Positions 1-64,000 of a DNA stretch of 64,000 nucleotides are shown one piece after another. Under the pieces are notes generated by a model. It had not been told where the DNA came from. It worked only from the letters and a program-made list of their open reading frames with translations, and did no database searches. Source of the DNA: Leucoraja erinacea (Eukaryota). The translations under genes were made by a program, and so were the position numbers. Within the stretch, counting starts at the first letter, position 1; every line of letters begins with the position of its first letter. The stretch covers positions 5,022,001 through 5,086,000 of the forward strand of contig NC_073408.1 in the NCBI RefSeq assembly GCF_028641065.1. The letters run 5' to 3'.

Positions 1-869
1 CTTTCTTCTCTTGCCCCCTCCACCCCCACTCACCACTATCAGTATGAAGAAGCGTCCTGACCCAAAGCGTCACATATCTATGTTTTCCAGAGATGCTGCC
101 TGACCTGCTGAGTTACTCCAACACTTTGTGTCTTTTTTTTCTGTAAACCAGCATCTGCAGTTCCTTGTGTTAAAGTATTAATTATTAATTACTGTTCACT
201 GCCCACTACCTCATTGCAGTGTCTATGAAGATCTCTTTGTGCTGGCTATAACAGTGACAACAAAAAATACTTAATTGGGTATTTAGCTGTTTGGGATTCT
301 GATGTTTTTGAAAAACACTGTAAATTAAAGGTTTTTGTTCATTACTGCATATATTGCTCATGTCATCTCCACTGCAGTGAGGTCTGGAGCGTTGCTGTGG
401 AGACCAAAGATGATGGGAAAATTGCTGGGTACATCATCTGGCTTTTCTATGCAACGCCTCTCAGCCTGTATCAGTTGATGGTTTAGTTGCCTTGCCTGCC
501 TCCACTCTAAATTATAAGTGGTGCATGGTTAATGGAGGCACAGTGGGAGAGGTTTGGGGGTGAAACAAACAACTTGTTTCCCAAATAGAAAGTTGTTTGT
601 ATTAACCCCAACATAAAATATCCATCGCTTCTCTCAGCCATCTAGAACTGTTTGGAGGAAATTCACTCCTGAATTTAAGTGAGAGTATATATTTTTTTAT
701 AAAGAGGAAAATGTAATGTTAATGTTCAGTTAAAATGTGAACGTGGAGAGATATATTTTGCATAATGCAATGGGTTTTATGACTTGAATTTAAATTTATT
801 TATTATGCATATATGGAAAAAGCAGTGTTGGCCAAAAACACACCTTCTACTGAGATACTTTAAACTTTG

Positions 870-1152
870 CTTTAGACTTTAGAAATACAAATACAGACCC
901 TTTGGCCCAGCGATCACCCAGTACACTAGCACTATCCTACACACTAGGGTCAATTTACAATTTTTACCAAAGTCATTTAACCTACAAAGCCGCACGTCTT
1001 TGGAGTGTGGGAGAAAACCGGATCACCTGAGGAAAACCCACGCGGCCACAGGGAGAACGTACGAACTCCATGCAGACAGCACACATAGACAGGACCAGTC
1101 CCAGGTCTCTGGTGTTGTAAGGCAGCAACTCTACCGCTGAGCCACCGTGCCT
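870..1152 (-). mobile_element. tRNA-derived V-SINE (HE1-like)
   Basis: V-domain-like core and tRNA-like head on the minus strand. Confidence 0.75.
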
Positions 1153-1411
1153 CCCACTGTCACGGCTAGTTGTAGTTACTGCTGCAGATAATATCTAAGA
1201 TACTCGAGTTATGATTGTATTTGGAGGAATTTCTTCTACTAATTTAACAAAGAAATTAACAATGCCATTTTACTTTTGTGTGTGTGTGTGTTGTGTGTTT
1301 GTTGCTCTGTTTAATAGTTTGTACATTTGGGCATTATTTTCTGTGCTGGCCCCTTGAACCTTTACACCAGTCATGAGTGACTTAGGTCTTTATTTTTAAT
1401 TTTCTCTATAG

Positions 1412-1474
1412 GAAGCAGAGTACATTCGCGAAGTGGATCGGAGGAGGCAGGAGGTAGTGCAGGCTGCCTTTGAG
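1412..1474 (+). CDS. CENATAC: CENATAC/CCDC84 internal coding exon (EAEYIREVDRRRQEVVQAAFE); upstream exons lie outside the window
   Basis: tatag|...gag|gttggt, 63 nt, phase 0/0; resembles recalled human CCDC84 '[22 protein letters not shown]'. Confidence 0.9.
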
Positions 1475-1675
1475 GTTGGTTTTACCTGGATGAGCCTGAA
1501 CAGTATCCATGGCAACTGTTGTATTTTACATCAACTGATCTATAAATTGCACAATTATTCTGTCAGATCAAAATTAGGCACTTAGTTGGTTAGCTGTAAT
1601 GGCAGCGTGGAGTTAAGCCCAAGGAAGATTAGTCCAGATGCTACTTCAGCTGATGTTTGCAAAGAAACCCCTTCA

Positions 1676-1819
1676 ATTTCTGCAGCACCTTTCATGCCCT
1701 CAAGAGGTCAACAGTGCATTAATAGTGCACACAAGTTTAGTTCCCCGCACACAACTTTGGTTCTGTGCACTATTAATGCACTGTTGACCTCTTGAGGGCA
1801 TGAAAGGTGCTGCAGAAAT
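1676..1819. repeat. perfect 56-bp inverted repeat with 32-nt spacer
   Basis: 1676-1731 is the exact reverse complement of 1764-1819. Confidence 0.95.
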
Positions 1820-2029
1820 GAAAGCGTTTCCTTTGCATATACAGGAAACTGAGTTCCTTGCCGTCAACAACAAGCCTGTGACACTCCTCCCTTTTCCTCT
1901 CTGTAGTGTCTCCACCAACGATTCCTACCTTTAAGAGTATCTTATTTGCTGATGTAAAAGAAAGACAAGATTTGAGCTGGCATGGCTCTGTCCCATCGCG
2001 GAATTGTTACAGACTTCAGATACTGAGGC

Positions 2030-2315
2030 CCAGCGGTAGAGTTGCTGCCTTGCAGTGCCAAAGACCCGGGTCCGATCCTAACTACGGGTGCTTGTCTGTG
2101 TGGAGTTTACGTTCTCTCCGCGACCTGCGTGGGTTTTTCTCCGGTTTCCTCCCACACTCCAAAGACCTACAGGTTTGTAGGTTAATTGGCTTGGTTTAAT
2201 TGTAAATTGGCACTAGTGTGTGTAGTATGGTGTTAGTGTGCGGGGATCGCTGGTTGCGGGGACATGGTGGGCCGAAAGACAGTTTCCGCGATATTTCTCT
2301 AAACTAAACTAAACT
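2030..2315 (+). mobile_element. tRNA-derived V-SINE (HE1-like); further copies near 3345, 26650, 40870, 48320, 49620, 51940, 52745, 53910, 57680 and 63620
   Basis: tRNA-like head, GTGGGTTT...CCGGTTTCCTCCCACA core, (TAAAC)n tail. Confidence 0.8.
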
Positions 2316-5213
2316 AGTTCAAGTTCAAGTGAGTTTATTGTCATGTGTCCCTGTATAGGACAATGACATTCTTGCTTTGCTTCAGCACACAGAACATAGT
2401 AGGCATTTACTACAAAACAGATAAGTGTGTCCATATACCATAATATAAATATATACACACATGAATAAATAAACTGATAAAGTGCAATAACAGAAAATGG
2501 GTTATTAATAATCAGAGTTTTGTCCGAGCCAGGTTTAATAACCTGATGGCTGTGGGGAAGTAGCTATTCCTGAACCTGGTTGTTGCCGTCTTCTACCTGA
2601 AGGTAGCAGGGAGATGAGTGTGTGGCCAGGATGGTTTGGGTCTTTGATGATACTACCAGCCTTTTTGAGGCAGCAACTGCGATAGATCCCCTCGATGGAA
2701 GGAAGGTCAGAGCCGATGATGGACTGGGCAGTGTTTACTACTTTTTGTAGTCGGGTGGTATACTCGGGTGGTATAGCAGAATAATGCCTACCTCGCCCAG
2801 TTCCTGTTGGAGGATGGGTTTAGTGATGGATTAAAAAATCCTAAGCAATGATCCTTCACTATATTACAACCAAAGTAGCCCAAACTGTAACAACTCTGAC
2901 CCAAAGCCTTAACTTCCAGAGTGTAGATTCACAAATTTGACCTCTTTCCTTGTAAAGTAAAGCAATTACTTGAGGTAATGACTCTGAAATAAGATTATAT
3001 TTTTAACCAAATTGTTCTATTCTATTTTGTTCCTCCGTTACTCATCTAATTCCTCTCTCGTTATTTTGAAAGGAGAACGGAGAACATTTCTTCATTCTAC
3101 ACAATGTTATAGAGAATGAGAAATTAAATGAATTTCACCCTGTACATTGTATGATTTTATATTTAACATGTACATTTCGTCAAGGAAATGTTCAAATTTG
3201 GAAACTATTATCCATGGAACTATTATTCCCAGGCATAGGCTTTGATTTCAAAAGCAAAAATAGAGTTGGCTAAATTTAGGGATTTGCTGTTTAAAACATG
3301 ATAAAAATTGTTCAGAGTTACAATTGGAAGATTGATTCGTGATCGGGGCAGCAGAGTGGACCAGCTGCCTCAACCACCAGAGACCTCGTTGATCCTAGCC
3401 TCTGATGTCTGTGTGAAGTTTGTACATTCTCCCTGCGACTGCATGGGTTTTCTCCGGGTGCTCCTGTTTCCTCCCACATCCCAAAATCGTGTGGGTTTGT
3501 AGGTTAACTGGCCTCTAAACTCGCCCCTTGTGTGCAGGGAGTGAATGCAAAAGTGGGATAACATAGAGCTCGTGTGAGCAGGTGGTTGATGGTCAGTGTG
3601 GGCCGAAGGGCCTGTTTCCATGCTTATCTTTTAATCAATCTACATTTCGGAGAGACTGGTATTTTGCATTATCTACCTGCTTTTATTAAACAAATGCTTT
3701 TAATATCCATTAAACAGTTTATAACATTTGTTAAATTGTAAATCAAAACGTTATCAACACATTGTATTTTCCTACAGGTGTGCTTCCCCCCCCCGTACAG
3801 TATTTGGAACAATATACAGCAAGTCCTCTTACTTAAAGAACAAGGGGCTAGCAAATATAATTACAGTAATTCATAAAAATAACATTGAATTATGAAGAAA
3901 TCTGTCATTATGAAAATAAGTACAATGCAGGACTTTCAAACTGGACATTTTGTGGTTAAATGTAGGAGAAGGAGGAAAATTAAATGGTTTTTAAAAATTG
4001 ATGGAATATCGATGAGCTTTTGGCTTGCCTTCATAATCTTTTCCTGCCCGCCCACCAGCTCTTTGTACATTTACTATTCATTATGATTCTAAACCCTTAC
4101 GGCTTGGGTAATCTATGGATTTGCAATTCATCTGCGATGTATTTTAAAGCAGGGTGTGATAGCCTCTCCCCTCAGTTCTTGAGGCTGAATGATTCTCCAT
4201 ATTTGCGTTTAAAAACCACTTCCCTCTATTGATCTGTCAGGTGGTTGAGTAATGTGTGAGGGACACTTGTATGCCCAGCCCTGAACCTGTCGATGCAGCC
4301 AGGGGCAGCAAGGCTGTTCCCCAAATAGAACAAAGCGAGTTTATGTAATATAGAATATGTTGTGGGTTATTCCCAAAGATCACTCTGTTCCGACACAACA
4401 AAACACAGTATTAATTGTTGAATGCATGAAGGCCTCGGAGCAATTTGCAGATGTATCATTTGGTGCTTTGCAATACAAATCCACCACCGATTTGGTTTGT
4501 TTTTTAAATCCCCCAGCAACTGATGGTCCCGCAGTTACTTTAATCCGGACAAATTTCCACGAGCCCACTTCAAATTCCCTGGGAGGGCACGTGGGCACTG
4601 CATGTGATGTTTAAGAAAGAACTGCAGATGCTGGAAAAATCAAAGGTAGACAAAAAATGCTGTGGAAACTTAGCGGGTGAGGCAGCATCCATGGAGAGAA
4701 GGGTCTCGGCCCGAAACGTCGCCTATTCCTTCTCTCCATAGTTGCTGCCTCACCCGCGGGATTTCTCCAGCATTTTGTATCTACCTTGCGCTGCATGTGA
4801 TGCCCGCTCTTCCTGGACTGTCCCGAACGAGTTATCTGTTTCCACCTGCTGATGATCGCTCGGTTTTGTGCAATTCTGAGCTTATTTTGCTTGCACTTAA
4901 TCCTGGCTGTGGCTTCTAAGCAAAGTCCAAGTGACAGTCGTGGTGTCAAGCATTAGCGCATTTAATTTACTTTTAATATTTGTTTTATTTAAGTTTCTTT
5001 CAGCCCACGGGGCTTTAGAGACATGGGAGGGGTACAATTAGTGGGTCAGAGGTGTATTGTCATTATTACATGGCCTCTGCTGGTGCTGCAAAATGGATAA
5101 TCAGGCAAGGCTCTGGAACCAAGGGTGCAGCACAATCGGTGGTGGTCCTGTAGTTATTTTAACATAGTGTTTTAAGCTTTAAGAAGCATTGATTTTTCCT
5201 GAATCAAAACCAG

Positions 5214-5272
5214 CCACAGACAGAGCAACATTCTATCGATGGACGCCTGGCGTTTGCAGCCACTCATGATGG
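5214..5272 (+). CDS. CENATAC: CENATAC coding exon (PQTEQHSIDGRLAFAATHDG)
   Basis: ccag|...gg|gtaag, phase 0/2, frame-compatible with flanking exons; poorly conserved linker starting PQ as in human. Confidence 0.7.
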
Positions 5273-5339
5273 GTAAGAGTATTTTGTTTTCATTTATTAA
5301 ATAAATACTGGTGTGTTGTGGAACTCTTTAATAATACTC

Positions 5340-6345
5340 TTTTGCCACCAGTTCCAGAGGATTGGTGCCGATGACCCCACTTTGCAACAAGATCAGAAAA
5401 CGGGGACTTCAGTTAGCCTGAGAGAGGAGTGGGGGAAACTCAGTTATTAAAGATGGGATAGCAGCACATTTGGAAAGTGGTGCTGTCAGCATGGATTTAC
5501 GAAAGGTGCCCATCTTATAGAATTTTTCGAGGGTAACGATCTTAGGAAGGTTCATAAGTGATAGGAGTGGAATTGGGACTTCCAGGCTTTCAAGGTCCCC
5601 ATCAAGTCAAACTCACATGGCATTGGGGGTTCAGTATTGATGTGGATCATGGCTGAGCAAAGAGTAGGAGTTAAACGGGTCCTTTTCACAATGGCAGGCA
5701 GTGACTATTACCGCAAGGCTCAGTACTTCTCCCCAAAACCCATTGATGACCTGGTGAGGAATGAAGGCAATATCTATATGACACTAAGCCAGTGTTATGA
5801 GGAGATGCTACGACCAGTGACATTTCTGGGTTCAAATTGGCAGATGCAGTTTAAGTTTATCCATTTTGGTGGCAAAAACGGGAAAGCAGATTATTATCTA
5901 AACGGTGGCCGATTTATATCACGTTCAGTACAAGTCAAGGGGCTGCAGGTGTGCAGGCATAAAGAAAGCGAATGGATGTTGGCTTTCATAGCTAGTACTG
6001 CAGTTGTATAGGGTCTTGGTGACCACACCTGGAGTATTGCGTGCAGTTTTGGTCCAAATGACATTTCCAGAGAAGGTTTGATTCCTGGGAAACTGTCTTA
6101 TGAAGAAATGGAAATAGTCTTGGGTTCCCAATAACTTACAAAATTCTTAAGGGGTTGGACAGGCTATATGCAGGAAGATTGTTCCCGATGTTGGGGAAGT
6201 CCAGGACAAGGGGTCACAGTTTAAGGATAAGGGGGAAATCTTTTAAATGCAAAATAAAGAATTTCACTGTGAATCTGTGGAACTCTCTGCCACAGAAGGT
6301 AGTTGAGGCCAGTTCATTGGCTATATTTAAATTATTAGATTGAAT
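5340..6345 (+). mobile_element. degraded CR1-type LINE ORF2 3' fragment
   Basis: remnants such as WQMQF..IHFG.KN, RTRGHSL and NLWNSLPQKVVEA. Confidence 0.75.
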
Positions 6346-7004
6346 TGGCCAAGGGGCAGAGCAAAACAAGTTTGATCCGCCATGAATCTTCACAATATGC
6401 TGAGTTAATAGCGAGTTAGATTCTTGATTTTAGTTAGCCTGCATTAATCTGAATGGTGTGTTACTATTCCTCAGGCCAGACCAGCCTGACTTTAGAAAAT
6501 TCTACCAGGGTTCTGCTCCTACAAATCTTGCCTCGGCCCTCCCTACTACGCCATTCAATCAATCTATCAAAAATGCCATTCTCCTGCCTTCTATGATACC
6601 TGTATCAGTTAAAATCCAGGTAAAGGCAGAACTGCATTCTTTTATAGGGAGCGAAATTTATATCACGTTTGTTTCCCTGGGCAAGTCATGACTTCTTGAA
6701 AATGAAAAAGTTTTGTGTTCCCTACAATCGCTTATCGCATGACACTGGATGGTAGCAAAATAAAGCTGGACCTAGGGTAATATGATAATAAATTATTAGT
6801 GGCAGTGCAAAATAACACCAGTTATCGAGTTTCTGGTTGACATAATCTGTCAGTGTGTTATTCCTCAGGCCAACCAGCCTATTAGTACCATTAGCACGTA
6901 CAAATCTTGCCTCTCTCCCCTCCCATAAAAAATAAAATTGATATTAATCTCAGTTAAGGTAAAGAGAACTGCATTTTTACAGAAAATATTTGTTTCCCTG
7001 CAAG

Positions 7005-7122
7005 TCATGTTCTTGGAAGCTACATCGCCGAACAGGCAGAAGCTGGACCAAGTGGAGTGAATAACACCAGTCATTCTGGTGACATGACAAACGGACAAGC
7101 CTTGACTTTCATTGGTAACCAG
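7005..7122 (+). CDS. CENATAC: CENATAC coding exon (HVLGSYIAEQAEAGPSGVNNTSHSGDMTNGQALTFIGNQ)
   Basis: ends with the conserved LTFIGxQ motif then gtgatg donor; acceptor ttccctgcaag gives the required phase 2. Confidence 0.8.
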
Positions 7123-9703
7123 GTGATGTCAAATTAAGTGCTAATGTGTCGTCGTTTGTTGCTAGCCAATACACAAGTATAGAAGGTAACAACTCTAAAG
7201 CCACTGTGCCCAGTTCTATTGCATTGAGCAATGGAAGTGAATCACTCTCAATGCTGTCTGAGGGGAACCATGCATTTGTTCGTCCAGCCTCTTCCACTCT
7301 CGCACTCCCTGACTTTCAAAGCTGGTTGTTACATGGGTATGAAGCTTCTACCATGTGCGTCTCCAGCTCTTCGCCTCTCTCTTCCGCCAGACGTGCTGAG
7401 TTACTCCAGCACTTTATGTCTATCTTTGGTGTTCCCAACTGCTTGGTTTATGCTAATTGCATTTGTAGCTCCCAAGCATTAACCTTCACTCGATGGCACC
7501 ATGAGATGGTTTATGTTGTGTATTAATCCAATATTTCTGTTCCAGAATTCCCACTACCCTCTGGGTGGAAAAAGTCCCCACTTGGGTTCCTGTAACATTT
7601 TCCCCCTCACTTTAAACCCACGTCCTCTGGTCCTTGATTCTCCTACTCTAGGTAAAAGACTGCATTCATTCTATCCAGCTTATGACTTTATACACCTCTG
7701 CAAGATCACCTCTCAGCCATCTGCGCTCCAGGGAAAAGAGCCCCAGCCTGTCCGATCTATCTCCTTGTAACTCAAGCCCTCCAGCCCCTCTATATCTGAA
7801 GGCTTCTGATCTTGAGGTAACATATCACGTGTACAGTTCCCCAGGTGAGTTGGGCAAAGGATAGCGGCCGGGACGGGAGCAGAGAGGCTTGCCCTGCCCT
7901 ACGGGTAAGTGAGTGTGGGACGGGAGTTTAGAGCAAGAGAGACGAGGGTGCTGTCTTGCTACGGCTCACAACAGGGCCCATACACCGACACGGCAGTCAG
8001 CTCTAGTTCAGGGCAAGGCAGGTGGCATGGTGGTAACTTGTGACCAACCACACGTAGGCCTGAGCAATCAGAGGATAAACGGCAGCCTGGGACAATGTGG
8101 GAATAGACCCACCCACTGCTGCGGGGCCTTTGCACACCTCCGTTGAACGTCACACACAGCATCCTCCTTCCACCCTTCCCGCAGTGAAGAGAGAGGTGTA
8201 TAATAGCATGAGCAGGGTACCGAGAGCGCAGTGTGTTACCCCGGGCACTTTGGGTAAAACTCAGAGGACATAGCTTTAAAGTGAGTGGGGGGGGGAAAAA
8301 TTAATAAGAACCTAAGGGGGATATTTTTGTTGAAGGGGACCAAAGGGTGATTGAAAATAGGTAATTAGGAAAGTAAATGGTATATGTTTGCACTGCAGTT
8401 ACACGGGGCCTTGTTGAAACTACACCTAGAGTATTGTCTGGTTTTGACCTTGTCTAAAAAGGGATATCCTTGTCACCGACAAACAGTGATGATTCAGTAA
8501 ACTAGTTCCAGGAATGATTGGTTTATAACTAGAGAGATTAAGTAGATCAGGCATGTATCCCCTGGAGGTCATTAGAATGAGAAATCTCTTTGAAACCATT
8601 CTTCCCGGGCTCAACATTCACGATGCAGGGAGGATATTTACGCTGGTTGGGAAGTTTAGAAGCAGAGGTTACAGTGTCAGAACAAGTAGGCTATTTAGGA
8701 TTGAAATAGAACTTTATAACGAGATGCTTGGTGGGTATTTGCACAGGTTAGTGGAGTTTATTAATTCAGAGCACAAATACATTTCTGGACAGTAAAACAA
8801 TTCTAGGGATATGAGGACAATGAGGTGGAAGATCAGTCTGAACTCAATGAATGACAGAAGAGTCTCGAATAGTTGGGATTGCCTGTTTTTGCTCTTGTTA
8901 ATCACCAGCTCTCCAATGTCAAATTCTGCACTCTTGGCACCAAGCAATTATTTTCTTAGTTTTAACATGTTTCTGGAAAAATACTTCCACATATATCCTT
9001 CCCTCTGACTTTACATTTCACTCCTGACACAATTTTGTCTCCTTGTCCCCATTTTGTATCCAGCCATTGTCCAACCATCTGCCAATCCAAATCTCCTTCA
9101 CCTGTATCCACCTATCACTTGCAAGGCTTCATCCCACCCTCATCTCTCTACAAGCTTCCTCTGCTCTCCATCCCACCCCAAGACAATCAGTCTGAAGAAG
9201 AGTCCCGACCTAAAACGTCACTATCCATGTTCTCCAGACATGCTGGCTGACCTATTGAGTTACTCCAGCACTTTGTGTCCTATGCAAGATTCTAGCATCT
9301 GCAGTTCCACGTGCCACTGGAAAAATACTCCAAGCTAAAGTAGTTGTAGTTTTTTTTTAAACAAATTGATCAAAACCCTTCTTTTAAAGACTCTTTGAAC
9401 AATTGATTTTGGCCCAAGTAAAAATTTATTTGGGCAATGCTTGCATTGTTGAAAGCCTTCAAACATTACATTTGATGTGAAGTGACCACATTTATGTAAG
9501 TGAATATGAACGTAACTCTCCCCTGAAGTATGGCCACAGGGTATTTGCAAAGATCAGTACAACAGTAACATTTAGGAATATATATTTTGGCAGTTAATTG
9601 ATTAAAAATAAATTCAAAATGTTCAATGTTCTAAAGTTGTTGATCTGCGATTTTGTCTGTTCAGAATTTAGTTAATTTTTCTGTTGGCTTTCTACAGTTC
9701 CAG

Positions 9704-9737
9704 ATATCAAAATCAGAAGCTGGAAATATTCACACAG
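9704..9737 (+). CDS. CENATAC: CENATAC small coding exon (ISKSEAGNIHT-G); alternative in-frame acceptor at 9698
   Basis: GNIH(S/T)G motif; cag|...acag|gtgatg. Confidence 0.85.
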
Positions 9738-10501
9738 GTGATGTATACATTATGGAGCTTTTTTAGTGTTCTATATTCCACAATATATTGACTAATATTT
9801 TTTGTACTGGGTTGGGAAATGATTGTAAAATATGGGGGGGGGGGGGGGGGAGTGAATATGCGGGGGGGGGGGGTTGTAATATGCAGTGGAAGTGGGAAAG
9901 GCTGTCGGTGAACAAACACTCTCAAGCAGAGTAATAATTTGCATTTTAGCTATGATTGAAAATTGGTGATAATCACACTTGCCTGAGAGCTGTTATTGAA
10001 CACATTATTACTCAGCTGTGATTGTTTGCACTGCATTTTACTGTGCTTCATGGAGGTTTGCAACACCCAATGGGTCAGGCAAGCATGTGTGATAAAGAAA
10101 CAAATGCTACCTGACTCGAGTGTTGCAACATTTTCTTGTATTATTTTCGATTTACACCTAATGTGAAGTGGAATTATCCAATCCCTTAAATGTACCCTGA
10201 TATTTTCTGTTTTCACTATATTTGCAGAAACCTGAAAATCCATGTTCAAATTGAGCATAATTTGCTAATTTTATAATTTCTAATTTCTTCCATGTGATGA
10301 CTTCTCTGCAGCCTATGCGGCTTCTATCTTTTGAAGTTTGAGTTTGCTGCTCTACATACGAGAGGCCAACTCCCCTACTGGGGTCTTTGATTATGCATAT
10401 AAGCATCAAATAGCCTACCCATTTAACTAGGGATGGTTATAAATTACTATATTTCAATTTAAACCTTGCCAGAAGCTAATGTGCTCTACATCTGACTTTA
10501 G

Positions 10502-10588
10502 GTGCAACTCCACCATGGCTTCTTGATGAGGAGGATGCAGAAACACCAAAACCAATAGGACCATCTTATGAAGAGTTTCTCCAGCAGA
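10502..10588 (+). CDS. CENATAC: CENATAC coding exon (GATPPWLLDEEDAETPKPIGPSYEEFLQQ)
   Basis: GATPPW and IGPSYEEFL motifs; ag|...a|gtatgt. Confidence 0.93.
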
Positions 10589-12032
10589 GTATGTGTTTGA
10601 TATTCTGAATGGCTAAGTTTTCCTTTATTTACTCCTCGGGGTGTGGGCAACATTTAACTAGGGTGAGACCAGCATTTAACTAAACGATGAACTCCAGATA
10701 TTGGTTTATACCAACGATATATACACACAGTGTTGGATTAACTCAGAGGGTCAGGCAGCATCTCTGGAGAAAAAGGAGATGCTGCCTGACCCGAGTTACT
10801 CCAGCACTTTGTGTCTACCAGCATTTAACTGTTCATTCTATCTAGATAATCCTGGCGAGCAGCTTGGAGAACTGATTTCTTGAAATACTAACAAAACAAA
10901 AATGGATTTGGGCAAAGAATTCAATGCTGTAGGGAACTGACACTCATCGGAACTGTTCAAGAGTTGGAAAAAATTTGATTGGCCAAATTGCCTCCTGTGC
11001 TAGAACAACTCGTAGTTCAGTGAATGTTAGTGTTGCTAGAATACTTTTACTTTGCTTATCAGTAACCTGGGTGTAAAACATTAGACCTTTATTAATTAGG
11101 GTGCTATATCAATACTTGTTTCTTAGCCAATTCCATTATTTTTCAGTTTGTTTTTAAGACGGTTCAGTGAAAAATCCAAGTATAGATTTAATGAGTTAAA
11201 CGTCATGTTTAACTTAATCACTCCAAACTCATGCACGTTAAGCTAGTAGAGTCATGCTCGCACATCACACAACTCCATCCATGTCTTGCAGCAGAATTAT
11301 CCTAAATTTCAAATCATTCCAGGGTTTTCTCGTTGTTACATTTACAACCTCTTACAGCCCCCACAACCTTGAGATTCCTTTAAGAGTCAAGAGTGTTTTA
11401 TTGTCATATGTCCCAGATAGAACGATGAAATTCTTACTTGCAGCAGCACAACAGAATATGTAAACATGGTACACTGTAAACAATATAACGAGAAAAAATG
11501 GGCCTCCACTTTTAATTAATCCATGGTTGGTTGCTATGTTTTTGGTTTCCCAAATTCTGTAACTTCTTGCCCACTCAACCGATCTAAATCACTACAATCC
11601 TTAAACCACCACTTTGTAAAGGCTTATTTTTCTGAGGCAACTTAGTTTTCATTTTCTTGTCCAGTTCTGTGAAACATTTATATTTTGGCCTTCAAATAAA
11701 TCCCACTCGATATTTTCCCTTTTATAGCCTAAAACCATCTCTCACACTGCTGAACTGCAGCTAAAGCCCTTAAAATTATTCCATTGGTTCTGGTTTCATC
11801 CTTTGAAAAGGTGACGCACCCAGGTATTTTATTCCAGTGAAGCGCAATCCTTGATGCATAATATTTGAAGTGCAAGGGAACAGGCCAGATCGATGACATA
11901 ATTACCAGTCTGCAAACACCACGCCATTTTCTGTCTGAAGAGGGTCTCACCTTGAAATGTCACGCATTCCTTCTATCATTTTCTCGATTTTTGTTTGCTG
12001 GTACTTTTCTTTTGAATTCTTTCTAATTTTAG

Positions 12033-12165
12033 AAGAGAGAGAGAAACTGAAGAAACTTCCTCCAAATAGAGTTGGTGCCAACTTCAACCACTTGTCAGAA
12101 ACAGATGATTCCTGGTTGCCTTCGTTTGGCAGAGTGTGGAATGATGGCAGGAGGTGGCAATCCAG
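12033..12165 (+). CDS. CENATAC: CENATAC coding exon ([45 protein letters not shown])
   Basis: highly conserved CCDC84 C-terminal motifs; tttag|...ag|gtaag. Confidence 0.96.
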
Positions 12166-12390
12166 GTAAGACTTCAAGCTGTTCCCCACCTAGCATAAAC
12201 CCATTTCCAAACCATCCCACCCCATATATTTCTAATATCCATTCCCTACGTCCCAAAACTCCAAATCAAACTATTGTTCACCTGACCCCTTCCAAAGCTT
12301 TAGCTTTGTATGGTTCAATGTGGTTCCATTACTGCTTTTAAATGTACATGGTAATGAATTTTGACCACCCCTCAATTTTAACTTTTTTAG

Positions 12391-12451
12391 GCATCAGTTC
12401 CGGTTGGAAGAAGGCAAGAAAAGCAGAAAGCGCAGAAGAGATGACCAGTAG
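12391..12451 (+). CDS. CENATAC: CENATAC last coding exon (RHQFRLEEGKKSRKRRRDDQ*)
   Basis: ttttag acceptor, RHQF motif, TAG at 12449-12451; candidate AATAAA at 13007-13012. Confidence 0.92.
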
Positions 12452-14091
12452 AGCTGATTAAATTGGATGTGTTTAAACTGAGCATAATGGCTGCTTTTGG
12501 AATGTGTGGTGTACTTTGTAACTGTAAATTGCACCAAAGGTTTATCAAATTCATAACTGAAGTCATTTAATAACTGCTCGTTATACTTTGATAATACAAT
12601 TACTTGGCTGGGATTGAATGCCCGTGATAGCACGAGTACAGGCCATTCCTGGGTAATGAACATGTTGTGTCTTTGCAGACATCCATAAAGTAAAAAAAAT
12701 GCACAAAACTTGCTTTCACGGTACTCTAATGAACAGAAGCAGTGATCAGATAGATCACTAAGGGGAGGCAGAGGATACTAATTCTGTAGCTTCGATTTAA
12801 ATAATTGTGAGAGCTTGATCATATGAGTGTCCACAAATTGAGTTATGTAATTTGGGGAATGGCCAGTAAGCCTGAACAGCCTTGGCCCAACCTTGTGAAT
12901 AGATTTCCCTCAGTGCTGAAAGGACAAATTTCATCTTGCTAAATATAAATGTAGTCCATATTTCCATTTAATATTAAGCATGATCTACAGGCTCTCACTC
13001 CAGTGAAATAAATGTCTAATACAGATATAGCAATTGAGAATTCCATCCTTGCATGCGTTTGGGCAACTCAATAATTACAATTGTTTAGGCAATTTGCAAT
13101 TGGAGCCATTGGCATACAGCACAGAAATGGGCAGTTTGGTCCAATGCTTTTGCACAGATCTACACTAATCCATTTGCATGCATTAGGTCTGCATCCTTCA
13201 ATGCCTTGACTATCAAGTACCCACCTGAACATTCCTGAAATGGCATTTAATCACCACCAGTCCCAATATCGTTTCTCTCATTTTGAATATTTGCATTATT
13301 TTTGATAACCCCTACCATGGGTAAAACAATTCAACTATCCCTTCTATGCATCAATTTTCTCTTTCAGGTAACTCATAAGCCACCTTAATTCCGGGGAAGC
13401 AATCTCTCCCCATTAATAAAGGCCTCCAATCCAATGAAGACTGTGATGAATTTCCTTTCCATTCTTCTCTCGCACAAGCTCATCCTAAGTGATGAGAGCT
13501 GTGCACAACACTCCCCAACTGCACTCAAACCAATGTTTTGTACAGTTGCAACAAACCCCCAGTTTAATTTTCCATGCCCCACTCCACGATGGTAAGTTTT
13601 CAATATCTCATCCGCCTGTGTTGTGATGGACTTAAACCCCAAAATCTTGTTCAACATGTACTGCTCTACCATCGACTGCCTGTTGTGCCTCATTTGACTT
13701 CCTGTAATGTATATTGTTTAAGTTCAGCTCCCTTGTTGCAGTGTCTTAGCAGTTAAAATAAACATTGCCAGTTTACTGGCAGCTTGTTCAATAATTTAGG
13801 TTTGAAATTTATCCCAACAAACCATATTTAGAATCATTGCTCGTGCAGCAGTCTAATCCAACGGAGGATAAACGATTGTGCATTATCTTAGTGGGAAAAT
13901 GCTAAAAAGCCTAAAGGGCCACTGTTCACAATTTACCAAAAATCATTATCTAGCAGCCTATAAAACTATCACCATCATAGAGGAATGTAATTAATGGCGG
14001 TATCTAGAATAAATAATGCAGCTAACAGCTGCCATAGATACTGATCTAATAACCCGATGCAATATTTTTGCCTTTTATTTTTATATTATAA

Positions 14092-14720
14092 CTAGACCAA
14101 GTGCAGACCCGTTGGGTCTGTTCCCCCAGGGTGCGGTTGTGTGGGGGAGTCGGCATGCAGCGTCACACACACTAACTATCCCTTCCCCCCCGCACTAATT
14201 ACCCCCCTTGATATTATATTAATATTATTAATTTACTCNNNNNNNNNNNNNNNNNNNNNNNNNNNNNNNNNNNNNNNNNNNNNNNNNNNNNNNNNNNNNN
14301 NNNNNNNNNNNNNNNNNNNNNNNNNNNNNNNNNNNNNNNNNNNNNNNNNNNNNNNNNNNNNNNNNNNNNNNNNNNNNNNNNNNNNNNNNNNNNNNNNTTA
14401 GAACCAAAAAAGACACATTCTGCAAGCATTGTAGAACCAAGAGACACTTTTTGCAAACATTTTAGAACCATTAGACACTTTTTGCTAACATCACTTCCTG
14501 GTTTTATAGTCGGGGACAGCAGGGAGAATGGGGAATTTTGTAAAAACATTAATATCTCTTGTCATTTTTCATCGACGGGAAAAATCCTCAGCACGCGGAG
14601 GGGGGGGGGCTCCGAGCAAGGTGGCCAAAAATGACGGCCGTAGATGGCGGGGTTCTCGTGGAAATCGCAGCACAGATGGCCAAAACCGGTCAAGAACAGA
14701 CTTTTAGTAATATAGATAGA
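14092..14720 (-). mobile_element. non-autonomous Helitron spanning the assembly gap
   Basis: minus strand A|TCTAT...CAGACCC-AAC-GGGTCTG hairpin...CTAG|T: TC and CTAG termini, subterminal hairpin, AT target. Confidence 0.75.
14239..14397. other. assembly gap (159 N)
   Basis: run of n. Confidence 1.
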
Positions 14721-15139
14721 TTAACTCAGCTTACAAGCAGAGGCAACCCTATTAAGATTCTCAGTCTGAAGAAGGGTTTCAGCCCGAAACATTGCCTATT
14801 TCCTATGCTCCATAGATGCTGCCTCGCCCACTGAGTTTCTCTATCACTTTTGTCTACCTTCGATTTTCCAGTATCTGCAGTTCCTTCTTAAACAATTAAG
14901 ATGGACTGCTTTTAATAAGCAAAGGATTCCTACATTCTATATCGCAGCATAATTTGACTTACCCAGTAAGAAAGAAATTGAATTCAATAAGGCCTAAAAA
15001 TAACTTGGGATGCTCTGGGATATTTTAAAAATAGTTGCATTAGTAAAATAGACAAATAATCTTCCATTCTGCACAAGAAATAAGCTATGCACAGAGAGAC
15101 TGATTTCTAGTGAAGCACAAGTAACAACTCAAAACAAAT

Positions 15140-15203
15140 GACAAATGTATGTTATTTTTTATTTTTGTTTTCCAATATCCTCAATTTGAATCCATTCCAG
15201 AAC
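15140..15203 (-). other. RPS25: RPS25 non-coding last exon (3'UTR) with polyA signal
   Basis: minus strand tttttcag|gttctgg; AATAAA at 15163-15158; exon 4 has a donor 4 nt after the stop, as in vertebrate RPS25; 3' end approximate. Confidence 0.75.
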
Positions 15204-15573
15204 CTGAAAAAGTCAAAGAGCAATAATCAGATTCATATATAGGAGGAACTGTCGGCTTTAATTTTATTAAGGGTAATAATTGAGATTGTTCCACTAAATC
15301 TTAAGATAATAGCCAAGTTAATTTAACAGTATTCAATGAGAGCAACCAATAATAATATACAAAATACACACAAACTCTCACGCCAGCCACAATTCAAATA
15401 CAATGGCTGTATTTTTCCCTTGGTGTCACCTTCGTGCATTAATTTCAAATCCTTGAATATTAAGGGTTTCAAAAATTAAGAACATATTCATTGACAGAAC
15501 TCAGTTTTCCAGCTATTCATCTGTCCCAAACAGCCATCTCCTGGTTCTCGGCACTTCAGCACAGGGAAACTAA

Positions 15574-15917
15574 AGCCCCTGCCCCACTGTACGAGGTAAT
15601 TCAATAGTTTTCCTGATTCAAACTCGGAGAATGTCCGCAGCGGGTCCGTAAGAGTTCATGGATGTCTCGTAGCGGCTCGTACGAGTAAAAAGTAACAATA
15701 TTTTTCACCATGAGTATTTTTTTTACTCGTGGACATTTATCAGTGTTGAAAAAACATCACGAGTTTACTGGACTTCCCGAGTACCTACTGTTAGCATTAC
15801 GAGCCGCTACGGGACATCCACAAACTCCTACGGACCCGCTACGGACATTCTCCGAGTTCGAATCAGAGGTGAACTCGGGAGAACTCTTGAATTACCTTGT
15901 AAAGTGGGACAGGCCCT
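15574..15917. mobile_element. MITE with long imperfect TIRs (PIF/Harbinger-like) in RPS25 intron 4
   Basis: ~115-bp inverted arms; terminus AGGGCCTGTCCCACT; flanks TAA/AAA; same terminus at 60836-60850. Confidence 0.8.
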
Positions 15918-16404
15918 AAACTCTGTGCCAATGCAGTCAAATCCTACTAGGAGTTTACATTTTTCAATACGATCATTCTAAATATCTCATAGGTCAAACC
16001 ATGAACCCAGTAAACCGTTGCAGCAACTCCTCAATCAAATTCATATCCATCCTTATATAGGGAAATAACACCAGTAATACTCCCGCTGCAATCTCACCGG
16101 ACCTCTATATAATCAGACAGTCTTAATTGGACAAGCCCTTTTTAAATATTTACCCTTAGTTCTAGATTCTTCCACAGGATGAAACATAATGTCTGCTACC
16201 CAACCTGCATGTCAAATTGAATTTATATACAAGGACTCCCAGATCCCATTAAACATATGTGCCTTTCCTTTCAATGCAATAAGTGATTTTTGTTAGAGGT
16301 CCATCCAGACCCATAGGACATAGCTTTCACCAGCAGCAAACTCAAAACCCAAGAGATCTGCCTTTAGACTAAAGCAAAGGGTAGAGAACAGAAAAGGTAC
16401 CTGT

Positions 16405-16533
<129 letters not shown>

Positions 16534-17280
16534 TTATGAGATATACGAACCACTCAATTGTCACTAATCAAAGTCTCTAACTTCCTTGGTTTGAGATTGC
16601 ACCTCGGATCTTGAATCCTCTCAGAACTACAGAGAGGTGGAAGAAACCGATGCTTATCCCTCAGATACAAAACTAAAATTGGAGGTTGTACAATACTTTT
16701 CCAATGAGGAAAAGGGGAATCAAAGATGAACCCCAGAATCCACAACTGTCCATAAACTAAGCAGAGGTTTTCTCGGTCACGTGGATTACTAACAGCAGTA
16801 TATGATGGACAAAAATGGAGACACAAGATGCTATCTCAGTGCAGCTTGTTCACCGAGTACAAATTCCACCCTTTGTTGCCCCTGGGACCATCTACTGAAA
16901 ATCCCCGAAAATACCATGCAAAGCTTCAGGACCTGTGGCCCACTGGCACTGTTACTGGATGTGGATTTCTCACCAATGTATCCACCCCACAAACCTTTGG
17001 CATTCAATTGGCCAGGGTACACAGCAACGGTAAGGCCAAAAGGGAAGAGTGGATACAGAGATTACATATCACTGAAAGGGAATTTTAAATTTTGCATTCA
17101 CATTACGAACACTAATGGATGTACAAGTCACTATTCGCAAAAAAACTAGTTATTGATAATGCACGTCTCTTAAGTGCAATACATTGGCATGTCATTCTGC
17201 CCTCTACCCCCTCCCTCTGCATCATATCACAAACGTAGTCTTACACAAAAAGAGTGAGGGGTACAAGAGATGCAATTTAC

Positions 17281-17464
17281 CCTTTGAAAGGAGTTCTTGA
17301 AGGGCAGCCCTGGCCAGAGAACCTCGGATCTTTAGTCTTTCAGAGACGACCGCAGGTGTGATTAGTTTGTAGTTCGGTACCTCTTTCAAGAGTTTCTCAT
17401 AGGTGGCTTTGTCAAACAGGATCAAGTTGTTCAGCTTGTCTCTTACTTTTCCTTTTGACCACTT
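17281..17464 (-). CDS. RPS25: RPS25 exon 3 ([62 protein letters not shown])
   Basis: unmistakable eS25 core; 184 nt, cag|...g|gtaaat. Confidence 0.98.
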
Positions 17465-19298
17465 CTGCTCAATAAAACAATTGGTGTTAACAAGGTAAAA
17501 TAGTGCTGTTAACAAGTTTTCTATTTCAACTCAAGTATCAACAGAAAAGCCAGTACATATCTAAGGCAATATTGCCTCTACGGCATCCAGCTACTAGAGT
17601 TCACATTGATGCTTTCCATTATAACAGCAAATAGTTATCCTGCTGAACTGATGCAACAGTTCAACGGTTATTCGTTTATGTTGCCTGCCCTACCGAATAA
17701 TCCAACATTTTGTTTTTAGGACTGATTTAGCATTAAACAATAAAACTACCCATGGCTCTGCACTTTGCTAATATTCTGTAATTGACTGTTCAAGACTGTT
17801 GGAGAGCAGGCATCTACAACATTAGTGTATCCCCATCTACAGTTAACAGGAAGATGTGAGGGCCATTCAGAACCACACACCAGCTCTGCCATTCAATAAG
17901 ATCATGACAGATGTTTTTCTTCAACATCACTTTGCTATACTAATCCCACATCCCTTTATGGATCCCTGCCTTGAATATATCCATCTTCCATAGCTACCTT
18001 CTCAATTCTGGCCTGAATGGACCCTTTAACGTAGACATTCCAGGGAAGAGTAACAAAGTTCCTACATCTGCTCCATCAAGCACAGTGACATTGCACAGTT
18101 CAACAAACCCAGCCTAGTCAGTCTCTCATAACAGACACATTCCATGACATGGACTTCCTGGCAAATCTCCTCCAAGCTCCATCCAGTGCAATCACATCCT
18201 TTTAGAGTGTTGACCAAAAATTCACTCAACGAAGACCTAATCAGCTTACCTGCCTTATTGAGGACCTTACAAAAGTGCACAAAAATACCATACCCTTCCT
18301 GATCTGTTTGTCACAGCCTCAAAAACAAGATTTATCTAGCACGATTTCCATAATCCCAAATTGACCGTGACAATCTCACTATCCTGATCCAATGAATGGA
18401 TCCCAGCGTGCTCCCCACTGCTGAAGGTGGCGGTGAGTATTCAGCGGATATTGCAGAAGCTGTTTGTACAATACTGCACTTTTAATTGGAGATCTGAGAA
18501 TGATTGAATTAACAAAAGACTGATCGAACTCAAAACTCATTAAGAAGCTTCATTAAAAGAAGCATATTTTGTGGGGGAAAAAAGTCAATAAAACAGCAAG
18601 TAGCAGATCAATAAACCAACAAAAAGGTGTCAATCATTTTGATCATGATGATAATTATACAACCTGCTATTGAAATATACTCAACTTTGTTCGAATAAGC
18701 CACATAGCTAGCTAGCCTCCTTGCCAACACAATAAACCAAGATTCACCAAATGTACAACCACTTGCCACAAGTAATACATTTTCTGGGGAAGGGTCACTA
18801 ATTAAACCATTGGGATATTGCTTATATTGCTGATTCACATACAAACTTTAACATTAAAAAAAAGATCAACTCAAAACTGGGTCCGTTTTCTTGGTGTTGA
18901 TTTTTAAAATGCAATCTTCCAATCATTAGTGCTTAAATATCAGAAAATTAAGGACCAGCAAAACTTAACTTCCAATAATAAATGAAGATACTAAGCCAAA
19001 GTAAGCATCTGCAAAAAACCAGCAAGTAACTGTTCAAACACTGACAAAATGCTGTAGTAGCTCAGCAGGGGTCAGGCAGCATCTCTGGAGAAAATGGATA
19101 GGTGACATTTTGCACCAGGACCTACAGACTGACACACGAGCACATCAACTAGTGCAAGCAAAAAAAAAATGCAGAATGGAGTGTTCAAATAGATCCTTTC
19201 CACCACAAGCCGCATTTTATACTAGTTTCTTTATTTCAATCGATACCAATTCCTTTGCTGTACAGTGCAATGTAAAGCGAGATACATTTAAGGCACAC

Positions 19299-19394
19299 CT
19301 TCTTCTTGGCCTTGCCTCCAGTCTTGTTCACTGGATCTTTGTCCTTTTTGCCCCCTTTACTTCCATCTTTCTTCTTCTTGTCATCTTTAGGAGG
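19299..19394 (-). CDS. RPS25: RPS25 exon 2 ([32 protein letters not shown])
   Basis: eS25 N-terminus; tatag|...aag|gtgtg, 96 nt. Confidence 0.97.
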
Positions 19395-19715
19395 CTATAA
19401 ACAAAAACAGTTCTTTATTTTCATATACCTGTAATATTTTTAAAATCAGTGCTTCCAAACAGTTAACCTGGCCAGGTGGAAGTCCAACCAGTACAACAGC
19501 ATGCTGATCTGGGACACGACATCGGGTCTGCGACTTGAACATAGCTGGTTCATCAATCTCGGTGTTGAAAAAAATTAAAAAAAACGGATTGCAGGAGAGA
19601 AAGCCAAGCCTTCACCTCCTTGTGGGGATGGTTCCCACATTATTCGCCATAAAGGCTTGGACCTACTCTCTCTTCCCCCTCACAATCTGATCGAGTCCCA
19701 CTGTTGCTTCTTACA

Positions 19716-19952
19716 CATAGAAACATAGAAAATAGGTGCAGGAGTAGGCCATTCGGCCCTTCGAGCCTGCACCGCCATTCAATATGATCATGGCTGATCA
19801 TCCAACTCAGTATCCTGTACCTGCCTTCTCTTCATACCCCCTGATCCCTTTAGCCACAAGGGCCACATCTAACTCCCTCTTAAATATAGCCAATGAACTG
19901 GCCTCAACTACCTTCTGTGGCAGAGAGTTCCAGAGATTCAGCACTCTCTGTG
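19716..19952 (-). mobile_element. young CR1 LINE 3' end in RPS25 intron 1
   Basis: NLWNSLPQKVVEA...GY* and (TTTCTATG)n-type tail; near-identical to the copies at 22160-22412 and 23195-23430. Confidence 0.85.
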
Positions 19953-20271
19953 TGATGGGCACTAGAGAGATGATTAAGGCATTTTGTGCAACTCTCCCTG
20001 TGATAAAACACAAAGAACTGTAGTAACTCAGCGGGTCAAACAGCATCTCTGGAATAGATGACGTGTCGAGACCCTCCTTCTATCAGTGCGTGTGATAAAC
20101 CCGGGCCGGGCAGTAGGTCACTGGGTGCCGAGGCTGTAGGGAGCCCTGGTGGGCGGCTAGGCCCTGAAGCCTCGGCCTTGGCTGCAGTCCCGGCCCCGGA
20201 GACTTCATCCAGCCGGCGTTGCCGTGTCTGGCTGCCCAGCACAGGGCCGCCCCGTCCGGCGGGCCTGCCCA

Positions 20272-21512
20272 GCGCCCCCTCACCCCCCCAGAGCGCTCCG
20301 TCTCCCCCCCCGTCACCCCCCACACGGCGCTCCCTCTCCCCACACCCTCACCCCTGCACCGGCGCTCCCTCACCCTCCCCACACCCCCCCACCGGCGCTC
20401 CCCTCCTCCTCACCCTCTCCCCACCCCCCACACGGCGCTCCCCCTCTCCCTCTCCCTCTCCCTCCTCCCCCCACACGGCGCTCCCCTCACCCCCCACACG
20501 GCGCTCCCTCCCTCCCTCACCCCCACACGGCGCTCCCTCACCCCCCACACGGCGCTCCCCTCTCCCTCACCCCCCCACACGGCGCGCTCCCTCTCCCATG
20601 CTCACCCCCCACACGGCGCTCCCTCTCCCTCACCCCCCAGATGTCCGCGCCTCCCTCTCCCTCACCCCCCACACGGCGCTCCCTCACCCCCCACACGGCG
20701 CTCCCTCACCCTCTCCCTCACCCCCCCCCGGCGCGCTCCCTCTCCCTCTCTCCCTCACCCCCCACACGGGCGCTCCCTCTCCCTCACCCCCCCCCACACG
20801 GCGCTCCCTCACCCCCCACACGGCGCTCCCTCACCCTCTCCCTCACCCCCCACCACCGCTCCCTCACCCTCCCTCCCTCTCCCTCACACCCCGGCGCTCC
20901 ACACCCCCACACGGCGCTCCCTCTCCTCTCCCTCGCCCCCCACACGGCGCTCCCTCTCCCTCTCCCTCACCCCCCCCACACGGCGCTCCCTCACCCCCCA
21001 CACGGCGCTCCCTCTCCCTCTCCCTCACCCCCCCCACGGCGCTCCCTCTCCCTCACCCCCCACACGGCGCTCCCTCTCTCCCTCATCCCCCACACGGCGC
21101 TCCCTCACCCCCCCCACACGGCGCTCCCTCTCCCCCTCTCCCTCACCCCCCACACGGCGCTCCCTCTCCCTCACCCCCCACAAGGCGCTCCCTCACTCCC
21201 CACACCCCCCACACGGCGCTCCCTCACCCTCACACCTCACCCCCCACAGGCGCTCCCTCACTCCCACACACCCCCCACACGGCGCTCCCTCTCCCTCACC
21301 CCCCACAAGGCGTCCTCACTCCCCCACCCCCCCACACGGCGCTCCCTCACCCTCACCCTCACCCCCCACAAGGCGCTCCCTCATACCCCCCACACGGCGC
21401 TCCCTCTCCCTCACCCCCCCACACGGCGCTCCCTCACCCCCCCACACGGCGCTCCCTCTCACCCTCACCCTCTCCCCCCCACACCCCCCACACGGCGCTC
21501 CCTCTCCCTCAC
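20272..21512. repeat. C-rich (+)/G-rich (RPS25 sense) minisatellite, core CCCCACACGGCGCTCCCTC, variable ~19-35 bp units
   Basis: roughly 45 copies directly visible, abutting the RPS25 exon-1 donor. Confidence 0.97.
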
Positions 21513-21515
21513 CAT
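21513..21515 (-). CDS. RPS25: RPS25 exon 1 coding part (ATG only)
   Basis: GCAGC ATG|gtgagg on the minus strand, downstream of a TOP leader. Confidence 0.93.
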
Positions 21516-21602
21516 GCTGCCGCTTCAAGATGTCGGAGCGAAAGGAAGAGCCCGTGCGCCGTCAGCCCAGGAAACCCCAGCGCCCTCTCGGCCACTTCCG
21601 GT
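21516..21602 (-). promoter_or_regulatory. RPS25 5'TOP/TCT start site, 5'UTR and ETS/GABP site
   Basis: minus strand CTCTTCCTTTCGCTCCGACATCTTGAAG (polypyrimidine start near 21550); CCGGAAGTG at ~21602-21594; CpG-rich. Confidence 0.85.
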
Positions 21603-21827
21603 CCCCGGCGAGAAACGACGCCCCCCACTGGCCGTTGCCGGGGCAACGGGTTTGCTCGCGGATTAATTCCGAATAAATGCAGAAAAATTATAAACCAAAC
21701 CATCTCGTGGACCCGGCTCACATCACACGTTTGACAGCCAGCTCACCGGATAGTAGAACGCTTTTGATTTTGCCATGCAGGCGGCCGTTCGGCCCATAGC
21801 GCCCATACGCTATGGGCCGAACGGTTT

Positions 21828-22412
21828 TACAGGGTCTTGGTGAGACCACACCTGGAGTATTGCGTACAGTTTTGGTCTCCTAATCTGAGGAAAGACATTA
21901 TTGCCATAGAGGGAGTACAGAGATGGTTCACCAGACTGATTCCTGGGATGTCAGGACTGTCAAGAAAGACTGGATAGACTTGGTTTATACTCTCTAGAAT
22001 TTAGGAGATTGAGAGGGGATCTTATAGAAACTTACAAAATTCTTAGGGGTTGGACAGGCTAGATGCAGGAAGATTGTTCCCGATGTTGGGGAAGTCCAGG
22101 ACAAGGGGTCACAGCTTAAGGATAAGGGGGAAATCCTTTAAAACCGAGATGAGGAGAACTTTTTTCACAGAGAGTGGTGAATCTCTGGAACTTTCTGCCA
22201 CAGAGGGTAGTTGAGGCCAGTTCATTGGCTAGATTTAAGAGGGAGTTAGATGTGGCCCTTGTGGCCAAGGGGATCAGAGGGTATGGAGAGAAGGCAGGTA
22301 CGGGATACTGAGTTGGATGGTCAGCCATGATCATATTAAATGGCGGTGCAGGCTCGAAGGGCCGAATGGCCTACTCCTGCACCTAATTTCTATGTTTCTA
22401 TGTTTCTATGTT
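21828..22412 (+). mobile_element. CR1 LINE 3' fragment
   Basis: [26 protein letters not shown], LWNxLP motifs; (CTATGTTT)n tail. Confidence 0.88.
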
Positions 22413-23027
22413 TACTAGCCCGTGAAGATCGCCCAGCCCAAAGATTCTAGAGGAACCAGCATCTGCAGTTTCTTGTTTCTACTTCAGAATACTACAGTAC
22501 AGTTTATTCGCCAGTTATGACTAAACTTACTCACTATGTTGAGAAAGATTAGGAAGTTATCGTTGATCTCCTCGACTATATTTAAAAATAAAAAGTGTTC
22601 AGAATCCCTCTTGGAGTTGAGACCTGCTAAGAAGGAACTACAGTGAAGATAGGCACAAAAATGCTGGAGTTACTCAGCGGGACAGGCAGCATCTCTGGAG
22701 AGATGGAATAGGTGACTTTTAGGTCGAGACCCTTCTTCAGGCAGAGAGATATAGAAGGGTACACACAGAGCATGTAAGTTGTGAAAAGGATACATCAAAG
22801 TAAACTATGATCAATGAAATGCACCTCCAGTCCCCCCCCCCCCCCCAACTCTCAGTCTGAAGGGTCCCGACCTGAAACATCACCCGTTCCTCTTCATAGA
22901 TGGTGCCTGTCCCGCTGTTACTCCAGCAGAAGGTCATAAGGAATAGGAGTAGTATTAGACCATTCGGTCCATCAAGTCTACTCCACCATTCAATCATGGC
23001 TGATCTATCTCTCCCTCCTAACCCCAT

Positions 23028-23430
23028 TCAGGACTTTCATATGAAGAAAGACTGGATAGACTCGGTTTGTACTCGCTAGAATTTAGAAGAATGAGGGGGG
23101 ATCTTATAGAAACTTACAAAATTCTTAAGGGGTTGGACAGGGTAGATGCAGGAAGATTGTTCCCGATGTTGGTCACAGTGAGGAAAACATTTTTTACACA
23201 GAGAGTGGTGAATCTGTGGAATTCTCTGCCACAGAAGGTAGTTGAGGCCAGTTCATTGGCTATATTTAAGAAGGAGTTAGATGTGGCCCTTGTGGCTAAA
23301 AGGATCAGGGGGTATGGAGAGAAGGCAGGTACAGGATACTGAGTTGGATGATCAGCCATGATCATATTTAATGGCGGTGCAGGCTCGAAGGGCCGAATGG
23401 CCTACTCCTGCACCTATTTTCTATGTTTCT
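23028..23430 (+). mobile_element. CR1 LINE 3' fragment nested in an older repeat
   Basis: ORF 23067-23342 RMRGDLIETYKILKG...LWNSLPQKVVEA. Confidence 0.88.
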
Positions 23431-23868
23431 ATTCTCCTGCCTTCTTCCTGTAACCTCTGATACCTGTACTAATCAAGAATGTAATTTTTAATTTGATTGT
23501 CAGAATAGCATTCTACATTTACTAGATCACCATTTGCTTTAAGTCTGAAGAAGGAGTCTGAAGAAAGGTCTCGACCCCACCCGAAACGTCGCCTATTTCC
23601 TTCGCTCCATAGATGCTGCCTCACCCGCTGAGTTTCTCCAGCATTTTTGTCTACCTTCTGCTTTGATCTGTCGTTTTCACACCTTGCCCTTCCAGATCTC
23701 TAGTTTCCCTCTTGGTCCTTGGTTTCTTGGTCCTCCAAAATATTCCAAATGGAATTTAAACTGGAGGTGGTGGAGTCCCCTGACCCCCTGACTCTCAGTC
23801 TGAAGAAGGGTCTCGACCCAAAACGTCACCCATTCCTTCCCTCCAGAGATGCTGCCTGTCCCGCTGAA

Positions 23869-24390
23869 GGATCCTCCAGTGCTTCTACGCAGCGGCGGTG
23901 GAAAGCATCTTGTCCGGGAACATTACCATCTGGTTCGGGAATTGCTCTGCCAAGGACAAGAAGGCTCTGCAGAGAGTAGTGTGTTCGGCCGAACGCACTA
24001 TGGGAACTTCACTCACCCCCCTGCAGGAACTATACAACAGGAGGTGCAACTCCAGAGCAAACAAAATCATGAGAGACCTCTTCCACCCCTGCAACAGACT
24101 GTTCCAGCCGCTACGGTCAGGCAAACGCCTCCGTTGCCACGCAGTGAGAACGGAGAGGTTGAGAAGGAGTTTCTTCCCAGAGGCAATTCGGACTGTAAAC
24201 GCCTTTCTCACCAGGGACTAACTGTACAGAACGTTTTTCCTTCTATTATTTATTATGTAAAATAATATGTGTGTTATGATTGTGTTTATAATTTGTTTGG
24301 TTGTTTTGTTGTTCCGCGGGCATTGCCACTTTCATTTCACTGCACATCTCGTATGTGTATGTGACAAATAAACTTGACTTGACTTGACTT
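23869..24390 (+). mobile_element. Rex1/Babar-type LINE 3' end inserted into a Penelope-derived repeat
   Basis: ESIL..ITIWFGN...LQRVV..AER...HP...LF..L.SGKR...SFFPEAIR; (CTTGA)n tail; interrupts GCTGA|GTTACTCC. Confidence 0.8.
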
Positions 24391-24447
24391 GAGTTACTCC
24401 AGCATTTTGTGTCTGTATGTGAGTTAATCTAAGGATCTTTGGGTTAA

Positions 24448-24466
24448 ACTACATTTCCCAGACGGC
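24448..24466 (+). promoter_or_regulatory. ZNF143/SBS-like motif in the TRAPPC4 promoter
   Basis: ACTACATTTCCCAGACGGC, ~35-50 nt upstream of the TRAPPC4 ATG; matches ACTACAnnTCCCA. Confidence 0.75.
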
Positions 24467-24500
24467 CGTGAGGAGGCGGGGAGGGAGGGAGGGAGCGGCC

Positions 24501-24675
24501 ATGGTGGTGTTCAGTGTGTATGTGGTGAATAAAGCCGGCGGCTTGGTCTACCAGCATGACAATTACTCGCCCCGCACCGACGTGGAGAAGACCTTCAGCT
24601 ATCCCTTGGACCTGGTGCTGAAGGTGTACGACGAGCGGGTGGTGGTGTCTTTCGGCCAGAGGGACGGCATCAAAG
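24501..24675 (+). CDS. TRAPPC4: TRAPPC4 (synbindin/Trs23) exon 1 ([20 protein letters not shown]...GQRDGIK)
   Basis: Kozak gccATGg; 175 nt; aag|gtgag. Confidence 0.97.
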
Positions 24676-24858
24676 GTGAGGCCGGGCGGCGGAGCCTGGG
24701 CGGCGGCTCCTCAAACCAGGAAACGCCCCGGTCAGCCTGGGCCTAGCCTAACCTAGTCCTGAAATAGACACTAAACCATGGAGTAATCCAGCGGATCAGA
24801 CAGCACCTCCGGAGAGAAGGAATAGGTCTCGACCCAAAAAGTCAACTATTCCTTCCCT

Positions 24859-25125
24859 CCAGAGATGCTGTCTGACCCGCTGAGTTATTCCAGCTTTTTG
24901 TGTCTATCTTCTGTTTAAACCAGCATCTGCAGTTCCTTCCTACACAGACTATCTCTATTCATTTTGTCCAGAGATGCTGTCTGACCCGCTGAGTTACTCC
25001 AGCTTTTTGTGTCTATCTTCTGTTTAAACCAGCATCTGCAGTTCCTTCCTACACAGACTATCTCTATTCATTTTGTCCAGAGATGCTGTCTGACCCGCTG
25101 TGTTACTCCAGCACTTTGTGTGTAT
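24859..25125 (+). repeat. 109-bp tandem repeat (~2.4 copies) of the Penelope-derived repeat end
   Basis: AGAGATG at 24861, 24970 and 25079. Confidence 0.9.
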
Positions 25126-25213
25126 CATAGCCTAACCTAGACCAGTCCTAACCCCTTGGGTGGTTCAACTAATTTCATAATCTGGGAAGTATTGGAAGTT
25201 TAAAGTTGCTAGG

Positions 25214-25960
25214 TGTGTAGGAAGGAACTGCAGATGCTGGTTTAAACCGAAGATAAACGCAAAATGCAGGAGTAACTCAGCGGGACAAGCAGCATCTCTG
25301 GAGAGAAGGAATGGGTGACCTTTTGGGTCGAGCCCCTTCTTCAGACTGGGAGTCGGGGAGAGGGAAACCAGAGATAAGGAAGGTTTACAAAAAACATGTA
25401 AGGTGTCAAAATAACAGGTCAAAGCAGACGATGATCAAATACATGTAGAATGCTTCATTGCTGGTTTAAATTGAAAATAAACAAAATGTTGGAGCAACTC
25501 AGCCGGACAGGTAGCATCTCTGGAGAGAAGGAATATGACGTTTTGGGTCGAGATCCTTCTTCAGGCTGTGATTCAGGGGAGAGGGAAACGAGAGATATGG
25601 AAGGGTAAGGTGTGCAAAAGACAGACCAAAGGGGATGATGATCAAGGAAGTGTAGTATGGTTCATTGTTAGGGAGACGAAGATGACATGGGGCCACATAT
25701 TCAATAATATTTAATCAGGAGGACAGTGAAACTAGTCGGAGAACTAGGGTGGGGGAGCGATGGAGAGATAGGGAAAGCAAGGGTTACTTAAAGTTAGAGA
25801 AATCAATTTTCATACCGCTGGGTTGTAAGCTGCCCAAGTGAAATCTGAGGTGCTGTTCTTCCAATTTGCATTTGGCCTCACTCTGACAGTGGAGGAGGCC
25901 CAGGACAGAAAGGTCAGTGTGGCAATGGGGAGGGGAAGTTAAAATGTGAGTGATCAATAG
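25214..25960 (-). mobile_element. Penelope-like element 3' end: GIY-YIG endonuclease C-terminus plus tandem pLTR-like repeats
   Basis: DLSVLGLLHCQSEAKCKLEEQHLRFHLGSLQPSGMKIDF followed by two hammerhead-like repeat copies. Confidence 0.8.
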
Positions 25961-26213
25961 ATTGGCCACGGCTTCCACGGAAGGTGCAGTGAAACTGAGG
26001 GAATGGTCAGGCAACGTTTCAGTTTGATGGAATAGGGGAGGAAAATCTTTTCTGGCTTTCATCCCTCAAGTCTTCACAATAGGTACCAATGTATTCTGTG
26101 TTCCCATGCTGCTTGACCTGCTAAGTTCCTCCAGCACTATATGTTTTGATTCACAATGAGTCCACTTTTTAGGCGATGGTGTTTCATTTTTACCTTTTGC
26201 TTGTTTCCCTCAG

Positions 26214-26388
26214 TTGGTTATGCAGTGCTTTCAGTCAACGGGATGGATGTAAATGGAAGGTACATGGCTGACAACAGGGATGTGCTGGAGTATCTGAACA
26301 CCTCTTTTAATTACCCTTTGGCAATACGGTTTGGACGCCCTCGTTTGACATCCAACGAGAAATTAATGTTGGCCTCCATGTTTCACTC
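26214..26388 (+). CDS. TRAPPC4: TRAPPC4 exon 2 ([10 protein letters not shown]...[18 protein letters not shown])
   Basis: 175 nt; ctcag|...tc|gtaagt. Confidence 0.97.
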
Positions 26389-27017
26389 GTAAGTTTTATG
26401 TCAGAACAAAAATTAAATACTTGACTGTACAGGATTGATTATGAATGTTTATGTACTTTGTTATTGCTCTGAGGAGCTCTATTGTGTTTCTCCCTAGTGG
26501 TATGTGAATTATAGTGGGTACAATTTCCAAGGCCCGAACATGTTTGAAATGATGATCTAATTTTTCAACAAAATAAATGAGCTTCTGACATTTTGTCAAC
26601 TTCCCATCTACATGGGTACTACACTAATTTAGTTCAGAGATACAGCATGGTCACACAGGGAGAACGTGCAAACTCCACACAAGACAGCACCCAAGGTCAG
26701 GATAGATCCCGGGTCTCTGGCGCTGTGAGGCAGCAGTTCTACCAACTGCCCCACTGTGCTGCTTGCTATTCTTGCTTGTGAGCAGACCGGGTGAGAGTCT
26801 ATATGTTCCAAGAGGAGAAAATTACCAGACCCATCAGAATCAGTGTTTATTAATTGAATATTAGATGCACAATCTTTACAACATATTTTCTCATTAATGC
26901 TATCAGTGTTGGTAGAAATGTGCTCTGCTTTTTTGTGTGTGGGAGGGGGAGCTTTTGGAAGTATACTAATAATTGTCACGCTAAGTCACAAATTGATTTT
27001 TTAAATTCATTTCCCAG

Positions 27018-27121
27018 GTTGTTTGCAATTGGATCGCAGTTATCTCCGGAGCCTGGAAGTTCTGGGATTGAAGTACTAGAAACAGACACTTTCAAGCTGC
27101 ATTGCTTTCAAACCCTAACAG
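27018..27121 (+). CDS. TRAPPC4: TRAPPC4 exon 3 ([35 protein letters not shown])
   Basis: 104 nt; cccag|...g|gtgaa. Confidence 0.97.
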
Positions 27122-27705
27122 GTGAATAGCATGGTGTAATATTAACGTTCTGTTTATTGCTTCAGATTACTTCATCCATGCCCCTTTCTCCCCATAACAT
27201 AGAAAGTTTTCATGGTTGGGATAGCGCATCCATTTTGTTATCTCTCCAGTCAGGGTGGTCAAAGTCGCAGATGGTTTTAACAATACGTTCAAAACCATTT
27301 CTCACTGGTAGGAGGATTGGTAACCAGATCTAGGTCATGGGTGGCAGCGATGAAGAATTGGGCCGGCGGAGAGTGCTGGAGGTCGGAGAGGACCACGTGG
27401 GTGCTGGTAGTTGCACACTCTGCCAAGAACAAAGAGGGACACACGTGGGTGCTGGTAGTTGCACGCTCTGTACACTGAGAACAAAGAGGGACCCAGCATG
27501 GCGGGACCACTGAGAACAATGGGGGTCCCATTGGGGCCTAAATGGAATAGTTTGTAACTTTGTCAACGCTCTATATGTGGTGATCTTTGCATACCTCGGG
27601 AATGTAAAACAAAGAATCTCACTGTAGACAAAAGTGCTGGAGAAACTCAGCGGGTGTAGCAGCATCTATGGAGCAAAGGAAATAGGCAGGGGAAGAAGAA
27701 GAAGT

Positions 27706-27733
27706 CTGAAGAAGGGTTTCGGTCCGAAACGTC
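27706..27733 (+). ncRNA. minimal type I hammerhead ribozyme motif (PLE-associated)
   Basis: CUGAAGA-A-GGGU(UUCG)GUCC-GAAA-C-G-UC; intact core, loopless stem III. Confidence 0.6.
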
Positions 27734-28593
27734 GCCTATTTCCTTCGCTCCATAGATGCTGCTGCACCCGCTGAGTTTCTCCAGCACTTTTGTCTACCTT
27801 CGATTTTGCAGCGTCTGCAGTTCCTTCTTAAACAAGAATCTCACTGTGACGTGTCACATGTGATAGTAAAGTATAATTCATTAATTCAGATGACTGACTA
27901 AAGGAGCCTGGAAGTTTTGGATGAAGGCAAGGCCCTCAGAATCATTTTGGGGCTGAGGTGTTTTGGTTGCAAAGTTAAGTCGGACAAATTGGGGCTTTGC
28001 TCCTTGGAGTAGAGGATGGGGAGTGGACTTGACACGGGATGTACAGGATCGTGACTGGGATGAAAGCGATAAACTGTTCCACTTTGGACGAGGACCTATT
28101 TAACGTGATTGAGGTGGGTGTTGCTGCGAGAAAAATGCTTCTTGCCAAATGAAAGGTTGTGACCTGATCCATTCTGGATGTGGAGACAGCCACCCACAGG
28201 ATTTTGCTAGGAATTCGATGCAGAATATTTTGATTCCAATATATGAAGATGATGGGCAAAGAGACCCATAGTCAGATGCTGTGTTCTGCAGAATTTTACC
28301 TGAAAGGAAGGCGGAACTGGATGCATAAATTCATTGGACGCTTGAAGGGGAAAAATCTGCGGGGCTGTGGGGAAAGATCAGTGGGCGAGGATTAAACAAA
28401 AAGCTCTGTTACAGAGTAGGCACAGGATGGAAGGTTTGTCCTTTTGCATCATTCTATGGTCCTGTTTTTCCCCTGAAATGTTCTGTCATGTTTCAGTAAA
28501 ATAACCTCATTGTCCTTGAGCAATTTTCAGAAGGTTTACTGCTGAAGCTCCTCTTTATGTGATGTGCGTTTATTCTCGTTTTCTTCATTAAAG

Positions 28594-28720
28594 GAATTAA
28601 GTTCATTGTGTTGGCCGACCCTCGACAAGCTGGGATTGATTCCCTCCTCCGGAAGATTTACGAAATTTATTCGGACTATGCTCTTAAAAACCCGTTCTAC
28701 TCTCTTGAGATGCCGATCAG
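28594..28720 (+). CDS. TRAPPC4: TRAPPC4 exon 4 ([42 protein letters not shown])
   Basis: 127 nt; conserved KNPFY motif. Confidence 0.97.
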
Positions 28721-30870
28721 GTGGGTCTCTGAGGAGGGATCATGAACATACACATTTTATTTCAGCTAAAAGGGGATGACTCTGCACTGTGAAGTGTTGC
28801 AACACAAAGTGCTGAATTAACTCAGCAGGCCAGACAGCATCGCTGGAGAACATGGATAGGAGACGTTTTGGGTCAGGACCCTTCCTCAGTCGAATCAGTC
28901 TGAAGAAGGGTCCCGACCAGAAACGTCACCTATCCACGTTCCCCTAAGATGCTGCCTGACCTGCTGAGTTACTCCAACACTTTGTGTCCTCTTGTGCAAA
29001 CGAGCATCTGCAGTTCCTTGTTTCTAGATTCAAACTTCAACTTTATTCAGCGGGTCAGACAGCATCTGTGGAGGGAATGGACAGACAGCGCTTCAGGCCG
29101 CGACTCTTCTGCAGACTCCAATATTTCAGGTTGTGATCCTTCTTCAGACAGATGCTGCCTGACCCGCTGAGTTCCTCCTGCAATTTGTGTTTTGCTCAAG
29201 ATTCCAACATCTGCAGTTTCACGTCTCCTTCATTCTATTTCGTCAGCCTCCTCAACAGCTGCTTCAATTATAAACTAACAGCTTCAGGGACACTGCTGCT
29301 GGGGTAGACATTCACCGAGCCCAGTTCCAAAATAGTGCAGGATCACCGATCATTAGATTCACTGCTTTTCCTTGCCACATTTGTTCCTTTCACTTTTCCA
29401 TCTGTTCTCATGTTAATCCCACACAAAGACTTAGTTCCGTGAAGGATCTGCTCAAAAATCTGATGTTCTGAAGAAAATATAGTTGCTGTGCATTTAAGTA
29501 ATTGTGTATGTTCTGCCAATTGTGTTCATTGAGTTCAGCGTGGAAACAGGCCCTTTGGAGACTTGCCCACACCCGCCAACATGTCCCATCTACACTAGTC
29601 ACACCTGCCTGTGTTTGGCTCGTATCCCTTTAAACCTATCCTATCCATGTACCTGTCCAAATGTTTCTTAAATGTTGCGAGTGTACCTGCCTCAACTACC
29701 TCCTCCGGCAGCTCATTCCATACCCCCGCCACCCTTAGTGTGGAAAAAGTTACCCCTCGGGTTCCTATTAAATCTTCCCCCAGCTACCTCACTTTAAAAC
29801 TATGTCCTCCGGTTCTCGATTACCCTACACTGGGCAAGTGACTGTGCGTTCTTGAGACAATGGGACCATTCTTTTTGTAAAGTACTGGGAGATTTTATTT
29901 ATTCTTTTCATCACAATAGTTTGAGATTGATGGATGTAAACAAAATATCCACTCACATTGTGGTGGCCTCCAATTAATGTTTGTGCAGAACATTCTATAA
30001 GGGTAATTTGGGTGTAGATGAATGCTAGACCCTCCTAGCTTCAAGGAATATTCAAAGTGTTCCTGGTCAAGGATATGGGTCACAGTTCCTGATCCTTGGG
30101 TATGAGGGTCCACAGGAAGATCTAGATGAAGAAAGTGACAATTGAAACATTTTACAAACCTAAATGTTTTCAAAACAGTATTGCTCTTGTATTCCTTTAT
30201 ATGTTAATGCCAAGGATCAGGGTGTCACTGGCATTTATTACCCATCCCTAATTGAGTTCATAAGTTATAGGAGCAGAATTAGGCCATTCGGCCCATCATG
30301 TCTATTCCACCATTCAATTAACTTGGAGAAGGTGTGGGAGGCCCACTGTCCTCAATCACTGTATTCCAAGTGTACTTGGGAGTACATGGACGTGTGAATT
30401 CACCCCATATTAATGTGCTCTTGTGGGAGGAACTATTCCCCAAGTACTTGGACAAAAGACTTGGCTATTTCAGCTGAGTCTTCTTGCCTACACTGAGCAG
30501 ACATGCTGAGGCTGCCAATGTTCACTTGATGATTGTAGAAACCAGCAACTGTGTGGATGCTGGTTCACCAAGGAAAGGCACAAAATTCTGAAGTGACTCA
30601 GTGGGTCAAGCAGCATCCCTGGAGAACACGGATAGGTGACTTTTTGAGATGGAACCCTTCTTCAAAACTAAAGAAAGGTCCCGAGCCAAAAATGTCACCT
30701 ATCCGTGCTCTGCAGAGATGTTGCCTGACCCGCTGAGTCACTTCAGAATTTTGTGTCTTTCCTCCAGTTAGTGATTATCTTGGTTGTGGACTATTGTTAT
30801 AAAACATGGTGCAATTGTACAATTTAGAACACAACCTTTCCTGCTTAACCACTTTGGTTTTTATCTGCAG

Positions 30871-30949
30871 GTGCGATCTCTTTGAACAGAATTTGAAAGT
30901 GGCTTTGGAAGTAGCGGAAAAAGCCGGAACAATTGGCACAGCATCTTGA
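30871..30949 (+). CDS. TRAPPC4: TRAPPC4 exon 5 ([25 protein letters not shown])
   Basis: exons sum to 660 nt = 219 aa + stop; AATAAA at 31087-31092. Confidence 0.96.
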
Positions 30950-31316
30950 CCCCCAGCTGTGAGGCTGTAATCTCTTCAGAGGGTTACATCGGGCTGTTGT
31001 ATATATCTTTTGCATTCAGTAGTACTGGGCTAGGAAACTGAATACAGGAAAGTGTAATTTGATGCAAGTGGGAAATGTACATAGGAAATAAATGCATTGT
31101 AAGCATCTGATCACTTGGTTCTTTCAACTCATCATTAGACACGGGTGAGGTGCCGGATGACTGGAGGGTGGCTAATGTGCCTCAAGCATAGGGATGGTTA
31201 ACGTTTTCGTGTCGAGACCCTGCATCGGGACTCTTGGCGTTGTTCCAGCAATTTGTATTTTGCTCCGAATTACAGCATCTGCAGTCTCTAGTGTCACCAG
31301 CGCTCATGAATATATC

Positions 31317-31335
31317 TGCCACTAGAGGGAGGCAG
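31317..31335 (+). promoter_or_regulatory. putative CTCF site between TRAPPC4 and the JAM3-like gene
   Basis: TGCCACTAGAGGGAGGC resembles the CTCF core CCACYAGRKGGC. Confidence 0.45.
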
Positions 31336-34300
31336 TGTGCAATCTGCCACAAGGTTTGCATTATAGGGCATCAGAATTTTATCAGCAAATGCTGAGTGGT
31401 TCGGATGAGTTTCTAGCAGTGATTAGGCTGGTTCAGCACGTTGTTACTCTTTGCAGACAGGGCTGAAGAAAACATCATGTTGCAGCGAGAGTTGTCACAA
31501 CTCCGAACTAGATTTAGGTTTATTGTTGTCATATTCCGAGGTACAGTGAAAAACTTTGTTCTGTGTGCCATCCAAACATATCTGATATACCATGTACGTA
31601 AATACAATCAAGTGAAACTCAATTACAATAGGTAGAGCAAAGGGGAAGATACAGAGTGCAGAATATAGTTCTTAGCATTGCAGTGCATGAATACCATAGA
31701 CAAAGTCCAGTGCACACATTAGGGTGGAGGTGAATCGGGCAGTACACTAACTGATGGAGGGACTATTCAGAAGGCTGATAACGGAGGGGAAGAAGCTGTT
31801 CCTGAGTCTGGTGGTGCGCACTTTCAAGCTTCTGGACCTACTGCTGATTTATTCGGAATGACCCATTCTACATACTTTTTCAGATTGACTTCAGCTAGAT
31901 CATTGGACGTGGTGTGCACTTTGATCCATTTAACTGATTTATTTCCCGTACTTGTTATTGTTGTCCTGTCTAACTACTAATTTGATAAAGCACGTCCAGC
32001 TGCAATTTATTGTTTATCTTCCTCTCCTTGTTTATCCTGGAATGTCGCTAACTTCAGGATTTAATTCTGAAAATGTATACGAACTTTACTGTAATTTATG
32101 TTCTCAACACAACAACTCTGTAGGGGTTGGGGTGAGGGGGGGGGGGGGGGGGGGGGGGGGGGCTCGGGGTGGGGGTTGTGTTTCATCATTGACAGTGCCA
32201 GAACTGCAAACTTTACACTTTTCTTCTGTGACTTTGGAATCAAGAACCAGGGGAAATAGGTTTACCGTGAGAGAGAAAGCATTTAATGGGAACCTGAGGG
32301 GCAGCATCTTTTTCAATCAGAGGGTGGTGGGTATAAGGAACGAGCTGCCAGAGGAGATAGTTGAGGCAAGTCCTATATTAATGTTTAAACAACATTTGGA
32401 TAGGTACATGGATAGGAATGTTTAGGCCGGATATGGGCCAAATGTGGGGAGATGAGACTCATGTAGATGGCATGGGAAAGCTGTGCTGAAGGACCTGTTT
32501 TCATGCTGTTCGACTGTGATTCTAATGTTGAAAACCTTATTCGGCACTCGTATCTTTCTTTCCCTTTATTCTACCCATTGTACTTGAGTTTGGCTTGATT
32601 GCAGTTTTGACTGGTATAATCTGATCAAATTGGGTAGCATGCAATACAAAACGTTTTACTGTACCTCAGTACCTGTGATGGACTGGGCAGTAGCAACAGT
32701 AAAGATTGATGGCAAGACTGCAGGATGTAGTGGAAGAAGGTAAGATCAGTAGGATAATTGGAGTAGGATCGGTAGGATAATATGTTCTACGTCAGACTCA
32801 ACGACACTGTTCATGAAAGTAGCCCATTAGACTACATTAACCTTCTTTAGACTGAAGAAAGATCTCAACCTGAAATGCGTGTCAAGTCTGTAGAAAGGTC
32901 CTGACCAGAAACATCATCTGTCTAACCTTCCACGGATGCTGCTTGACCTGCTGAGTTGTTCCAGCACATTGCTTTTTGCTCAGGATTCCAGCTTCTGCAG
33001 TTTCTTGTATCTCTGCCTTCCATACATTAAATAATGGCATCTGTCGCTTTTTATATCTCCTCTTATCACTTACCAACCTCCTGTTTCTACTACCACTTTC
33101 CTCCCTCCCCCATAGGCTCCATCTGCCCCATTTCAATGATGCAGCAAAATGTCCAACGAGATCTCTGGTGCCCAGCCACCGATTCTGTGTCACCCAATTT
33201 GCAACTTCATTCATCCAGAATGAAAATATCCCTTTATATCGCTTGTGTGTTGTTCTGTCTCCACCGGTTGTGTTTCATCACTGACATTAACTGAATGGTG
33301 AAGAACTCTCTAGTCCTTGTATTCAGAGAGTAACTCAAATTTCACTTAATTGGTACATGTGACAATAAACTGACCTTGAAACCTTGAATATTCTAAAATA
33401 TCAGAGAGGCACACGAAATTGCAGATGCTGGAATTTGAGCAAAACTACAAACTGCTGGAGGAGCTTGGGTCAGAGAACATCTGTGGAGAGCTTTGACAGA
33501 TGATGTTTCGGATCGGGACTCGTCTTCAGTCTAAACTGGAAACACTTGGACAGTCAGGTAGCATCCGTAGAAAGGGAAATGGATAAACATTCAGATCCTA
33601 AAATGTTAACTCTCTGTTTCCATAGATGCTCTTGACCAGCTGTATGTTTCCAGCATTCTTTCTATTTCAGATTTTAAAGTTTCATTGAGATTCAGATTAG
33701 TTTGTCATATACAAAAGGGAGCAATTAAATTATTTGTTCAGCCGCCCTACTAGTCATATGCCTTGTATATTAAAATAGTTGCATGTTAACCTTGCATTCC
33801 TCCCACATTCTTTATCACACTCATCCATGTCAGCTCAGCCTGCTGGTCTAATTTAGTTTTCCTTTTACATGTGATTGCACTTTTCCTAACAATACATCAA
33901 CTATCTGTCCCTATTCCCAGCCAAATTTGTTTAACCTAAAGCAGCAGCAAACTCCCTCACAAGAATATTATAGCCATCCTAGTTCATATGTAACAAACCA
34001 TCCTTGACATGTCCTGTCTTTCCCAGAAAAGGTCCCAGTCATCGAGAAATCCAAAGCTTTCCCTCCTATACCATCCCTGAAAGAAAAATAACTGTTATTA
34101 CAGCTCTGAAACTCTCTGCCCCCCAGTCTCCATTGCCACAGTTGTTTGTATAATGTGATTTTCTATAGCGCAAGGTTTCTGAGGATCACGACCATTGAAT
34201 TGTAGGAGAACCTCCTGTATTGCGATGTTCCTTGTTGTTTGTGTTCCGTCAGCTCTACTACGTGAGTTCGCCTGAGCCCGGCCGTCACCCAAATTACATG

Positions 34301-34391
34301 TACATCAATCCTGTGTGTTATTCTGCTCCTGACCACCCACCGACCGGGCATCTCTCCCTGGTGGTCTCGAGGCCACACATGCTCTCCCCTC

Positions 34392-35375
34392 TGTTGCCAT
34401 GGCGCCTGACCCTGTGCCATGGTGCTGGACCCCGTTACCATGGCGTTGTTTCCCCCCGTTGCCATGGTGACCTCCCCCATAGCCATGGCGCTGGACCTCA
34501 TCTCCCCGTTGCCATGGCGCTGGATCCCGTTGCCATGGCGCTGGATCCCGTTGCCATGGCGCTGAACCTCATCCCCCCCCGTTGCCATGAGCCTGGATCC
34601 CCGTTGCCATGGCGCTGAATCCCCGTTGCCATGGCGCTGGACCCCCGTTGCCATGGCGCTGGACCCCCGTTGCCATGGCGCTGGACCCCCGTTGCCATGG
34701 CGCTGGACCCCCGTTGCCATGGAGCTGGACCCCCGCTGCCATGGAGCTGGACCCCCGTTGCTGTGGCGCTGAACCTCATCTCCCCGTTGCCATGGTGCTG
34801 GACCCCCGTTGCCATGGAGCTGGACCCCCCGTTGCCATGGCGCTGGACCCCCGTTGCCATGGCGCTGGACCCCCGTTGCCATGGCGCTGGTCCCCCGTTG
34901 CCATGGCGCTGAATCCCCGTTGCCATGGCGCTGGACCCCAGTTGCCATGGCGCTGGACCCCCGTTGCCATGGCGCTGGACCCCCCTTGCCATGGAGCTGG
35001 ACCCCCCGTTGCCATGGAGCTGGACCCCCGTTGCCATGGAGCTGGACCCCCCGTTGCCATGGTGCTGGACCCCCGTTGCCATGGTGCTGGACCCCCGTTG
35101 CCATGGTGCTGGACCCCCGTTGCCATGACGCTGGACCCCCGTTGCCATGGTGCTGGACCGCTGTTGCCATGGAGCTGGACCCCCGTTGCCGTGTCGCTGA
35201 ACTTCATCTCCCCGTTGCCATGGAGCTGGACCCCCGTTGCCATGGAGCTGGACCCCCGTTGCCATGGTGCTGGACCCCCGTTGCCATGACGCTGGACCCC
35301 GTTGCCATGGAGCTGGACCCCCGTTGCCATGGTGCTGGACTCCCGTTGCCATGACGCTGGACCCCGTTGCCATGA
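34392..35375. repeat. 22-bp minisatellite (CCCCGTTGCCATGGCGCTGGAC)n, ~40-45 units
   Basis: directly visible; ends ~45 nt upstream of the JAM3-like ATG. Confidence 0.97.
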
Positions 35376-35430
35376 CACTGCGCGAGCGGAGTGCGCATGC
35401 CCAGTGACGGGCGGGTTGAAGATGGCGGGC
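35376..35430 (+). promoter_or_regulatory. JAM3-like CpG-rich promoter/5'UTR with NRF1-like and YY1-like motifs
   Basis: TGCGCATGCCC at ~35392-35402; AAGATGGCGG overlapping the ATG; CpG-rich to ~35680. Confidence 0.6.
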
Positions 35431-35473
35431 GGGGTGTCGCTGCTGCCGCCGCTCTGCATCGTGCTGGCCCACG
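35422..35473 (+). CDS. JAM3: JAM3-like exon 1, signal peptide (MAGGVSLLPPLCIVLAH-V)
   Basis: aagATGg in a CpG island, hydrophobic leader, strong g|gtaagt phase-1 donor, in frame with the exon at 61826. Confidence 0.8.
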
Positions 35474-38089
35474 GTAAGTGAGGGCAACTACAGGACCGGA
35501 CAGGACAGGACAGGGCCGGACCGGGCCGGGCCGGGCTTTCACGGTGACTGTGGCCACGGTCGGGGACGGGGACGGGGAAAGGGGAATTGCTCTGTATTTG
35601 GTGCTTCGCTCCGGAGCGCGGATCTTTGCGCCGTTACTTAGCCCCGCTGTAGTCCGAGCTGTCTTCCCCGCCTTCCCCTCGCTGAGAATTTGTGCAGCCA
35701 CAACTTATGTTAAATTTCACTCTAAACCTTGTACCCTTTACAATGCCCCCGAATAAGGGTCTCCACCCGAAACGTCACTCATTCCTTCTCTCCGGAGATG
35801 CTGCCTGTCCCGCTGAGTTAGTTACTCCAGTATTTTGTGACTGTCCCTATTACACAGTCTGCCCTCGCACTCCGGGCGGACTGCGTACAGGTTGTTGCAT
35901 TTTAAAGGGTGCAGAGTTTAAAGTATAACTTAACACAATTTATTGCAATCTTATTCCAGCGCAAGCAGCTTAACATAACTCGTTGCAAAGTTTGACACAA
36001 AAAGCTGGAGTAACTCAGTGGGACAGGAATGGATGAAGATTCAGGTCGAGACCCGTCACCCATTCCTTCTCCCCAGAGATGCTGCCTGTCCCGCTGAGTT
36101 ACTCCAGCATTTTGTGTCTATCTTCAGTTTAAATCAGCATCTGCAGTTCCTTCCTACATATTTCGTTGCAAAGTTATTCTTGTTCAAGCAGTAAGGGTAA
36201 ATCTACTTAACAAATGTTGTAGGAACTCGTTGTCAAACCAGTTGATGTGATGACATTGAGTGATTTACTCATAGTGTTGTGATGTTGAAGGGTGTCTGTC
36301 GTTCAGCTGCAGTTAAGTGTTGTGGATGCTGTCAAACTGCTGGTGAAATGTTGGAATAGGTACATTGGCACCCAGGTATGTAGTTGCCGTGCTTAGACGT
36401 AACATAATCATTTTTGGATGCATTTCTGGATGGAAACTGGCTGCTGCTGGCTGAGGGCCAGTTGTCGTTGAAGCAAATTTAACCTCTGCATATTCTCAAT
36501 GAGGTTAGAGTCATAGAGTAATACTGTGTGGAAACAGGCCCATCGGCCCACCTTGCCCACCACGACCAACATGTCCCAGCTACGCTAGTCCCACCTGCCT
36601 GTGTTTGGCCCATATCCCTCCATCCTGTTCTATCCATGTACCTGTCTAACTGTTTCTTAAATGCTGGGATAGTCCTTACCTCAAGTACGAGAGTAGACTG
36701 TATAAGACTTTGAATCTGTGGAATTCTCTGCCCAGAAGGCAGTGGAGGCCAATTCACTGGATGTTTTCAAGAGAGAGATAGATATAGCTCTTTGGGCTAA
36801 TGGAATCAAGGGATATGGGCAGAAAGCAGGAGTAGGATACTGATTTTGGATGATCAGCCATAATCATATTGAATGGCGGTGCTGGCTCGAAGGGCCGCAT
36901 GGCCTACTCCTACACCTATTATCGATGTTTCTAAGATGCTGCATTTTGCAAACGGAAACTCATTGTGCAATGAGTTGCCTGTTTTCTGAGCTTGTAATCT
37001 TAAATGCCTATCGGCTGGGGAGCTTTCTTGATGCAAGGGTCATTTGTGCTGCCGAGAAGAAAACTGAAAATGTTTGAATTTCAATGAAGTAAATCTCAAT
37101 TTAAATGTAGTAATCTTAAATTACTTTTGTGGTTTTATGAATTGTCCGTATCAGTGGAACTGTCACAAACTTTGTCACAGTGCATTGTCACAATTTTTTT
37201 TTGCTGCTTTTTATTCAGATTAAAAAATATATAAACTTAAAGTGCGTGTGACGCCTACAATTAGGGATCTTAAAGTACCAAAAGGGGTGCCGCCCTGGCT
37301 TTGACTTTTAATTCCTCAATATTTATAGTTCACTTATCTTTCCTTGCAAAACACCCTTTCATATGTTTCCTGTTTTATGTCTCCTCTGTACTACTATTTC
37401 TTTTAACTATACTGTTTATACATAGAAATCTGCTGTTCAATTTCAGTTTGATCTCTGATACCATTTGCTCGAGAGTCAGATAAAGCTCTGATTTGAAATG
37501 TGCGCCATAATATGTCCATATATGACCGAGATTTCCTAATACTGCGAGTAGAATTTCAGTGTAAACAGTTCTCATGTGTGGGGATACTCAGCAGGTCAAG
37601 CAGCATGTGCAGAGAAAAAGCTAACCTGAAATGTTCATTCTGACATTACAAATTATCCTTCTGTATTATAATTTCATCTTATTATTCTTATTATCTGAGA
37701 TTTCAATTGTGAACAGTGACTTTATCTACTTGATCAAAGACTGCTGTCTCTGTCGTGGACATTGGATTTTTTTCTCTGTAACGATGCTAAAATGATGAAA
37801 AACTACTGTATTTTCTAAAGTCTGGTGTTTTTCCATTTGCCTGTTGTATTTGTGGATTGCAGTAATGTATGGTATTATCTGATTTAATTGGATTGCATGC
37901 TTTTCACAGTATCTCAGTATATCTGACAATAATAAACCAATGCCAATATATTCATAGATGCTACAAAAGTGATTAACAGATGTGAATGACTTGGCTAGGA
38001 TTGATCATAAGCATTCTGCATCATGGAATCTCACAACATCCACACTGATCAGCAGACACCATTTGGTATTTTTTCAGCCTTTTATGCCT

Positions 38090-39960
38090 AAGGAATTCAA
38101 AACGTACATTTCGACACTTCTTAAATGCCATCAGCAACCTAGCTTCTAGTACTATCTGGAGCAGAATGTATATTGGAGGGTGCTTATCATATCATCTTTA
38201 AATCTCCTCCCTACCCCCTCCCAGAACCCTCTTCCTTCCCTTAAATCGAGGTCCTCTGGTTTTAGCTACCTCTGAAAGGGGAAATGTTTCCTGCAATCTA
38301 CTCTATGTATATTCCTCATAATTTTAAATATCTCTATCATGTCCCATTTTTAACCTCCTCTGCTCCAGACCTAGCTTCTCCAATCACTCCTCATAACTGA
38401 TCTCCTCCATCCCAGGCAATGTCCTGGTGAATCTCCTCTCTGGAGCTGCCACATCTTTCCTATGGGACAGTGACCTGGACTGCATGCAGCACTCTGACTG
38501 AGGTTTGACTAAGGTTTTTTGGAGTTGGAGCAAAACCTCACTACTTCTGAATCCAGTGCCCCAATTATGTCCAATAACCCAAATGCTTTCCTAACTACGT
38601 TATCTACCTGTGTTACCTCTTTCAATGATCTATGGACTTGTACACCAAAGCCTTTTAGTTCCTCAATAATACTCCTAAAGACCCAACCATTCACAATGTA
38701 TGTTCTAGCCTCATTTGGCATAATCTCCATTTACCTTTTTTTTCAGTTCATTTCCCCAACACATCCGTATCTTTCTGCAGCTTAAGACTGCTTCCACGGT
38801 ATCAACAACTCTACCGATTTTTGACATCCGTGAACTTACAGTTTTTGCCGCCTAATTCCATATTCATGTTTATTATAAATAGCACTGATCCTTCTGGACA
38901 CCACTAGCAGAGGCAAACACAACCCTCTACCATCACTCGTGGGCTTCTAATGCCAAGCCAACTTTAGATCCAGTTTGCCAACTTGTCCTACATCCCATGA
39001 GCTGTAATCTTTTGAGCCAGCCTCCCATGTGGGACCTTGTCACTGGTCTTACTGAAGCCCAATCTACGTATTGAATCTTCACATTTATCTTCAACCTTTC
39101 TGTCAGTGATTTTCCATGACCCGTTGTAGCATTCCTAATTTCTTTTAGCTGCTTCCCTACACTTTTTTTAATATTCTTGACAGCTTCCCTCTTCATTAAT
39201 CCCTGATGCTTGACACGTGTTTCCTTTTTTCTTTTATCCGCCCTCAATATCCCTCGACATCTCTATTGTTCCTTATACCTTTTGCTCTTAAAGGAAAGTG
39301 CTGGCCTTGAACTCTTCTACATGTTCTTCTTTGAATGGTTCCCATCATGCAGATGTAGACTTCCTGCAAGCCCATGCAGCAAATCTATCTTTGTCAGAGC
39401 CTCCTTAATGTTAACGAAACTAGTCCATCCCTATCCTTTTCCATTACCACTTTATAATATACAAGAGTTCTAGTCGCTATCTCCAAAATGTTCCAACACA
39501 GACACTCCCTCCATTTCAGTAATTGCATTCCCAAGATAAGGTGCAGTAATGCTCCTTCCCTTGTTGGTCCATCCACATTCTGCATCAATAAGCTTCTCTG
39601 AACGTGTCTCAATAATTCTGTCCCCTTTGAGCTTTAACAACGTCAATCCCAGTTAATATTCTGGAAAATGAAAATTTCCAATATGGTGGCCCTACTTTTA
39701 ATGTAACTCTGTTTGCCTACATACATTCTTCTGCCACCTGTTGATACCTGTAGCAAAATGATAACACTCTTTTAGTTTCAAATCTCTGCCTGTGTGGCCT
39801 CGTTGAGGAGCTTTCTCGGATATCATCTCTCAAAACTGAGGTAATGCAATGCTTTATGAACCTCCTGCCATTTTTATCTTGTTGTCTTGCCTAAAAATTC
39901 TGTACCCTGTGGTATTGAGTTGCTGGTCCTATCTGCCCTGTAGCCATGTCTTAGTGATGG
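38090..39960 (-). mobile_element. old CR1-type LINE remnant
   Basis: GVQVHRSLK..TQVD.VV.KAFG and PTREGALLHLIL remnants on the minus strand. Confidence 0.7.
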
Positions 39961-42900
39961 CAATAATGTTGTTAAATGTGCCGTTTCTTAATAGTTGTTA
40001 ACTCTTATGATGATTGATAATCTTTTTTGATGAATAATATGTGCCCAAATAAGAAATTGAACTTTCTGTGGTTATGGAATTCCCACCATCAGCCACAAAG
40101 GAAAGGCAATACAAAACATGCAAGCAGTTCCCAACATCCTTAATTGGCATCATTGTGGCAGGAAGTCAATTGCATTCAGTTTGTGTAAACTATCGTCATT
40201 GGGATTAAAGGAAACACTGATGAAAGATGCGCCGTTATTTGTTTTGCACGGTATTGATGACTTTTTGAGATCTTCAAATGCAGACAGTTATTTTGCTGAT
40301 TGGGATCTTGGTCTGGCCATTCATTTAACCCATTCAGTGGTAAGGCACAACTACCTGATTTGTTGTAAGCTGCATGCAGAAAAATTGATTGAAGTTTATA
40401 TCTCATTCGTAATTTGGAGGCAGTTATTTAAAGCTCTGGAGAGTAGGGACATATTTATGCAGATGGTGATAAATAGCTAATTCTTTACCTCGGTGTGTTA
40501 TAGGGGCTAGACCATTAGGCAGATTTTCAGAGTAAGTAGGTAAAGTTTCAAAAGATCAGGAAATTGAGGACTGGCACAGAAGAACACAAAGCCTGGAGCC
40601 GATCAGCCATGATTATATTGAATGACGGCACAAGCCTGGAGGGCGGTGTGGCTCATTCCTGTTTTCTTATATTTCTGTGAACAAATAATTCACCGACCTT
40701 TGTGTTGTTTGTGTGAAATATTGTTTTTAATAATTCATAACTGTAAAGTAACATCATTTGTTTCAATGGTCTGTTTATTTATGTGAACATCACAGTTTTC
40801 AGAATCTACAATAAGAAAAATCATATGTGCTTCCAGCATTACTGAAGTAATCTACACTGACAATTCTAATTTAGTTTAGTTAGCTTAGAGATACAGTGCG
40901 GAAACAGGCCCTTCGGCCTTCCGAGTACACACCAACCAGTGATCCCCGCACATCAATGCTATCCTACACAGACATCAGGGACAATTTATATTCATACCAA
41001 GCAAATTAGCCCTCAAACCTGTACGTCTTTGGAGTGTGGGAAGGAATCGGAGAAAATCCACGCAAGTCACCCATCTGACCCATATAAATTCACTGAGAAA
41101 AGCAAAGGTACAGCCCCCTTAGTCAGGATTGAACCCGGGACTCTGGCACTGTAAGCGCTGCAAGGCAGTACCGCTGTACCGTCCACCCTCGCCACCATGT
41201 TCAGTAATAGCCAACAGAAAATCATAAATTTTTGATGTTATGATGAAGTGTTTTTGTAAAGATGCAGTTGTAAAGTGGGACCTCTGATGCTTCACCTCAG
41301 CACATCCTGCATTCACATAATTAATGGATCACTGTAAGAGAGGTGGTGCATTCAGGCTAAAAATGCTTCAACTAAAACCCTGTAGTTTATTTCTGTCCCA
41401 CTTAATACTCTCCCACAGAACAACAATAATCCTGATTAAAGTAGTTAACATTAAAACAGTCCCAAGTGAGTGCACTTAAAGCTTAATGGGATGTTGCAAT
41501 TCATCGAAGATGTCCATGTGTAATTTTGTGTAATTCATAATGACTGAAAACAAGATTATTTTATTTTGTGTGGTGGTGGGCAGCAACCTGGAAGGATTAA
41601 AATTATAGATTTGAGTGCTGTTACTTTGCAATTTGATTTAATCATTTTGCACATAGATATCTTTGTGCCTGGAAAATATTTTCTTCATGAAGGGAATGTA
41701 GAGAAATCCATGCACAGCTTGTGTATATTAGACACTAGTTATGTGACAGCATCTCAATGGACAAAGTGGTCTTTGTTCTCAGAACAAGGCACTGATCATG
41801 CTGCTAATTCCTCAACAAACAACTTTTTTATTTTGAACAATAATAGCTTGTAAGAAAGCAAGATCACAACTAGATGAGTACAAATAACCCATACTTTTAG
41901 ATCTGACCCATATAAATTCACTGAGAAAAGTAAAGGTTCCCATCATTTTTTTTTGCATATTCTCAAAAATTATATAAATCGTGCTTCGGATTGCAACATT
42001 TCATAGAGCCATAGAAACAGTGGTTGATATACTGGGTTAAAGAACTAACAGGTTCATACCCCATTGCAGCAGTTGTTTATTTTTAATCAGGGTAATGCAC
42101 TTGGTAGAGATTTTGCAGCATTTCCAGCAACCCAAGTTCAATCCTGACCGCCGATGCCAACTGTGTGGAGTTTGCATGTTCTTGAAAGTTCTGCCCTCTT
42201 TCACTGCTCCCCCTCTTAATTTCTCCTGCTCTCCAGCTCTATGACCATTGTCTGCTTTGATCTGTCCTTTTCACACCTTACATGCACTTTGTACCCTTCC
42301 ATATCTCTGGTTTCCCTCTCTCTGACACCACCCATTCCTTCTCTCCAGAGATGCTGCCTGTCCCACTGAGTTACTCCAGCATTTTGTGTCTATGTTAAGT
42401 CTTTAACATTGTTAAAGATTGTTACATACACATCCCATTAGAAGTAATTAGCCCAGTGAAGGAAAGCAGTTTTTAACACGGGTTACATGCCCTTCACATG
42501 CAACTTTTGTTGGAGGCAAAAGATTGCTGCCACAACTGTTTTCATGTGTCCAGATGGTGATCAGAATTGCGTACATTTCCACCATGGATTACATAACTGA
42601 TCCTGTGAGCTCCAGAGGACAAATGAGAACATGAAGAAAGAATCGGGAGGCAAAAAACCTTTGTAAGAGGATATTTCAGGAGAAGGGGAAGAAGAAGGTG
42701 CTCTAATTCAAAACATTTTCCCTGCCTACCCCAATTGCTCAGGGAACCACATTACAAAACATCAATCTATTCGTGAAGAAGAGTCTCCACGTGAAACATC
42801 ACCCAATCCTTCTCTCCAGAGAAGCTGCCTGTCCCGCTGAGTTACTCCAGCATTTTGTGTCAAACTGTTCGAGAGGATATGTTAAGAAAATGTAGCTTGG

Positions 42901-45900
42901 GCGCCTTGTAAGAGTCTCAGCAACAATGTCATGTAATTGCTCATTCAGACTCGCAGGCGATTAAATCTGCTATCTTGAGTGCTAACGGTGAAATCAGTGT
43001 GCTACACGTATTAGTGCTGCATGAGGAGGCTGCTGAGAGACTTCAGGGATTTAGGCAACCTAATGGAATGGACAAGAGTAGATGTAATGTAGGGGAAAAA
43101 AATTAGGTCATCACTTTGGTATTAAATTTAAAAAACAGAGTATTTTTTAAGTGGTGACACATTGAAAAGCATTTGTATTTGGAGGGACATGAATGTCCTT
43201 CTACACCAATCTCAAAGCTAACACGTTTCAGCAAGTAATTAGGAAGGCATACAGTACACTTGCCTTATTCCTGGAGGAATGGAGTACAAGAGTAGAGGTG
43301 TAACTCCACACCATCTGGAGCATTGTGTATAGGTCTGGTCTCTGTATACGATGAAGGATATACTGTGCTAATTCGAGAGTGCAGTAAATGTTGCCCAGAT
43401 TGATTCTGGGGATTATGGTTTAGTCTTGATCAGAGAGATTAGCAGCCTAAGGATGTTTTCTCGAGTTTAGAAAAATGAAAATTAAGGACTCAGCATTGAA
43501 ATGGGCAAAATTCTAAGCAAATTGAGGAATACGAGTCCATGAAGGAAATTGGTGCTGAGGGAAAATATCATCCGTATTCTTATTGAATAGTGGAACAGGC
43601 GTATGAGGCAAAATAATGTCCTTCTGCTTCTATTCCTTGTGATCCTTTGTTCTAAAGTATGCTTCATTAAAACCAGGGCAACAGATGCAGATCCTCTTTG
43701 TTATACCATCTGAGTGCAGATTTTTAAGGGGGGAATAAATTTGTGAATCAGGAAGAAATATTTGGTATTGGAAAGCAATCTAATTTGCAATGTTAAGTTT
43801 TAACATTGCAAATCATTGTGGATCATTTATATTCTGGATGCTAACCCTTGATTTATAATATGTGAACTAAAATTTGTGCCATCAAAATTTAGATTTAGTT
43901 ACAGTCGATGAGATGTTTATATTATTTATATTAGAGTTTATATGATAGTTTTGTTTATATTAAAAATTGCATTACAGATTTTCTCAGTGAAGAAATAATG
44001 ACTGACTTTATAGTATTTGGTGTATGGGACTCCTCAGTTGTGGAAGACATGACTACAGTAATGGAGTTTTTTAACGTATTTTTCAAGACTGAAAAGTTAG
44101 TTACCAAAATACAAGCATCTTGAGAAATTACACTATAGGGTAACAGTTAGTTAATTCAAAGGACATTCAGTTTACATGTAATCTCCTTGCAATAATTAGA
44201 AATGTTGTCTTCAGGAATGCATCTGCTGATGCACAATGGGAGGCCACAAATGCAATTTGCTTTGGAAACTGACAAGTCAAATCTCTCCTTTTGACACTTG
44301 CAAAATACTTACCTAACAATGTTAATATACACTGATACCTTAGGTACATCAAACATAACCAGGCCATTCCAACTCTGATACAGAGAAACTACAGATGGGG
44401 AGAGCAGTCTGATTGATCCTCTTGAAATAGTTTCCTCCTGATTTACAGACTGTTCTCAGGAACGGAACCTTGTGTAATCTGGGGACTGCCTGCATGTATA
44501 CAGGATGATACAATCATAGAAAATGGGAGCATCAGTAGGTATTGGCCTCAACTCCAGTATCCTGCCTGTTCTCCAGAACCCTAGATATGTATTTTATTCA
44601 AAAATCTTTAAATAAAAGAAAAACACCTGGCAGATAAGTGAAAATGCTGGAATCATCAGACTGTAATATCCATAAGAGTTTCTATGTTAGAATGAGAACA
44701 CCTCATATTATGTAGGAAGGAACTGCAGATGCTGGTTTAAATCGAAGATAGACACAAAAAGCTGGAGTAACTCAGTGGGTCAGCCAACAACTCTGGAGAA
44801 AAGGAATGTGACGTTTTGGGTCAAGACCCTTCTTTTGAAGATCCAAGTCTCGATCCAAAACGTCACCCATTCCTTTTCTCTAGAGATGCTGTCTGAGCCG
44901 CGTGTGTCTTCTTTGTGTCATACCCCTTATATTCTCTTGAGTATGGAAGAAATGACCCATGCTGCTTGATCTCTCCTTTTAGGGCAAAGTCCCCCATTCC
45001 CCCTCCATTTCAGGAATCAAATTTATGTTTGGCTTTTACAGTGAGTTCTAGGGTGGGGACACAACTAAGAAACTGACAAATCATGTTGAGTCATTTGTTT
45101 TTCAATTATTTTTAGGTTTTTTTGTAAATAGAGCCAAGATTTAATAATCAAAACAGATCCATTGTACTTGGTGTGAATTTCTTCAAACTTTTGCACAATC
45201 AGCACAGCTGCAACAGGGAGATACAAATCCCAGCAGTTCCTGTACAGGCTATATCCTGGCTTTGTGCGCAGGATAATAGAGAGTCTGTCTCAGCCAAAAA
45301 TTAATTCATGATTGATATACAAAGTCTGATCCTGCATTTAATATTGTTCAACGCTGAAGCTGTTTTTCTTTTGCATCCCATTTTCCTGATGTAACCATCC
45401 TTTCAAGCTTGTAAAACGCAGATTTGTTGAGCGTGATTGGACAGGAAAATGTGAAGTAATTTACTTGCCCCCTTTACTGACGTAAAGTTTGTATGAACCT
45501 TTGAAAAATTACTTGAAACTTAATGGGACAGCAAAGTGGTAAACAAAGATTTGAAAAATACGCTGCTGATGCTGGAAATCTAAAATAAAAACAGAAAATG
45601 CTGGAAGTACTCGGCAAGTCAGGTACATCTGTGGAACAAAGCGACATCTATGTTTCAGTTTGCACAATCCTTCGAATGAAATTTTGGCTGTTTCTCTTCC
45701 CACAGATGCTGCCTGACCTGCATTTTTTTCCAGTGTTTTTTTAGGTAATTAGTAAATTAATTCATTTTGAAATAAAATTATAGACAATCGATGGGAGATA
45801 GCAATTCAGGTAACATTTATTCATTCCATTCCTCTTGAGTTTCGGTGGACATTGCCTTCTATGAAGTGGGAAATCTATCATTGATAGGAAAGAATACAGG

Positions 45901-46537
45901 ATGCGTCCATCCTTGAGGTAGTAAAATGTCAGGATTTGATTGAATCATGAAAAAAACAGAACTGCAGATACTGGTTAATACACAAAACAACACAAAATGC
46001 TGGAGAAACTCAGAAGGATCTTGACCCGAAACGCCTCTTATCCATCTTCTCCAGAGATGCCGGCTGACCTCCTGAGTTACTCCAGCACTTTGTGTCCTTT
46101 TAATTGAATCATGTTTAATTCCAATAATAAGAAATAACTTTGAAAAGTCATTATTTTTTTAAATTCCTCCACGTGGATAGGGCATGAATAGGCAGGAAAA
46201 GTGTGGGCTTATTACTGTTTAATGTTGAGTTTTGATAGGCAGCTGGATGTTTTGCTACAGTCAAAGAAATAGAACAGGCATTAGTCAACTGTGGATGCCG
46301 GGGGGTGGAGGGAGGGAGACTGTTGCAGCCCTCTTGAGGGAGAAAGATAATTCATGGCCTCTAGAGATATTAAGGCCCAAGCTGCATTATGTGGAGAAAT
46401 TGATCAGGATGAGTTTTGCTTTTAATTTCATCGTGACTACACTGGAGAACGTGAAAGGAGAATTATAATTGTGGATAATGCAAAAAGCTGGTGTATCTCA
46501 GTGGGACAGGCAGCATCTCTGGAGAGAAGGAACGGGT

Positions 46538-46565
46538 GACGTTTCAGATCGAGACCCTTCTTCAG
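46538..46565 (-). ncRNA. minimal type I hammerhead ribozyme motif (PLE-associated)
   Basis: minus strand CUGAAGA-A-GGGUC(UC)GAUCU-GAAA-C-G-UC. Confidence 0.55.
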
Positions 46566-49500
46566 CCTAGTCTGTAATTGTATTTTTTAATTAAAGTTTA
46601 ACTCATTTATATAGTGCTGTAGAATGGGGTTAGCAGTCACATGGGTCAAAAACACTGGGATGTGCCTATGCTCAAGGCAAGTGTTAAAACATTGGTCTGA
46701 AGCAATTGATAATGATGAGAATTTTATGAATCTGGTGAGGATATCACGGATTGTGATTTGGTGTTGTTTGTGTTTGTTGGTTACTTGTTAGTGCAATGAA
46801 ATTGACTGGATGAGGTCATAAGGGATGGGAGAAGAATTAGACCATTTGGCCCATCAAGTCTACTCTTCCATTCAGTAATGGCTGATCTATCTTTCCCTCC
46901 TAACCCCATTCTCCTGCCTTCTCCCCATAACCTCTGACACTTGTACTAATCAAAAATTAGGCTTGATAAGGCATCTTCTCCCAGCTCGGTGAAGCTGAAT
47001 GGTTAGTATCAAGCCTAATTCTTGATTAGTAAAGGGTGAATGGCCAGGGTGTCAGGCATCCTTGATAATACTTCCATCTGTAAAAGACTGAGGTATGTTC
47101 AGCATTCTCTGTGGGGTCAGGAGGTTCTTGTGTATCTGGACCAGATCCAATGACTATTTGTCCCTGGGAATGGTGACTCCAGTCGGATGTTGTGTACTTT
47201 AAACCAAGGTCGCAGAATAACCTAAAGTACTCTAACGGAAGCCAAGGTGAACACAACAAGCTGGAGTAACTCAGCGGGTCAGACAGCTTCTCTGGAGAAA
47301 AGGAACAGGTGACGTTTCTAGTCGAGACACTTCTTCAGACTCAACCCGAAACGTCACCTATTCCTTTTCTCCAGAGATGCTGTCTGAGCCGCTGAGTTAC
47401 TCCACCTTTGTGTCTATCTTCGGTTTAAACCAGCATTTGCAGATCCTTCTTAGACAAAGCCAAGGTTGTGGCTCCCTCTCCATTTAAAGCTTGGAAACAT
47501 TTAAAAACAATTTTTAAACATCCTTGATTGAATATATTTTTTAAACTTCATAATATCTAATGGTTAAAAATATCTTGGCAATAAAGTGAATAACAATTAT
47601 AATGTTGACATAATGTGAAATACTACTTTTCCCTCAATTCCAAGTCAGAATTTCCCATTCAAGATTCCAAGCTAATGCCTGGTCTGCTTGGCTTAGGATC
47701 ACAGAGGTGGTTTCCTCAGCTTGTTTAGGCACTGCTGTTGCCTGCACGTTGTGTCCACCAGTGGAACAAAGTGGCAGATGTACGAGCATCTGTTACTCAG
47801 CTTAGCCCAGACTTACTTACCCAGGAGCAGCTGATTGCTTTTGTTTCCCTTCACAACCATTAGTACAATCCAATCAAATATCCAAGATAATCAAAGTAAA
47901 ACTGTTTTGGAATTTGTTTGCTACTGATTCAGGATGGGTTTAGGAACTCTAAGGACCACATTTAGAGTGTTTTCTGGCATTTACCTTTGCTTGCTGGGTT
48001 TTGTAAACTGCCAACAATCATTGAAATTAATCATTAGATGCTGGATGGTTTCTGCTTATAACGACAAACAATCATAGAATTTTTTAATTTTAAGGGGAAA
48101 AAAAGTACTTCAATAGTCTTAGTGTTTAAGAAGGAACTGCAGATGCTGGAAAATCAAAGGCACACAAAAATGCTGGAGAAACTCAGCGGGTGCAGCAGCA
48201 TCTATGGAGCGAAGGAAATAGGCAACGTTTCTGGCCGAAACGTTGCCGATTTCCTTCGCTCCATAGATGCTGCTGCACCCGCTGAGTTTCTCCAGCATTT
48301 TTGTGTACCTTCAATAGTCTTAGTTTAGTTTATGTTTAGTTTGGAGGTACAAGGTGGAAATGGGCCCTTTGGCCCACTGAGTCAGCGATGATCAGCAATC
48401 ATCCGTGCTCTAGTCTATCCTACACACTAGGGACAATGTACAGAAACTAATTAACCTATAAACCTGCACATCTTTGGGATGTGGGAGGAAACGCCTGGAG
48501 GAAACCTACGCGGTCACAAGGAATATATCCAAATTCCATACAGACAGCACCCATTGTCAGAATTGAACCTGGTCCCTGTAAGGCAGCAACTCTGCTGCTG
48601 TGGAGCCTTTTATTGAAAATTGTTTCTATTATGTTAATAATTAGAAGGAAAATTGTCTCTTTATTAAAAGTAGATACTATGATCACAAATATTTTGATGT
48701 AATAATGCAAATAACTAAGAAATCATGATGTAAGGAGATCTACCTTCCTTTCAAACACCCAAGCTGTAGATTTTATCACAGTAGAAGCCGGAATATCAAT
48801 TTCAAAAAGCACGTAGCTTTTAGGGTACATTTCCAACCCTTGTGTTAATGGCGAGAAAAATATTGAGCAATTTGTGCCTGATTTTATATAGTATTCTTAT
48901 TCCCTACTGATTAACATAGATATTCAGGAAGTCTTTGATAAAGATTCGTAAGGAAAGGCAGCTGCAGAAGTTGAACATCTAAATCATACGAAGGGAAGGA
49001 AGTAGCAGGAAGGAAACTGTGATTCTCATTAAGATGATTGGGTTGAGGCATTTATTAAGTGGAGTGCCTGAGGGATACACGCTGGAGTGCCATTTCCACT
49101 CGCAGAATTACAAGAAATGGAAGCAGATGTAGGCAATTTGGCTCCTCGTGTCTGTTTCTGCCATTCAATATTATCCACTTCTGGCAAACCTTTTACATCA
49201 CTGCCATTTCCCTACATTGATCTTGTGGGCCTTGAACTATGGCTTTACAGTCACCTCTTAGCAAAGGCAGACAAGAAGTTTGAAAGTTGCTATGAACTTC
49301 AATGTGTAAGCACAGGCTTTGGTCAGTTGAAGGAATGGATAAGTGAAGATAGAAATATCCAATATGACACCTATGGTCTACCAAACAGTAGTAATCCATG
49401 CTCTCCTATACACCTGGACTACACCAGGTCTCAGAGGTTATGGGGAGAATGGGGTTAGGGAGAGGTAGATCAGCCACGGTTGAATGGTGGCGTAGTCTTA

Positions 49501-49939
49501 ATGGGCCAAATGGCCTAATTCTACTCCTATCCCTTATGACCTTATGACTATTATAGCAGACATATAAGACACTGAAAAAATACCTCACACATCCCAAAAA
49601 ATGCACAGGTTGGTAGGTTAATTGTTCTCCCTGTAGTCTTGTGGTGTTTCCTCCAGGTGCTCCGGTTTCCTCCCACATCCCCAAGACATGTAGGTTGGGA
49701 GGTTAATTGGCATCTTGTGTGCAGTGTGATAGAATCTGGGAAAAGTTGATGAGCATGTGGAGAGAATAAAAGTAATGGGATTTACTGTACATGGGTGGTT
49801 AATGATCAGTGCATTCAGTGGGCTGATGGGCCTGTTTCCGTGCTGTGTCTCTCTCTCTTTGACACTACTGCCTCTCCACTGACAAATTTTGAAGTTTTTA
49901 ATGAAAAATGCTAAAGCAAGGTTGCTGGGAATCCTCATG

Positions 49940-51200
49940 GTATTCAGGCAGAGTAATTGAACTGTTATGTAAGGGCAATCCTGCCTGACCAATTTATTCA
50001 CATTCTGCAAAGAAGCAACGTGTGCATTGGATAAAGGTGAACCAGTGAATATTCTATATTTAGATTTCCAGAGGCACTTGAAACGACTGCATCAAAGGTT
50101 ACTGTGGAAAATATAAGCACATGGTACAGGAGTTAAGCATATTGTCGTGGATGGAAGATTGGCTGACACAGGAAACCGATGGAAGGCATAAATGGATATT
50201 TTCCTGGTTGGCAAATGTAATAGTTGTTGGGCCACAAGAATCAATGCTGTGATCCCGACTTCTGTAACGTTTGTAAATGAGGGGGATCAATGGTTCAAAT
50301 GTTCTCGAGTGTCACATATGCACAGCACAGAGAAAGTCTTTTTGCACAACCCACAAATGCACAGTCGCTATATTTTGGCGCCGTTTACAAAGAAAAAGTA
50401 CAAAGTACACATGTTAGAAGTGCTGGTATCCAGGTGAGCCCCAGGTTGCTGCAGGCCTGCGACCTGACATCCCTCTCCTCGCCCGACCACCTCTGTGTCC
50501 TAGGTACGCCTCCTGCAGCACTGGAGGCAATACCGTAGTCCCTCTGATACTCCATACATGTGACAATCATAAACTTGTAGGTTACAGAGGATATAGGTAC
50601 GTTAAGTGGATGTACAAAGTATTGGCAAAAGAAGAATAACAGGAAAATATTAAATTATTCGTATTGGGGAAAAAAAAAGTTTGCATCTAAATATTAAGAC
50701 ATTTCCGAGCTGATATGCAGAGGTGGCTGAGTCCACGTTTCATGAAAGGCTAGCATGCAAACTGCAAGTAACTAGAAAATCTAATGGAATGTTATTGTTT
50801 ATTGCAAGGGGAATTGAAGGCAAAGGTAGGATGATACAGTATCCGTTACATAGAACATTGGTGAACCTGCAACTGGAATATGTATAGAGTTGGTCTCTTT
50901 TTTTTAAATGTACATGAATGCATTGGAAGGAGATTGAGTAGACTGATACCTTATGAGGATAGGTTGGACAGACTAAACCCGTATCTATTGGAGTTTAGAC
51001 CAATGATAGCTCTAGATAGGATGAAGAGGATGAGAGAATCTAGACCAAGGAGGAACTTTAAAAATAATGGGTAGCTCGTTTAAGGCAGGGCTGAAACTGA
51101 GGATTTAAATTTCTCTTCCTCAAAGGACAGTGAAGATAGTCTTTCAATATTTTTAAGGCCGTGTTAGATTCTTGAGTTAGATAAGCAAAGGGGAGCTATC
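49940..51200 (+). mobile_element. old CR1-type LINE remnant with insertions
   Basis: SCLTNL, LDFQ, W..DWL and YEDRLDRL-type remnants. Confidence 0.65.
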
Positions 51201-54200
51201 TAACCAGGCATGGGGAATTGGATATGTGTAGGAAGGAACTGCAGATGCTGGTTTATACTGAAGATAGACACAAAATGATGGAGTAACTCAGCTGGTCAGG
51301 CAGCTTCTCTGGGGAAAAGGAATAGGTGATGTTTCAGGTTGGAACCCTTCTTCAGACTGAAAGATAGAGGTGGAGGAGGGGCGGGGTCTTTTCTCACCCC
51401 CAGTTTTCTACAGCCCATCCCTCTCCCCCAATTCATCTTTCAGTCTGAAGAAGGGTTCTGACCTGAAATGTCACCTATTCCTTTACTCCAGAGATACTGC
51501 CTGACCTGTTGAGTTGCTCCAGTACTTTGTCTTTCATGGGGAATTGGAATTGAAGTAAACATGGTCTTATTGAATGACAAGGCAGGCTTGAATAATTGGA
51601 AGGTTAACATCTTTTAATTCAAATGTTTGTATTTATGTGATTCCGGTGGTATTAGAATGTGGACAATTAGATTGATATGGATGGGTTGCATTACATCTCC
51701 CAGTACAGCAACTTAGAGATTTTCCATCATGTATATTTTTAATGACAATTTCAGCTTGAACTCAGTCATATTTAAAAGAAAAACTAATTGAGGATATAGT
51801 TCCCAAAACGATGATGTGCAGAAAAATGCACATTGTGGACATCAAAGAGTAAAATCTAGTCTCCAAAGAAAGTAAGTTATTGTGATTCTTATTATTGGAG
51901 ACTGGAATGATATAAACATATTTGCTTGCACAATGGCATTAGTTTATCTTAGAGATACAGCGCGAAAACAGGCCCTTCGGCCCACCAAGTCTGTGCCGAC
52001 TAGCAATCCTCGCACATTATCCTACACACGCACACTAGGGGCAATTTACCATTTTACCAAGCCAATTAACCGTACCTGTACGTCTTTGGAGTGTGGGAGA
52101 AAACCGGAGCATCCGGAGAAAACCAATGCAGGTCACAGGGAGAGTTTGCAAACTCCATACAGACAGCACCCATAGTCAGGATCGAACCCAGGTCGCTGTA
52201 AGGCAGCAACTCTACCGCTACGCCACCATGCCTCCCCTGTAAGTAAGTAAGGAAAGTAATTTAACGTGCCTTTAAAGTACCTTGGTTAAACGCATTTTTA
52301 ATGTTAATTATAAGTTATTTACAATCATTATAGTTCCCATTGCTATCCATGGTTTGTATTTAAATCTAGGATGCATGTGAAGATTGTAAGGATTATTGTG
52401 GATTAGAAAGCTGTCTTTCTGACCTGTTCCAAATGCAACTAACACTCAAATGTAGCACGGTTATATTGGGGCAAACTAGATAGCTGTCAAAATCAAAGAA
52501 AGCTTGGTATAACAAAGCACTCAATTTGTAAAATAAAATATCAGTGACCTAACTTTTTAAATCAAAACATTGTGCATGAAACTATCCCACTTTTGGTGGC
52601 ATTGCTGGAGGGAATATGAACTTCACATCAGCAGGGCAGTTTAGTACAAAGACGTTTAACACAATTTAATAGTTCTCTTTCACATTGCTTAGTTTTATTT
52701 TTCACAGCAGATTGCAGATGCAATTTCTCTGACCACAAGGAACTTTAGTTTAGTTTAAAGTGACAGCGTGGAAACAGGCCCTCCAGCCCACCAATCCGTG
52801 CCGACCAGCGATCCCCACACTTTAACACTATCCTACACACACTAGGAACAAGTATTTTACATTTATACCAAGCCAATTAATCTACAAACCTGAGTGTCTT
52901 TGGAATGTGGGAGGAAACTGAACATCTCGGAGAAAACCATACGCAGGTCACAGGGAAAACGTACAAACTCTGTACAGATAAGCACCATGGTCAAGGATCC
53001 AACCTGGGTCTTCAGACTGATCGTAGTAGGTGAGGAAACTGGAAGAGAGGAAGGGGTGGGACAAAACGTGGCAAGTGATGGGTGGATGCAGGTGAGGGTG
53101 ATTTGATAGACAAATAGGTGGTCAAAGCAGATAAGGATTGAAGAGGTGTGGAATGTGAAGCCTGAGGAAGAAATATAGGTGAAAGGAGATGGGGGGGGGG
53201 AGGGGAAGAAATGTGTGCGCATCCAGGTATGCAGATATAGACATATGCTATTCATGTACAGGAAAGTGTGCTGTACCGAAAAGAAGTTCACTTAGGAATG
53301 TCAGTTCTCTGATCAATAATTAACGTTGATCAATATCAATATCTGATCAATAATTAACATTAATCGATATCAATATCTGATCAATAATTAAATATTGATC
53401 ACCATTTCAATACGAGCCGAGTGGAGCAAGTGGTCCTGCAAGCCACAGCCACACCCCAACAGCAGGCCTGCTGCACCTGCCGGGAACCAGCAGAAGGAGC
53501 TACCGAGCCCGGCCCCTGCTCACTCCCGGAGAGGAGGTGGAGGGTAGTTGGCAACAATGGCATATGCTGGACAAGGGTCAGTGAGGAGAACCTGGGGTAT
53601 TACCTACCGCGCCTGAGATGTCGGTGGCAGGAGGTGCCCCTCCAGGGCACGAAGGTTGAACAGTGACCGGGCAAGGAGAACAAGGGGAAGGACAACGGTT
53701 CGCAGGACAATCTGATAGTGGCAATGGGTTTAATGGGCCTTTATGGCCAGCTGCAGCTCTGACTATGATAATGGTGCCAAAACCTGGCGACTCTAGCATA
53801 TGGACTCAATGGTTCTTCCCATGCATTCTGTACTTAACCGTGGATTGTACTTGCATATGACAATAATGTTACTGATCTGTGTGTAAAAAAAGAATCTCAC
53901 CGTACCTTGGGTGGCACGGTGGCGCAACATTAGAGTTGTTGCCTTACAGCGCTTGTAGCGCTAGAGACCCGGGTTCGATCCCGAATACGGGTGCTGTCTG
54001 TACAGAGTTTGTATGTTCTCCCAGTGACTGCATGAGTTTTCTCAGAGATCTTCGGCTACTTCCCACACTCCAAAAATGTATGGATTGTAAGTTAATTGGC
54101 TTGGTATAAATGTAATTTGTCCCTAGTGTGCGTAGGATTGTGTTAATGTGCAGGGATCGCTGGTCGGTGCGGACTTGGTCGGCCGAAGGGCCGTTTCCGC

Positions 54201-56439
54201 GGTATCACTAAAACTAAAATGTGCTAATAAGGCAACCACTGATAACGGGCTGAGGCACATTATAAGTTAAAGGTTAAAGTCTCAATTAAGGATCTGTGAC
54301 ATTTCTTTAACGAAAAGTGATGTTTGCTAGACATTGAATTGTGGTTTTTAGTATGTTGCCTCGATGTTGTGGTAGGCCGATGTCAGCAGATTAAAAGTGC
54401 ATGATTACCTATGTATAAGGTTGCAGACTTGATTTTACAGATTTACTCTAATATCTTTTATAATGACTGTATTAAAAGATTAGTCGTTAATCCTTCCATC
54501 GTTCCCTAATTGGACATCCGTCATTCACAATTCCCCCAACTGCAACTTGTTAACTTTAATAAACTTCATAACTTTTGTGACATCTTAACGTTATGCGCAG
54601 CCCAATGGAGTAATGAGCCTGATTTTGTAATTATATAGAACATAGAACAGTATAGCACAGGAATAGGCTCTTTGGCCCTCAATATCCATGCTGAAATTAA
54701 ACTAATCTCTGCCTGCACATGTTCCTTGTCTATCCATTCCCTGCATATCCATGTGCTTATCTAAACGCCTCTTAAATACCCGTATTGGATCTGCCTCTAC
54801 CACCACCCCTGGCAGTACGTTGGCCCTAAAGGCCTGTTTCCACTCTGAAAACCTCTATGACTCTACAGGCCAAGATCTAGTCATAGATAAGAAAATAGAA
54901 TTTGAGGAGTTAAGTGAAAAAGACTATACTTGCCAACAAGGCAGCATTTGAATTTCAAGGAACTGGTGAGATTTGAAGTTAGTAGAAAATGGAGAAAATT
55001 ACTCAACTGCAGATGCTGGGATATTAAACAAAATGCAAAGTGCTTGAGGAACTCCATGGGTCACACAGCAAATGTGGAGGGAATGGACAGGAGCCTTCTA
55101 GTATTTCTGGGGATCAGATGCTGTGGTGATGGAGAAATTGGAGAAACAGCATATCTGATAAACACACTGTACCAAGATTGGGTTGCATTGGTTTAAATGG
55201 ACGATAGTTCCCAGCATAAGACATAGTGCTGGAGGAACTCAGCGAATCAACCTTTAATGGTTAGAATTAATTAATTATGTTCAGAATACAGACCATTGTC
55301 TGACCATTGCTTCAGTTTAGGATTTTGAGATCCTTGATCAATACCAAAGATACTAGAGGAGCTAAAGGAGCTCCTTTAGTATCTTTGCTCAATAATACAG
55401 GTACTCTGATTTGGTTAAAAATGGATTTCACAAAATTAACCATCAGTTTGATCATCCTGGTGCTTCGAGTGGGGAATCAACTTCAGCTGACCTCTCTATT
55501 TTATTCTTCTCCCTACTCAACAGAAAACAACTGGTATTATTTATAATTTCAGAGAAATTTCTTGCACAAATTAGCTGCTGTATTTCCTGTGATTAGACTT
55601 AAATGACAATTAGCTACAAAGTGCTTTTCCTTTCCTCTACCGGGATCTCCAGTACATGGTTGAAAGCTTCAGATGCTATTTTCTATTTTGTTTCTAATAT
55701 ATCTTACAACATTGCCAAAGTCTATCTCGTAGCTTTCATTTTATAAACTACTTGAAACTATATGGACTGTGAAACGTATCCAAAAAGATGACATTCCCAA
55801 GCAGCTTGCATTATATATTTCAGCTGCATTTGAAAACCAGACACACTTGGAGGGTCTGCTTTGTGGTCAGTCTCCAAGAGATAAACGATCTGTTTATTAC
55901 TATAAACATTGGACATGAGGGTAAGTGAGAGTTGATGATGGATTTATCCATTGCCCCATCGTTACCCCCATCATTTGGAATGTATCGTGAGGTTGCCCCT
56001 AGCTAAACCCTTCACAATCTTGAAAATCAAAAGATGCTGAAAATTTGAAATAGAAACAAGTAACAGTGGAAACACTCATCAGGGCAGGCAGCATTTGTGA
56101 CTCGAGAATCCATGATCCTTTATCTGAACTGGAAGAGTGGGTAAAATGTAAAATAACACGATCTATTTAATTAGAGTATTGTGTTGAGTTTTGGGCGCTA
56201 TGTTCTAGGAAAGATGTTTTCAAGCTGGAAAGAAGTTTGCGAGGATGTCACGTGTACCGAGGTACAGGGAAAAAGTTTTGTTGCTTGCTAGCCAGTCTAT
56301 GTAAGATTGTACTTTATTATGACCCTGTGCCAGTTTTCTTTGGTGGGTGGGCAATGGAATTAGGAGCCTTAATTTCCTCGGCGTTAATTTCTCGGATGAG
56401 CTGTCCTGGCTCCAGACATGTAATCATGAGGAAGGCATG

Positions 56440-57325
56440 ACGATGCCTCTACTTTCTCCGAGGTTTAGCGATTCAGCATGTCACTAAGATGCTCATCAAC
56501 CTCTACAGTTGCCCAGTAGATAATCATGATTTTGTGGCATCACGGCAGTTCCAATATGAAGGAACGTAAGAGGCTGCAGAGAACGGCTGAGTCCAGCACG
56601 GGCACAAGTTCCCACCCACCATCAAAAGCATCTACATGAGGGGCTGTCTCAAGAAGATGGCATGTATCACCAAGGACCTCCACCATCAGTTTATTTATTC
56701 ATGTGTGTACATATTTATATTATGGGATATGGACACACTGATCTGTTTTGTAGTAAATGCCTACTATGTTCTGTGTGCTGAAGAAAAGCACGAATTTCAT
56801 TGTCCTATCAGGAACACATGACAATAAACTCACTTGACTTGACTTGACATCCGGTCTCTTCTCACTGCCACCATCGGGGAGGAGGTTCAGAAGTCCCATT
56901 CCTCCAAGTTCAGGCAAAGCTACTTTCCTGCAGCGACCAGGATCTTTAACTAACATTCAGGTGACGCGGAGAAGGCAGGAAAACGGGGTTCAGAGGGAAT
57001 GATAAATCAGCCATGATTGAATGGCAGAGTAGACTTAATGGGTCGAAGGGCCTAATTTAGCTCATGTGACTTATGAACTTATGAACCCTAATGCTATCTC
57101 TGCAATGGAACACTGAAGACCACCTCTTTCTTTGTAATAGACAGATTTTCTAATTCTGCTTTTAATTTTTGTGCAATTTTATTTTCGCAGTCTTGTACAA
57201 TTTATGTGTCATTTGTTTTGTGTGTTGTCTGAGTCTCTGCCTGTGGTGCTGCTGTAAGCAAGATTTTCATTGTACCTTTACCGCACCGTACTTGTGCATA
57301 TGACAGTAAACTTGAGTTGACTTGT
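56440..57325 (+). mobile_element. Rex1-like LINE 3' remnant with nested repeats
   Basis: ERKRLQR..., CITKDLHH..., LFSLPPSGRR; CTTGA-type tails. Confidence 0.6.
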
Positions 57326-59827
57326 ATCTAGAGTTTACACAACTTTAACCCTTACTCTAAATCTGAAAAAACAATCAGCCCTATGCCCAAGCTGCCAAAG
57401 GTTGCCCTGAACCTTCCTAGTTTTAATCCATAATTCATACATGTGACAATATGATTGATACATACTCTCCCATTGATCTCTGGTCATCTTGTTGGTCTGC
57501 TGGTCTGTTGGTAAAATGGTTCCAGAGAGGTTTTGATGCTAATAGTTTAAGTGGGCATATCATGGTATCCTACTGTTATTTGTGTAACGGGTATGTTGGT
57601 GATATCGCCACTTTGCGAGGGGTAGCTTGTGTTTGTTGAACAAATACTCCGACGTTTTCATTCAGCTAACAGCTTTTTTAGTTTAGTTTAGAGATACAGC
57701 ACGGGAACAGGCCCTTCGGTAAACCGAGTCGGCACCGACCAGCGATCCCTGTACACTAGCACTATCCTACACACGAGGGACAATTTACAATCTTTTTCAA
57801 AGCCAATTAACCTGCAAACCTGTACGTCTTTGGAATGTGGGAAGAAACCGGAGCACCCGGAGAAAACCCATGCAGTCACAGGGAGAACGTACAAACTCCG
57901 TAGTCGGGATCAAACGCGGGTCTCTGGCGCTGTAAGGCAGCAACTCTACCACTGTGCCACTGCCACCACAAAAATGCTGTAAGAAAAATTCAGCACAGAC
58001 TGGGTTTCCCACTGCATCCTAGTGGAAACATTTTGGTCAATAATGGTTTGCCATGAACTGTAGGTATAAGACAACAAATGTCTCTTTTTATTTTGTCTCA
58101 AATATTCGACAGATGTAAATTTAATGAGACTTGAATTCTGATTGCTCTGCACTGAAAGGTTGACACACAATACCGTGGTAAGATTTGCTTATTACTTGAT
58201 GAGGAAAGAGATTTAGGAGAGCAATTTCTGTTTATATAAAAAAACAGGTAAATTCGTAAGTGTGCGTCAGATCAGATGCTTTAACGAGAACCTGCAGTGT
58301 GGAGTAGATTAGGTGTTTGTGTCCAGACTCCTGACACATTTCCGGCTATTCAGAGGCCCAACTAATCAAAGGTTGCATGTGTAATCTATTACAGTCGAGT
58401 GAATTCACACATTTTGTAAAAGTACCCATTAACAATGGAATGGCATTTCAAATTAAACCAGGAAGCATGTACAATCTGGCAATTATTTCTTAAAGAATAA
58501 AACGTCCACACTGAGAACTCTGGGTTCCTCATAATATCTTGGATGAATTATGCCTTTCCTTTATTATTGTTGCAATGGGAGAAAGGCATTCCAGGCACAG
58601 CTAAATGGAGCCTGGAATAGCTAAATATTGTTCTAGGTTTACTGTTGTCGTTTGAACTTCACTTCCAAACATGCTAATAGTGTGGTGTGGAATGGTTTAA
58701 TTAGTGGAGTATAGAAGAGGTCGATGCTGAAATGATATAACATTTTCAGTAGAATATAAAGATTTTTCCCCAATCCAATACATTTGAAAATGTATTTAAT
58801 ACAATCATTCATAAATGTAAAATTAGTTTTTAGGGCAAAGGTTTGTTAAGCTGCATTTATAGCTGGTACTCCATTAATTCCACCTGCTGATCAATACCTA
58901 TTCTTGTAACTTTTATATAATCTCCTTGGATTATCACAAACCGTACATTATTTATAATATTACAGTGCAATACAGTGTTTCTTCTGTCACCTGCAGGCTT
59001 TGAAAAGGTGCTATGTACACACAAGACCCAGTATGGCCATTTTGCATAAACATGTAGTGTTTAATGCAAATATTTTCCATCCATAATTGCATATCATCGT
59101 GTAGGATTCCCACCAATGTGTGCTGGTTAATAAGTTAAGTCATAGGAGCAGAATTAGACCATTCGGCCCATCAAGTCTACTCCACCATTCAATCATGGCT
59201 GATCTATCTTTCCCTCTCAACCCCATTCTCCTGCCTTCTCCCCATAACCTTTGACACCCTTTCTAATCAAGAAATAGTTAATGGTATTTAGTCAGGTTAT
59301 GTATGTTAATTAATGCACAGGCTAAACGATATAACCTCCAGCACCATACTGATTCAAAAATAAATTATGTTTTTGCAAAATTTATTATTTGAAGAACTTC
59401 TGGATCAAATACAAATCTGTAACTTTCTAGAGCGGCTAAGTGTAATGCTAGACTGTGCAAATCTAAGTTTAGCTGCAATTCATATTTTTAGGAAGAGCTG
59501 GATAAAATCGTGATCCTCAGAAGCCTCATTGGTGACTTTGATCAACATAATTGAAAGCGAAATTTTACATCGTCTGAATAGACTGGTTATTTAATTATAA
59601 TGAATGACTATATGAGAATGATATTATGCAGAGTACAGGGTTTTATAAATGATTCATAGCGTACCAAAGGCAGGTTGCCATATTTAAACGTTATAAAACA
59701 CTCATTCAAAATCATTTTAAGTATTAACTCAATTTCCAAACACAGTCCTACAGAAGGATTTGAAAGGCTATTGATGGTTGTGATCTCATCAACTCTGGCG
59801 AATTCCCCTCCACAGCCTCTAATCTTA

Positions 59828-61590
59828 GCCCCCGCACTGCCGGCTTCTACCAACATCCACAAACAGGATTGTCCTGGCAGACCCATTGTTTCTGCCTGCT
59901 CCTGCTCCACAGAACTCATCACCATCAGTCTGAAGGAGGGTTTCGGCCCGAAACGTTGCCTATTTCCTTCACTCCATAGATGCTGCTGCATTTTTGTGTA
60001 CCTCCACATACCTTGATTCCTTCCTATCCCTCTTGACCAGTACCTTCTGAGATATCACACCTGCCCTTCAACCCCTTCGATAGCTTACAATTTCCAGACC
60101 CCCATGCCTCACCATGGATGTCTGGTTCATTTACATCTTCAACCCCCCGCCAGGAAAGTCTCAAGGCCCTCCGGTTCTTCCTTGACCCAGTCGATTTCCC
60201 CAACTATGCCTGCTTTTTGTGTAAGAAAGAACTGCAGATGCTGGTTTAAATCGAAGGTAGACACAAAATGCTGGAGTAACTCAGGGGGACTGGCAGCATC
60301 TCTGGAAAGAAACAATGGATGACGTTTCGGGTCAAGACCCTTCTTTCAGACCGAAGAAGAATCTCGACACGAAACGTCACCCATTGCTTCTCTCCAGAGG
60401 TGCTGCCGGTCCCGCTGAGTTACTCCAGCATTTTGTGTCCATCTTCAATTTTCTTGGCCCCGCTCTGGGAGTAGAAGTGGGGATGGATCCGGACCGCAAC
60501 GGCTGTGAGCCCCAGGCCAAGTTCGGCGATCGTTTGCCTGCTTCTGCTGCTGTTGAAGGCGAGACCAAAGATACTAGCTCCTCTAGGATCTTTGGGTGAG
60601 ACGTTGCGTCGTGCCAGGGTCTTGGGCTTGTCCTACTTTGGCCGTCAGTTCCGCGACAGGCCGTTGATACGCAAAGATTTTGGTCACAACAAATATTTCG
60701 GAGCCCCGCGCGATGTCGCGCACAACTCCATACTCCTCCGTGCTTCTCAGTGGGACAGGCCCCGCGCGGCCATACGATGCCCATGCACTTCAACGCGACC
60801 ACGAGGTCGCGTAATTTGCGTGCCAAGGACACGCAAGTGGGACAGGCCCTTTATTGTCTCCGACTACATTCCATCTCTGTCCCACCCACTCTCCTGACAT
60901 CAGTCTGAAAAAGGGCCTCGACCCAAAACGTCACCCATTCCTTCTCTCTAGAGATGCTACCTGTCCCGCTGAGTTACTCCAGCATTTTGTGTCTACCTTC
61001 GATTTAAGTCGGCATCTGCAGTTCTTTCCTACACATTTCTCCCCTTTCTTGATCTCTCTTTCTCCATCACAGGAGACAGACTATCGACTCACTGACTCCC
61101 ACTACACCTCCTCTCACCCTGCCTCTTGCAAAGACTATTCCCTAATCTTAATTTCTCGGTCTCTGCTACATCTGCTCATAAGATGATGCTTTCCATTCTA
61201 TGACATCCGAGATGTCCTCTTTCTTCAGTAAATGTAGATTTGCCCCTGTTACATAGACATAGAAAATAGGTGTAGGAGTGGATCCTTTGATCATCCAAAA
61301 TCAATGCTCCATTCCTGCTTTCTCCCCATATCCCTTGATTCCATTAGCCCTAAGCTAACGGAATCGAGATGAATCCCTCACCCGTGTCTCGTGATTCTCC
61401 TCTCCCCAACGGAACAAGGATGGAGTTGTTCTGGTCCTCGCCTTTCACCCCACCAGCCTCCACGATCAACACACAAAATTCTCCAATATTTCCATCACCT
61501 CTGACATGATCCCACCACCGGTCACATCTTCCCATCCCCACCCCTTTCTGCTTTGCCCGGAGACCACTCGTTCCGCAACTCCTTAGTTTA
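59828..61590 (+). mobile_element. fragmented Penelope-like retroelement RT, interrupted by fold-back repeats and MITEs
   Basis: IHKQDCPGRPIVSACSCSTELI (PLE RT N-terminal motif) and TDSH-YTSSHPASCKD (thumb-like) remnants. Confidence 0.75.
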
Positions 61591-61825
61591 CTCAAGGATC
61601 GAATTCCGGGTCTCTGGCACTGTAAGGCAGCAACTCCACCATTGTGCTACAGTGCTGTGTAGTTGGGTGATTGGCCTGAACTGATTCTCTACAAGAGGAG
61701 TCTCATCAGCCCCAATCTTTCTTTGCCAAATGGCCTTGTTTTTGGAGTTTTGTTAATGACTTTTACCAGCTAGAATTTTGAAACATTGTCAATAGGAATA
61801 ATATTAGATGTTCATTCTTTCTTAG

Positions 61826-61891
61826 TTTATCAAGTATGGGCGCAAAGGGTAGCAACTGACACTCCAAATCTCGTGGTGAATGAGTTTGACA
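61826..61891 (+). CDS. JAM3: JAM3-like exon 2 (VYQVWAQRVATDTPNLVVNEFD-S)
   Basis: 66 nt, phase 1/1, ttcttag|...a|gtaagt; VVxEF-S ending as in JAM3 exon 2. Confidence 0.85.
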
Positions 61892-62011
61892 GTAAGTGGA
61901 TGCTTTTTTCCCCTCGCTGTTAAGTGTATTTTCAGCATTTGCATAGAGCCTGTCTCCATCCTGCTGCCTTCTATTCCTGCTCCTTTGTATTTTTGTTGGG
62001 GTATTCCGCCA

Positions 62012-62775
62012 TGTCATTAAAACCTCCTTCTTTCATCTCCGCAACATCGCCCAACTCAGACCCTCTCTCACACCTCCCGCTGCTGAAAGACTCATCCATG
62101 CCTTCATCTCCTCCCGACTGGACTACTGCAACTCACTTCTCCTTGGCATCAGCTCTACCTACATCAACCGACTCCAACTGGTCCAGAAAGCAGCCGCCCG
62201 ACTCATCACCCACACCAAATCCTGGCATCACATCACTCCAGTCCGCAAACAACTACACTGGCTTCCCATCTCCCACCGGATCAACTACAAAATCCTGATC
62301 CTCACCTACAAAGCCCTCCACCATCTGGCCCCCCCATATCTCACTGACCTCCTCTCCCCCTACCAACCCTCACGGTCCCTCAGATCCACATCAGCCGGTC
62401 TCCTCTCCATCCACAAGTCCAACCTCCGCAGTTTTAGGGACAGAGCCTTCTCCAGGGCAGCTCCCAGGCTCTGGAACTCCCTCCCCCAACTGATCCGCAA
62501 TTCCGTGTCCCTCACCATCTTCCAGTCCCGCCTCAAGACCCATCTCTTTACCTCTGCCTATCCTTAGCCCCACGTCCCCCTCCCTTTTCATCTGTGATTG
62601 CCTCATATTGTGTTTTGTATTGAATTCTGTCTTTACTTTGTGTACTAGTCATGTCTCTACTATTTATTTCATTCCCCTTACATGTTTTTCCTCTAGCTGC
62701 TAAATTTTTGTAAGGTGTTCTTGAGACTCTTGAAAGGCGCCCATAAATAAAATTTATTATTATTATTATTATTAT
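62012..62775 (+). mobile_element. L2-clade LINE 3' fragment, little decayed
   Basis: open frame HAFISSRLDYCNSLL...HITPV..QLHWLP...APRLWNSLP...KTHLF*; AATAAA and (TTA)n tail. Confidence 0.88.
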
Positions 62776-63026
62776 TCCTGCATTTCTTTCAAAAAAATTT
62801 GAATATTTGTCTCGAAATAGCCTAATGTTACAATTTGTTCTGAAATAATGTTCTTGGTAGGTTGTAGTACCTGCCATTAGATTTATTTAGTGTATTAGAA
62901 TTTTTTACAATAAGTTGCTTTATGTGAGAGGTATTAACTGAACCAGCTTGCCCACAACTCTTTGTACACAAATGCATTTGAAAAAGAATTTCAATTAAAT
63001 CTAACGCTGAGATAATTTTCTTTCAG

Positions 63027-63131
63027 GTGTTGTGCTATCCTGCATTATCCACTCCAGTCATAAGCATCGTATTGAATGGAAGAAATTAAATGCTGTCACA
63101 GATTTTGTATATTTTGATAAACAAATTCAAG
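63027..63131 (+). CDS. JAM3: JAM3-like exon 3, Ig V domain start (SVVLSCIIHSSHKHRIEWKKLNAVTDFVYFDKQIQ-G); gene continues past the window
   Basis: LSCII, RIEWKK (JAM-C-type RIE dimer motif), FDxxIQG; tttcag|...g|gtgtg. Confidence 0.88.
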
Positions 63132-64000
63132 GTGTGTTCCGATTTATTTTCCATAATCTCTCCTATATCAAACATGTGCAAAATCTTTTGAGCAGATACA
63201 ACTATCAATTGAGAAACCTACACAGGTCATGTCTTTCTTGATTTCTTCAATTTTTTTAATATCTTGCAAAATGTCACTGGAGAGCTGGTTTTATACACAG
63301 AGTGTGCTACTGTGTAATATCTGAAGATAAATAAGGAACAATGTGGCATCAGAAGATAATTCTGTCTCAATCTCACCGGAATTTGCCTTTTGATCATTTA
63401 TTTTGATTTGCTGGTGCACAAGGGGTGCAGGTGACAGTACTGGGGAAAGGGGGACTGTTCCATTGGGATAGACTTCACTTAATGAGGTTGTGTGACCAAT
63501 GTTTTTGTGAAGCAAATAACTAGGGGTCTCGATGAGGTTTTACATAGCATCATGGATCAGCTCCTTCCTTCTCCAGTACTGCTGGTTTGAGGTATGAGCC
63601 ACATATTTAGTTATTTTTGATTGAAAGATACAGCATGAAAACAGGCTCCACAGCCCACCGAGTCCACACCCGACCATCGATCAGCCACCCTTTCACACTA
63701 GTTCTATGTTATCCCACTTTCTCATCTATTCCCTGTACACTGTGGCCCGGCTTGATTGTAATCAAGTATTGTCCTTCTCCAGACTGGTTAGCACGCAACA
63801 AAAGCTTTTCGCTGTGCACGTGCCAATAAACTAACCTCATTCAACTCAACTCACCGGGAGCAATTTAGAGGCCAATTAACCTATAAACTCGCATGTCTTC
63901 GGGACGTGGGGGGAAACCCATGCGGTCACAGGGAGAATTTGCAAACTCCACGCAGATGGCTCCCAGGGTAACGATTGAACCTGGGTATCTGGTGCTGTGA

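Follow-up and report, generated by a model that had tools for sequence, protein, structure and literature searches.

A 22-bp promoter minisatellite built on a probable RFX element upstream of JAM3 in the skate Leucoraja erinacea

When a promoter carries more than forty tandem copies of a segment resembling a transcription factor site, the copies may have been kept for what they bind, or they may have accumulated by the ordinary mutation of repeats. This question is raised by a minisatellite directly upstream of JAM3 in Leucoraja erinacea, found in a window of 64,000 nucleotides of contig NC_073408.1, the whole stretch of DNA that was analysed. The sequence-only reading of the window took the array for a promoter RFX X-box amplified into a homotypic binding array, with copy number as a possible rheostat of expression. 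The reading that we favour, with a probability of about 0.55, is a mutation-driven promoter minisatellite that grew from a real and ancient RFX element and has little length-dependent effect on JAM3.

The locus, the array and its RFX sites

By Pfam matches the gene order in the window is CENATAC/CCDC84 (+), RPS25 (−), TRAPPC4 (+) and JAM3 (+), spanning 11939–63131; human JAM3 is presumably not a neighbour of TRAPPC4. The gene downstream of the array, previously called JAM3-like, is JAM3. Translations of coding exon 1 (35422–35473, + strand, encoding the signal peptide and ending in the donor G|GTAAGT), exon 2 (61826–61891, +) and exon 3 (63027–63131, +, the start of the Ig V domain) agree in every residue with the L. 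erinacea JAM3 record P0121, and exon 1 is the N-terminus of both P0121 and P0001. Identity as JAM2 or JAM-A is rejected, since the exons equal P0121 exactly and all four protein matches of exon 3 are named JAM-C or JAM3B. Intron 1 (35474–61825) is 26 kb long. The L. erinacea isoform X2 (P0122) has another N-terminus spliced onto exon 2, which suggests a putative alternative first exon and hence a JAM3 promoter that would be independent of the array. Elsewhere in the window, a 109-bp SINE-like segment is repeated 2.5 times in tandem right after TRAPPC4 exon 1 (24858–25126), and an assembly gap of 159 N is present at about 14240–14400.

The array (34393–35380, +) consists of 44 units, mostly 21–23 bp, with the consensus GTTGCCATGG(C/A/T)GCTGGACCCCC. 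The units are arranged head to tail with a period of 22 and a TRF score of up to 1149, and their length falls within the 10–60 bp that define a minisatellite structurally. Among the 44 units are 24 distinct sequences. Degenerate units occupy the 5′ end and A, T and D types the gene-proximal side; C-type units make up 16 of the first 26 and none of the last 18. Like types adjoin each other, with 17 identical neighbours vs 9.6 expected (p = 0.005). Polarised turnover of variants is the usual behaviour of the minisatellite class, and the local runs of unit types are ordinary turnover of this kind. A longer variant unit had been proposed to recur as a sign of higher-order amplification. It does recur, as units 5, 8, 17 and 36 of 29–31 bp (34479–35213, +), but the amplification is not borne out: the spacings of 3, 9 and 19 units are aperiodic, the exact 18-mer quoted for the variant is found once, and mixed strings of three to five unit types recur at most twice, so that a higher-order repeat is rejected. 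A coding role of the array is rejected as well, the long open frames on both strands following from a unit poor in stop codons and each 22-bp unit shifting the frame.

At its 3′ side the array ends about 45 nt ahead of the JAM3 ATG, as had been stated; the last GTTGCCATG ends at 35374 and the ATG is at 35422. The NRF1-like site reported beside this end is likewise present, as TGCGCATGCCCA at 35392–35403, which by consensus matching has one mismatch to TGCGCATGCGCA, the NRF1 consensus (PMC3820735 and PMC13017510). Just 5′ of it lies the terminal unit GTTGCCATGACACTG (35366–35380, +), whose left half-site is perfect and whose right half is degenerate; this unit occupies the position of the conserved vertebrate X-box.

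RFX sites were scored by consensus matching, not with a PWM in FIMO. For the dimer the consensus is GTNRCC N0-3 RGYAAC, and for the monomer it is GTTRCY or GTTGCCA (PMC10530576); the X-box is also given as RYYNYY N1-3 RRNRAC (PMC4168999). The motif GTTGCCATG, described earlier as almost universal, is exact in 37 of the 44 units; it occurs once more elsewhere in the 64 kb, where 0.73 occurrences are expected by chance, and none of 100 shuffles reached 38. The monomer site GTTRCY fits 40 units and GTTGCCA fits 37, so the units conform to the RFX monomer consensus. The full dimer consensus is found in unit 4 only (1/44), and the array as a whole is not one of dimer sites. Against GYTRYY-NN-RRHRAC, 37 units have two mismatches, five have three or four, and one has a single mismatch; in most units the two or three mismatches fall in the right half of the X-box. 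What had been counted as some forty or more X-box-like motifs thus holds as a tandem series of RFX monomer half-sites (40/44) and not as a series of full X-boxes. Near the gene these half-sites are in direct-repeat orientation.

The exception, unit 4, contains the near-palindrome GTTGCCATGGTGAC exactly at 34458–34471, where it had been reported. It is the sole full palindromic X-box of the array, has no mismatch to GTNRCC N0-3 RGYAAC and reads GTCACCATGGCAAC on the − strand. In translation it reads V-A-M-V-T, as the primate element does. Judged by its letters, unit 4 may be the ancestral site, moved 950 bp in the upstream direction, or a T-type unit in which the loss of 4 nt has restored a full site.

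Origin of the unit and persistence of the array

To look for the element in orthologues, we used over-extended JAM3 protein annotations, which translate the proximal promoter, as a proxy for promoter DNA. From 211 proteins, 32 with N-terminal extensions of at least 25 aa were retained, two of them added by hand. The X-box-encoding pattern, V-[AV]-M-[VAE]-[TP] or a start at M-[VAE]-T, was chosen post hoc and views one frame in three through degenerate codons; with these limits it occurs in 14 of the 32 extensions. Taking one representative per clade, the X-box pattern was found at the orthologous position through these translations in 5 of 14, vs 0.14 in shuffles, and none of 20,000 shuffles reached five; as evidence this is indirect, though strong. 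Four primates read VAMVT and a shrew VAMVP, five ruminant records and a killifish start at MVT, and three cypriniforms read VVMVT, VVMET or MET. The pattern is absent from the other nine clade representatives, which include zebrafish, gecko, falcon, frogs and bamboo shark, and from three cartilaginous-fish extensions (P0005, P0006 and P0209, two of them only 11–12 aa). In the orthologues the ATG of the element lies 81–138 nt ahead of the start codon; in the skate the distance is 50 nt for the terminal unit and 958 nt for unit 4. Near the start codon, many of the extensions also show NRF1-like translations (AHA, AQA, CAC or MRA), and the order of X-box, NRF1-like site and start codon is seen in mammals and teleosts too. 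As a side result, JAM3 appears to retain an X-box and NRF1-type promoter across jawed vertebrates. Ten JAM3 models (P0067, P0072, P0104, P0105, P0133, P0134, P0138, P0144, P0146 and P0157) start at or upstream of the ATGs of the promoter X-box or NRF1 motif and are probably over-extended annotations.

Binding of this promoter by an RFX factor is recorded in mouse. In Table S1 of a mouse testis RFX2 study, Jam3 is marked 'yes' for ChIP-seq (promoter), with the differential-expression columns empty; the study counts 977 peaks in promoters and 138 targets with changed expression (PMC4498915). The mouse Jam3 promoter is therefore RFX2-bound, but by this table its expression in testis does not depend on RFX2. 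Dync2li1, a known target, has the same pattern of a peak with no expression change, and redundancy among RFX factors may for this reason mask an effect on Jam3. JAM-C is required for spermatid differentiation in mice (PMC5472279). This role makes an RFX link biologically sensible and proves nothing for skates.

The claim that one promoter X-box was amplified thus survives in its seed, which very probably comes from a conserved promoter RFX element (5/14 clades and the mouse ChIP peak), and not in its product, since the units are half-sites. By comparison of these sequences, the amplified segment very likely derives from the conserved element. Amplification probably started from an element whose right half had already degenerated, given the resemblance of the terminal unit to a D-type unit through ATGAC-A/G-CTG.

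Three contig sets from other organisms (B, C and D) and one RNA run, 4 of 24 listed runs, were aligned to 35340–35760. Organisms B, C and D each have one contig that spans the promoter, exon 1 and intron and differs from the window by 10, 10 and 16 letters, respectively, plus indels. In C and D the long contig starts at 35347, and the B contig aligns from 35342 and continues for 39 letters in array units. Organism C has an extra 36-letter contig equal to 35342–35376 exactly, and D has a depth of 82–105 over the last units vs 27 for single-copy sequence. Because the contigs break at 35347 while the 30-mer 35347–35376 is unique in the window, this 30-mer is implied to be repeated in C and D, with a 3′ unit order different from that of the window. 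The different order shows turnover between organisms, not polymorphism. At least three other skate-like organisms therefore have such a repeat; its length of 44 units is that of this assembly alone. In run X1, which is possibly the assembly's own source, 0.65 of sampled words were found vs 0.58 from non-interior (flank or junction) words (p = 0.03), a weak sign in favour of that length. A metagenome scan for the batoid exon-1 motif gave no match. Inside intron 1, a short pentamer-type repeat at 35490–35537 differs in sequence and length among B, C and D.

Comparison of the three organisms also bears on constraint. In 35347–35415, which holds the last two units and the NRF1 site, 0 of 69 sites are variable vs 14 of 239 intronic sites (Fisher p = 0.026, or 0.09 if extended to 35421), with boundaries set after viewing the data, one of B's ten differences unlisted and able to fall there, and the simple repeat at 35490–35537 left out of the intron count. 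The long contigs of X10 and X14 have no substitution at 35347–35415, and none is listed for X3. The per-position table covers 40 of the 44 units, leaving out units 1, 3 and 4 for linker indels and the terminal unit; 1 of 8 variants in the half-site and 5 of 9 in the linker have spread through the array (p = 0.09), and linker positions 13–15 are as invariant as the half-site. These hints of constraint are weak. What constraint is seen concerns the proximal end only, as would be expected if the ancestral element, and not the array, were being kept.

Expansion and function of the array

The array shares the neighbourhood with a second one. A GC-rich minisatellite with a period of about 22 bp and 37 GGTGAG cores lies on the − strand at the start of RPS25 intron 1 (20271–21512). 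It is 1.2 kb long, has grown from the exon 1/intron 1 junction, lies 13 kb from the JAM3 array and contains no RFX site; two arrays are thus found at the three promoter CpG islands of the window. The short chromosomes of sharks and other elasmobranchs are described as richer in simple tandem repeats (bioRxiv 10.1101/2022.10.17.512540), and the skate JAM3 records are on contigs of 27–30 Mb. The same-period RPS25 array without an RFX site, an RPS25 X-box that stayed single and the repeat richness of short chromosomes together mean that local expansion requires no selection for RFX sites, and the RPS25 array weakens arguments from the mere existence of the JAM3 array. Adjacent JAM3 units can pair as hairpins through the self-complementary core GCCATGGC (z = −2.24; 4 of 200 shuffles equally stable), and the array holds 38 C-runs of four or more. 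Both the hairpins and the C runs are plausible aids to slippage.

A mutation-driven origin would have proceeded as follows. The jawed-vertebrate JAM3 proximal promoter, as the orthologues indirectly indicate, would have carried an RFX X-box and, 3′ of it and close to the start codon, an NRF1-type site. The right half of the element would then have decayed in the lineage of the skate, and a 22-bp segment bearing the element would have been duplicated, after which slippage or unequal exchange, aided by GCCATGGC hairpins and G/C runs, may have enlarged the array. What followed can in part be seen: three or more other skate-like organisms still have the repeat, and it continues to turn over. RFX probably occupies the few units proximal to the NRF1 site as monomer sites, in continuation of the ancestral role. 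The other 35–40 units would be too distant from the start site and too weak, and length variation would change JAM3 little.

Alternatively, the array may act as a homotypic cluster, in which some 40 monomer sites about two helical turns apart raise RFX occupancy, offset the decayed right half and tie the level of JAM3 to allele length. We regard this as possible but doubtful. The ancestral site is RFX-bound in mouse (PMC4498915), single RFX monomer sites are recognised, may be functional and can drive expression (PMC10530576), and in the TRIB3 promoter output rises with each copy from 1 to 5 (PMC7425993). The lesser spread of half-site than of linker variants and the keeping of the array in four organisms point the same way. 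Nevertheless, a full X-box is present in only one of 44 units, mouse Jam3 expression is independent of RFX2 in the table cited above, and the same period recurs in the RPS25 array without an RFX site. Moreover, functional motifs in human promoters cluster at −120 to +10 bp (PMC13017510), a range that would take in about four units, supposing a start site just past the NRF1-like site, and most units lie outside it. It is improbable that the single dimeric X-box shared by fish and mammals was replaced in skates by a phased array of about 40 monomers that keeps JAM3 RFX-responsive by avidity and serves as a length-variable dial of JAM-C dosage. If true, the locus would offer a natural way to ask whether a single palindrome can be replaced in function by many weak half-sites, and the dial would act on a protein needed for spermatid polarity in mouse.

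The array could also lower output, being methylated and closed or bound by an RFX1-type repressor, with internal transcripts that bear strong upstream ATGs and give no JAM-C, so that longer or more open arrays would yield less. RFX1/MDBP binds sites with methyl-cytosine in place of thymine (PMC3185043), and the second CpG of the unit is TG in nine and CA in one of the 44 units, as from deamination; however, 10 units have AG there, a change that deamination does not produce, 38 of 44 keep the first CpG, and CpG o/e across the array is 0.62–0.64. Methylation could matter, but the CpG pattern is mixed. The Kozak-context ATGs noted in the units are there, with 36 GCCATGG among 42 ATGs, and one more in the NRF1-like site brings the upstream ATGs to 43. 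Only the ATG of unit 42 (35329–35331, +) is in the JAM3 frame without a stop, adding 31 residues, yet it starts none of 10 proteins of the skate JAM-C cluster, most of which are 5′-truncated. RNA over 35340–35760 amounts to a single unspliced read at about 35374–35518 (about 5/100 of one bulk run), which says nothing on where transcription starts. The uORFs of the sequence-only reading would require transcripts begun upstream, and these data lend them no support. On this balance, dampening of JAM3 by the array is a decidedly poor prospect.

The likeness to RFX sites might be fortuitous, amplification having struck a GC-rich 22-mer in which GTTGCCATGG was present by chance, with no RFX action at the skate promoter; this is highly improbable. 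The poor right halves in 43 of 44 units and the lack of the X-box pattern in the extensions of P0005, P0006 and P0209, two of them very short, would agree with it, but the like order of X-box, NRF1-like site and start codon in mammals and teleosts and the RFX2 peak at mouse Jam3 (PMC4498915, Table S1) do not. An assembly artefact or an assembler-inflated length, to which the single source of the 44-unit count and C-run differences attributable to homopolymer errors might point, is unlikely to the point of being negligible, because the contigs of B, C and D stop at or just inside the array edge, with units visible in that of B, the units are diverse, and run X1 yields more of the sampled words than flanks and junctions supply, X1 being possibly the assembly's source.

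Related systems and neighbouring features

GC-rich minisatellites of CpG islands have units of 10–60 bp, a degenerate edge, local runs of variants and purine/pyrimidine strand asymmetry. The skate array shares these traits and differs in that its unit contains a conserved regulatory site. Promoter tandem repeats that multiply a transcription factor site are a well-known class, of which the skate array is an unusually long example with putative function. A literature search, with most subscription journals outside its reach, returned no paper on an RFX-site minisatellite or on this locus.

The 33-bp VNTR of the human TRIB3 promoter is similar in that a conserved proximal-promoter factor site, single in relatives, was multiplied in one lineage (PMC7425993). 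TRIB3 has 1–5 intact C/EBP-ATF copies with a demonstrated dose effect, whereas the skate has 44 copies, of which 43 lack a full X-box, any effect of their number on expression being putative; unlike the one-lineage TRIB3 VNTR, the skate repeat is common to several species. With X-box promoters of RFX2/3 targets, mouse Jam3 and its RFX2 peak included, the skate promoter shares a GTTGCCA monomer near the start site, but those targets carry one or two palindromic X-boxes near the TSS whereas the sole full X-box of the skate array is 950 bp upstream (PMC10530576, PMC4168999 and PMC4498915). With a conserved site, an RFX2-bound orthologue and a copy number ten times that of TRIB3, the locus offers a natural experiment on whether RFX half-sites add or saturate.

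Two further observations concern RPS25. A perfect palindromic X-box, GTTGCCGGGGCAAC, is present as a single copy at 21634–21647, between the divergent RPS25 and TRAPPC4 and about 85–95 nt 5′ of the pyrimidine-rich RPS25 start; the mouse orthologues of both genes are absent from the RFX2 testis table (PMC4498915). The GGTGAG cores of the RPS25 array resemble splice donors and lie directly 3′ of an exon whose sole codon is the ATG, and cryptic donor use within that array is conceivable.
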